A stretch of DNA of 64,000 bases from Eledone cirrhosa (Eukaryota). The DNA lies in NCBI GenBank assembly GCA_964016885.1, contig OZ024742.1, forward strand, positions 254,262,001-254,326,000. The letters run 5' to 3'. Of this stretch, positions 1-64,000 are shown piece by piece. Each line of letters opens with the position of its first letter. Positions within the stretch are counted from its first letter, which is position 1. The notes beneath the pieces were generated by a model. That model saw nothing but the letters and a program-made list of their open reading frames with translations. It was not told the DNA's origin and did not search any database. Made by a program: the position numbers and the translations under genes.

Positions 1-410
1 GAGGGAGATAGATAATAAGAGACAGAGGTAAATAGGGATAGATGGATAGATAGAGAGAGAGAGAGAGAGAAAGACAGGAGGGAGTAAGAGGGGGAGATAG
101 ATGGATAGAGATAGAGGGAGGTAGGGATAGATGGATAGAGAGTGAAAGGAAGCGAGAGAAAAAGAGAGAGAAGTGTAGGCAGAGAGAGAGAGTGAGAGAA
201 AGAAAGGATGTAGATATATTGATAGAAAGAGAGGGAGATAGATAGAGAGAATGGAGAAGAGCTGAGAGAGAGGGATAGTGATAGAGAGAGATAGGGAGAG
301 AAGTGTAGGCAGAGAGAGAGTGGGAGAAAGAGAGGAGGTCGATATATAGATAGAAAGAGAGGGGGATAGATAAAAAGAGGGGAGAAGAATAGAGAAAGAG
401 ATTAGAAAAA
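1..410. repeat. GA/GATA-rich low-complexity purine tract
   Basis: Degenerate (GA)n/(GATA)n with internal ~130-bp re-iterations (e.g. gagagaagtgtaggcagagagagag at ~166 and ~296). Confidence 0.9.
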
Positions 411-849
411 ATTCATGATTTTTGGATTTCAGCATGTAACTGCTTAAGGCTGGTTAATGTACTACAATGTGTACAGATGTGAAGCAGCATGTCATTTAAA
501 TTGAATTTTCGATAATGAAGTAAGAGGAATTTTCCAGAACAATAATACCCTCCTCCAGCATGTGATGTCATTAAAGAAATTAGTAAATTTTGGACATGCA
601 CACATTGACTGTGACTTAGATTGATAATACTCAAGGAATCTTTCCAAGATGTTAGCAGACATCTATGGGACATGTAGGATCCTACATTAGAACAATTAAC
701 TTAATAATATCAAATACTTTACCAAAGCTACTGTTATTCATTGCATTTCATTGTCAACTCAGTTCTCATGTTTCATCCAATCTTTTGAGATTGTGAAGCA
801 TTCACAAAACCTTCATTCCATTATCACCTTCAGCAGTTTTGTTATTTTT

Positions 850-1030
850 ATGCCCACATTTTATGCTGGCATGAATTTGAAAGTTTTCATGGTCCAATTT
901 TTCTCATTAACTTTCATATTTGGCATGGTTTCCATGGATGGATGCCTTTCCTAACATCAGCCACTTTACAAAGTCTAGAGGGTGCATATTTTGTTATGGT
1001 ACCAGCATTAGAAAGGTTGTCACATGATGG
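850..1030 (-). mobile_element. Decayed RTE 3'UTR/tail fragment
   Basis: ggatgcctttcctaacatcagccactttaca matches the reverse complement of the 3'UTR of the RTE at 20150-20200. Confidence 0.5.
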
Positions 1031-2210
1031 TTAAGACTGAAAGTCTTCCTAAATTCTATATTGTTTTCATTTGATTGCCAAACACTGTAACCTCTCGTCT
1101 CTCACCACATTTAACTTTATTGTTGCAGTGTTTATATTGGTAGAGGGATTCTTTTTTATTATGACATATCACCAGTTATCTCTGTCCTGTGTTATTTCCT
1201 TCATGAGGTTCAGCCTCCTGGCTTCATCATAGACTTTTCTTACATACTGCTATGAGTAGCCACTTTTGTTGCAAACTGATACTATCTGCCATTTACAACT
1301 CCTGACTGGAAGAGGTGGGATTTGAACTCAGAACCCACAGAGCTGAATCAGACTTTGCAAAACATTCAAATTGATTTTTTAATGGTTTTGCTAATCAATT
1401 ACCCCTAAACTGATATTTTATGCAACAGAGGGGCTATGTAATTTGTAACTGGTGACAGATTAAGTTGATCTATGATTCTTTTCAGTGCCTCAGAGTCTGC
1501 TTGAGTTGTATGAAGGGAGGTAGGAAGGTGTCCTAAAGTCAGAGATCTGGCTTGAATGCTTCCAACAGAGTGACTCTGCTAAAGGCACCCAATGGCCATG
1601 TGGTGGTGTTAAACTGAGTGACAGATTAACTCACAACACCTTGTAATGGTTTAGGAGAAAATATCTAAAAATATTACATTTGGAAGGGCCATGCTGCCAA
1701 TAAAAGCATATGAACCAGTTGAGTTTCACAAAAGAATCTTGCAAAACAAATACAAATACAAAATATCTAAAAATGGTTTTGTGAATTCTAATATTTATAG
1801 TATCTTTACTAGTGAACAGATCATTGGCAGAGTAAAGACTATAATTTTAAATGTGATAGTCTGTTTTGCACTTTGCATATATGGCTTGCTAATATGGTTT
1901 CATGAGGTACAGGTCATTAATAATTAAATCTACCACAAAATAACTCTATAGTTTTGTTAGCAACATTTGCGAGATGAAATTCCATTGTGTTTGAGGCAAT
2001 TGATAGTATTTGATGTGTTTAGAAACAAGTTAATGAATGGAATTCTGCTATGAAAGCTTCCCTGTGGAGTGAAATTAATGACCTTAACATCGGCCATTGA
2101 CTTCAGAGTTTGAAAGATTTAAGACCATGATGAGAGTTAGACATCTGACTTTCAAGAACTGTCCTTCATGAGTTCCAACATGTAATGCAACAACGATTGT
2201 TTTACATAAA

Positions 2211-2365
2211 ACTACACATACATATATACACACACTCCCATACACACATATGCATGCATGCACACATACACACACACACATATATACACAAATTCACACA
2301 CAAATATACATACTGATGCATAAAGACACATGTATATATACATACATATATACGCACTCTTACAC
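2211..2365. repeat. (CA)/(TA) compound microsatellite
   Basis: Seen directly; a second tract lies at 2652-2788. Confidence 0.9.
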
Positions 2366-2367
2366 GT

Positions 2368-2648
2368 GGAGGCACATAGCCTAGTGGTAATGGTGTTGAG
2401 CTTATGATCATAAGGTTTGATTCCTGCGCTGGGTTGCCTGTTGTGTTCTTCAGCAAAACACCTCATTTCATGTTGCTCCAGTATACTCAGCTGAAAATGA
2501 GTACCAGTAATAGCTGAGGGATTTAACCCTGCGATGGACTGCCATCCTGTCCAGAGGCAAGTATTGTATTCTCGGTCGCTTCCTGCTTTGAAAACTGGGA
2601 TAAGCACTGGCCTGAAGAGCCTCTGAGCTCGAGACAGACGTTAGACTG
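2368..2648 (+). mobile_element. tRNA-derived SINE with CORE-like body and V-domain-like 3' part
   Basis: A box tagcctagtgg, B box ggtttgattcc, CORE-like gtgttcttcagcaaaacacct...aaatgagtacc, then ccctgcgatggactgccatcctgtccag. Flanked by CA repeats. Confidence 0.75.
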
Positions 2649-2788
2649 AAGCACATATATACAGACATATACACACACATACACAGACACACACACACAC
2701 ACACATACATACACACAATCACACCCACATATATAATCACACTTACATACACAAATACACATACACACACCACACACACATATATATA

Positions 2789-5290
2789 TGTTGTTGTTCC
2801 TCCTTCAGATTCAAAGATGACTACAACTTCAATGTTGGGTGGATGATCCTTGGTGTTGGGCATATGTGGGTTGGTGCTGCAGTGGAAGTGGATTTAGCCC
2901 ATTCCTTGCATGTGGAACATTTCCATTAAGCCTCTGCAATGTCTCTGTTTTCTGTTTCACTTGCTCCCTGAATGATTTTCCTTTGCTAGTTCCAGCAATC
3001 CAGGGTGGTGACTCCCCTCTGCTGCGATTAATGTGGAGGTTTTTGACGGATGCTTTAAGATTATCTTTAAATTGTTTCTTCTGTCCACCAACTGAGTGCT
3101 TGCCCTAGCTTAGCTTTCAAACATTCTGACAACATGGACCTGTCTATATGACTTGGCTCTTCTCTAGGAAGGTGTGGAAACCATGGGTGCAAGCCCACCT
3201 CAGTACCTCTGAGTCTGGTATTTTGTCCTGCCACCATATATAAAAAAGTTTCTGAAGGTAGCTCAGATGGAAATGTTTTGAGCTGCTGAGTATGTCAGCA
3301 GTAGACAGTCCAGATTTTGCAGGTGCAGAGAGTTTTTGAGCTTTGTAGCGAGTCATTTCTGTGCCTATACATTCTTGCAGAGTCTCCCAAAAGCATCACT
3401 GGCTTTGGCAATTCTGTTACTAACCTCTGTATCTATGCTCTCATCAGAGGGTGCTTCCCAGATATATGAAGTGATCAGTAGCTTGTAGATTCTATCCCTT
3501 CACTGTAATGTCTGGTTCATGGTAATGCTTTCTAGGTGCAGGCAGATGCATCTCTTCAGAATTGTTGATATTGATTTTGAGTCCAAAGTTATCACAAGCC
3601 TGTGTGAAGCTATCAATGTCAGATGTTGAAATTTATATAGTCCTCCATCTGTCCTGTATCAGATATGTATCCCATCCTGGGAAATTGTGGAAAGTATCAT
3701 CATGCATCATAGCAAAAATGTGTAGAAACAAGAATGCAACCTTGCTTCATATCATTAGCAACTGCAAAGGTTTCTGACTCAGCTCTATCACTCAAAATTT
3801 TCACCCTCATACCATTATGGAACTGCCATGATGACCCTGCGAGGTCAGCCAAATCTGTTCATTATTTTCTAGAGGCCACCTTGGCTGATGGTATCAAATG
3901 TCTCGGTCGAATTGACAAATATCATGAATAGGTCACAGTGCCACTCCTGTCATTTTTCCTGGAGATGGCATGCAGCAATTATCATATCAGCAGTGCCATG
4001 CTATGCACAGAAGCCACACTGGCATTTTGGGAAGACACCTTGCTCAAGGTGTTGGAGATGGTGATCAAGCAAAACTTGGGCTACGATCTTTCCTGCTATA
4101 GACAGAAGGAGATGCCTCAGTGACTGTCGCATGACTGCCAATTATTGTTTCTTTTGTAGATGTAAACTATGCTGGCATCTTTCAACTGTTGCAGAACTTT
4201 TCATTCATTCCATATAGATTGGAAGAGGACAGTCAGCTTTTGCCTCATGAGTGAGCCAACTGCTTAGTAGACCTGAGCAGGGATTTATCTGATCCTGGTG
4301 TTTTATTACAGGAGAGTTGACTGATGGCTTTTCTGACCTCTTCCTCTGTGGGAGAGTGATCAAGGTCCTGACTGAATTAGTTGAGCAATGGTTTCCTCAT
4401 TGGTTGAGGATTTGGTTGAATTGTTCAACCCATCTTTGTAAAATCTGCTTTTTCTCTGTTTGCACTGAGGAGGGGAGAGGGGTCATAGGAGGACTTGGTT
4501 CTGTACACAAACTTCAAAGCATTAAAGAAATGCTTCATGTTGTGAATGTCTGCATTGGCCTGTATTTCATTGGCCATATTGCTAAACCAGATATCCTGGA
4601 TCTCACATAGATTCTTCTACACATTTCCTCTGACATGGGTAAACACATCTTTCTTTGAATGTGATGTGGTATCATTCTGGTGCTCTCTGGACAGTTTGTG
4701 CTTCTTTGACAAGAGTGCTTGTTTCTCTTTGTCGTTCTCATCGAACCAATCTTGATTTCTGCAAAATTCTGTCCACAGTGTTTAAGAGCAATAGAATATA
4801 CAGCCCCTTTGATAGTTGTCCACTGTACTTTAATGATGGTATGGTCATTCTGGGCTATGCCTCACATCATTCTGTGCAGCTGTGACTACCCCAGAAGAAA
4901 GTGTATCCACTATGTTTCATTAAATGCTGCAATATCTACATTGTAGCAGGCTATTTCTTTGATGACCAGTGTTGTTCTTCTTTATGGCTTGTCTCTTTTG
5001 ATGTTGTCCAGCAGAGTTTGCACGTTCCATGTGCCAAGTTTGAGCACTTTTAGTTTTGCTTTGATTTTCATTCTTATTCAATTGCTAAAAGGTAGTATAT
5101 TGGAGACATGATTTGTACTTGGCTTGGATTAAAGTGAGTGAGAGTTGCAAAAATGAACAACCCCACTCTCTTGTCCCAGCCTATCTGTATCCTATGGCAA
5201 GACAAAGTCGAGATGCAGTGCATATTTATCTCACTGTGCTGTACATAGTATTTGAATGGCCGTTTACTACCATCAGTCGCTCCACTCTTC
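2789..5290 (-). mobile_element. Degenerate RTE (BovB-like) LINE with internal deletions
   Basis: Minus strand near 5050-4915 reads LKLGTWNVQTLLDNIKRDKP*RRTTLVIKEIACYNVDIAAFNET (RTE APE N-terminus). RT-like remnants lie at 3500-4250. It ends in a (CAA)n tail at 2789; many stops. Confidence 0.8.
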
Positions 5291-5489
5291 GACATGTTTT
5301 GTTTTTCTTCCTACAAGATGTCCAGACCATGGAACACGTGATGTATTACATGAAATACATGTTACCAGTAGCACTCAAGAGTGACCTGATATAATACACT
5401 ATATAAAGGATAAACAGACACACACATGCTCAAAATTATCTAGATTAACTCATACACATATGTACACTCAATCCATATATTTATGACCA

Positions 5490-5730
5490 GATACAGTTAT
5501 AATAACAACATTGTATATCATTTCACAACTGATGTCCAAACAACAAAATCCTTTACAAATCATTTTCAACTATCAGGCAGTTATGACAACTATCAGACAA
5601 TATCATTTATAAAACATTTCTTCTCCTCAACCATACACAACAACCATAAGAACAACATCATTTATAAAACATTTCACAAATTCAGTACACAACAACTATA
5701 AGAAAATAATCATTTATAAAACGTTTCCAA
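5490..5730. repeat. Degenerate short tandem repeat
   Basis: The motif acaatatcatttataaaacatttc recurs about 4 times at roughly 50-55 bp spacing. Confidence 0.55.
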
Positions 5731-5860
5731 TAAACGTCATTTGCAGGAAAGTTAATGAAACGACATTTCAAATTTCTTAAAAAGACTCAACTTACTCTAA
5801 CCATAAAGAAATTTATGGATATCCTTCAGGAATAACATATCTTTCTTTAAAGCAAATCCA

Positions 5861-5891
<31 letters not shown>

Positions 5892-6006
5892 CACTCGCAC
5901 ACACATATATACACACAGACACATAACAGTGTTTTTTAGCAGGCTAAAACAATGCAAATAAGACATCAAACGTAAAACAATGATAAAAAAGTTGTTGGAA
6001 TGTTAC

Positions 6007-6049
6007 CTTGGAGGTGTTTAAGTCCTTGATATTTCAGAATAAAACATCC
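6007..6049 (-). other. Possible 43-nt host exon (GCFILKYQGLKHLQ)
   Basis: Minus strand: pyrimidine tract tttccttatctcttcttttgacaaAG, one open frame, donor CAAG/gtaaca. No homology recognised. Confidence 0.25.
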
Positions 6050-7204
6050 CTTTGTCAAAAGAAGAGATAAGGAAATTAAGGAAGAGCAGAATACTCTGGA
6101 TTGTTCTTATGTTGGCATTTCTTCTTTTTTGCCCACTTATTAGTGTAGTTTATTAGAAATATGGTCAAGAAAGTGTTAGACAAAAACTTCTCATCCAAAA
6201 GATATAACTTCAAATGACTGGAAGCATTGGATGGACAGGGAAATTTACAGGCCCAAATTCCACTCAAGGCTCTGGTAAATTACATGTAAGTTACCACATA
6301 GTGGGATTGAACTTGGGACCTAATGAATGCTAAGCAAAGTTCTTAATCATTTGGCTATACTGCATTCAGCATCATAGCTGCAGACTGTCGTGAAATGACA
6401 CATTGGAAATAATTAACAGGTGTTATTGCCAAGAATATGGCAAATTCGAATTTAAAAGCTTGTCTCAGTGATAATTATAATGATTTTCTAACATAGGCAC
6501 AAGTCTGTCTCGATATTTTGGGAAAGTAAACAGCCGATTATCTTGATGTGAAAACTTGACTCGTACTAATTTATCGATCTTGCATTGGTGAAAGCTAAAA
6601 CACTGCTGAAGGCATTTTAACTTGAAATTTAAAGAGACGTAACAAAATATGTCAAGACATTGTCCAACAAGCTATTGATTTTGCCCTCCAGCACTTTTTA
6701 TTGTTAATCTTATTAATGGTGAAGCAAAGAGAGTAGTCTTTATATGATCACTTGACCTGCTGGAAATAGCAGCAAAGCTTCTTCAAATCACACTATTGTC
6801 TTAAGATAATATGGACATATTAAACAATGTAATCATACTAACAAAATAAATAAAATTTACAGCTCATACCTATACAGGTTTAGTTTGGATCATCCAAGAT
6901 TCTATAGGAGGCTTCTTGGGTACTTTAATGAGACTATGAATTTTATTTCTCTAAAGAAGATTAGTTTCATCTAAAACACAAACAACTATGGAATCCTAAA
7001 GTGTCTTTAGAAAAAGGGAAGTTTGGACAATGTGGTACTATTTGCCTGAAGAAAAATAATCTCAGGTAGAACATATATAATCACAAGACTCCACAATTAA
7101 GAGTAACATTCTTAAAATTTACAACCACCTGACAAATCCCTATCAAATAACAGTATTGTCATATAACAAAGGTCCCTTTGGAGAATATAGGCTTACATGT
7201 AGAA

Positions 7205-7460
7205 TGTTATCATCATCATATTCATCATTTTATGTCTGCTTTCCATGCTGGCATGGGTTGGACTGGCTGTCATGGTCTATGGCCAGATAGGTCAGAATGA
7301 CCTTATATGTTCCCTATTTGGCATAGTTTCTACAGATAGATGCTCTTCCTGGGGCCAACCACCTTATAGAGTGTATTTGAATTTTTTATGACATCAGCAC
7401 TACCACTTTACAGGGTGAACTGTATGTATTTTATCATGGCACCAACATTAGCAAGGTTAT
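7205..7460 (-). mobile_element. RTE 3'UTR/tail fragment
   Basis: (TCA)n then tttatgtctgctttccatgctggcatgggttgg, the reverse complement of the RTE terminus. Confidence 0.7.
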
Positions 7461-7607
7461 TAAATGATTGGTCCGACTTAACAGTCTTCTCAAACCCTAT
7501 ATTGTCTCTGTTGAATGAAATATATACCCTGAGACGATCATAAATGAAACATCTTTGATAATAAGGTTTGTACAATCAGATTAAATGCCAACAGTCATTA
7601 TAATAAC

Positions 7608-7702
7608 TGTTTCTACTTTTGGCACAAGGCCAGTAATTACCCAGTACTTTATTTTATCGACCCCGTAAGGATGAAAGGCAAAGTTAGCCTCAACGAGATT
7701 TG
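7608..7702 (-). mobile_element. 5'-truncated young SINE (Meta-domain-like) with 18-bp TSD
   Basis: TSD aacagtcattataataac at 7590-7607 and 7703-7720; body matches the SINE at 13445. Confidence 0.85.
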
Positions 7703-7821
7703 AACAGTCATTATAATAACATAAGCCCAATATAATGATATAATGTAAATAGGACTTATATGTAATTCGAACAGCAATTTTATATGGCTCATAATACTTT
7801 TATGAGAAATACAAAGTGAAG

Positions 7822-8040
7822 TTAACCCTTTTGACACAAAACTGCCTTGAGCTACCCCTGATTCTGTGATACAATGCAGTTTATTTTAAAGTGTTTATAT
7901 TTATTAACATTCCCTCATAATTATATGCAAGAAACTTTGTTAAATTCTATTCCGAACACGAACTTAATAATGAGAAATTTAGTTATGTTACTATATTGCT
8001 CAAAGTTCTTGATTATATTCAAATTTATATGTTAACCACT
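7822..8040. mobile_element. piggyBac-like MITE remnant (TTAA-CCCTT terminus)
   Basis: Starts ttaacccttttga. Related sequence at ~27480-27726 (ends gaagagttaa), ~29160-29600 (ends gaaaaggttaa) and ~44468-44710. Confidence 0.5.
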
Positions 8041-8358
8041 AAGCCATGCACCGTTACTGTACCCTATTTATGACATTCTTAAGAGGTATGGCTAACTTTT
8101 GAGATGAAACTGACCTGACCTGATTGGCCAAGTTCCACACATCTTACACACTGTCTTTCCTATTTTCTTTTTCTACCCTCTCCCTATTATATCCTTTTCC
8201 TTTTCTTTCTATCTTTTACCTTGCCTCATGGTCTTCTTCTTTCCTTCTGCTTCTCATTTTCTTTATTCCTGAAGATGTCCATTTGTGTGATGTCAAGCAG
8301 AAATCATAGGAGCTCTTGGTTGAATATTTTTTTAATAAATAAATAAATATATATATAT

Positions 8359-8653
8359 GGAGGCACATGGCTTAGAGCATTGGCCTTGCAATCGAAATGT
8401 TGTGAGTTCAATTCTCAGACCGGGTGATGTGTTGTTTCCTTGAGCAAGACACTTTATTTCACATTGCTCCAGTTTACTGCAAAGTGGTTGTGGAGGTGCC
8501 ACAGCAAAAGAAAGCACCCAGCACTCACTGTAAATGAGGTTGGTGTTAGGAAGGGCATCCAGCTGTAGAAATCAAGCCAGAATCAGTTCCCGTCCCACCC
8601 TTGCAAGCAGGGAAAAGCGGACATAAAATGAAATGATGATGATGATGATGATG
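8359..8653 (+). mobile_element. CORE-type SINE head joined to RTE-derived tail
   Basis: ggaggcacatggcttag...gagttcaattc...ccttgagcaagacac, then ggaggtgccacagcaaaagaaagcacccagc...ggaagggcatccagctgtagaaa and a (TGA)n tail. Confidence 0.75.
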
Positions 8654-8706
8654 GGTGAACCTACAGTAACTGCACGTTACACTCCCTATCATCATCATCA
8701 TCATCA

Positions 8707-8931
8707 TCGATAATTCTATCGTATTTTTCAAAACAAATCTTGTATTTTTTATGCTTGTTAAATTATGCCCAAAATACGAGGATCTTATTTAAACCTTAAC
8801 CTTCGACATTTCTTCACTCTTCTCTCCATTTTTTATTCCCTGGTCCATTCATCTATCTGTATCATTTTGCCCAGAATCCAATCTTTGCTTCTTCTATTCG
8901 ATAATTATGTCGTATTTTTCAAAACAAATCT

Positions 8932-8932
<1 letters not shown>
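8707..8932. repeat. ~190-bp unit with 35-bp terminal direct repeat
   Basis: tcgataattctatcgtatttttcaaaacaaatctt (8707-8741) versus tcgataattatgtcgtatttttcaaaacaaatctt (8898-8932). Confidence 0.85.
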
Positions 8933-8966
<34 letters not shown>

Positions 8967-8970
<4 letters not shown>

Positions 8971-9101
8971 AAAAAGGAAAAGAATGACATCACTTGTAGT
9001 GTTAAAACATTTTTTAATTTAATTTTATATTATAATATTATAAAATCTAATCAAAAATAAATGTTTAACACTACAAGGGAAGTCATTTTTTTCCTTTTTT
9101 C
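8967..9101. repeat. Imperfect AT-rich fold-back
   Basis: aaaaaaaggaaaagaatgacatcacttgtagtgttaaaacattt pairs with aaatgtttaacactacaagggaagtcattttttccttttttc. Confidence 0.8.
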
Positions 9102-9181
9102 AAATATACCTAACTGTACCAAGGATCTCACACATTTTCCAATATATATATACATATGTTCTCTCACTTGCTGTGAAATCA

Positions 9182-9282
9182 TATATACAGGTACATCCGC
9201 TGATGAGCTACTCCTGTATTGTGAATTCTTTGCTTATTATAGCGAAACTTAATTCTGCTTTGATTATGTCCAGGTGTATATA
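9182..9282 (+). ncRNA. Type I hammerhead ribozyme motif (Penelope/retrozyme-type)
   Basis: CTGATGA 9200-9206; stem II gcta/tagc; GAAA 9244-9247; stem III ACTTAATT/GATTATGT; GTC triplet 9268-9270; stem I acatccg/caggtgt with one mismatch and one GU. Confidence 0.7.
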
Positions 9283-9337
9283 GTAATAATGGCTGATTCG
9301 TTCACTTAGATTTATCCATTTAATTAATTTCTATACG

Positions 9338-9933
9338 ACAAAGCATAAAGGAATTGAGAGAGAGACTGAGCATAAGAGGAATCAAATGCTGCGTGCAGGA
9401 GAGGCGGTTACGCTGGTATGGACATGTGATGCGTATGAAGGATGACAGCTGCATAAAAAGGTGCAGAGCACTAGAAGTTGATGGAAACCGCGGAGTGGGG
9501 AGACCCAAGATGACTTGGGATGAGGTGATAAAAGCCGACCTTACCCAACTACACCTCTCAAAGTCAATGACACACGACCGTGACTTCTGGCGTCACGCAG
9601 TAATACAGGGTACCCGACCTCCCATGGGTACATGCTGAAGCATATAAACAATATGCCCCCACCGCAAGGTGGTCGTGGAGGTGCCACGGCAAAAAAGCAC
9701 CCAGCCCACACTGTAAAGTGGACGTGTAGGCGCCACGAAAAAGCACCCAGCACTCACTGTAAACGAGGTTGGTGTTAGGAAGGGCATCCAGCTGTAGAAA
9801 TCAAGCCAGATCAGTTCCTGTATGAGCAAGGCATGGTCAGCCGACCAGACACTGCCCACAACAGGACAACCCGTCTAACCCATGCTAGCGTGGAAGAACG
9901 GACGTAAAACGGTGATGATGATGATGATGATGA
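9338..9933 (+). mobile_element. 5'-truncated RTE (same family as 17005-20340)
   Basis: ERRLRWYGHVMRMKDDSCIKRC...GRPKMTWDEVI, then 3'UTR and (TGA)n tail. Confidence 0.9.
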
Positions 9934-10039
9934 CACCGTTCCATCCATAGTTTATATGTTCTTTACTTTGGAGGCATTATATCCCCTATTATCATATGTA
10001 TATATTTATGTGTCTTTCTCTCTTTACTAGGATTTATAT

Positions 10040-10255
10040 ATATAACAAAGAAGGTGTGCATTCCAGGTGGACCATAACACAACAGAGTACTCGATACTTA
10101 GTTTAGTAGAGTGTGTAATAGGAAAAGAGTCAGGACCCCAACAGCTGAACTCTGGCCGTTTCGACCAGTCAAAATAGCTGGAGCTCAGCCATCGCGGTTC
10201 TGACTCTTTCCCCATACATACATACATACATACATACATACATACATACATACAT

Positions 10256-10286
<31 letters not shown>

Positions 10287-10410
10287 TACATATAGGAACG
10301 AGTAGGACCCCGATGGCTGAGCTCAAGCCATTTCAATGGCTAATTCTGGACTCAGTACTTTGGTGCGTTATGGTCCACCTGGTTCCTTACCACATTTCCT
10401 TCGTTATATA
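10040..10410. mobile_element. Two inverted copies of a short hairpin-element family around (CATA)n
   Basis: Head ccaggtggaccataac...agtact at ~10063 recurs inverted at ~10354-10385. Hairpin at 10121-10212. Same family at 43695-43885. Confidence 0.75.
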
Positions 10411-10439
10411 TATATACATACATATATATATATATATTA

Positions 10440-11445
10440 TAAAGAATGTTGTTAAAAATTTATCCAAAGTTAGCAAAGCATTAGGAAAAAACATAACTGC
10501 ATTTAATGAGTTAGGAATAAAAATTTCCGTAGTCACCAACCAGAGTAGCACCAACTACATAGATGTCACCATAGACCTTTACAGCCATACATACAAACCA
10601 TTTCATAAAGATAATGAAAGCTAAGGTACATACACAAACATTCCTGCCACCCTCCAACAGTTTTTAAAAACCTCATTAAGAACATCAATGAAAGGATCTC
10701 TAACCTTTCATCTAATAAATCCCTCTTTGATTGGGTGGCCCCCTATTATAACACTGCACTAGCCAACATCAATTTCACCTAAAAATATCATATTATCCTG
10801 AATAACACCCAATTACCACGAGGAATAAAAATAAACCAATAATGTGGTTCTCCCTTCCATTCTCATTCAATGTTAAAATCAACATAGGTAAAACATTAGC
10901 ATTTCTCCATAGACCATAAATATAGATTAATTTTTAACTGACATACAGTGAAAATCGGTTACTTCCGCAGAGAAAACATGAAAGCCCAAATCACCAACAA
11001 ACCAGACAGCACACCCACACTGGGATGCTCTTGTAGAAAACCAGAATCATGCCTTTTTGTTCAGCCATGCATTATACTCAGTGGTATATGAAGCTGAGCT
11101 AATCCCTATCCAACCAAATCAGTAACAGGATGTCAAGACCTATGTAGGTATGTTAGAAGATTGCTTCAAAAGCCACTTTCTAAACCACAAAACGACAATT
11201 TAGACACCCAGATAAACAAACAGCTACATTGCTCAAAGGTGCCCATGTGGACTTCTCCATTAAATGGAAAATCCTGGAAAGATTAAGTCCTTACCTCAAT
11301 GATATGAAGTCATGTAAATTGTGCAACAATGAATGATGGAACATTTAAAGACAGCTATATACGACACAAATATTCCTAAATGTGAAGGTCAACTTATTTT
11401 GGCCTAAAATTTAGAATTTAGAATTTTCCTTCTACCTTCTGTAAC
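10440..11445 (+). mobile_element. Penelope-like element 3' fragment (RT thumb + GIY-YIG), degenerate
   Basis: NYIDVTIDL..YKPFHK, YIHKHSCHPP..KNINERISNLSSN, WFSLPFSFNVKINIGK, CSCRKPESC, VVYEAEL..TYVGM. Flank continues after the LTR element at 14528. Confidence 0.8.
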
Positions 11446-11449
11446 ACTC

Positions 11450-11902
11450 TTTAGCGGAAAATTATGTTTAGAGAGTTATAAAGTTGCCACGAGGAACCAG
11501 GTTTGGTAGAAAGATATGATAGGAATATCGACAACGACTTTAGCTTGTTTTTACATTATTTATTAACAAAGGTTAAGAAGTGAATTAAGCTGGCATGCCA
11601 AGAGAAATGAAATAATTCAATTAAGATTACAAGAGAAAATACGGTCGACTGGCTGAGGCGTTTAGCCAGGTCCGTAGCAATGTTTTGTCGTTACATATTG
11701 TTTGTGCTTACGGGGCAAAATAACAAGTGGTGTTTACCTTAGCAAGGTCAAGCTGCAAGAGTGAGTTTCCTCAAATCTTCGCGGGCTATTTCTCTCTCAG
11801 AACGCGTAGGGATACATCCTCTTCTCCTGGCGCAGATTGGCTGAGCTGAGCCAAATCACGCACAGAGAATGTATGTGAGCCCGCGGAATGTAGGTCACTA
11901 CA
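11450..11902 (-). repeat. 3' LTR
   Basis: Minus strand reads TGTAGTGACC...CCGCTAAA, preceded by a weak purine tract ggaggtga. Confidence 0.9.
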
Positions 11903-13444
11903 TCACCTCCGAGCAGATTTTTAGCCGAAAATCGTTAACGATGAAGCCAAGGACCCACAAAGTACAGTTTAAACCCCCCCCCTTCTAGACGGAAGTCGAT
12001 ACAGATTATTGAATCAGCAAGAACAAATGCTGAAAGAGCACATCAGTGAAAAAATAATTGAGCAGAAAGATGCATGCAAGAAAAAAAATGAGGCGCTACG
12101 GGCCGTGTGGAGCCGCTGTCAAATGACTAGCTGTTTTGTAGTTTATACGTGACCACCAAAGGTCTAACAGAAAATAGATAAAGTCTGACATGGGCGAAGT
12201 TGCTGTTCTTGCATTAAATGTTAATGGTAAGTGTTGTACCAGTAGCTGTGGACGAAGCTATTATGGTAGTTTACCAGTGCTGGCAAGAAGATGATGGGTA
12301 GGCGAGAAAATGCTGGCCTCCCAGATGTATTGCCGAATGTGCTAGGGAGCCAGGAAAAAAAATGGCTGGTTGCTTTGAAAAGAAAAAAAGCAAGTTGAAT
12401 CTGTAGGTGGGTTGCAGTTCCATAATTCGGGCGAATCCACAGAAGTGGTGGAAATGCTGACAAGTCCAGTTCTATTTGTTGTTTTCCCGGTGAGTTGGGT
12501 AAGATAAGATAGAGACTGTTATGGACGATGAATGTGCAACGAGATGCGAAACTGTTTGAGTTCAGCTGCAATTAGCATTCTCGTGTTGCGGTGCAGGTGA
12601 ATTAAGCTGCGAGTGTCGATAGCATGTTTTGGTACCTCCAGAAGGTGAAAAGGGATCTCGCAGAATATTACGACGCTTGAAGATCACATACCATAGACAA
12701 CAACATGTTGGTGTGTGTATATATGCAGGCATGTAATACAGCAAAGAAAATGTGTGCGTGCGGTCACATATACAATGATAGAGAGAAATGAATTTTCATA
12801 TAATACAGTTTTTAAAAAAATAAATGTCCAAAATAAATGCCTGAAAAAAAAAGAAAGAAAGAAAGAATTGTTTCTTTTCTTTTTTCTTTGGGAACGCTCT
12901 TACTAGGGAGCTGGTAGAGTTGTTGTTGTTGTTAAAGCAAAGTCACAATGAATCTTCTGTGGAGTAGAAGTCTAGCGTTGAAGGACCCAGAGACACCAAC
13001 ATGGCAGCCACGTCTGACGCCATAATGGTGAGAAAACTAATGTCTTAATTTCTCGAGTCCTTGTGGTAACGAGACAGAAGGTATGGTGGTTGCGACGGTA
13101 AAGTTACAAGTCGTTCCCTGGTGTTGGTTAATAGTTAGCCATGTGTTGCTGCTGATGGCTGGTACTTGGTGGTAGCCGTTTTGAAATTTCCTCATGGCGT
13201 AAAGTTTTTGAAAAACTGGTAATTTTTTTCTAAAGAAATTTTGAATAATAAAAAAAATTATTTTCCATGAAAATCCCAAGATGGCCGATCAAAAAATGTG
13301 TCCGTGATGAAAAAGCCGTCATGTGGCACGATGCAGCCAATCAGACGGCTGGGATTGAAGAAGACAAGCTGTACGCGGGAAAACAACATTTTTGAGTCTC
13401 CATTTTGTAACTTTAACAGAAGTTTGAAAGCAATATTCTATAAA

Positions 13445-13628
13445 GGCGGTGGATTGGCAGTATCGGTAGAGGGTCGGACGCCATGCTTTCCAGCATAGTT
13501 ACGTCCCTTTACGATCTGAGTTCAAATCCCGCCGAGGTTGACTTTGCCTTTCATCCTTACGGGGTCGATAAAATAAAGTACCAGTAATGAACTGGGTTAT
13601 TGCTGGCCTTGTGCCTAAAGTAGAAACA
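13445..13628 (+). mobile_element. Full-length young tRNA-derived Meta-like SINE inside the LTR element
   Basis: A box tggcagtatcgg, B box gttcaaatcc, gactttgcctttcatccttacggggtcgataaaataaagtaccag. TSD aatattctata at 13432-13442 and 13629-13639. Confidence 0.9.
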
Positions 13629-14054
13629 AATATTCTATATTCAGAGAAATTCTTTTTTTTTTTTTTTTTTTTTTAACAAACTATGCTTGCAAGGCAAGTT
13701 GTTCTTAGTCGGTGGTCACCGTACTCATTTTATCAACTAATTGAAAATACCAAACCACCTCAACCGGATAGAAGGCATCGCATAATTTTCAATCCAAAAG
13801 AGAAATTTTTTGTTAGTCGTCGAAAAAACTCTTTCTTTTGTGTTCGTCTGTATGCGTGAGTCACTAGTGTTACCATGAAAGTTATGACAGAAATATTGTG
13901 CAGGCCGCGTGCTTCAACAAATGGAATATTATGAATTGTATGGGCTTACACTAAGTGAGTCTAGCTACCCGATTCGAACATTCCAAATGTTAAGCCACTC
14001 CACATAGCCATTAAAACGAATGGCGAATTCAAATAGGCTGCGTTTTCATACTTA

Positions 14055-14071
14055 ATCATCGAGGGTCACCA
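14055..14071 (-). promoter_or_regulatory. Primer-binding site, tRNA-Trp-like
   Basis: TGGTGACCCTCGATGAT directly after the 5' LTR resembles the complement of the tRNA-Trp 3' end (TGGTGACCCCGACGTGAT). Confidence 0.7.
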
Positions 14072-14072
14072 A

Positions 14073-14523
14073 TTTAGCGGAGAAGTATATTTAGAGTTAT
14101 AAGGTTGCCACGAGGAACCAGGTTTGGTAGAAAGATATGATAGGAATATCGACAACGACTTTAGCTTGTTTTTACATTATTTATTAACAAAGGTTAAGAA
14201 GTGAATTAAGCTGGCATGCCAAGAGAAATGTAATAATTCAATTAAGATTACAAGAGAAAATACGGTCGACTGGCTGAGGCGTTTAGCCAGGTCCGTAGCA
14301 ATGTTTTGTCGTTACATATTGTTTGTGCTTACGGAGCAAAATAACAAGTGGTGTTTACCTTAGCAGGGTCAAGCTGCAAGAGTGAGTTTCCTCAAATCTT
14401 CGCGGGCTATTTCTCTCTCAGAACGCGTAGGGATACATCCTCTTCTCCTGGCGCTGATTGGCTGAGCTGAGCCAAATCACGCACAGAGAATGTATGTGAG
14501 CCCGCGGAATGTAGGTCACTGCA
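14073..14523 (-). repeat. 5' LTR
   Basis: Minus strand reads TGCAGTGACC...CCGCTAAA; only a few differences from 11450-11902. Confidence 0.9.
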
Positions 14524-14705
14524 ACTCTAACCTAGTTCTTCACAGTCATTAGCTCGACGTTTGTGAATTGGATATTATTTTGAACATAAATGTTTCTAAA
14601 CTATAATGTTTTGATGTACTTAAATATATTTATCAGAGTTATTTATAATTTTTGGTAGTAAATATGTTTTGATGTGTTGAAATATAAGCATTATTTTTAT
14701 AATTC

Positions 14706-14886
14706 GGTGGATCGGCAGTATCGGTAGAGGGTCGGACGCCATGCTTTCCAGCATAGTTACGTCCCTTTACAATCTGAGTTCAAATCCCGCCGAGGTTGAC
14801 TTTGCCTTTCATCCTTACGGGGTCAATAAAATAAAGTACCAGTAATGCACTGGTTAATTGCTGGCCTTGTGCCTAAAGTAGAAACA
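14706..14886 (+). mobile_element. Young Meta-like SINE
   Basis: Nearly identical to 13445 copy. TSD attatttttataattc / attatttttgtaattc at 14690-14705 and 14887-14902. Confidence 0.9.
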
Positions 14887-16310
14887 ATTATTTTTGTAAT
14901 TCAAGGTTTTATTTTTATTTCATTTCGAATCCATTTAGGTTTCTGCTTATTTATACAGTATTTTGGATTGTAGTGTAAATTAAGAAGTATTCATGTAATA
15001 GTTATCAAAATAAATTTAACCAAATAAAAAGTCTGAAAAAATTTGCTTTAACTTTAGTAAATATGGTTGGTTTTTAGAGAAAACAAAATAACACTGATTA
15101 GAGAATTTAAAATAATGACATGGAAACACTTCTCTGGGAGGCCTTCTGCATGAAAAACATATAATTAAGAGGGTGTTAATATACATAATGAAGTCAGTCA
15201 AGTTTGTTCTTTTCTAGAATTTGTGTCAAATTTTTATTCATTTAGGATTATTGATTTTTAATTAAAATTTGTTTAATTTTCACATATAATAATTATAATA
15301 TTTTGTTCTTTATCTTAAGCAAGTAAAATGATATTATTCTCACTTAATTAACTTGTGATAAAAAACAAACTAAAACATTTGGATGTGTTTGATGTTGTTT
15401 AGCCCCAGGTTAACAAAATTTGAGCAGATCTATGATCAATGATGTTCCAGCAATTAGCAACCAATCTCGTTTGCAGATGAATTATATATAGGAATACATT
15501 ATCTAACTGCCTAATGGCACTATAACACTTAATGGTGGTAGTGAACTTTGAAGGAAATAGATTTTAACTACAATTTCTAGCAAATCAACTGACCACTCTT
15601 TATCTCATCATTTTCTTTGCTGAGTACATTCTCGTATTAAGCTGTGATTTCGCAGAGTTGTTAGAAAGTTAGATAAAATACTTTGCAGCATCCATTTTGG
15701 CTCTCTGCTCACTAAGTTCAAATCTCACAGAGGTCAATTTTACCTTTCATCATTTCAATACCATCAAATAAATTACACCTATGATTCCATCACTAGTTAA
15801 GTTGCCCATGGATGAATTCTTTATTTTAAAAAAAACCTTCCTCTTAGCTTTCCAAAAATGATTTCACCTGATATTAACTAATTAATAAACACTTTCTATT
15901 ATTGCCTGCCAGCTTCCTCATTTTTTCTGAAATTTCGAGTTTAACATGACTAAATTGACTGCCGGCATTGCTGCATAGTTAAGAAATTTCCTTCATAACC
16001 ACGTGGTATTGGATTCAATCTGACTGTGTGACACCTTTGGCAAATGTCTTTTTCCATAGCATCAGGTGGACTAATGCCTTTTAAGAGGAATATATACATA
16101 TATATATATATAAATCAATGAAAATAGAGTTAACTGATTTGTAATCAACTGATTCTTATACATAACAGATGCCAAGCACTCAACTGTATAAATTTATTTT
16201 GAGTATTATTATAATAATAATAAAAATAGTAATAAACAAAAGATATATACTATGCTGATAGACAAACAAACAGGACAGATCGGTGACCACCAAGCATATG
16301 TCTAGAAAAA

Positions 16311-16387
<77 letters not shown>

Positions 16388-16389
16388 GT

Positions 16390-16666
16390 ATATTTGCCTT
16401 GTCTAATAAGCGTACTTGTACTGTATTATTTCACCCAAATCTCCTGGGATGCTATAAGCCATGATGGCTATTATGATTCTCTCTCTCTCTCTCTCTACGA
16501 AAGTCATCTATCCCTTACCCATTACCTCCCTTCCTCTTTCTTTTTGAGGTTTACAAAGCTAGATGAACATCTTCGAAATCCTCACATATTTGCCTTGTCT
16601 AATATGCATACTTGTACCGGATTATTTCACCCAAATCTCCTGGGATGCTATAAGCCATGATGGCTA
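16390..16666. repeat. 81-bp direct repeat, ~196-bp period, next to (TA)n
   Basis: atatttgccttgtctaat...gctataagccatgatggcta at 16390-16470 and 16586-16666. Confidence 0.85.
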
Positions 16667-17004
16667 CCTATCTCACAATTTTCCTCCCACCCACCCCCAT
16701 AGACTATTCGACCAATCAAACCTCAGCAACATGTTGCCCAGCCATTACCAATCCCAACAAACTCTGCCATTACTACTACTACTACTCTTCTTCTAGCCCT
16801 TACCAGCCCCAACAAACCCTGCTATTATTACTACTACTGTCCTTCTAGCCCTGAATTCTTTTACCGTTATGTATGGATGAGCTGAGGATAAATGGAGCAA
16901 TCCTGAATTAATAAATGAATATGAATCCGCGAGTTACAAAGCACCCATGCGAAGCTTCAATTTAGAGACAGGAAGCATACCCCCCCCCCACACACACACA
17001 CAAA

Positions 17005-20000
17005 ACTCCGAGTTGGAACCATGAATGTAAGCACAATGAAAGGAAGAGCAGGAGAAATCGTAGAGATGCTAGAGCGAAAGGAAATTGATGTATGCTGTGT
17101 GCAAGAGACTAGATGGAGAGGAGCGACCACTAGAGTCCTTGTAGGCAAAAGTCAGTGCTACAAATTTTTCTGGGTGGGAAATGACAGCAGGATGGATGGT
17201 GTAGGTATACTATTAGCTGACAAATGGGTAGATAAAGTAATCTCAGTGAACAGGGGGAAGGCAAGAATCATTAAACTCAGACTAGTCCTGAATAAAACAA
17301 TTGCCACAATAATATCAGCTTACACACCCCAATCGGAGTTGCCAGAGGTACTTAAGGATAGGTTTTACGAGTCCCTAATGCACACTACTGCCCTAACAAA
17401 CGACACTGACTTCCTAATCATTGCAGGAGATTTTAACAGACACGTTGGTAAACACCATGATGGCTTCTATAGAGTCCATGGAGGTCACAGGTTTGACACA
17501 AGAAATGAAGAAGAATTCAGGCTTCTAAAATTTTGTGATGCCAATGACATGGTCGATATGTAACACAAACTTCAAAAAACCCGACAACCATCTGATCATC
17601 TATAGATCAGGGGAACATTCTAGTCGGATAGATTTTATCCTCGTCAGAGGATGTGAGAGATGGACAGTTGTAAAAACAAAAGCCTTCCCTGGTGAGGAAT
17701 GTACCTCCCAACATAACTTCGTTGTCAGCAACCTCACTCTCAGAACTAGACGAATTTGGAAACAGAAGGCAACCAGGAGAAGAAAGATCTGGAAGCTGAA
17801 AGACCCCTCAGCCAGTAACAGATTTAAAGATATTTTACTCAACGCCTATGACAATAAAGAAAAACATATACAGACATTCAATGTAGAAGAGCATTGGGAG
17901 TTCCTAAAAAATAACTTACTAAAGGCGACGGATGAGATCTGTGGTTGGAGCAATACCACATGGAGGAGGAGAGTGAATTGGTGGTGGAACAATAAGCTAG
18001 ATGAAGCAGTTAAGGCTAAGAGACAGGCATGGAAAGAATGGAAGAACGGGGGAAGCAGGGTACATTACATAGAGACCAGGAGAGAAGCTAGGCGACAAGT
18101 ATACTTAGCTAGAACGGAAATGGAGGATAAAACATTCAAGCATGTTTTGCAACGTGAAGACCAGAAACAGGAGGTGTTCAAGATTGCAAGGCAGTGTGTC
18201 AGAGAAAATTGTGATGTCATTGGAGAGAAGTGTATCCAGAATGATAAATGTGACATTGCCCTCAGAAGTGCTGAGAAGAAAGATGCATGGAAGAGCCATT
18301 ATGATAGATTACTAAATAAGGAGAATGCATGGGAAAAAGAGACCCTATCCTAAGTGGACCCTATAGAGAGGCCAGCAGTACAAGTCAGTACCAGCGTAGT
18401 ATGTAAGGCAATCAAACATATGAAGATGGGGAAGGCAACTGGTCCATTGGGTATAGCTGCCGAGATGCTGAAGGCATCTGGGTCGGTAGGTCACACCATA
18501 ACCACACATATTGTTAACCAGGTAATACTAGAGTGTGTCATACCAAAGGATTGATGCAGCAGAACATTGTCAACTGCTACAAGGGTAAAGGTGATGCACT
18601 AGATAGAGGAAACTATAGAGGTATAAAGCTGATGGACCAGGTCATGAAAGTAATGGAAAGAGTTATAGCCCACCTGATTAGTGACCGGGTAAAACTAGAT
18701 GAGATGCAATTTCGGTTTGTGCTAGGAAAAGGCACCACTGATGCCCTCTTCCTTGTGAAGCAGTTACAGGAAAAGTACCTAGCTAAAAGTAAGCCGCTCT
18801 ACCTGGCATTCGTCGATCTCGAGAAAGCCTTTGACAGAGTTCCACGTGCTATAATCTGGTGGGCTCTTAGAAAACTAGGAGTAGATGAATGGCTTGTGAA
18901 AGCTGTCTGTACAAGCTATGTATAGGGGAGCAGTCAGCAAAGTTAGAGTTAGCAATGACTATAGCGAGGAAGTTATCATACAGGTTGGTGTCCACCAGAG
19001 CTCTGTTCTTAGCCCTCACCTGTGCATTATAGTTTTGCAGGCAATAACGGAGGAGTTTAAGACCGGATGCCCATGGGAACTTCTATATGCGGATGATCTC
19101 GCACTTATAGCTGAATTTATGGTGCAACTAGAGAAGAAATTTCAAACATGGAAGCAGGGACTAGAAAGAAAGGGTCTCAAAGTCAACCTGACAAAGACTA
19201 CAGTCCTCGTAAGTAGACGAGAAAACCCAGATCCGCTCAGGGAAATGGCCTTGTTCAGTATGTAGGAAAGGTGTAGGTAGGAACTCCATCCTCTGCCCCA
19301 AATGCAAACAATGGGTACACAAGAGATGCAGTGGAATCTCAAGAAGCTTAACTAAGAATGTAGACTTCACATGTAGCAGCTGTGCTGGGACACCAAGCAG
19401 CAAATGGCCACAGGAAACAAGCACCCCCAAACTGTGGGAGAGCTCTGTAGAAACAGTAGACAGATTCTGCTACCTAGGTGACCGAATTAGCAGTGGGTGT
19501 TCGGAAAATACAATAACTAGGGTAAGAACAGAATGGAAGAAGTTCAGGGAGCTAGTGGCACTGCTAGCTGCAAAAAGCTTTTCCCTCAAAATGAAAGGCA
19601 GACTGTATGCTGCGTGTATACAAACAGCAATGTTACATGGTAGTGAGACCTGGGCGCTGTCTGTAGAAGACTTGTGTAGATTAGAAAGAAACAAAGCTTG
19701 CATGCTCCGATGGACGTGTAATAGTAATATATGCGAACAGCAAAGCAGAAATGAATTGAGAGAGAGACTGAGCAAAAGAGGAATCAAATACTGTGTGCAG
19801 GAGAGGAGGTTGCGTTGGTATGGACATGTGATGCGTATGAAGGATGACAGCGGCATAAAAAGGTGCACTAGAAGTCAATGGATGCCACGGAGTGGGAAGA
19901 CCCAAGAAGACCTGGGATGAGGTGATAAAAGCCGACCTTACCCAATTGCTCCTCTCAAAGGTGATGACACATGACCGTAACCTCATGCAGTAATACAGAA

Positions 20001-20340
20001 GACCCGACTTCCCATGGGAACAAGCTGAAGCTGAAGCATAGAGACAATATGCCCCCACCCCTTCCCACTGCAAAGTGTTCATGGAGGTGCCACGGCAAAA
20101 AAAGCACCCAGCCCACACTGTAAAGCGGACGTGTAAGCGCCACGGATATAAAACACCCAGCACTCACTGTAAATGTGGTTGGTGTTAGGAAGGGCATCCA
20201 GCTGTAGAAATCAAGCCAGAATCAGTTCCCGTATGAGCAAGACAAGGTCAGCTGACCGGATACTGCCCATAACAGGACAACCCATCTAATCTATACTAGC
20301 GGGGAAGAATGGACGCAAAACGGTGATGATGATGATAATG
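17005..20340 (+). mobile_element. Near full-length RTE-clade LINE (APE-RT-PHD), pseudogenised
   Basis: LRVGTMNVSTMKG..DVCCVQETRW, IAGDFN, IDFILV, NYRGIKL, FVDLEKAFDRV, LLYADDL, C4HC3 finger, RLRWYGHV. Frameshifts and stops; 3'UTR with ~40-bp subrepeats; (TGA)n tail. Confidence 0.95.
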
Positions 20341-20799
20341 ATATATATAAATGTGTGTGTGTGCGTATGTATGAATATTTCCTACAATTGGATGCCATTT
20401 CTATCACGAACCACATTACTGAATTTACTGGGTGCATTTTCTGTAGCAGCATCCCTAGACTGGCTGAGGATCTTCTCAACTCTTTTTTGGCTTGGTTTCT
20501 ATTCCTGGAAGCCCTTCCTAACACCAATCACATTACAAATTGTAATGGGGCATTTTATTGTGGCACCTACCCTAAGGAGGTTGTTGGTCATTGACTTGAC
20601 TGAAGAGCCCTCCCTACTCTATTAGGTGATGGGCATGGATACTTGCCCCAAGTGAGATGTGTTGTTTTTTTGGTGTAGGATAGGATGAGGGGAAGGTAAG
20701 ATGGATGAGTTTGATGTCATGAGTGACTGATAATCGGTTGGAGGGAGACTGGCAACTATGATATGGTAGTGTAGTGGAGTTTAAAGGAATGGTGTGGGA

Positions 20800-20990
20800 A
20801 AGAAATAGACTGAGAAATTATGTCATGGCTGTATGAATTACAGCTACAATTCATTTTTTCCAGCTGAGTGAACTGGAGCAAAACAAAATGAAGTGTCTTG
20901 CTCAAGGAGACAATGTGTAACCAGCAATGAATCTTATAACTTTCTGATGGTGACCTGATCACCCTGACTACAAAGTCATGCACCTTCACC
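20800..20990 (-). mobile_element. Old CORE-type SINE
   Basis: cagctgagtgaactggagcaaaacaaaatgaagtgtcttgctcaagg is the reverse complement of the CORE-like body. Confidence 0.6.
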
Positions 20991-21922
20991 ATATATATAT
21001 GTGGCTATGGTAAAAGCGGAATGATAACTGGAGCTAAGATAGGATGGTTGCTGTTTAAATAGATGTGATGTGTTAGTTCTACTGATGGTCTTTGTGGTTG
21101 AGTAGTGTAAACCATAGGAATAGGCAACAAGATCACCAAAAAGATCTGGGTGCATATCCCATTAGAGGAGAAATCAGTAGAAGGACACCTATGAGTCATT
21201 GTTTAATGTCCTCTTTCCAGGCTAGCAAGGGTAGACAGGTCTACATAGTCAGTACTGAAGTGGGGCTACTGACCTTCCTGACAGAACAGGTGTGGGGTGC
21301 ATCTTGCTTATGTCTGATCTCCCATTCTACTGAGTTGACCAGCACAAGAGAGACTGCAATGTCTTTGACACAACTGAAAGATTCTCCTGACCCCTTGTTT
21401 GGCAAGCTTTCTAAGGTTGGATGTTCTTCTTATTGATAACCACTTTACAGCAGGTACTGGGTGCATTTATATAGATCACCAACACTAGAGAAGTTGTGCC
21501 ATAACACAACTGAAGGATCATCTAAACCTATTTTAGGCATGGTTTCTCAGCTGGATGTCCTTCCTATCCCCAACTGCCTTACATTATGTACTGGGTGCAT
21601 TTTCGTGGCACAAATGCTAAGGTTGTTGGTCTTTGTCCCAACCAAAGAACTCTCTCTGCTCTGTGGGTCTTTGATTAGGATCGATAGAAGGAGATAAGTA
21701 TGAAGTTATGGCAAGTGTGATGTGATTTAGCAAGGTGATGAGTGGGAATGGGCTTAAGGAGAGTGGATGAAGGGGTGAGAACACTGAAGTGGAGATAGTG
21801 GTGGTGAAGGTGGGGAATGTGGATGGTTTGATCAATAGCATAGGGGGTGTCAGTATCTTTATTTATTAGACATCTGAAGAAATTAAGTTATATGTCTACG
21901 ATATGAGTTAGCTAAAATTGAT

Positions 21923-21935
21923 ACCACCACCACTA

Positions 21936-22030
<95 letters not shown>

Positions 22031-22031
22031 G

Positions 22032-22074
<43 letters not shown>

Positions 22075-22078
22075 CATC
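21923..22078. repeat. (CTA)n microsatellite
   Basis: Seen directly; it explains the poly-L/V/S ORFs. Confidence 0.98.
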
Positions 22079-22789
22079 ATCCCTTACATATATCATTTAC
22101 CTGAAATTCATAATTATGGAAAGCTCATTTGTAATGAAGTGAAACTTGTATGCAGTCCAGCCCTGAACACTATGTGTGTAGCACATATCCCAAATCACAT
22201 TAACTACTATGGTCACTCACTGTCTCCTTATTTAGAATTAATAGTAGCTTAGTCACATCACGATATCTATAATAATAAGTGGCGCTCTGATAATTTGAAT
22301 GCGTGAAGCGAAAATCTATCAAACTGTGTGTGTGTGCTGTTGATGTTAAAAGTCTTCAGATAAGGCCATCCGTTTGCTTTAGCTAAATCAATTCCCTTCT
22401 GTGAAAGATAATGTCAGAATTAGAAAATAGTGATGGTGTTTTAAGAGACAGAGCCTAAGCAGAAGAAAATTGTATAAGGTTGCAAATAATTGCTTTCATA
22501 ATGAAATGCATTTCCGTTTCTAAGCTGAAGAAATAAATGATTTATATGATTAATTCAGGGATTATATTATCCTTTTAGAATTGATGTGCTCATACACACC
22601 ACCACAGGTGGTGCTGATTACTTACTGAAGATGGAAAAAAGTGCTATTTATACAATAATAAACAGAAGTGAATATCTTCTACTACAGTGATTTTCAGAGT
22701 TTTAAGTCACATTCTACCTCTTTACAATCCCAGGTTTCTACACTTCCTCTCCATTTTGGAGTGATGTTAAGTACCTGAGACAAAACATC

Positions 22790-22945
22790 ACTTTATAACA
22801 GAGTACTGCACTGCCCTCACCCCGGACAGTAGACCACTCTATAACAGAATGCTGGTCCTCCTGGATGGGACACCACTCGAAAGCAGAGTACAGCCCCCCA
22901 ACACCCTGGACAGGACGCCACTCAAAAACAGAGCACTGCCTCACC
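22790..22945. repeat. Degenerate ~40-45-bp tandem repeat
   Basis: The motif ctggacaggacgccactc..aacagag(c/t)actg occurs 3-4 times. Confidence 0.65.
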
Positions 22946-23009
22946 CACACCCACACAATAATACCATTCTACTGGTCCTCCTGGAGGACCAGTGCTTTAC
23001 AGGATACCA

Positions 23010-23312
23010 CTTCACACTTCACAGGCAATATAGTTAAGTGGACCACAGGACTTCACACTTCACTGGTAGTATAGTTAAGTAAACCACAGGATTTCACACT
23101 TCATTCGTAGTATAGTTAAATGAACCATATCTCTTCACACTTCACTGGTAATATAGTAAAGGGAACCACAGGACTTCCCACTTCACTGGTAATATAGTTA
23201 AGTGAACCATATCTCTTCACACTTCACTGGTAATACAGTTAAGTGAGCCATATCTCTTCACACTTCACTGGTAGTATAGTTAATTAAACCATATCTTTTC
23301 ACACGTCACTCA
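23010..23312. repeat. 41-bp minisatellite, ~7.5 copies
   Basis: Unit cttcacacttcactggtaatatagttaagtgaaccacagga starts at 23010, 23051, 23092, 23133 and onward. Confidence 0.95.
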
Positions 23313-23989
23313 TAGAAACTTCTGGTTTTCTTGGCCCTAGGACCACGTCTCAACTCATGACAATCAGCACAGAGTTAGCTACCCATAGCTGTGAGCATCA
23401 TAAGCTGGAATGGCTCTTCCAATGCGTCTCGCTCACCATCTTTCAGGGAAACGCTTTCTCTATTCTGTCACCCTGGGCTGCGGGGTGACTAGCATGTGGG
23501 CCTTCATTTGCTTATAATAGTGAGAGATGGGGAGAGTGAGAGAGATGGAGGCAGTAACAATGGGAATTTGATTGCATTATATTCAGACCTCACATGTATG
23601 CATATATTCATTTACTATGCACATGACAAACACATGAGATGTGGGAGATAAATTTAAATTCAGACAAATATGGCAATAAACCTCTGAATACATCTTGTAT
23701 AGCTTCTACCAAATGTGTGATCTGCTGTTAAATCTGAAGGTTAATGACTGAGTGAGTATAAGAAATGATTTTCAGGAAGCCATTAAAGTTTAATGTGTAT
23801 TTCAACATCATTTCTGTACATTTTTCCATGGTAGCATAGGTTGGACTGGTCATCACAGATTAAGTTCTAGCATAGGTTGAATTGGTCATCACAGATCAAG
23901 TTCTAAAGTAGGCTGAATTAATCATCACACACTTTCCTTTTCAGATAAATGATGACAAACATCAAGTTAATTCAGCAAAGGCAGAGCAG

Positions 23990-26060
23990 AGTATTTCAGA
24001 AATTGTTTGTTTTCTGAAAATTGTATGGTTGTTTGTTGTTTGCAAAGAGCTGGAAATTCCTGTTGGGGATTCTACAGCAGTAGACAAATATCTAAGTGTC
24101 TTAAAACATCCAAATTTGTACAAAAGGTGCAGAAAATTATCAATAAGAAGACCAGAAAGTCAATTAGCAGCATTGTTAAGGAGCATACTATTGGAATAAT
24201 TGTGCATGCTTATATTCGACACAAGTCATATGTGATATGGAGAGAACAATTCATGTCTGTAAAGACAAAAAGGATAACCATCTGACTCTTGTAAAGAGCT
24301 TGTAAAACATCAAGAGCCTTGAATGACAGATGGTTAAACAGACAACCTAAAAACATTCCAATAGTCATGCACACAAATTTTCCAGCAACTGCGATGGTTC
24401 TGGGAATCATGAGCAACAAGAAAGATGTCATATCACCTCGCTTCATTCATCAGGGCTTAAGGATTGATTCCTCTGATTATAAGGAGGTGTTGGAGAATGT
24501 TTTGAGGGCTAGCCCAGAGAGCATAAGCAAAAGGAGACTGCACTAACTGGCAAGAATCTGTGCCATCTCAGAAGGCCAAGGAAGTCCAAGAATGAATGAG
24601 TTACAATCTCCACGACCATGTCAACCCCAAACATATGTCCTCCTAGCTCTCCAGACCTGAATCTATTGGACTACATATGGGGCAGAGTTGAGAGGGAAGT
24701 CGTAACACTATAACATTTATGAAGTCCCCTATGGCACAATGGCCAAAATAGATAAAAGTCTTTGGATTTGGGTATGTCAACGTTTCAGACATTATATTAT
24801 ACTAGCTGACGTACTCAGCTTCGCCTGGGTAAACAGATGATAAGAGAAGACAGGTAAAAGAGAAAATGACTGTATTGGATGTTTGTCTGGTTACAGTATG
24901 AGGCGAGTCCGTGGTGTCTGTGTGATACAAAAAACAGTAAAAAAATCTTCCAGATATACCAGATTCTTCATTGTACCATTTGTACATAGTATATGAACAA
25001 TTCTAGGTGCTCCCACCTAGAATAGTGACCTCTAGGAGATGGTTTATCTTCTGCCTGACTGTAAAACGTGTATCATTGCATAGACGTGGTTGTTCCACAT
25101 TTCTCAAAAGGATGATGGAAGTTCCAATCTTTTATATTATATGTAGATATAGATAATTAATATAAAAGATGATGCTCAGCCAGTTCATCATCAACCCTCG
25201 CAGCACGCCGTTGCTGCTTGGCTCCAGTGTTTCATTGGCGTTGTTCCACCAGCTCCTCTTCATTCATGGCGGCACATCTTCGCCTCTGAAGTTCGGCGTT
25301 CTGATGGCGCTGTTCGGCCCGTTTTTCTTCATTCCTGGCTGCACACCGTCGCCGCTGTATTTCACTGTTTGATAAAGTCGAATTGCTTTTATTATCAGTA
25401 TTCATTTTGAGCAATTGTAAAAAAATGACACAATTATAAATAAAAAAGATGTCCGTCAATGTAAAAAAAGGTCCCTATTTACTCCCTTCACAGCTCTGTG
25501 TATGTCAGACTGACACACAGGCACACAGACAGATAAACTGCGTGGCGATTGTGGAACGCCACACGTACACACATACACGCATGGAAACGCGCACACACAC
25601 ACAAACTTACACACGCACCCGTGCACTTATACACACGCACGCACTCACATGTGTTGATAGATTTTACTTTCTGTGGAACGCTGCACGCACACACACATAA
25701 ACATATGCGCATGTACATACACACGCACACATGTTAATAGTTATTGCTTTCCTTCCTCTCTTATTTCCACACACATCACACACGCACATGTCTCTACACT
25801 GACACATATACATAGTGTATTCAACACAGCGTTCACTTTGCCTCTCTGTTTCTTACTCTCCCTTCTCACTCCCTCATTGGCATTATGCATATTAATTTAA
25901 GTTTGGCGTCGTTGAGGTGGGCGGAGTCATTTGAAACCTATGAACCAATGATAAGCGAGAATTATGACACACGGAATACTGACATTGTTGAAATTAATAT
26001 ATAGATTGAAGCAGTCATTGATGTTAATTCATACAAATGTCCTCAAAGGGTTGAACACCC
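23990..26060 (+). mobile_element. Tc1/mariner (maT/DD37D-like) fossil interrupted by a Helitron
   Basis: NDRWL..IVMHTNFPATAMVLGIMS..FIHQGLRIDSSDYKEVLE, then SPDLNLLDY..WGRVERE. After the insertion it resumes IEAVID and ends ccctgTA. Confidence 0.75.
24802..26005 (-). mobile_element. Helitron (chimeric, non-autonomous)
   Basis: Minus strand: host A|TCtatatatt 5' end at 26005; 3' hairpin acccaggcgaagctgagt then CTAG|T at 24802; no TSD. Contains E/R/Q-rich repeats (QRRRCAARNEEKRAEQR) like a RepHel N-terminus. Confidence 0.8.
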
Positions 26061-26099
26061 CTGTATTATGTTGGACATAAATGGCACAGTCACTTATAT

Positions 26100-27212
26100 C
26101 ATTAATGAAAAGAAACTTCTTGATGTATATATTACATAAAAGATGGGATCACAGGCAGGCTATCAAAGAACATAGGTTTTATATGTGGCCAATGCTCAGG
26201 TGCAGTAAGTAGCAACTGCCCACAGGATACTTGCTTCTTCAAATGCCAAGATGGTACTAAAGAAATAGTCAACTCTTTCCATTACCTGGGTGATGAAATC
26301 AGCAGTGGAGGAGGGTGTTCCAAAAGTACAGTAGCCAGAGTAAGAACGGGATGGAGAAAGTTCAGAGAACTACTACTGCTACTAGCTACAAAAGGTTTTT
26401 CTCTTAAAATGAAGGGCAGTATGATGCATGTATACGAACAGCAATGTTACATGGTAGTGAGACCTGGGTATCGTGTGTAGAGGACCTTCAAAAACTGGAA
26501 ATAATGAAGTATGCAAGCTCCGATGTTTGTGTAATAATAATATACATGAACAGCAAAGCATAAATGAACTGAGAGAAATTAGTTATAAGGGATCAGATGC
26601 AGTATGCTAGAGAGGAGATTGCATTGGTATGGTCATGTGATGCATATGAAGGACGACAGCTGTATAAAAAGGTTCAGAGCAATCAAAATTGATGGAAGCT
26701 ATGGAGTAGAAAGACTCAGGAAGACCTGGGACAAGGTAATAAAAGCTGACCTTCCTTGCACAACTGAACCTCTGAAAAACAATGACACAAGATTGAGATC
26801 TTTGGCGTTATGCAGTAATACAGAAGACACGTCTTCCCATGTGTACAGACTCAAACATACATCTAGTTGGCTCCTCTTAACCACTGTACCACCACCCACA
26901 CACTTCTCTGCATACCACCCTTACACTGTAATCAAAATATATCCAGCCCATACTGTAAAGTGGTTGTGTAGGTGTTACGACAAAAAGCACCCAGCCCACA
27001 CTGTAAAGTGGTCATGTAGGAGTCATGACAAAAAGCACCCAGCATACACTGTAAATGTCGTTGATGTTAGGAAAGGCATCCAGCCATAGAAACCTTGCCA
27101 CAAACAGTTCTGTATGAGTAAGACACGGTCACCTGAACCATTTGCTTCAAATAAGACAACCCATCTATCCCATGCTAGCATGGAAAATGGATGTTAAATG
27201 ATGATGATTATG
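26100..27212 (+). mobile_element. 5'-truncated older RTE copy
   Basis: YLGDEISSG..RVRTGWRKFREL, MLHGSETW, RRLHWYGHV, then 3'UTR and (TGA)n. Confidence 0.85.
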
Positions 27213-27813
27213 ATATATATGTATATATATATGTATGTGTGTGTGTATGCATCTATGTATGGTAATAATTTATGAAAGCCAGTTCCCACAAAACGCTTCA
27301 GGTTCCATTCTTATATAAGAAGCCATTATTATAGAATGCAATTATTTTAACTATTGAGAAAGAATATTGGTTAGTTCCAAACACACTTATATAAGGACTT
27401 CTTCTGGATTGAAAGAGTAAAAAAAATTAAGGTAAGAAAATACACATATAAAATCCCCAAATTATATATACGTATACTGATTTGAAAGCATACCACATTA
27501 GCAATGAAAGATGCTGCTTATGATTTTCAAATTATTTTGAAAATAATCAAGAATTTAAGGAGATTTAGTAAAATAACTAACTTTCTCTTTGTAATGCTGG
27601 CATATGGAACATAATTTAACAAAAGTTCTTAAGTAAAATTAAAGAAGGCTTACAGATATAAACACTTTAAAACTTCTATCACAGAACCAGAGGCAGTTAT
27701 AGGTGGTTTGATATCAGAAGAGTTAACAATATCTGCCTATTCTTGGGAGCAAAGTAAATTGATACAGTCAGCATAATAAATACATCTTTGTCAATCACTG
27801 ATTGTATTTCATT

Positions 27814-28302
27814 ATCGGTAGAGGGTCGGATGCCATGCTTTCCAGCATAGTTACGTCCCTTTACGATCTGTGTTCAAATCCCGCCGAGGTTGACTTTGCC
27901 TTTCATCCTTACGGGGTCGATAAAATAAAGTACCAGTAATGCACTGGTTAATTGCTGGCCTTGTGCCTAAAGTAGAAACAATTATTTCATTAAAGGGTGG
28001 TGAATTGGCAATATCGGTAGAAGGTCGGACGCCATGCTTTGATGCATAGAGTTACGGCCCTTGCAATTCTGAGTTCAAATCCCGCCGAGGTTAACTTTGC
28101 CTTTCATCCTTACAGGGGTCGATAAAATAAAGTACCAGTAATGCACTGGGTAATTGTGGCCTTGTGTCAATAGTAGAAACAATTATTGATTTAGAATCCC
28201 ACCGAGGTTTACTTTGCCTTTCATCCTTACGGAGGTCGATAAAATAAAGTACCAGTAATGCACTGGGTAATTGCTGGCCTTGTGCCAAAAGTAGAAACAA
28301 TT
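27814..28302 (+). mobile_element. Three head-to-tail Meta-like SINE copies
   Basis: Copies at ~27814-27980, ~27995-28181 and ~28196-28299; repeated flanks tatttcatta and aattattgatttagaat. Confidence 0.9.
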
Positions 28303-30584
28303 ATTGATTTAGAATATCAATGAATATGTGATAGTGGTACTGATGCTGATATGGTGATGTAAAGGCAAGGTTTATAGCAAAACCTTAAAGGCAATCACAA
28401 CCAAGCCAAATGGTCAATAAATAAATAAATAAAGGTAAAAGAATTCCCAACAACAATAATAATAGATGAATTGAGAAAAATCATGAACGATCAGTAGCCA
28501 TTTTGATTTATTTCTTTTACTCCGTCATAGTTACTGTTTTTCTCACAAAAATCCGCCAGTTTGACTCAATATCAAACCTAGTCATCTTTTCTTTTCTTTG
28601 TTGATTTTCTCAATGCTAAAGGGATACAATTAGGAACACAATAGGAAGACTATTCACTGACACATCCACAGCACACTAACTGAAACAATAAAGAACAATG
28701 ATGGCCCTTATCACCTTTTTACCATTTGAAATTCTGCAAATGGTTGTACAAAAAAGCTCTTTGATGTGTAAAGCTAGCTATTCAAGATTGTTATCGTTGA
28801 TTTATTACTGCTCGAGTCTTAATCTTCCTGACATAAAAACTTTGTTCTTAAAAGAAAGCCTTTTGTCTTTGTCTCTAATTTTCAAATGAAAAAGAACTAT
28901 AGTCTATTTACTACTTCTTTGTTTTTTCTTCATTATAATAAATACAGATATAAAATGGTTGATTAATGCAATGATGATGATGAGATAAAGATGTGGTTCT
29001 GATATGGAAGATGTGGAAAATGTTAAGTGGTGATGAGGATGAACATGACCGTAATTATGGAAAAATGATGCTAATAATAATGTTTGTATATATATTTTTT
29101 TAAATCATATTTTCAAGACAGCAGATTTTTGTTGAACATTTGTAATGAATTGAATTACGTGTTTGATACCAACACAGTTAAAACCACCTGTATAAAACAA
29201 AACAACCCATTTTAAAGGATTCCTATATAAGTTTTAACATCCTGTAATGATTTAGCAGAAAATATCTAAAAATGGGCTTGTTAATTCAAATGCTTGTAGT
29301 ATCTACTATACAGATGGCTGTGGAAATTTGCAGGTTTAGACATTAATAATTAATGTGTTGCAATCCCAGTGCTGTTTTATACTTTTCACAAATCTTTTGC
29401 TAATGTGGTACAAGGCATTAAGCATTAAATTCAAATCTTTCAACATAATTTTATATAAGAACTACAAGTTAAGTAATTCTATATAGTAGCTTTATGTTAA
29501 TAATGAAATAATTAATGACTTTAGTAACTCTCTCAAAATTCTTCATTAATTAATTGAAACAGAGTGAATTTCATTAGAAATATGGTCATGAAAAGGTTAA
29601 ATAGTATTTGTACTGAAACAAAATTAACATCAGCTGAAAAATTGTACACATGGTTTGCATGTATAAAACAAGATAGGTAAATTTATTAGTGCACCGTTCC
29701 TATGATCAAATTTTTAACAATAGTTATGTCTGGTAACTTTGGTTGATTCATTGGTAAAAAAATTCTCATAGCAGCTGCTTTGATATACTTCCTCAGGTAT
29801 TTCGGAAACATCAAATGATTTTTATCTGCAATAATTATAGACCTACTTTGCATAATTGCTAAGTTATCATATTAGCGTACAGTTCGGTGTAAAAAGAACT
29901 TCACTAAATTGCCTGTAAAAAGTCTCTTTGATATTATATTCATCAAAACATTTTATAATTTCGTTAGAAACGACAGCTTATCTCTGAGAATAAATGATCT
30001 CGTTTAGATTCGGCAAATATAAGAAAACACTTGAAAATAGTCGAAAGAGAATCTTTAGATACTATATTCATCGAGAAGAATTTAAATGAAATAAAAATAA
30101 AATAAATGCAAGAATTAATCATATGAATATCTGACTACTTAATTGAATTTTTGGAAATATATATGCATAGAATTTGCTGTAAATACCATTTATATAAAGT
30201 ATTCAGAGATAATATAAACACACTATACCTCCGAGAAAACAACAACAAAAAAATAACATTTCCAAATTGCAAAATATCTTTTTTTTTTCTTTTTCTACAG
30301 TCAGGAACTTTGTAATTCACTTTTAACTGATATTGAGTTTAACTGAATGATTTTATTGTTGTTGCCATATTCCACCTCTACCATTATTGTAAAAGCAGTT
30401 GCTGTTGGAAGCATGATGGGTCAAAGCATATTCCTCCTATATTCTTATCGACATGATAACTCATGTGACAGAAGACGTTACTACACAGTAAATATACTGA
30501 ACATTACAACACTTGCTATACATTATTCATCTTTTAAAGATAAGCAAATTTGATTCAATAATAAATGATGTAGTCATTAAATAA

Positions 30585-31060
30585 TCATTTTATGCTTGCT
30601 TTCCATACTGGCATGGGTTAAATGAGTTGTCACACTTTAAGGCTAGTCAGATCATACTCATATATTCAGATCTGATGCTCATATATTCCATTTTTATAGC
30701 TGGTTGTGCTTATTTATGCCAACCACTTTACAGTACTATATGTATTTTATCACAACACTAGTATTTACAGATTATACTGGATGCATTTTATAGTGGCATC
30801 AGTATTACAACTTTACAGAGTGTGTTCAATGCATTTTATTGTAGTACCAGCACTACAACTTTACAGAGTGTGCTGGGTGAATTTTATTGTGGCACCAGCT
30901 CTACCACTATAAAAAGTCAGTTAGAGACATTTTATCATGGAACCAGCAGTGTTATTTTATAGAAAATACTGAGGGCATTTTATTGTGACAACATTGCTAC
31001 CACATTAGAGTGTACCAGGTGCTATTTCTTATCGCACCATCACTAGAGATGTTGTCATAC
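30585..31060 (-). repeat. RTE tail with its ~40-bp subrepeat expanded to ~8 copies
   Basis: accactttacagagtgtgctgggtg..ttttattgtggcaccagc is repeated; a similar expansion lies at 37570-37760 on plus. Confidence 0.75.
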
Positions 31061-31149
31061 ATTCAACCATACTGAAGAGTCCCCTTTACCCTACATTGTT
31101 CCTCTCAACCACATTACAGAAAATATATGTATATATATATATATATGTA

Positions 31150-31319
31150 TGAGGAAGACCACGAAAAACATGGGCGGAGGTGGTGAGAGCAGACCTCAGA
31201 TCGCTGAAGCTCACGGTGGAGATGACAAAGGAACGTGACAAGTGGAGAGATGCTGTGCTGAATAGGACCTGTTCCACCCTTGCAAGCAGGGAAAAGCAGA
31301 CTTAAAATGATGATGATGA

Positions 31320-31322
<3 letters not shown>
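31150..31322 (+). mobile_element. Very short RTE 3' fragment
   Basis: RGRPRKTWAEVVRADL..RDKWRDAV, then (TGA)n. Confidence 0.8.
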
Positions 31323-31355
<33 letters not shown>

Positions 31356-31399
31356 TCATCATCATCATCATTTTAAGTCTGCTTTTCCCTGCTTGTGGT

Positions 31400-31750
31400 T
31401 GACGTCTGAGAGAAAGCAGTAACAAGACTCACTTTTTAGCCTTATGGGACTTACATATAGAAAGTTTCCCTCTAAGGCACAAGTCTGGGCAAGATTGTTT
31501 GTGAAAGACCAGCAGTCGCTCATGCATACTGGTCTCTTCTCTCCATGCCATGAATGTTGTTCAGGGAAAGGCAATGGCTGATACAGCTTTGCAATAGTGA
31601 CACCGCAACTCCTTTATACAGCTGAGTAAACTGATCACCATAAAATAAAGTGTCCTCTTCAAGGCCACAATGCATCACTCATTCCGGAAATCGAACTCAC
31701 AACCCCATGATTGCAAGCCTAATGCTCTAATGGCTAAGACATGTGATTCA
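31400..31750 (-). mobile_element. CORE-type SINE (same family as 36370-36710)
   Basis: gaaagtttccctctaaggcacaag..accagcagtcgc..cagctgagtaaactg..tcgaactcacaacc. Confidence 0.65.
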
Positions 31751-33458
31751 CATGCACATATATATATACACATACATGACAACCACCGTAGTGTTGGTGA
31801 TCCATGATAAACACACCTAGTACACACTGTAAAGGGGTTGGTGGTAGGAAGAGCATCTAGCCATAAAAAGCTTGCTAAATAAAGGGTTGGGAGAACACTA
31901 CAGTTTTGTCAAAAACATGACAACTTGTCTAGTGCAGTTGATATGATAAAATGCACTTGTTAGAATGGGAGACTGTATGTAAGTGGGAGGCAAACTCCTA
32001 GCCCATCTGGTAGATCAGTAATCCTGCTTCAGTACTGACTGGGTATGTGAAGGTCCTTCCAATCCTTGCCTTAAACTCTATCCTCCATCCTGTATATTAT
32101 ATAATACATTCTATACTAACAACAGAGCCCATTGTCACTGTAAATAAAGATCCCCCCTCTCCTCAACTTAACTGTATTTAAATAGCCCCACAACTCTTCT
32201 ATTTTAGGGAGAGAAAGATTAAAACTATATGCTGTAATGCTCCGGGTGCTAAATAACCTACGTATCAAATTTGAACAAAATGGGTTGGAAACTGTGGAAT
32301 TGCATTGCCTGCATACAGAAAGACAGACATGCATTTTCATTATATATATAGAGATTGTATATTGTATACCTCACTTATCTCATTTGTTCTTTTATTTTCC
32401 ATTTTCACCTCACGATTTGCACTAATCCTCTTTCCATATTTGATTTATCTTTTATGCTTTTTTTTAAAATTTACTTTTTGAATCATTTCCAGTTTAATTT
32501 GTTATTTTATTTTATTTTATTTTAGTCTATTTACAATTTTATTTTATTTTAATTTAATTTAATTTAAATTAAATCTATCCTATTACCATTCACAGCCCAT
32601 ATTAGGTTTTATCTCTTACTTTTAGGTATTGTATCAATTGGACAAAATGGTCCCTGGGATGTGTGACAATACCAACTAATGTGTACATTGATGTTTATAT
32701 ATGTATGCACAAGCTGGGTTTTCTGCATGCGCTTACACATGTGTGCATTTTATCTAGTTGTGGCTTGCATCTTGGGAGTTGTGACATGATATCCATAATC
32801 TCCTCAAATGTTTTTGTTGTTGTTTGCAACAAGCTGTGGGAGACATTCAGACAATCCAAACCTTACTCAAGACATTACCCATTATATCACAAGAGTCTAC
32901 ACATGCAATTCACTCATTGACTGCTTGAAATGCCTCTACTGGTTTGGCCATAGGAATCTATCCCATGAAGTTGCATAGAAACATTAACTTAGATGTGGGA
33001 GTGAGGTATTTTAAACCCTTATACTCAGAAAATACTACCCATGCATCTCACGGGATTTTAGTTACAACATCTGTATCTTTGCTATGGCATTTTATAATCC
33101 CATTAATTTACTTTTTTTTAATCTTATAATTTCACTCAAATTTTCCCTTGCTTACTTTATTGACAGCCACTGAGTGAAGAATTTGGTAGGATAGGGAAGA
33201 TAAACTTGTGGCTGCTGCTATCAGTACCATATGATGATAGAGAGGAGAGAGGAAAGTAAAAGTTTCTCAAACTCCTTTGTCGTCATACTTATGCTTATAT
33301 CTAGTGAACTTAATGAACCATAGCAGGAGCAAAGTGTAAGACTAACAGCCTCACACTTCCACCCATAGTATCAGAAGGTCCGCCAATTAGGAATGAACAT
33401 GCTGCATACTGGCTCTCTTATTGTAAACCATATAAGTTGGTTGACCTTATCTCTAAAA

Positions 33459-33543
33459 GAACTATCTGATGAAGTCCTTCTGATGGCTATATGATGATTA
33501 CATTACCTAAACAACCACCCCACAGAAATATGTATAATAGCTC
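33459..33543 (+). ncRNA. Degenerate minimal hammerhead motif
   Basis: gaactat-CTGATGA...GAAA-TATGTA-TA-atagctc. Stem I pairs 6/7 and stem III is near-palindromic, but stem II is not closed. Confidence 0.4.
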
Positions 33544-33604
33544 ATTGAAATAAATTTATGAAGAACTTCATATGGTCTTCACAATTATTTATTGTATAAA
33601 TATA

Positions 33605-34170
33605 TATCACCATCATCATAATCATCGTTTTTATGTCTGCTTTTCCATGCTTGAATGGGTTAGACGAGTCTTTTTCAGCAGAGCACATCTTCATTCACTG
33701 CATTTCTTTATCATATCATCTGTGAGTCTCAGCGATTTGAGGTCAGCTCTCACCAACTCTGCCCAGGTCTTTCTCGGCCTACTTCTACTGCAGCTTCCAT
33801 CCACTGGCATTTCCTGGCAACTCTTCACCCATCAATCATCATCCATGCACATTACATGTCTGCACCAACAAAGTCTTCACTCTTACACATCACCTCGAAT
33901 TCCTCTTAGACCCAGCTTTTATCTCAGTTCATCTAAGCTCTGCCTTTCTCTCACATTTATGGTGCACATCCAACGAAGCATAGTTGCTTCATTTCTCTCC
34001 TGTCTATGTATTCTGCAGTCATTGCCTATGTTTCTTTACAGTGCAACATCGCACTTTGTACACAGGCATCATACAGTCACCATTTTGTATATAAGGAGAA
34101 AGCTTTTGTTGTCAACAGCAGGAGGGAGTAGCTCTCTAAACTGTTTCCATCCTATCCTTACTCTAGCTGA
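33605..34170 (-). mobile_element. RTE 3' fragment
   Basis: Antisense of the RTE C-terminus (RVRIGWKQFREL...) plus the tail cgtttttatgtctgcttttccatgc. Confidence 0.8.
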
Positions 34171-34232
34171 TTAAGATCATCATCATCATCATCAAAGCAG
34201 ACGTAAATGATGATGATGATGATGATGATGAT

Positions 34233-35000
34233 GACATAGGTTATAAAGGCCATACAAACTGGTCTCTTTTGGTCTCTTTTGGTCCATGGAGCGCTTGCCA
34301 GCATAACTCAGAAATTGTGTTTCGCTTATTTCTACCCGCCGAAATACAATTCTCGCTGAATATATATTTGTATTAATCTCCCGAGTCTAACAATTAACCA
34401 GTTAATTTTTTTTAGATAATTCTATTGACTGATTAATTGCTTAAGTTTATTATAAAATCTACCCGGTCAAGAGCTTAATTCGATTTGTGCTGCTTTTGCA
34501 ATTTTTGCCTTGATTTACACATACTGAATTCATTTGCCAAAATCTAGAGTTTTCTCCCCTGTGGAGTTACACATGTACTTTCACTACTACAAAACACTGT
34601 GTGATCCACAACGCTGGCGCAGAACAAAATACCTGCTGATAAAGTGACAGCCTTGTTCGATCATTATACCAAAAGCTTATTATTTTAAGCAGACAGTATT
34701 ATTGATTTGTACTGGATTATACTGGATTATACCATCATTTCCAAGGGTCAGGGTGAATATTTCATTTATTTTGTTTGACCCGTTTAGCTTGCTCGTTTTT
34801 TTGGCTTACGTGGTTGATAGCTTCTTAACCGCCATCTTAGTTTGTATGGCCTTTATAACCTATGTTTATTGCTCTGGTCTCTTTTGGTCCATGGAGCGCT
34901 TGCCAGCATAACTCGGAAATTGTGTTTCGCTTATTTCTACCCCGCCGAAATACGTTCTCGCTGAATTTATATTTGTATTAATCTCCTGAGTCTAATAATT
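34233..35000. mobile_element. Short element with ~130-bp direct terminal repeats and an inverted 5' piece (Penelope-like architecture)
   Basis: Direct repeats at ~34270-34397 and ~34875-35000; acataggttataaaggccatacaaact (34233-34260) is inverted at ~34839-34866. Confidence 0.7.
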
Positions 35001-35317
35001 ACTTCCATGTTTGTAATTCAAAAAGAAACTAAATGTAGAAAATTCTCTTTATTTAATGTTTTCCTAGATTTTCATAAATTTTAAATTTGTATATTATACA
35101 TTGTGTTCTGCTTTAGATCAGCCAGATGTATTTCCATGAATCTATTTCTATCAAAAGCCTTTAGATTCTGCTGACGGATAATATAAATTTAAAATTTCAT
35201 TATTTTTATCAGTATCGATACAAGCTACAGGTGCATTTCATGAAAGTGCTGAATATTTTCCCATTTTAAACATAGATACACATTCATTGAGTCTTCTGAA
35301 AATGAAAAAATTAAATT

Positions 35318-35810
35318 TACATCTCACAACTATGCATGTTTAGCAGGCCACTTACAAGGTTGCATCCCATAGGTTTCTCAATTGTTTTAATGATAAGGGA
35401 TGCAGTCATATCATATATGTAGTATTATTACATCTCTCACCTACACAGTTGCATCTCATAGGAGGCTTCTCATGTGTTTTAATGATAGGGTCCTCTGTTA
35501 TATCATAAAAATGTGCTGTTATTATTACGCCTCACACCTATGTATGTTTAGCTGACCTCCTACAAGGTTTCATCTCATAGGAGCTTTTTCTGGTGTTTTA
35601 ATTATATCTCCAATCATATCATATATGTGTCGTTATTGCAACTCTCATCCATGTAAGTTTAGCTGGCCTCCTATACGTTTGCATATCTTAGGAGGTTTCT
35701 CAAGTATTTTAATAACAAGGGCTCCAGTCATATATATTATATATGTTATTATTACAGCTCATGCCTATGTAAGGTTAGCTGGCCCCATTCAATGCTGCAT
35801 CTCATAGGAT
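35318..35810. repeat. Degenerate ~100-120-bp tandem repeat, ~4.5 copies
   Basis: tacatctcac..tatg..tgtttagctggcc..tacaaggttgcatctcatagg..tgttttaatgataaggg recurs. Confidence 0.8.
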
Positions 35811-36369
35811 ATTCAGAAATTGAACCCATGATTGCATGATCGTGTGTTTGTCACCAAAACCACATTGATTTTCCTGGTGTTGTGTTGTTGTTGTTATGAT
35901 TGGTGGAATCTATTTCAATATTAATATGTTTATGTTAGATGATAGTATCTATAAACCATAGAAATATCTAAAGTAAAAGAAAATTGTTGATTGTCAGATG
36001 AAATCAAGGAACCTATATTTCAATTGGTCTTTCCATTCTTGGCGCCATCTGTCAGTCACAACTCTTGACTGAAGGAGGTGGAATTTGAACACAGAATTCA
36101 CAGTGTTGGATAAGATGCCACAGCACATCGAATCTGACTTAAATAATTCTGACAATTCGCCAGCCCTATAAAACCACAAATGTATAAAAGTCAAAGTTAA
36201 CCATGGTAGGACCTGAACTTACAGTAACACAAAGTAAATGCTGAGTTAGTTAATTTGACACTATTGACTGTGCCAAGACCACAGAAATAGGTTATGTTGT
36301 GTTCTGTTGTATTTCCACACAGTTTTGTATTCTCTTGCTCATCAAGGCATATGTATGCCAATGGTAGTA

Positions 36370-36710
36370 AAGGCACATGGCTTAGTGGTTAGAGAGAGGG
36401 ATTCACAATTATGAAGTTATGAGTTTGATTCACTGACTGGGCAATGTGTTGTGTCCTTGAGCAAGAAACTTTATTTCTTTTGCTCTAGTTCACTCAGCTT
36501 TAGAAATGAGTTTTGTCATCACTGGTACAAAGCTGTATCGGCCTTTATTTCCCCTTAGATAACATCCATGGAATAGATAGTGGGAAACTGGAATTCATAG
36601 GTGACTGCTGGTCTTCCTCAAAAACACCTTGCTCAGGATTTAGCATCAGAGGGGAACTTTCTAGAGGCAAAACCCATGATAATTTATGACTGAAATGGGT
36701 CTTTACCCTT
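36370..36710 (+). mobile_element. CORE-type tRNA SINE
   Basis: ggcacatggcttagtggttagag..gagtttgattc..gtgtccttgagcaagaaacttt. Confidence 0.7.
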
Positions 36711-36809
36711 TTATGTATTACTCTATTATGCTATCATGTGTTCCAGCTGATAGGCTGAGGCTATGCTGGGGCATCACTATTGATGAATTTTCATTATATT
36801 GATATCATT

Positions 36810-36987
36810 GGATTGGCAGTATCGGTAGAGGGTCGGACGCCATGCTTTCCAGCATAGTTATGTCCCTTTACGATCTGAGTTCAAATCCCGCCGAGGTTGA
36901 CTTTGCCTTTCATCCTTACGAGGTCGATAAAATAAAGTACCAGTAATGCACTGGGTAATTGCTGGCCTTGTGCCTAAAGTAGAAACA
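36810..36987 (+). mobile_element. Young Meta-like SINE with 17-bp TSD
   Basis: TSD attatattgatatcatt at 36793-36809 and 36988-37004. Confidence 0.92.
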
Positions 36988-38274
36988 ATTATATTGATAT
37001 CATTCTTATATATATGGCATATATAAATTGTTATATGTCATTATGGCCACAGCATGGTCGAATGGTTAAGAAATTGCTTTACAATCATAAAATCTAAGGT
37101 TCAATCCCACTTCATGGCATCTCGGGCAAATGTCATTAATTAAAGTCTATGGTCAACCCATGTCCTGTGAGTAAATTTTGAGAGACTGAAACTGTTTGGA
37201 TGATTGTCAGATGGATGATACATGTAATCAAAAGGGCTAACCTAGTCATACATTGCGTCATGCTGAATCACTGAGAATTATGTCATGGGTATGTGTGTTT
37301 GAAGAATGTTCAGCCACTTTCAATATAATATTATACAAAATGGACTATAACTGTAATTCAAACATCGAACCTTGTCACTCTGTGTCATGCCGAATTTTCC
37401 TGAGAATTACATGAAAGATACATTTGTCAGTAGAATACTCAGCCACTTCCATGTAATTTCACAAGCTGACTAACCTGTTAATCGAACAATGAGTTCATAC
37501 ATCATTAAAACCAAAAGAGGCTCTTTCTATTCCTTACCAATAAACAATAAAAATTCCTAATAATAAGTGTCAGTGCTGGTTCCATGAAAAAATATGTCCA
37601 ATACATTCTGTAAAGTGGTAGTGCAGGTTCCATGAAAAAATAAGCCCAGTACAATCTGTAATGTGTCAGTGTAGTTCTATGAAAAACTACACCCAGTACA
37701 CTCTTTAAAGTGGTAGTGTTGGTCACATAAAAATTACGCCCAGTGCACTACGTAAAGTGACAATAGGAGTAAAATGAAGAGGAAGAGGTGGAAGATCTGA
37801 TACTACATTGTTACAGGGAAAAAGCTGTGCTTACTTTAAATGCATGAAACATATAAATAATCTATTCCATTTAAGATATGATATTGAAAGAATTAAATGC
37901 ATGCTAGATGTAAAGATATATAAAAAAATCAGTGGACAAAATAAAGATATTTTATGTCTACACCTGAATAAAACACAACGCGTATGTACATTGACAAAGT
38001 ACTTATTTGTAAGAAGTAATATATCAAAGGTTATTATGAAAGGAATCATACACAAACTTTAGATCAATTGACATTTCTTCTAGAAATGACCAGAAGCCAG
38101 TAAATAATCTTTACAACAGATACAACAATATCATTTTCTTATAGGTATTGGTTTCATTTTAGTGTGTGTGTGTGTGTGTGAGGGAGTACATTCTATATTT
38201 CGTTTATTTCTAATTAAAGGTTTATTCTGTTCAAAGGAAAATCTATTTTTTTAGTAACATAAATTTATAGATTT

Positions 38275-41630
<3,356 letters not shown>

Positions 41631-41979
41631 TGTGTTTGTATTTTGTAACTTAAATACATACCTCATAAATTATGTTGCTTTAAAAAAAACAAAAAACACG
41701 CCTATCAATATAACTAATCTCATTCCTCTGAATTGCTGGCCATCAATCTTGCCTATGTAGAAAGTATAACAGAAGAAATGATATGAAACAATAACAAGAT
41801 ATGTTCCTTTATTACTCTGTATATCTATATATAAAATAACTGTGTCTGTATGTATATATATCTATTTCATCAATATAGATTGGTTGAATGGAAGCTCATG
41901 TTGCATACATAAGGTCCTGGGTTTGATTCCACTGCATGGTATCTTGTAAGTATATCTATGACAACATGGTACTACTTAA

Positions 41980-42740
41980 CTTGTCAGAAGGTGATCTCTG
42001 ACTTGCACTTGATAGGTTTGCTGCTGAGTGCTGCATGGCAGAAATGAAAATCAGTGCTGAGAAAACTGAGACACTCATTCTCTCAAGGATGCATACGAAG
42101 TGCATTCTATATGTGAGTGCAGTTCCAATGAATCAGGTGGAGAAATTAATGCATCGTAGGCCATGTTCAAAAGTGATGGAAGGCAAGAATCTGAATTAAG
42201 AAGTAGAATTACAGGAGCAGGTGCAGTAATGTATCAGTTTCAGCATTTGGTAATCAGAAGAAGGAAGATAGGTGTAAAAGCCAAACTATCCATCTTCAAT
42301 TCAGTATTCATGCAAACCCTTACTTATGGTCATCAATTTTGGTTAATGACCAAAACAATATGATCCCAAATACAAGTGGCCAAAATAAGGTTACTCTGGA
42401 GGGTCTTTGGAGTAACGTTACTCAATAGCGTGCGGAGCTTGAAGATCAGAGTTACTCCAGGAAGAGCTACTACTTCTCCGAATTGAGATATCGCAGCTCC
42501 AATATTACAAGCATCTGGAAAGAATTGCTGAGCAGATTTTACAGGCATAACAAGTCAGCAGGAGACTCAAGGGCAGATCCCCAGCAAGATGGTTGGATAG
42601 TATCCATGAGTTCAGCTGGTCTAACTTGGAGATCCAGCTGGATCAATTGGAGAAGGTTGTTTCTGACAGGACCTAGTGGAAGGTGTGTTTGAGGACTTTA
42701 CCCACACAACCCTTCCAGGAATAAGTGGTCATAGAAGAAT
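41980..42740 (+). mobile_element. RTE 3' fragment of a second (Rex3/Expander-like) family
   Basis: DLQLALDRFAAEC..KISAEKTE, FKSDGRQESELRSRI..KAKLSIFNSVFMQTLTYGH. Relatives at 44770-45135 (-) and 51005-51310 (+). Confidence 0.8.
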
Positions 42741-42833
42741 ACACACACACATATATTTATATATACATATATATAAATACATAAATACATATATGCTTAT
42801 ATATATATATATGCACACACATATCTCTGTGTG

Positions 42834-42874
<41 letters not shown>

Positions 42875-42884
<10 letters not shown>

Positions 42885-42984
42885 CGTAAAATAAGAAAAT
42901 TATAAAAATTAACTTACTTACTAAAATTGAAATTTTAGTAAGTAAGTTAATTTTTATAATTTTCTTATTTTACGTCTCTCATAT
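42875..42984. repeat. Perfect palindrome, 54-bp arms, 2-nt loop
   Basis: atatgagagacgtaaaataagaaaattataaaaattaacttacttactaaaatt-ga-exact reverse complement. Confidence 0.97.
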
Positions 42985-43135
42985 TATTGTTCTGCATCCC
43001 CATGCATTGAACCACAAAGTTACTAAGATAAAACCTATATATTTGCTGGCATAGGTATGCATCTGTATATATATGTTAGTAGATATACTAATTCTTTATA
43101 TATATATATATATAGATAGATAGATAGATAGATAC

Positions 43136-43470
43136 CATCATCATCATCATGACCGTTTTATGCCTGTTCTTCCATGCTAGCATGGGTTAGACAGGTTGTA
43201 CTGTTATGGGCAGTAGCTGGTCGGCTGACTATGCCCTGCTCATATAGGAACTGATTCTGGCTTGCTTTCTACAGCTGGATGCCCTTCCTAACACCAACCT
43301 CATATACAGTGAGTGCTGGGTGCTTCTTTCTGTGGCACCTACACGTCCACTTTACAGAGTGGGCTGGGTGCCTTTTTGCCATGGCACCTCCACGACCACT
43401 TTGCAGTGTAGGTGTGGGGGCATATTGTCTATATACTTCAGCTTCGGCTTGTACTCATGGGGCTCCGGGC
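43136..43470 (-). mobile_element. RTE 3'UTR copy
   Basis: Reverse complement of ~20010-20335; another older copy at ~43895-44165. Confidence 0.85.
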
Positions 43471-43497
<27 letters not shown>

Positions 43498-43501
<4 letters not shown>

Positions 43502-43680
43502 TTTCTACTTTAAGCACAAGGCCAGCAATTACCCAGTGCATTACTGGTACTTTATTTTATCGACCCCGTAAGGATGAAAGGCAAAGTCAACCTCGGCGGG
43601 ATTTGAACTCAGATCGTAAAGGGACATAACTATGCTGGAAAGCATGGCGTCCGACTCTCTACCGATACTGCCAATCCACC
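43498..43680 (-). mobile_element. Young Meta-like SINE
   Basis: Reverse complement of the 13445 copy, inside (TA)n. Confidence 0.9.
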
Positions 43681-43694
43681 ATATATATATATAT

Positions 43695-43885
43695 AATGAA
43701 GTGTGATAAGGAACCAGATGGACCATAACGCACCAGAGTACTCAATACTTTGGGTAGTAGAATGGGTAATAGGAAAATGTTTGACCCCAACGGCAGAGCT
43801 CAAGCCGTTTCCATAGCTATTTCTGGAGCAGAAATAGCCGTCAAAACGGCTTGAACTCTGCCATCGGGGTCAAACATTTTCCTAT
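43695..43885. mobile_element. Hairpin-element family member (see 10040-10410)
   Basis: Head gaaccagatggaccataacgcaccagagtactc plus a ~117-bp fold-back at 43769-43885, flanked by (TA)n. Confidence 0.8.
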
Positions 43886-45319
43886 ATATATATCATTATC
43901 ATCATCATCATAATTTAACATCCATTTTCCATGCTAGCATGAGTAGGACAATCTGTACTTGTGTGAGAGATCTGGTCAAATGACCATGTTTTCACTCACA
44001 CAGGGCTGATTTTGGCTTGGTTTCTATGAATGGATGCCCTCCCTAATGCCAACCGCATTTACAGAGTGTGCTGGGTGCTTTATGTCATGACACCTACATG
44101 ACCACTTTACAGCGTGGAGTGGGTAACTTTTGTCATGTCACCATAACACCTACTTTACAGTGTATAAATATACATTTTCCTATTAATTTCAAGTGGTACT
44201 AAAGCATTTTCTAAAGAAATTGGAGCCAACCTGAAATCATAAGAATATCGCTGAATATCGCTGCATATAATTATTTTATTTTGAACCAATACCTAATAGA
44301 CAGAACACTTACATTAGGATACATTATTCATTTTCCCTAAAACATCATTATTAAGGATACATCTAGTGTAATTGCTTTGAATATGTGATTACTTTTCCCA
44401 TCATACTTTACATTTGTGTTTCATTATTGCAACCACTTTAATATCATTAAAAGCTTGAGTAATTACATTAACCTGTTTTGATACTAATTGTTTCATATGA
44501 TACTGGTTTTAGGTTAAAAATCTGTTTATTTGAAAATGCTTATATTTATCTAAGAACCTTCCATCATAATTTTATGCAAGTTATTTTTCAAACATCAACT
44601 TAATGAGAAAGTTAGTTATACTACTAAATTCAACAAAATTCTTATTATTTTCAAAAATATCCCAAAATAATAGATAGTATACTTCATTAGAAATCTAACA
44701 AGAGCATTAAGATGTTTAAGATTATTTTAAAACACAATAATTGTTCCACTTGTGAACTTGAAATACTTGAAATTCTCCACCTGCTTCAGTGGAACTCCAT
44801 TCACATGTAGAGTGCACTCTGCAGGCTTCCTTGAGAAGACAAGTATCTCAGTTTTAGCAGCACTGATTTTCATTCTAGCCATGCAGCACTAGGCATCAAA
44901 ACCTATCAAGTCAATAGTGTTCATGAAAATATTAAACAGGAGAGGTGACAATTCAGACCTTTGGTGGAGTCCGACTCCCACGTTGAATGGTTTTGATTTA
45001 GCACTATTTATCCAAACACAAATACTCAGGCATTCGTATAGAGACATCAGGGCAACAAGAAGCTGACCATCAATCCCATACTCTTGCAGAACCTTCCACA
45101 GCAGGTCCTGGGGAACATGGTTATATGCGTTTTTGCGGTCTATGAAATGAGAATATACCTTGTGGCAATACTCCAGCTATTTCTCAAAGACCTGCCACAG
45201 TGGAAGGTATAAGGCTGAAGGAGAAAGTTGATTAAATCAACCCCATTGCTTAACTGGAACCTTATTTTATCAATCTTGGAAGTATGAAAGGCAAAGTTGA
45301 CCTCAACATGATATGAACA

Positions 45320-45600
45320 AGATGTTGAATTATTGGGGTTGCCATTCCCAGAGATGAGAGGATCCACCCAAAAGAAATGAAGAAAATTGATAAATACTAG
45401 GACCTTAGAATTGAAGTCCAAGGCATATGGAACACAAGAAAGATTGAGGTCATACAAATAGTGAGAGATGCTCTTGAATGTGTGCCCAAGAACTTAGAAA
45501 AATGGATAGAAAAACATGGGATCCAGGCAAAGGTTCACACAGAATACGACACTCCTAGGAACAGAGAGAATTTTCAGAAGGATGATGGGAATATAAGCCC
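45320..45600 (+). mobile_element. Dong/R4 3' fragment (RLE domain end)
   Basis: IIGVAIPRDERIHPKEMKKIDKY*DLRIEV..IEVIQIV..KNLEKW. Confidence 0.7.
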
Positions 45601-45729
45601 CAGTAGGAATTACCCAAGAGTCTGTTGGTCCTTGGTTTAGTATTGCAGCAAAAGAACAGCAAATTTCAGCACCACAAGAAAAACAAAAATCTCAACATAT
45701 CAAATGAACTCGAGAAGTGTATAAAGAAA

Positions 45730-48700
45730 TAATATATGCATTCTATCATTTGTTAGACAAACCATCAGAATTAAATACATAGTGAATTCTTTTATGGTAT
45801 GGAGGAAAAGAAATCTATAAATGAGACCAAACCTGGATGAAAACAAACTTACAAATATAAGAAGAGATACTCTTAGAAACAGAGACTAAAAGAATTAAGA
45901 AGAATGCTGAAAACAATTACTGAATACCAATATCAGAAAGGGTTAGAAATGAATATGTGACTGAAGGGACAAGCTACAACCAGAACACATAAGAACTGGA
46001 AATCAGGTTGTTAAAGCAATAATTGAAAAGATGGAGCCTGATGTATCAGAATTGAATGAGGTTATTTATGCAGCAGTAACGTTAATAGAAAGGAAATGTA
46101 GGTAAAGGAAAAAAGGAAAAGGATACAACACTCAGAAAAATTCACCCTGGAAGATAAAAATTGAGAAAGAAATTGAAATGATGAAGGGAGAAATATCGAT
46201 CTTGAAGAAAATATATGTTGGAAAATCTGTCAAGTCAAGAAAGGGAAGGAAAATAAAACAGAAATATAAAGTAACTTCGAAACCAGACATTCCTAAAATC
46301 AAAGAAACCATAAAACAGAAAATACAACTGAAAGCTCAAAGAAAGAGATTTGAAAAGCAAAATAAATTTTACAGGCAAAATAAGTTGTTTATGTCAGATC
46401 CAAAAAGGTTTTACAAGGAAATTGGGACACAGACAATTCATGAAATTGAAGAATTTTGGAAACTATTATGGAGTATGGAAAAATCTCATACTGCAAATGC
46501 AGAGTGGATAGAGAACATAGAAGAAATATTCAATAATTTAGAAAGGCAGAATGGGCAAGACATAACTATGAAAGAACTGGAATTGGCACTAAAGAAAGCC
46601 AACAAATGGAAATCTCCTTGCATCATTGAAGTGCCAAACTGCTGGCTATCTACTCAAACTTCTACCCATGATATGTAGGTAAAATGTTATAACAAAATTA
46701 TGAACAATCCTGAGAAAACTCCTGATTGGTCTGCACACGGTATAACATATATCTTGCCAAAAAAAGACAGAAACAAATATCACCAAGAGTTATCATCATA
46801 TCCCTTGCTTTCCCACATCATACAAAATTCTCACCTCAATCTTGACTGAGACAATCTACAAATTTATGAATGAAAATCATCTTTTCCTTATTGAGCAGAG
46901 AGGTTGTTGTCATGGGTCATACAGGCATAAAGACCAACTTTTCATTAACCCTATGATTCTGGAAAACTATCATAAAATGTATAGAAATCTGAGTACTGCT
47001 TGGATTGACTAAAAGAAAGCATTTGATAGTGTTCCCACCACATGGATCTTGAAAACTTTGGGTGTTCTGAATATTTCCCCCAGTAATATCAAACTTCCTG
47101 AAATACATGGAATACAATATATGGAATACAAACCTATCATTGTCACACAGTGTTGAAACTATATAATTTCCAGCTGCACAAGTATTAACTGTGGTATTTT
47201 GCAAGGTGATGTCTTTTCTCCTCTCTATTTTGAATTGGACTCACACCACTCTCTTTAGTGCTCAACAAAACGAAATATGGCTACAAAATAGACAGCAAAA
47301 CCATAAATCACCTGTTTTATATGGATGACTTATACCAAAAATGACAACAAACTGGAATGAATATTTAAGAAAGTTAAGGTGTTCAGCGATGATGTAGGGA
47401 TGGAATTTGGATTGGAAAAATGCACCAAAGCAACATTCAAGAAAGTCAAAATGACAAGCACACACTGAATGGAAATAGATGTGAATACAGTAATTAGTGA
47501 ATTAGAACAGGAACAAACCTACAGATATCTAGGAATCAAAGAAGGCCAAGGTATTCACCATGTCAGCATGAAAGAAAGAATCAGGAAGGAATGCTACTGG
47601 AGAGTACATGCTGTCTTAAAAACTGAGCTTAACTTAAGGAATAAGCTATCTGCCATAAACGCGCTTGCAATCCTAGTTGTCACCTACAGTTACAATATCA
47701 TAAATTGGAACGATAATGAAATTAAAAGAATGGACACAAAAATCCACAATGGACACCAAAAGCACCAGAAGCAGATGTGGATGGCCTCTACTCCCTAGAC
47801 AAAATGGAAGTAGAGGAATGATCCAGCCTGAACAATCATACAAGATATTGACCTTTGAACTCGATCAGTACCTTAAAACCACAGATGTCTGGATGGTAAA
47901 AATGGTTGCAGATCACGAAAGGAAGGAGAGGTTACATTCAGTCACAAAGGAAAGTAGGAAGTTTGTGGAAGAATTGGAAACACATTCTGAAAATGATGGT
48001 GATTCTGCAATTAAAGCTGCAAAGAACATCAAAATGTTTGCAAAACATGAAGGTCAACAGAGACTATGCACTAAATGAGAGCAAGAACTACTGCATGGAC
48101 AATATGTTCTCTGTAGCAAAGAACATAATATAGATCAAACTCTCCCCAATCAATGGTAGTGGAGTTCTGGGTCAAAGGGAAAAGAGTAAGGGCTCCATTT
48201 TGGTTGCACAAGACCAGTGTTTTCAATGCACAACATTCAAGCCAATGTGATCAGAAATGGAACTGACCAAAAGTATTGATTCTGTGATGAGCATGTTGAC
48301 TCTTGTTCACCTGGTTTCAGGCTGCAAAGTATTAGCTCCCCGGAAATATAAAATGAGGCATAATAGAGTCAGGCAATTCATACACTGGGTAATATTCAGG
48401 TTCCATGGTCTGAAAACAGAGAAAATGGTACAATCATCACACAGATGCACTAACATGAGGCAAGAACATAGCACTCCTATGGGATTTCCCTGCGAACACT
48501 GACAGAACAATCAAGGCCAACAGACTTGAAATAATTGTGAAGGACCATAAAGAGAAAACATGTTTCTTAATTGACATGAGCATTCCCTCAGATCGTAAAA
48601 TGTCCTCAGAAGTGTTTTGTAAGCCCAATAAGTATAATGATCTATCAATTGAAATTGAGAAAATGAGGCATCTTAAGACCTGTATGCGTTTTGCGATAGT

Positions 48701-48840
48701 CAGTGCACTTGGAATGGTAAAAAAACTGAACAGAAAAATATTTGGACCAGATACCTGGAAAGCCATCTCTGCAGAAATACAGAAAATAGTGCTGACTGGC
48801 ACTGTCCATGACTCAAAAAGGGCAAGGCACCTATAAATAT
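45730..48840 (+). mobile_element. Degenerate Dong/R4 non-LTR element
   Basis: RQNKLF, WKSP, KDQL, KKAFDSVP, NHLFYMDDL, TYRYLGI, RHN, CFLIDMSIPSD..KYNDLSIEI. Many stops. Confidence 0.85.
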
Positions 48841-48849
48841 CTTGGCATA

Positions 48850-50190
48850 AATGAATGTAATGGAATTAAACATAATCAAGTGAAAGAAAAAATACAGATA
48901 GGGTATTATAGAAGAGTTATGGAAATGGTTTTAAGAATTTAGTTAAGTTTCTGAAAACTGAATTAAATTCTTAAAACCATTTCCAGGCTACAATCACCTT
49001 AGCTGTAGCAGTGGTAGGATACAGTTATAACATCATCAATTGGAACGTATCTGATCTTCAAAGAATGGACTCGAAACCTTGAAAACTCCTTACAGCCAAC
49101 AAAATGCATCCCCCCAAAGCAGACGTAGATCACCTACATCTGCCAAGACAAGAATGAGGAAGATGGCTATTCCCACTGGAACTGTCATACAAAATAACAA
49201 CAATAGGCTTACTAATGGAAAACGAGAGCCCAATGCCTGGATGCTGCTGTCAGTAAGAGAACACAAAAACCCAAAAGAAACTCCATTCAGAACTAAAAGA
49301 GACAGGAAAGAATTAAAAACTGAAGACATACACCTAAATATTGAAGCTGACCTAATTCCAACTAAAGCCTCAAAAATCAAAAATCCACAGAAGCAAGTCA
49401 AAGCTAGGTCTAAAACCATTTAGAGATAGATGGTAACAAAAACCTGCATGACCAATTCCCACTCCATACCCAAGATGGTGATGTAGATCAAGCATAAACC
49501 CATCAGTGGCTATGAAATTCAGAATTAAATGCTGAAACAGAAGGCTTCATTTTTGCTGTTCAGAACCAGAGCCTTTTTTCTAGGAATTAGAAGTCAAATA
49601 TTTTCAGAAGTGGAGCAGACCCAAATGCAGGATATGTGAGATACAGCTTGAAACAATTGACCATATTTGGATACCCTCACAAGCACCAACTTAATATAAA
49701 ATTAGATGTGATAGGGTGGGGCTATATATACTGGATAATATGCAAAAATTACAATGCAGAACATACAGAAAACTGGTATGAACACAAACTACAACTAGTA
49801 ACTGAGACGGAAGAAATAACAATCCTTTGGCACTTTACCATTCACACAGATTGCACTTTTAATGCAAATCACTCTAATATTATTATTATTAAAGATTTTA
49901 AACACAAAATCTGTTTACTCATTGATAAGACTGCACCAGCTAACAGAAATATGTCAGCAAAAGAGTATGAAAAACTTGCTAAAGAAAATGATTTAGAAAT
50001 TGAGATAAACAGAATGTAGCACCTTAAAACACAAACTATTCAAGTTGTGATAGAAGCTTTAGGTGTCATAAAGAAAGATATTCAAAAGTTTCTAGAAAAC
50101 ATACCTAGTAAACCTAACATCTATGAAATTCAAAAGATAGTTCTAACAAGTACTGCCCACATACATCATAAACTGTTGTTTTTGTAATAT
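48850..50190 (+). mobile_element. Dong/R4 3' half, degenerate
   Basis: MHPPKADVDHLHLP, LNAETEGFIFAVQNQ, WYEHK..ILWHFTIHTD..CLLIDKTAP..KEYEK. Confidence 0.8.
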
Positions 50191-50490
50191 ATGTTAATAC
50201 ACAATCTTTTCTGTTCGATTTTTGTAGAAAATTTACTTGATGTTTAATACCATTCAAATATCCTTAACGCAACATTAATTCATATCTGTTATACTCCTCA
50301 ATGCTTCTTTTTATCTCCTACTCTTACCTTTTATAATTATTTATTCAAATTTAAATTTTTTTTATTTATCTATCATCTTTTGTAATGTGACTTATCAAGT
50401 GAATGCGAGGATGGAACAATATAGAAAAAAAAAATTATCTAAAATTGTCAAAACCAAAGATGCCTGCCCTAAGTACCTAAATAATAATAA

Positions 50491-50770
50491 TGATTTCATT
50501 TATTGGCCACAAGGGCCTAACATAGAGGACATTACTAAGATGGGGACAGTGGGGATTTACATGCAATGGAGTAAAAGAAATTAACAAAACAAATAAACAA
50601 AAATAAAAAAGTATCAACAACAGAATTCCACAATGGGGGGGGGGGTACCACTCAGGGGTGATGTTAGGAAGCCCACAAATCCCAACCCACCCTCATCTCC
50701 AAGATCACCCAAGAAGGGTGCTCCACTCTCCCTCTATCTTTCCAGCTTCATTCACATGGGCCATTCTTGT
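50491..50770 (-). mobile_element. Tx1-like 3'UTR fragment
   Basis: Minus-strand end aggcccttgtggccAATAAAtgaaatc(ATT)n resembles the terminus of the Tx1 at 59404. Confidence 0.6.
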
Positions 50771-50788
50771 AAGTAATAATAATAATAA

Positions 50789-50976
50789 TTGTTTCTACTT
50801 TTGGCACAAGGCCACCAATTACCCAGTATATTACTGGTACTTTATTTTATTGACCCCGTAAGGAAGAAAGGCAAAGTTGACCTCGGCGGAATTTGAACTC
50901 AGAATGGAAAGGGCCGTAACTCTATGCGTCAAAGCATGGTGTCTGACTCTCTACCGATACTGCCAATCCACTGGCC
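50789..50976 (-). mobile_element. Meta-like SINE inside (TAA)n
   Basis: Full copy with agtaataataataataat on both sides. Further copies at 51328-51504 and ~51510-51715 (older), and a remnant at ~45170-45320. Confidence 0.88.
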
Positions 50977-51719
50977 TTAGTAATAATAATAATAATGATT
51001 AATTTTGTATTCGTGCCAAACCTTACATATGGTCATGAATCTTGGGTAATGACCAAAAGTATATGATCACGAATCCAAGTGACCGAAATGGGGTTCCTCT
51101 GGAGGGTTTTTGAAGTAATATTATTCATAGAGTGCTTGGAGATCAGTTAGTCACTCCAAGATGGTTGGATAACATCCATGAGCTTGGCTGGTCAAGCATG
51201 GGGATCTAGCCAGATCAGTTGGAGATGTTTGTTTCTGACAGGACCTGCTGGAAGGGTTATTTGAGGACTCTGCTCCAACAACCATCTCAGGAATAAGTGG
51301 GAGAGGAAGAAGTATAATAATAATAATTGTTTCTACTTTTGGCACAAGGCCAGCAATTACCCAGTACATTACTGGTAGTTTATTTTATCGACCCCGTAAG
51401 GATGAAAGGCAAAGTTAACCTCGGCGGGATTTGATCTCAGACTATAAAGGGCCATAACTCTATGCGTCAAAGCATGGCGTCCGACCCTCTACCGATACTG
51501 CCAAATAATGATTTCTACAATAGACACAAGGCTAGCAATTTGGAGAGAGGGGAAAGTTGATTAAATCGACCCCAGTGCATTACTGGTACTTTATTTTATC
51601 CACCCCTTAAAGATGAAAGGCGAAGGTACCCTTGGCAGGATTTGAACACAGAACATAAAGAGCCGTAACTCTATGCCACGATGCAGAGTGTCCGATACTC
51701 TACCAATACTGCCACTGAC

Positions 51720-53720
51720 ATGATTCTGTACTCTTGGATTCCGGATTGCATTAGCATATTTGGTATTTCATCAAATTTTGAGCGATTTTTAAGGAAAATA
51801 TGAAAGAGTGGAAGACTGAACTGACAGAATATGTAAGAAATTTAAGAACATTAGAAATAAAGAGAGGTATATTCCAAGAGGACAACCTGTCACCACTGAT
51901 GTTTGTACTGTGCATGATACCAATGACAATGGTCTTGATAAAAGCTAAGGCTGGGTATGAATTCAAAGGTCGCCAGCAAAAAGTCAACCACTTATTATTC
52001 ATGCACAACCTCAAGCTTTATGATAAGAATGAATCACATCTTGGTTTCTTCATTGATACGGAGTATTCATTTAATGTTGACATCAGAATGCAGTTTGGAT
52101 TAAAAAAAGTGCAGTGTATTAATCTTGAATAGAAGCAAAATTATAAGCATTGAGGAATTGGTGCTGCCATCAGGAAAGGTTATGAAGCAAATAGAAGAGG
52201 AAGGTTATAAGTACTTAGGGATATTGGAAGTTGATAAGATAATGCAGGAAGAAATGAAAGAAAAATGTAACACTTTAGTATTTAAACCGGCTATATCCGG
52301 CCAGAATTCTCTCACCTATTTCTGTTCTAACTGGCTGTAACCAGCTGCTCATACTTATGTTAAGCTATTGTTCTCAAAATAAATAACATCAAAGTCTCAT
52401 AGATTCAGTATTATGTGAGATGATTATGTAAGATAAAGCCTTTACCACAAAAATGTAATAGTAAATATAAAGTAATGTAAATGCTAAAGGGCAAAGGTGG
52501 AATGCATGTGCAGACTGAGACTTATTCTCAAGGCAAAACTGAATGGATGGAATAAGATGGACGCTATCAATACATGGGTGGTATCACTCCTTAGATATTG
52601 GGCAGTGGTGATCATGTGGAGAGTAGAGGAGCTAAACAGTTTAGACCAACAGACGAGGAAGATATTGACTATGTATGGGGTATTTCCTCCAAAGGGTGAC
52701 ACAGAGAGATTATATGTACCAAGAAAAAGAGGAGGTAGAGGACTGACAAGGTGTGAAGACAGCATTAGAACAGAAGAAAATAACATGGTGTGGTTCTTCA
52801 AATATTCCACAGAATGTTGGAAGTAAGAAGGTCAGGGATGTGCAAAATAGAAGTTTGTAAAGAAAAAACGCAGTACAAGAATTTGAAAATGGATGAAACT
52901 GAAAGTAGATGGACAGAAAAAAGAAAGTATTGACAATTCCATAAAGATGTTGAAAACAGACAGAGAAAAAAGGTGATTATGGATGGCTAAAAGTGATCTA
53001 AAACCAGAAAAAGAAGCCTTAATATGTGCTGCTCAAGAGCAAGCACTAAAAACTAACTACATCAATCATAAAGTAGATCAAACACCAGAAAGTGATAAGT
53101 GTAGAATTTGTGGCATGAATGGAGAAACTGTATGGCACATTACCAGCCAATGCATACCATTAGTTCAGAAAGAATATAAGAGATGTCACGACAACATAGA
53201 AAGGATAGTCCATTGGGCCTTTGTGACAAATACGCATTTCACAGAGCAGACAAGTGGTACAAACATAACCCTGAGGCCGTTATTGAAAATGTTGAGGCAA
53301 AACTCCTGTGGGACTTTGTGACCATGAGATTGAGCATAGGAGACCAGATATTATATTAATTGAGAAAGAAAGCAAACAGTGTTGGATCATAGATATAGCC
53401 TGTCCAGCTGATAATATATGCCATAAGGAAGGAAAAGATTGATAGATATGACAGGTTAGCTTGGGAGATTAAGTAGTTGTGATGGTAATACCAATAATAG
53501 TTGTAATCGTGGGAACAGTGAGTAAAGATCTTGAGAAGTACTTTAAACAAATAAGGATTGCAATACGGATAGAACAGTTACAAAAAACAGCATTGTTTGG
53601 AACAGTTCGAATACTCTGGAGGGTACTAAAAAAATAAGGGGTGTTACCTTAATTCAGTGGTAGGGAACAGCTAACACTGTAATACATCTCCAGAGATAGA
53701 AGCTGAGTGAAGAAACAATA
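51720..53720 (+). mobile_element. Dong/R4 3' half interrupted by a MITE
   Basis: IKRGIFQEDNLSPL, NHLLFMHNLKLY, YKYLGI, LYVPRKRGGRGL, CRICGMNGETVWHITSQC, RPDIIL..IIDIACP. Confidence 0.85.
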
Positions 53721-53794
53721 ATAATGATGCCTGCTCTAAGTATCTGGATGATACTCAGTAGTAATTGCATATAAAGCGAAATCAAAGGGAAATA

Positions 53795-54196
53795 TAATAA
53801 TAATGATAATGGTGGTTTTTGACAAGGAAAAAAGAACGTGCCTGATTGTAGATACAGCCTGCTTCTTTGACACAAGAGTGCAAGAAAAAGAGACGGAACA
53901 AATTAACCAACACCAGGATTTAAAGTGGGAATTAAAAAGGATTTGGGACTGTCATGAAATCAAGGTCATCCTAATTGCAATAGGAGTACTAGGTACTATC
54001 TCGAAGAATTTTCAAGGATGGTTAAAGAACACTAATACAGCTCCCTTTTTTGAAACACTTCAAAAGGCATACTTGCTGGGAACAGCAAGAACCCTCCGAT
54101 ACATCCTGAATATCTGAGGCTGCAGGTAGCGGCTTGATATTCATTTGAACAAATTTTCCAGTTAAATAGCATCAATGACTGAGACTCCTAGAAAAT
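53795..54196 (+). mobile_element. Short Dong/R4 3' fragment with (TAA)n tail
   Basis: Close match to 58960-59348; flanked by TAA repeats, tail at 54197-54246. Confidence 0.88.
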
Positions 54197-54197
54197 G

Positions 54198-54246
<49 letters not shown>

Positions 54247-54666
54247 GGGAAGAAGACACACATGGTGGATAGAAGGTCGAGAAATCGCTCCCGTAAGTTT
54301 TGATTTTTTAACATATTTAAATCAATTGTGAAATAACAATTCTTAGTAAAAATGTTGCATAAAACATCCAGCTTGAGTCCCAAAAAATTCGGATCCACAA
54401 TATATTGTTATATCGTTCAAATATTCAATTTTGTATTATACATTTTATATTCAAAATGAAAATGGTTATAAATGGAAGGAAACCCCCTCTGGCTACACTA
54501 TATAGAACAGCCAAATAACAGCAATTTCACCAACATCAGAAACTAGATACACCACCTACCCCATCACCCCCTCTGTGTACACTAAACACAACAGCCCGAT
54601 AACGGCAATTTCACCACCACCACCACCAATCTCAGCATAATAATAATAATTACTATTACTATTGCC

Positions 54667-55545
54667 TCAAGTTTTAGTTTTAACAAAATGTTTAATTCCA
54701 ATAATATGGGTAAATGTCAACACATACATGCGACTAACGATAATTTCACTAAAGATAATTTCACCACCACTACCACGATGAAAACTCTGGTCAAGTCGAC
54801 TCAAATTTCTACTCCAACTTCAACACCATCACTACAGTAATACGACCACATCACCACCACCGCTGCCTCACTATCGCTACCGCCGCTATTATCTCCCACT
54901 ACCTCCTGCTAGTTGCTGCTAGCACAGCACTGCCACCGGCGCCGCTGCCTCAATATCACTACCGCCGCTATTCTCTCCCGCTAGCCCCTGCTACATTGTA
55001 GAATTCTCACTAAAAGAGGGAAACATCGAAATATATAAATAGACTGAATTGATGACCCGATCAAAATAAAAATAAAAAAAAAACAATAATCAAAATCAAG
55101 TTTTAGTTTTAACAAAATGTTTAAATCCAATATTATGGGTAAATGTCAACACATATACGCGACTAACGATAATTTCACTAAAGATAATTTCACCACCAAT
55201 ACCACCACCACTACCACGATGAAAACTCTGGCCAAGTCGACTCAAATTTCTACTCCAACTTCAACACCATCACTACAGTAATACGGCCACATCACCACCA
55301 CCGCTTCCTCACTATCGCTACCGACGCTATTACCTCCCACTACCTCCCGATAGTTGCTGCTAGCACAGCACTGCCACCACCCCCACCGCCGCTGCCTCAG
55401 TATCACTACCGCCGCTATTCTCTCCCGCTATCCGCTGCTTCTACATTGTAGAATTCCCACTAAAAGAGGAAAACATCAAAATATATAAATAGACTGAATT
55501 GATGACCCGGTCAAAATAAAAAAAAACAACAAAAATCAAAATCAA
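54667..55545. repeat. Tandem duplication of a ~430-450-bp unit
   Basis: tcaagttttagttttaacaaaatg...gatgacccg.tcaaaataaaa at ~54667-55095 and ~55096-55545. Confidence 0.92.
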
Positions 55546-55844
55546 AGCAGCACAGCAACAACGAAAAACGTAAAGGAAATAAAAATGGAGAGAAAAACAA
55601 ACGGACGGACAGAGAAGGGAAAGGAAAAACTAAGTCAGACATCCAAACACTACATTACAATGAAACTTATGCTTATTTATTTTGGGGTTTTTTTCTGCCT
55701 GTTTGATTGTTTGTTTGTTTGGGTTCGTCTACAGCGTGATAATGCCACACAAAAGTCACGTGGAGTGACGAAACCACCGGAGACAAGTAATTCGTCGGTG
55801 GTTATGTAAACATACATTCGCCAATCCTCGATAAGAGTGTTTAA

Positions 55845-58800
55845 ATGTCGAACCTAAACAGTTCGAATAACGGTGAAATGGAAACTAGAATGTCATGTGA
55901 CAGACTCTCACCCAACAGGTGCTCCCTGGCTCAGCAGCAGGGACCTGGCTGTCAACCAAATACTGCTGGTGTCGGAGGAAGAAGAAAAAGGAAAGGGACC
56001 AGAACCAACTGGACGAAAGAATTGAATAGAACTGTTATGCAATGTTACCTGAAGAGTAACCCCAAGGAGAAAGGCTATAGGAAAAGGATGCATAACATCT
56101 AGAACGGGATTGGTCCATTTAAATTAGATGAACAAAACTGGCCGGGCATGCTCGGGTAATAAGAACTAATGGGTGGATAAGCGAGCTGGAACTGGAGGAA
56201 CTGGGCAGAGATATTAGCTTGGAGATGGAGGGTGGAGTATGTCAGGCAAACGAGCCAGTGGGAAATGAAGGTGAAGAGGTCGAGAGAACGGAGGAACCAC
56301 CCGAAACAGACAATGATCTGAATGCTGAGATAAATAATACCTGGAACAGAGATACGGCCACTGAGGAGATGAATGCTGACGGGCTAGGACAAGATTAGGT
56401 AGATATCCTAAACTTAGTGGTAGATGAATTGAAGAATGATAGTGGGAGACCTATGAACCTAAGATTTGTAAACAGGAAAAAGTTAAAAGAAACAACAGCT
56501 AAGGTAAACAAAGTCATCCCATACCTTGAGGCGAGGAGCCTTCACCAGTGCAACAATATCCTCAAAGCAACAGCAAATACGGTGAGGAAACTACTTGGTA
56601 TAAAAGCGAGAGGAAACAACGGACAAGAAAGAGCAGAGCCTTGGTGGAAGAAACGACTGAGTGGTCAAATCAGGGAAATGAGAAATGACATTGGAAAGCT
56701 TGAGTCCCTACTGAATGGGACACTAAAAAACATAGACACTAAAAATAGACTGGAAATAAAGTACAAAACTAGGAGGAAAAAGCTAAATATTATCATAGAG
56801 GAACTGAAGCAACGCATTGTAGCAAAAAGTGCAAAAATCAGGCGATACGAGAACAGAGTCAGCCAGTATAGACAGAACCGCATGTTCGACAGCAACGAGA
56901 AGATGCTGTTTGGACAGCTTGAAGGGAAAGAAAGAGGCAACGACTTGATCCCTGGGGCGGAACAAACTAAAACATTCTGGAGAGGAATATGGGAGCAGGA
57001 TGTTAAACATAATGACCAGGCAGTGTGGATTGAGACAGTACAGAAGGAGATCAGTGAACAGGCACGCCAACAAACTGATTTGAGTATCACAATTGAAACT
57101 CCTAAGGGGCAGGCCAAAAAACTAACCAACTGGAAATCACCTGGCCCAGATGGTGTGCAGGGGTATTGGATTAAAAACATAACATCCCTCCACCCGAAAC
57201 TGACAACCATGTTCAATGACTGCTTGATGTCAGGTGAGGTACCAGAGTGGTTGACAAAAGGTACCACAGTTCTGATAATGAAAGACCGAATCAAGGGTAA
57301 TCATGTTACCAACTATAGACCTATCACATGTCTGTCTGTAATGTGGAAACTGTTGACAAGCATTATGTCTGAGGAAATCTACCATCACCTCCACACAAAC
57401 AACTTGTTACCGGACGAACAGAAAGGATGCCGAAAGAAGTCACGTGGTACAAAGGACCAGTTACTTATTGATAAGATAGTAATGATGAATTGCAAGAGGA
57501 GACACACTGGTCTTGCCATGGGATGGATAGACTACAAAAAGGCATTTGACATGGTGCCTCATTCTTGGATCACCAAAAGCCTGGAGATCTTCAAGGTGGC
57601 AGATAACATCAGGCAGTTGTTGTGCAAAAGTATGAAGTCCTGGGAAACAGAGTTAACATCAACTGGAGAATCCTTGGGAAGCGTGAAGATCAAGAGAGGT
57701 ATCTTCCAGGGAGATAGTCTGTCCCCTCTGTTGTTTGTCTTTGCCCTGATGCATCTGACCAGTGTACTGCGAAAAGTGAGAGCAGGATACGGGTTGGGAA
57801 AGGGAGGGCTTACCATCAATCACCTCCTCTTCATGGGCGATCTTAAGCTCTTCGGGAAGAGTGAGAAGGAGTTGGATGTACTTGTTGACACTGTCCGTAT
57901 TTTCAGCAATGATATATGTATGCAATTTGGTATTAGTAAGTGTGGAGTCATTGTGATGAGGAGGGATAAGTTGAGCAGAAGTAACGGAATCCAGATACCA
58001 ACAGGTGAGATGATAAAAGAAATTGACTCTGAGGAAGGATACAAGTTTTTGGGCGTTCTGGAGGCTGATGACATCAAGAACAAAAAAATGAAGGAATTGA
58101 TAAGAACTGAATACCTTCGGAGAGTAAGGAGCGTATTAAAGTCACATCTGAACAGTAGGAATGCCATAAGTGCAGTAAATTCCCGAGCTGTGTCTATTAT
58201 TAGGTACAGTGCGGGAATTCTGAGATGGAATGTTGCTGAACAAAAAGAAATGGATAGGAAGACTAGGAAGCTATTGACTATCTACAATATGTTCTACAAG
58301 AGGAGTGATGTCGATAGACTCTACTTAAGGAGATCTGAGGGTGGAAGAGGTCTTATCAGCATAGAGGACTGTGTTCAGATAAAAAAAAAAAAATTTAAAC
58401 AAATACGTGACTGATAGTAAGGAGCCAATGCTCAGAGCTGCACTGAAGGAGGGGACAATAGGCCAGGGGATGTCCACGGAGTAAATAACATCAAGGAGAA
58501 AGAGCAGCCTTCAGGAAAAATCCCTTCATAGTACCTTCTTTGAGAAAACTGAATTTAGAGATCCACAGACATGGAACTGGTTGAAAAGAGGAGACCTTAA
58601 AAAGGCTACAGAAGGAATATTAATGGCTGCGCAGGAGCATGCCCTCAAAACGAAGTGGTTGAAACACCACATTTACAAGGAGGAGGCTAGCCCACTGTGC
58701 AGGATCTGTGGAGAGAGAGAGAGGAGACTGTGGCTCACATTGTATCCGAGTGTAAACACCTAGCCCAGACTTACTATAAGGGCTGGAGACATGATGTGAT

Positions 58801-59348
58801 GGGCAGGGTGATCCACTGGCACCTATGCAAAGTAAACAATTCACCACATTCTGAGAAGTGGTATGAGCATAAGCCAGAGGCGGTGATGGAAAACGATCAG
58901 GTGAAGGTGCTGTGGGATTTTAGGATACAGACGGACAAGAAACTGGAACACAATAGACCTGACCTGGTGGTTTTGGACAAAGAAAAAAGATCGTGCCTGA
59001 TTGTGGATGTGGCCTGCCCATTCGACACGAGATTGCAAGAGAAGGAGAGGGAGAAAATTAACCGATACCAGGACTTAAAGTGGGAGGTAAAAAGGATTTA
59101 GAACTGCCATGAAGTCAAAGTGATCCCGATTGTCATAGTCGCACTAGGGACTATCTCAAAAAGTTTCCAGGGATGGTTAAAGAAAATTGACCCCTTCACG
59201 CTTTTTGGAACGCTTCAAGAGGCATGCTTGCTGGGAACAGCAAGAACCCTCCGATACGTCCTGAATATCTGAGGCTGCAGGTAGTGGCTTAATATACATC
59301 TCAACAAACTTTCCAGTTAACTAACATCAATGACTGAGACTCAAAGAG
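55845..59348 (+). mobile_element. Near full-length Dong/R4 element (RT + CCHC + RLE), recently disabled
   Basis: N-terminal WTKELN..VMQCY..GYRKRM; 665-aa ORF 56417-58414; CRICGE..H..C; RHD; RPDLVV..IVDVACPFD..EK; (TAA)n tail 59349-59403. Confidence 0.95.
56417..58414 (+). pseudogene. Dong/R4 reverse transcriptase ORF segment
   Basis: NYRPITCL, QKG, DYKKAFD, GIFQGDSLSP, HLLFMGDLKL (first catalytic D of FMDD changed to G), YKFLG. Ends at an A-run frameshift. Confidence 0.92.
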
Positions 59349-59355
59349 TAATAAC

Positions 59356-59404
<49 letters not shown>

Positions 59405-59647
59405 TTTTCTTTATTAACCACAAGGGTTTACATAAAGTAGACATTAAGGACAGTACAGGACAATACAGGACGGTACAAATGGGCATTTCTGCGTGTAAAA
59501 AAAACGGAGGTTGAAATAAAATAACAAAGAAAAATTCCCCAATAGGGGGGAGACTTCGGAGGGACATTTGTGGAGAAAGCCCATTAAAAGACCACAGTGG
59601 CCCTGACCACCAGGGCAAGTGCCCTCTCCCAGTTTTCCACCTTTAAT

Positions 59648-62600
59648 TTACAGACACATACTCAGAGAAGGCCCATTCATTCGGGCCATACTTGCTTCTC
59701 TCACCCATCTTTCAACAAAATGCTGGGAAGAGAGCACTTCCCTCTCTACCCTGATTTTCCTTTTCAAATGAAATTTGAAAAAGTTAATCAGGGCATCACC
59801 GAAGAGGAAAGTGCTCGTCTTCAGCCCTTTCAAACGTGTCCACCATACTATCTCTTTCGCCATGGCCACCAGACAGATAAAAACTGCCTGCCCTTCCCGG
59901 CTAAAGGAAGGGGGCGGGGCAATCCTCACGATGGACTCAGCTGATAGCTGGATCCGTCCTACACGTGACAGCAGGTGTTCGACATAAACCCACAAGTCAG
60001 CAATACTCAGACACTGGACGAGTGCGGGCAGGACGGTTTCGTCGCCCTGCGCACATCTCGGGCATGCCCGGTCGACGGCACCTCCATGCCTGTCGAGTTT
60101 ATCCCGAACTGGCAAAGCTCCTCGGTAGCACTGCCAGGCCAGGGATTTCTGGAAGTTGTCCATAGGCCCCGGCCCGAAAGTCCTTCCGAAGAGATTGGCT
60201 AGTTGATTTTCGTCGACGCCTAGAGTTTCTCCAAGTACGTCGTCGCTCTTCCCCTCCACTAATCCCCTATAGAACGCCAAGGTGGAGTTTCCACCGATCA
60301 CATTGCCCGATTGGTCGAGGGTTGTGAGCGCCTGAAGACATTCCAGTCTCCAAGCGCTCCCTCTCGGTCTTCGCTTGACCCAGGACTGCAGCTCCGTCAA
60401 GGAAACGAGCTGGGGGAAAAACGTGTGTAGCAAACGGCGACCACACCTGATCACCGTCGAGGAAGAGGTGGAGATGTCGTAGCCTGAACGCGTGTCTGCG
60501 CATCATCAGCCACGGCATGCCCAGCCCTCCACGTAGCGGGTGTTGACAGCAGATGGACCGCCTGACCATCGGAGCGCGTCCCTTCCACAAGAAGCGAAAG
60601 AGCAAACGCTCCAGCGCAGTCAGGCGGGGCTTAGGACAAGGTACGACGGTCAGGCGGTAGTAGATGACGGACGCGATGTACGCGTTAGCCACCTCCGCTC
60701 GACCTTTCAGGGATAGCTTCCTCTCCGCCCATTTCTGGGTGAGAGAAGCCACCCTGCTCGTCACCTCGTCCCAGTTTTTGTCCGTCTGGAGGTCTGGACA
60801 GAACCAGACACCTAGCAATTTAACCGGTCCGTCTGTCCAGCGCCCGACGACGCTGTTGGACGGCATGGACCTGCCTCTCCAGGTGCTGAGCTGCAGGCCC
60901 ACTGACTTTTCCTGGTTGATCATTGCTCCTGTCACCGCTTCGTATTCTCTTAGTGTAGTGCCGATCGCCTCAATGTGTTTGGCGTTCGACACCACTACGG
61001 TGACATCGTCGGCATATGCTGACACGGATCTTCCGCATCCTAGTTCGCGCGGGATCCCCCTCAACGTCTCCAGCTTGTGCAGTAATGGCTCGAGAGTCAA
61101 TACGTACAATAGGGACGAGAGGGGACATCCTTGGCGGACCGAGCGCATGATGTTGAACGGTTCCGAAAGGTGACCGTTCACTCTCACTACAGAGCAGATG
61201 TCGCTGTGCATGGCAGCGATCCAGCCTCTGAAGACGGGCCCAAAGCCAGCCGCCCTCAGGACTGCCGCTAGGTAACGATGGTCGACCCTATCGAAGGCTT
61301 TCGACTGATCTAAATTGATCAAAGACCCACCCGTGCCAGGTTCCCTAGCTACCCTCTCTACGATGTATCGCATGAGGTGGAGGTTGTCGTGGATGGATCT
61401 GTCGGGAATGGCGCATGTCTGTGCCTCTCCCACCAGACCACCAACGACAAGCGCCAACCTCTTTGCTAGCACCTTGGCCAAAATCTTGAACTCTGTGTTT
61501 AGCAGTGTTATGGGCCTAAAATTATCTATGTTATCCCCCTTGTTCGGATCCTTTCTCGGCAGCGCCACCGCTCCTCGGCTCACAGAGCTGGGAATTCTCC
61601 CGTTCTGTTGCCAGTTGCAGTTGACGTCCGCCAAGAGGCCTCCGGACAAGTTTGGCATTTGTACGTAAAGTTCATAGGGCAGACCATCCAAACCAGGCGA
61701 TTTACCCCTTGTGCAACTAGTCATTGCATCCAGTACTTCAGCGGTTGTTATCGGCTTTTCGCAACACTCCGCCTCAGTGTCCGAAAGCCGCGGCAGTCCG
61801 TCGAGGTAGACACTAAAGTCCATCCCTCGATCCGGCCCGCCACTTCCCCCGAACAGTTGAGCGATGTGTCGCTGAAAAGCTTCACACATTTGCCCGGGAT
61901 CGAGTAGCATGCGCCCGTCGTGGTCCACCAAAGACCGGATCGTGGCTTTGTTTCCACGACGCGCCTCCGCCAATCGGGCCCATTGAACGGCTGTCGTCCC
62001 CTCGTGTCTGAGAGCACGCACCCTTGCTCTGACAACGCAGCCTTCGTGCTTTGCATTGAAGAATTGGTCAAGGGCCAATTTCGCCGCAAGTACGTCGGTC
62101 GCGATGCCTTTGCTAAGCGCCTCATCTAATTTTCTAACTAATTCTCCCTCTGCTCTATTTTTCTCTATTGCTAAAGTCTTACTAAACCTAATGGACTCTA
62201 TTCTAATTGCTCTTTTCAGAGCAAACCACCACTTGTTGTTGACGATGGCCCCCGTCAACGCCCGCTTAACTAGTTCGCTAATCCGGTCTCTGTAGGCCTT
62301 GCGCGCTGGTAAGGACGCGTTTAGCTTCCAGTAGCCGGGTCCTCGTCTATGAAGCCTATCTAAGTCAAGCACACAGATCACGAATTTGTGGTCCGTGTAG
62401 CTGACTATCTTGAATTGTGGACAGCCTATGCTAGACCTATCTATTTCCCTACAAAATACTCTATCTAGATATGATCTGGATGACCCTATGCGATTTGTCC
62501 AAGTCCACATTGGTACATTCGGGAAATCCATTCGGTACCTGTCAGACAGTTCAAAACGTCTGAGCAGGTTGGTGAGACTCTTGCACCCTCCTTCCCTATC

Positions 62601-63068
62601 CACTAATCCCACACAATCCCAGCGTGCATCTAAGATCCCGTTCCAGTCGCCCACTAACACTAAAGCGCGGGACGTTCCAAGAAAGGTCTCCAGACGCCGG
62701 AAGAAATCAGGCCGCCCTGCTCCTGTCGGGGCATAGACGGCCACTAACCTAAAAGCTTGCCCCTCTCCGCTGGTCACGTCCAGTACCACCAACTTACCTT
62801 CTGGGTCCAGGAAGATGGCCCGTATAGCAAGATCCAAACCTCTCCGAAAAAGCACAGCAACTCCACCCCCCGATCCCGGACGGCTGGGAGATGCGTACAC
62901 ATCGTAGCCGCCGAAGATTGGTGCGAAAGCCTGTGCTTCGGAGATTCTGGTCTGGCTGATGGCCACTACATCTATGTTTAGTGACCTGAGGTCGTTGAGC
63001 AGGTGGCCCTGCTTCCATGACGACCCCAAGCCACGCGCATTTATGCTGCCTATTCTGAGTGAGGTCAT
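59648..63068 (-). pseudogene. Tx1 ORF2 (APE endonuclease, RT, zf-RVT) with one frameshift near 60420
   Basis: SINARGL, VYAP, GDWN, YLDR, TDH, GYWKLN, KSPGLDGLP, NFRPITLLN, DQSKAFDRV, QGCPLS, AYADD; continues in 59648-60454 with CPRC..ET...C. Confidence 0.92.
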
Positions 63069-63102
63069 GTTGAAAAGGAGTGGAAGAGATGGGAAAGACC
63101 AC

Positions 63103-64000
63103 TTACCTTACTTCTCGTAGGGGAAGGACGGTTTTTCCATCCTTTTCACTGCTTGTGGCCTCCTCAGGAAGGATGTCCTTATAAATCCTCCTGGAGAGTG
63201 CTTGTCGGAAGTCTTCGATGTCTTTGGGGAATTTTTGTTTTAGTGTCATGTACGTTTTCTGTGTGATGCGAGTGATTTGTATGTGTGGAGGTGGTGTGAA
63301 TTTTGGGGTTGTTGTGTAGTCTTTTTCTGTGATGCTGGTGTTGTGTTGGATGTAGTGTAATAATTGCTTGTTCAAATTTAATGCTGTGTAGTGTGTATCG
63401 TTTTGGTTGTTTTGTTTTGTTTGCGTTTGTTGTGGGTTTGTTTCTGTTTCGCATTTTGGTGACTTTTGTGGTGTAGGTGATGGTGGTGTTGGGGTTAATG
63501 ATGGTGATGGTGTTGGTGTTTGTGTTGATGGAGTTGGTGATGCTGGTGTGGATGGTGGCATATCTGTCCTAACTTTTTTGTTTCTTAATTTATTTGTTTC
63601 CCTCTGTATTTTGTTTTTGGAGGGGGAAGGAAGGGAATTTTTTTTTGTTTCTTTTTCTTTTTTTCTTTTTTCCTGATACCGTTTCCCACTCCTCGTCGTC
63701 ACAATTTGACTCCAGTTGCGATAGGTCGGGGAGTGGAAAATCCTCCACAGGCGTTGGTTTTGGTTGTGGCGTGGAGGATGGTGTAGGCGCTGGTGCTAGT
63801 TCTGGCGCGTTCGGTGGTGGTGGTGTTGGTTTTCCTACTGTTGCTGGGGTTGTTGCTGTTCCAGTTGCTTCTGTTTGTGCTGCCATTTCTGCTGCTGGTG
63901 GTGTTGATGGTTGAATCACTGGGGTGGGTAAGAGAGATGGCCTCAACCTTTTAGCCTGAGGGCAGAAAGCCCTTAGGTGGGTTCCTTCACCACAAACGGC
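63103..64000 (-). pseudogene. Tx1 ORF1 C-terminal region (Pro/Thr-rich), frameshifted
   Basis: Overlapping ORFs 63590-63946 and 63103-63702 directly upstream of ORF2; EEWETVSGKKKKRK motif. Confidence 0.7.

What the first reader, a model, noticed from the sequence alone, without database searches (positions are those of the whole stretch)
36793..37004. Target-specific SINE apparently mobilised by the Tx1 LINE (shared 3' end, ATTATT target)
Seen: the SINE ends ggccttgtgccaaaagtagaaacaATTATT. The Tx1 ends cccttgtggttaataaagaaaacATTATT (59404, minus) and its relative ends ggcccttgtggccaataaatgaaatcATTATT (50491, minus). SINE TSDs of 10-18 bp start with ATTAT/AATATT/TTATT-like sequence (7590, 13432, 14690, 27805, 28181, 36793). 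Copies at 50789 and 51328 sit in (TAA)n in the same orientation as Tx1. Known: SINEs borrow the 3' end of a partner LINE and Tx1 APEs are often sequence-specific, but most tRNA SINEs pair with L2/CR1/RTE. Inference: an active Tx1-dependent, (ATT)n-targeting SINE/LINE pair.
Basis: partly seen in the sequence, partly recalled or inferred. Interest (0 to 1): 0.75.

Follow-up and report, generated by a model that had tools for sequence, protein, structure and literature searches.

The report
SINE riding ATTAT-seeking Tx1 LINEs
A very abundant short jumping repeat ends in a tail resembling that of one group of long jumping genes and sits at the same short ATTAT sites with similar flanking duplications, so those long elements likely copy it, probably by recognising a small predicted RNA hairpin in the tail.

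Summary
Real. A ~180-bp tRNA-type SINE lies at 36809-36987 inside a perfect 17-bp duplication starting ATTAT; 135,091 exact tail-plus-ATTAT matches exist genome-wide. Its last 28 nt match six Tx1-type LINE ends (z 2.8-5.2) but none of seven other LINE ends (z<2). All carry a CUUGU-type loop 16-17 nt from the end on a covarying stem. SINE and Tx1 duplications have the same length (medians 15.5 and 16), start (ATTAT) and -1 bias. Six reciprocal SINE/Tx1 tail-swap chimeras join exactly in that loop. Corrections: the SINE target is a 5-6-bp motif, not (ATT)n arrays (5 of 70 copies have four or more units, against 21 of 32 Tx1); the window's Tx1 family gives the weakest tail match; current activity is not shown. 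A CR1 with an ATT tail and Dong (other strand) fit worse. Trans-mobilisation is inferred, and the Tx1 subclade was not tested against named references. Precedents: SINEU/Tx1-Mar and plant/algal L1 pairs. This scan has reported the same pair from at least eight other windows of this genome.

The parts
36809..36987 (+). SINE copy, young subfamily, lacking about 5 nt at the 5' end
   Evidence: blastn and TSD scan; subfamily median 2.2% from consensus
36793..36809 (+). Left copy of the 17-bp target-site duplication, starting ATTAT
   Evidence: sequence
36988..37004 (+). Right copy of the 17-bp target-site duplication
   Evidence: sequence
36814..36825 (+). A-box-like Pol III promoter element
   Evidence: read by eye against a recalled consensus (one mismatch); no Rfam or ARAGORN hit at normal thresholds
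36879..36887 (+). B-box-like Pol III promoter element
   Evidence: matches the recalled consensus GWTCRANNC; read by eye
36964..36974 (+). Predicted 3' hairpin: 3-bp stem around the loop CUUGU, 16 nt before the SINE end
59404..64000 (-). Tx1-type L1-clade LINE (family A). It runs on about 1.3 kb beyond the window end (L080) and is full length with (ATT)n on both sides; its ORFs are interrupted in this copy (ORF2 in two frames)
59416..59428 (-). Tx1 3' hairpin: 4-bp stem around the loop CUUGU, followed by AATAAA, 16 nt from loop to end
59349..59403 (.). (TAA)n tract: tail of the Dong-like LINE on +, target of the Tx1 on -
55872..59348 (+). Dong/R4-like restriction-endonuclease-type LINE (broken); a rival partner, ending on the opposite strand sense (TAA)
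   Evidence: clade name from recalled protein features
50492..50731 (-). 3' remnant of an older Tx1 relative (B type) with the same hairpin, followed by ATTATT
50790..50975 (-). SINE copy, older subfamily, 18-bp TSD in an ATT run
51328..51715 (-). SINE copy inserted at the ATTAT behind an older long-form SINE (head to tail)
27810..28299 (+). Three SINE copies head to tail, each at the ATTAT left by the previous one
13445..13628 (+). Full-length SINE copy, 11-bp TSD starting AATAT
14703..14886 (+). SINE copy, 16-bp TSD
43502..43683 (-). SINE copy in ATT(AT)n, 17-bp TSD
7608..7705 (-). 5'-truncated SINE copy, 18-bp TSD starting GTTAT

Best explanation
This is a copy of a very abundant tRNA-type SINE whose tail resembles the 3' end of this genome's ATT-targeting L1/Tx1-type LINEs and which sits at the same ATTAT sites, so those LINEs likely supply the enzyme that copies it, probably by binding a predicted small hairpin in the tail. 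Steps. (1) Shown: the tail similarity, the shared target start, the TSD length and the head-to-tail stacking. (2) Inferred: Pol III transcribes the SINE from its A/B boxes and reads into the flank, so the RNA ends with the hairpin, 16 nt, and AUUAU. (3) Inferred: Tx1 ORF2 binds the CUUGU hairpin, as L2 ORF2 binds its stem-loop (PMC4176376). (4) Inferred from the junctions: the endonuclease nicks the bottom strand at 5'-ATAAT/R-3', and reverse transcription starts at the last SINE base, so no tail is added (TSD offset 0 in 65 of 77). (5) Inferred: the second nick falls about 9-20 nt downstream and duplicates ATTAT, which re-creates the target behind each copy. (6) Inferred: LINE RNAs, cut downstream of their AATAAA, carry more AUU units and so end up in longer (ATT)n tracts than the SINE does. 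Odds: partner is the ATT-type Tx1 lineage about 0.85; with hairpin recognition as well about 0.65.
For: Tail alignment z 2.8-5.2 against six Tx1 ends (2.7 for the 50492 end) and -1.3 to 1.8 against seven other LINE ends: CR1, two Dong-like, a third RLE-type, two RTE, one BovB-like. Hairpin: loop-closing C-G in 81 of 83 Tx1 and 134 of 144 SINE tails; pair 2 is C-G in Tx1 (81 of 83) and G-C in the SINE (129 of 144); pair 3 is G-C (43) or A-U (32) among Tx1. Covariation score 0.54, against 0.20 shuffled and at most 0.10 slid. SINE target logo Y|ATTAT(T/A), median TSD 15.5 bp, n=74. Tx1 TSDs median 16 bp, -1 base T13/C8/A4/G0, n=25. In 11 of 94 SINE TSDs a variant start (GTTAT, AATAT, ATTAA, ATTAG) is on both flanks, so it is target and not tail. 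Genome-wide, 135,091 SINE ends precede ATTAT and 2 precede the TCTA target of the sister Tx1 family that has the same hairpin. Four SINE bodies carry a true Tx1 tail and two Tx1 bodies carry a true SINE tail, all joined in the loop. Naturally intact ORF2 copies exist and ages overlap. No LINE carrying the exact SINE tail was seen among 30 of 67 hits with non-SINE bases just upstream.
Against: The shared tail is only about 23-28 nt and 55-70% alike. The hairpin folds no better than shuffles (z 0.07 to -1.3) and the young SINE stem is 3 bp. Covariation rests on 16 chosen, related rows and about three events. Target context differs: four or more ATT units follow 5 of 70 SINE copies but 21 of 32 Tx1 copies, and 12,577 of 13,045 ATT-type Tx1 ends continue ATTATT against 44 of 56 SINE ends. 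Only 25 of 58 mappable Tx1 copies show a TSD of 9 bp or more (control mean 11, max 18); 45 of the 77 Tx1 copies were selected for an ATTAT flank, and 19 in long ATT runs were set aside. Ages do not discriminate, since CR1, Dong and RTE copies are as young. The chimeras could come from microhomology or gene conversion rather than template switching. LINE families were sampled from under 2 Mb of 3 Gb.
Confidence: 0.65

Rival explanations
1. The Tx1 is the partner but does not read the hairpin. The SINE RNA is captured loosely and primed only through pairing of its AUUAU read-through with the nicked target; the tail similarity is a relic of origin.
For: The hairpin is weak. The TCTA-targeting Tx1 family has the same hairpin yet places 2 SINE ends against 135,091 at ATTAT, so the hairpin alone does not decide which enzyme succeeds. 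A few copies carry 1-6 extra letters before the TSD (12 of 77).
Against: The loop and its 16-17-nt spacing are kept across Tx1 families and SINE subfamilies while the 3' UTRs upstream differ. Stem changes are compensatory. Variant targets such as GTTAT are used with no templated A.
Confidence: 0.2
2. The CR1-like LINE of this genome, which ends in (ATT)n on the same strand, mobilises the SINE.
For: CR1a has an ATT tail in the same sense, at least 5,924 exact ends, young copies, and CR1/RTE are the commonest SINE partners (PMC3747384, section 7).
Against: No tail similarity (z -0.6 to 1.1). ATTAT lies at the 5' junction in 1 of 19 mapped CR1a copies against 90 of 121 SINE copies. The 7 of 24 came mostly from an internal 3' UTR duplication (6 of the 7).
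Confidence: 0.05
3. A Dong/R4-like element, known to target TAA repeats, mobilises the SINE.
For: Two young Dong-like families use the same repeat. Dong targets TAA (PMC3812793). Dong-R4 has the most recently active LINE insertions in Octopus vulgaris (PMC13282606).
Against: Dong ends read TAATAA on the sense strand, the SINE and Tx1 ends read ATTATT: opposite strands. No tail similarity (z below 1.3). Dong TSDs were not measured.
Confidence: 0.03
4. An unsampled LINE family with a better tail match is the true partner.
For: Under 2 Mb of 3 Gb was examined, and the Tx1 match is short.
Against: Only 67 genome hits carry the exact tail after four non-SINE bases; the 30 inspected were SINE variants or tail-only insertions, judged by motif and by eye. 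The chimeras involve Tx1 tails.
Confidence: 0.07

Closest known systems
SINEU / Tx1-Mar of crocodilians (Kojima 2015, PMC4494074; passages and section 16 read)
   Same: A SINE inferred to be mobilised by Tx1-clade LINEs from shared target preference and concurrent age.
   Different: SINEU has a U1/U2 snRNA head and targets a Mariner element. The passages I read argue from target, age and shared 5' heads, not from a shared 3' tail. Here the head is tRNA-like, the tail and hairpin are shared, and the target is a 5-6-bp motif.
Stringent L1-clade pairs: maize LINE1-1_ZM with ZmSINE2/3, Chlamydomonas L1-1_CR with SINEX-3_CR (PMC3472496 first third, PMC3747384 passages)
   Same: A tRNA SINE sharing a 3' end with an L1-clade LINE; in maize a hairpin with a conserved loop and a variable, compensated stem.
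   Different: Plants and algae, shared tails of about 50-80 nt, ending in poly(T) or poly(A), no sequence-specific target stated. [quoted passage not shown]
Kibi (TC)n, Koshi (TTC)n and crocodilian (TTCC)n/(TTTC)n Tx1 families (PMC4494074, PMC3812793 passages)
   Same: Microsatellite-targeting APE LINEs of the Tx1 group.
   Different: Targets here are (ATT)n and (TCTA)n; no partner SINE is named for those families in the passages read.
L2 stringent system, zebrafish ZfL2-1/2-2 and eel UnaL2 (PMC4176376 abstract and Discussion)
   Same: ORF2 recognition of a 3' stem-loop with an essential loop and an exchangeable stem; this is the model for the proposed mechanism.
   Different: L2 clade, shown by experiment; here L1 clade and inferred only.
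Octopus tRNA-derived SINEs (Ohshima and Okada 1994; seen only as a reference, resemblance to the OK family recalled)
   Same: The older long form resembles the common octopus SINE as I recall it.
   Different: Not compared by sequence; no partner LINE found in my searches. The young form lacks an internal stretch of about 30 nt.

Membership tests
tRNA-derived SINE | Short, non-coding, highly repeated, with TSDs and 5' truncations | tested here: met
   about 185 bp; 135,091 tail matches; TSDs and truncated copies
tRNA-derived SINE | Head homologous to a tRNA, with A and B boxes | tested here: inconclusive
   A/B-like boxes by eye and a strongly folding head (z -3.8), but no Rfam hit at E up to 10, no ARAGORN gene, and only a poor relaxed call
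tRNA-derived SINE | Pol III transcription | not testable with these tools
   no RNA holder listed
L1 superclade LINE | Two ORFs; ORF2 with APE, RT and C-terminal zinc domain, closest to L1 | tested here: met
   Exo_endo_phos, RVT_1 and zf-RVT; best solved relative human L1 ORF2p at E 1.7e-52 against R2 at 1e-21; apart from CR1, RTE and RLE elements in the tree
Tx1 clade | RT phylogeny with named Tx1 members (Tx1L, Kibi, Koshi, Keno) | not testable with these tools
   homologue searches returned no names; no reference library available
Tx1 clade | Sequence-specific insertion, no poly(A) tail | tested here: met
   13,045 ends directly followed by ATTAT; a sister group in (TCTA)n
Tx1 clade | Gag-like ORF1 with zinc knuckle (recalled) | tested here: inconclusive
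   zf-CCHC at E 0.004, below cut-off, in 1 of 4 ORF1s
Stringent SINE/LINE pair | Shared 3' sequence, better than with other LINEs | tested here: met
   short (23-28 nt)
Stringent SINE/LINE pair | Conserved 3' stem-loop with compensatory changes | tested here: met
   stability no better than shuffles
Stringent SINE/LINE pair | Same integration signature (target, strand, TSD length) | tested here: met
   repeat context differs
Stringent SINE/LINE pair | Overlapping activity periods | tested here: inconclusive
   they overlap, but so do the rival LINEs
Stringent SINE/LINE pair | Trans-mobilisation that depends on the tail | not testable with these tools
   needs an assay

The most novel reading that the evidence does not exclude
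An animal L1/Tx1-lineage LINE still uses stringent recognition of a minimal 3' hairpin (CUUGU loop at fixed spacing) and drives a tail-less SINE of over 130,000 copies to a fixed ATTAT motif. The reciprocal tail-swap chimeras are snapshots of how SINEs acquire LINE tails. A sister lineage with the same hairpin but a TCTA target is shut out, so RNA recognition and target choice can be separated in one natural system.
Probability: 0.5. Interest if true: 0.62.

Novelty: new variant of a known kind. Interest (0 to 1): 0.45.

Why it matters
Only three SINEs with L1-clade tails were listed among 58 pairs, all from plants or algae (PMC3472496), and the one Tx1-mobilised SINE I found in print was inferred without a shared tail (PMC4494074). 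An animal case would bear on whether stringent 3' recognition is ancestral in the L1 clade and was lost on the way to mammalian L1. It would name the engine of a major SINE in this genome and explain the head-to-tail stacks. It also offers a compact test system: a hairpin of about 11-13 nt, a 5-bp target, and two related enzymes with the same hairpin but different targets. The principle of tail-sharing SINE/LINE pairs is established, so the advance is in range and detail, not in kind.

Tried and rejected
DNA search of the genome with the whole SINE returned nothing because common words are skipped; patterns were used instead. Empty-site test: laying contigs of runs X1, X2, X4, X5, X6, X7 showed no listed joint skipping the SINE and no empty allele (tables were cut), so polymorphism is neither shown nor excluded. 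No RNA holder listed. Rfam and ARAGORN did not recognise the head. Homologue, cluster and Atlas searches gave no clade names. The 50491 row was mis-sliced and was redone. The 7 of 24 CR1 'TSDs' were traced mostly to an internal duplication. Age profiles do not separate candidate partners. Folding energy does not support the hairpin by itself. '(ATT)n-targeting' was rejected for the SINE. Penelope and LTR elements were not tested as partners. Literature: searches found no paper describing an octopus SINE with a Tx1 partner. Repbase, Dfam, SINEBase entries, Ohshima and Okada 1994 and Kojima and Fujiwara 2004 could not be read, and the supplements of PMC3472496 and PMC4494074 were not opened; any of these may already record the pair. 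One supplement of PMC13282606 was searched (no 'partner').

Full report
1. Observation. The finding spans a SINE copy (36809-36987, +) and its two identical 17-bp flanks, which start ATTAT. Ten copies with complete 3' ends lie in the window. A 33-nt tail pattern has 35,920 exact matches in the 3.0-Gb genome, and the tail followed by ATTAT has 135,091; reversed-pattern controls give 0. Both junctions are seen without mismatch in contigs of run X1, which may be the source sample. The family also occurs, with head-to-tail joints, in run X4 of another organism code. That the host is an octopod rests on my recall of the SINE's look and was not tested.

2. SINE anatomy and target. The element is about 185 bp, with A- and B-box-like motifs read by eye and a head that folds well (z -3.8); Rfam and ARAGORN do not call it. 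Among 62 near-full-length copies, 20 form a young subfamily (median 2.2% from consensus) and 42 an older one (6.2%); a longer, more diverged form also exists. In eight 100-kb blocks chosen without regard to content, 56 of 70 3' flanks start ATTAT, 6 GTTAT, 3 ATTAA, 3 AATAT and 2 other. TSDs of 9 bp or more were found in 35 of 70, against 4.9 with mismatched flanks. Over all loci, 94 of 182 have such a TSD; 20 of these sit directly behind another SINE or Tx1 end. The other 74 give a median of 15.5 bp and the logo Y|ATTAT(T/A), with -1 T 51%, C 39%, G 1%. In 11 of 94 a variant start is on both flanks, so ATTAT is target and not tail. The TSD begins right at the SINE end in 65 of 77 non-simple cases. 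Only 5 of 70 copies are followed by four or more ATT units: the target is a short motif, not an array.

3. The LINE. The element at 59404-64000 (-) continues about 1.3 kb past the window and is full length with (ATT)n on both sides. Its ORFs are interrupted here, but intact ORF2 frames exist in other copies (six stop-to-stop frames of 1,152-1,204 aa). ORF2 has APE, RT and zf-RVT domains and is closest to human L1 ORF2p among solved structures. No named Tx1 reference was available, so 'Tx1' is inferred from L1-clade placement plus microsatellite targeting. Several families occur: A, B and C end at ATTAT, while D ends in (TCTA)n and forms one well-supported group. Of 13,045 ATT-type ends followed by ATTAT, 12,577 continue ATTATT, and 21 of 32 unselected copies have four or more units. 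Of 77 copies with a mapped 5' boundary (45 picked for an ATTAT[ACG] flank), 19 have a long ATT run at the 5' side and were set aside; 18 of those are full length. Of the other 58, 25 show a TSD of 9 bp or more (control mean 11.2, max 18), median 16, with -1 base T13, C8, A4. Several of these are unique-sequence duplications of 11-18 bp.

4. Tail comparison. The last 28 nt of the 36809 copy score z 2.8 (window Tx1A), 3.9 (B), 4.6 (C), 5.2 (an older B), 3.9 and 4.7 (D) against shuffles, and 2.7 against the 50492 end. Seven other LINE ends from the sample score -1.3 to 1.8. All Tx1 ends and the SINE have a 5-nt loop, mostly CUUGU, 16-17 nt from the end, with GAAA near the end. In 83 Tx1 and 144 SINE tails the closing pair is C-G; pair 2 is C-G in Tx1 and G-C in the SINE; pair 3 is G-C or A-U among Tx1 families. 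On 16 chosen variants, 92% of cells pair and the covariation score is 0.54, against 0.20 shuffled and at most 0.10 slid; the rows are related, so this reflects about three events. The hairpin is not unusually stable. The SINE lacks the AATAAA of the LINE.

5. Chimeras. Four SINE bodies end in a true Tx1 tail: L291, L321 (the window's family A tail), L322 and L323. Two Tx1 bodies end in a true SINE tail: L324 and L325. All six join in the loop. Point mutation cannot explain them, as seven or more changes separate the family A tail from the SINE tail. Template switching, microhomology-primed insertion of a very short copy at the adjacent ATTAT, or gene conversion could each produce them; they show in-register homology at a shared site, not mobilisation.

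6. Rivals. A CR1-like family ends in (ATT)n on the same strand, but has no tail similarity, and ATTAT lies at its 5' junction in 1 of 19 mapped copies (11 of 30 ran past the locus) against 90 of 121 SINE copies. Two Dong-like families use the repeat from the other strand, and the window's Tx1 sits in the tail of one. RTE and BovB-like ends have other tails. A search for the exact SINE tail behind non-SINE bases gave 67 hits; the 30 inspected were SINE variants or tail-only insertions. The TCTA family shares the hairpin but only 2 SINE ends precede its target, so either its enzyme does not take the SINE or tail-primer pairing decides. Ages overlap for all families (nearest-neighbour medians 1.5-3.2%).

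7. Mechanism. Most likely: Pol III read-through RNA ending in hairpin, spacer and AUUAU; capture by ATT-type Tx1 ORF2; a bottom-strand nick at ATAAT/R; priming at the last SINE base; and a staggered second nick that gives a 9-20-bp duplication and renews the target. The junction geometry is shown; the enzyme assignment and hairpin recognition are inferred (about 0.85 and 0.65).

8. Known context. SINEU was assigned to Tx1-Mar by target and age (PMC4494074; passages and section 16). Three SINEs with L1-clade tails are listed among 58 pairs, from maize/sorghum and Chlamydomonas (PMC3472496 first third; PMC3747384 passages and section 7). Stem-loop recognition is shown for L2 (PMC4176376 abstract and Discussion). 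Microsatellite targets of Kibi, Koshi and Dong are listed in PMC3812793 (passages). The Octopus vulgaris annotation lists young L1-Tx1 and Dong-R4 families and mostly unclassified SINEs (PMC13282606 first third and one supplement search). Passages of PMC4758252, PMC4824008, PMC3531059, PMC5804259, PMC9115989 and PMC5786205 named no such pair. Nine searches found no description; Repbase and Dfam could not be checked. The scan's own notes list the same pair from eight other windows of this genome; these are unreviewed and are not counted as support.

9. Verdict. A real and well-supported candidate SINE/L1-Tx1 pair in an animal, with a short-motif target. New variant of a known kind; interest 0.45.

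Noticed in passing
window 55872-64000 and L080: The Tx1 sits tail to tail in the (TAA)n tail of a Dong-like LINE, and a second Dong-like copy with a SINE in its tail follows just beyond the window. Two Dong-like families (TAA strand) and Tx1, CR1 and the SINE (ATT strand) share one microsatellite.
   Followed up: partly
L061-L062, L072, L237, L239, L254, L255: 18 of 21 full-length ATT-type Tx1 copies have a long (ATT)n run at the 5' side, even when the 3' flank is not a repeat (L239 shows a 17-bp match to the 3' flank upstream of the run). The transcript may begin inside the upstream repeat.
   Followed up: partly
L067-L068, L072-L073 versus L061-L062: Near-identical Tx1A ORF2 and 3' UTR occur with two different 5' halves (ORF1 frames of 531 and 713 aa; alignment breaks at the ORF1/ORF2 junction), suggesting 5' module swapping.
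   Followed up: no
L062:5420-7012, L072:3889-6027, L079:306-1856: Weak MBD-domain hits (E 0.005-0.03, below cut-off) in three of four Tx1 ORF1 proteins.
   Followed up: no
L141-L150, L121-L130: A sister Tx1 lineage with the same 3' hairpin targets (TCTA)n; one supported group in the RT tree, placed next to the ATT-type B family with moderate support.
   Followed up: partly
L191, L195, L200, L206, L207, L215: A CR1-like subfamily carries an internal tandem duplication of the last ~113 nt of its 3' UTR, including a degenerate ATT tail.
   Followed up: no
window 16925-20022 (+): RTE-type LINE whose reading frame includes a PHD finger after the RT (Pfam PF00628, E 1e-6).
   Followed up: no
L265, L282, L288: Tail-only SINE insertions of about 24 nt, beginning at the hairpin, each with its own ATTAT-started duplication of 11-15 bp.
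   Followed up: partly
L151-L160 (G000:C7:30.0-30.1 Mb): A 100-kb block with 20% G+C and no SINE hit, probably a satellite region.
   Followed up: no
window 23008-23310, 37565-37778, 54667-55539: Tandem repeats with periods of 41, 47 and 441 bp.
   Followed up: no
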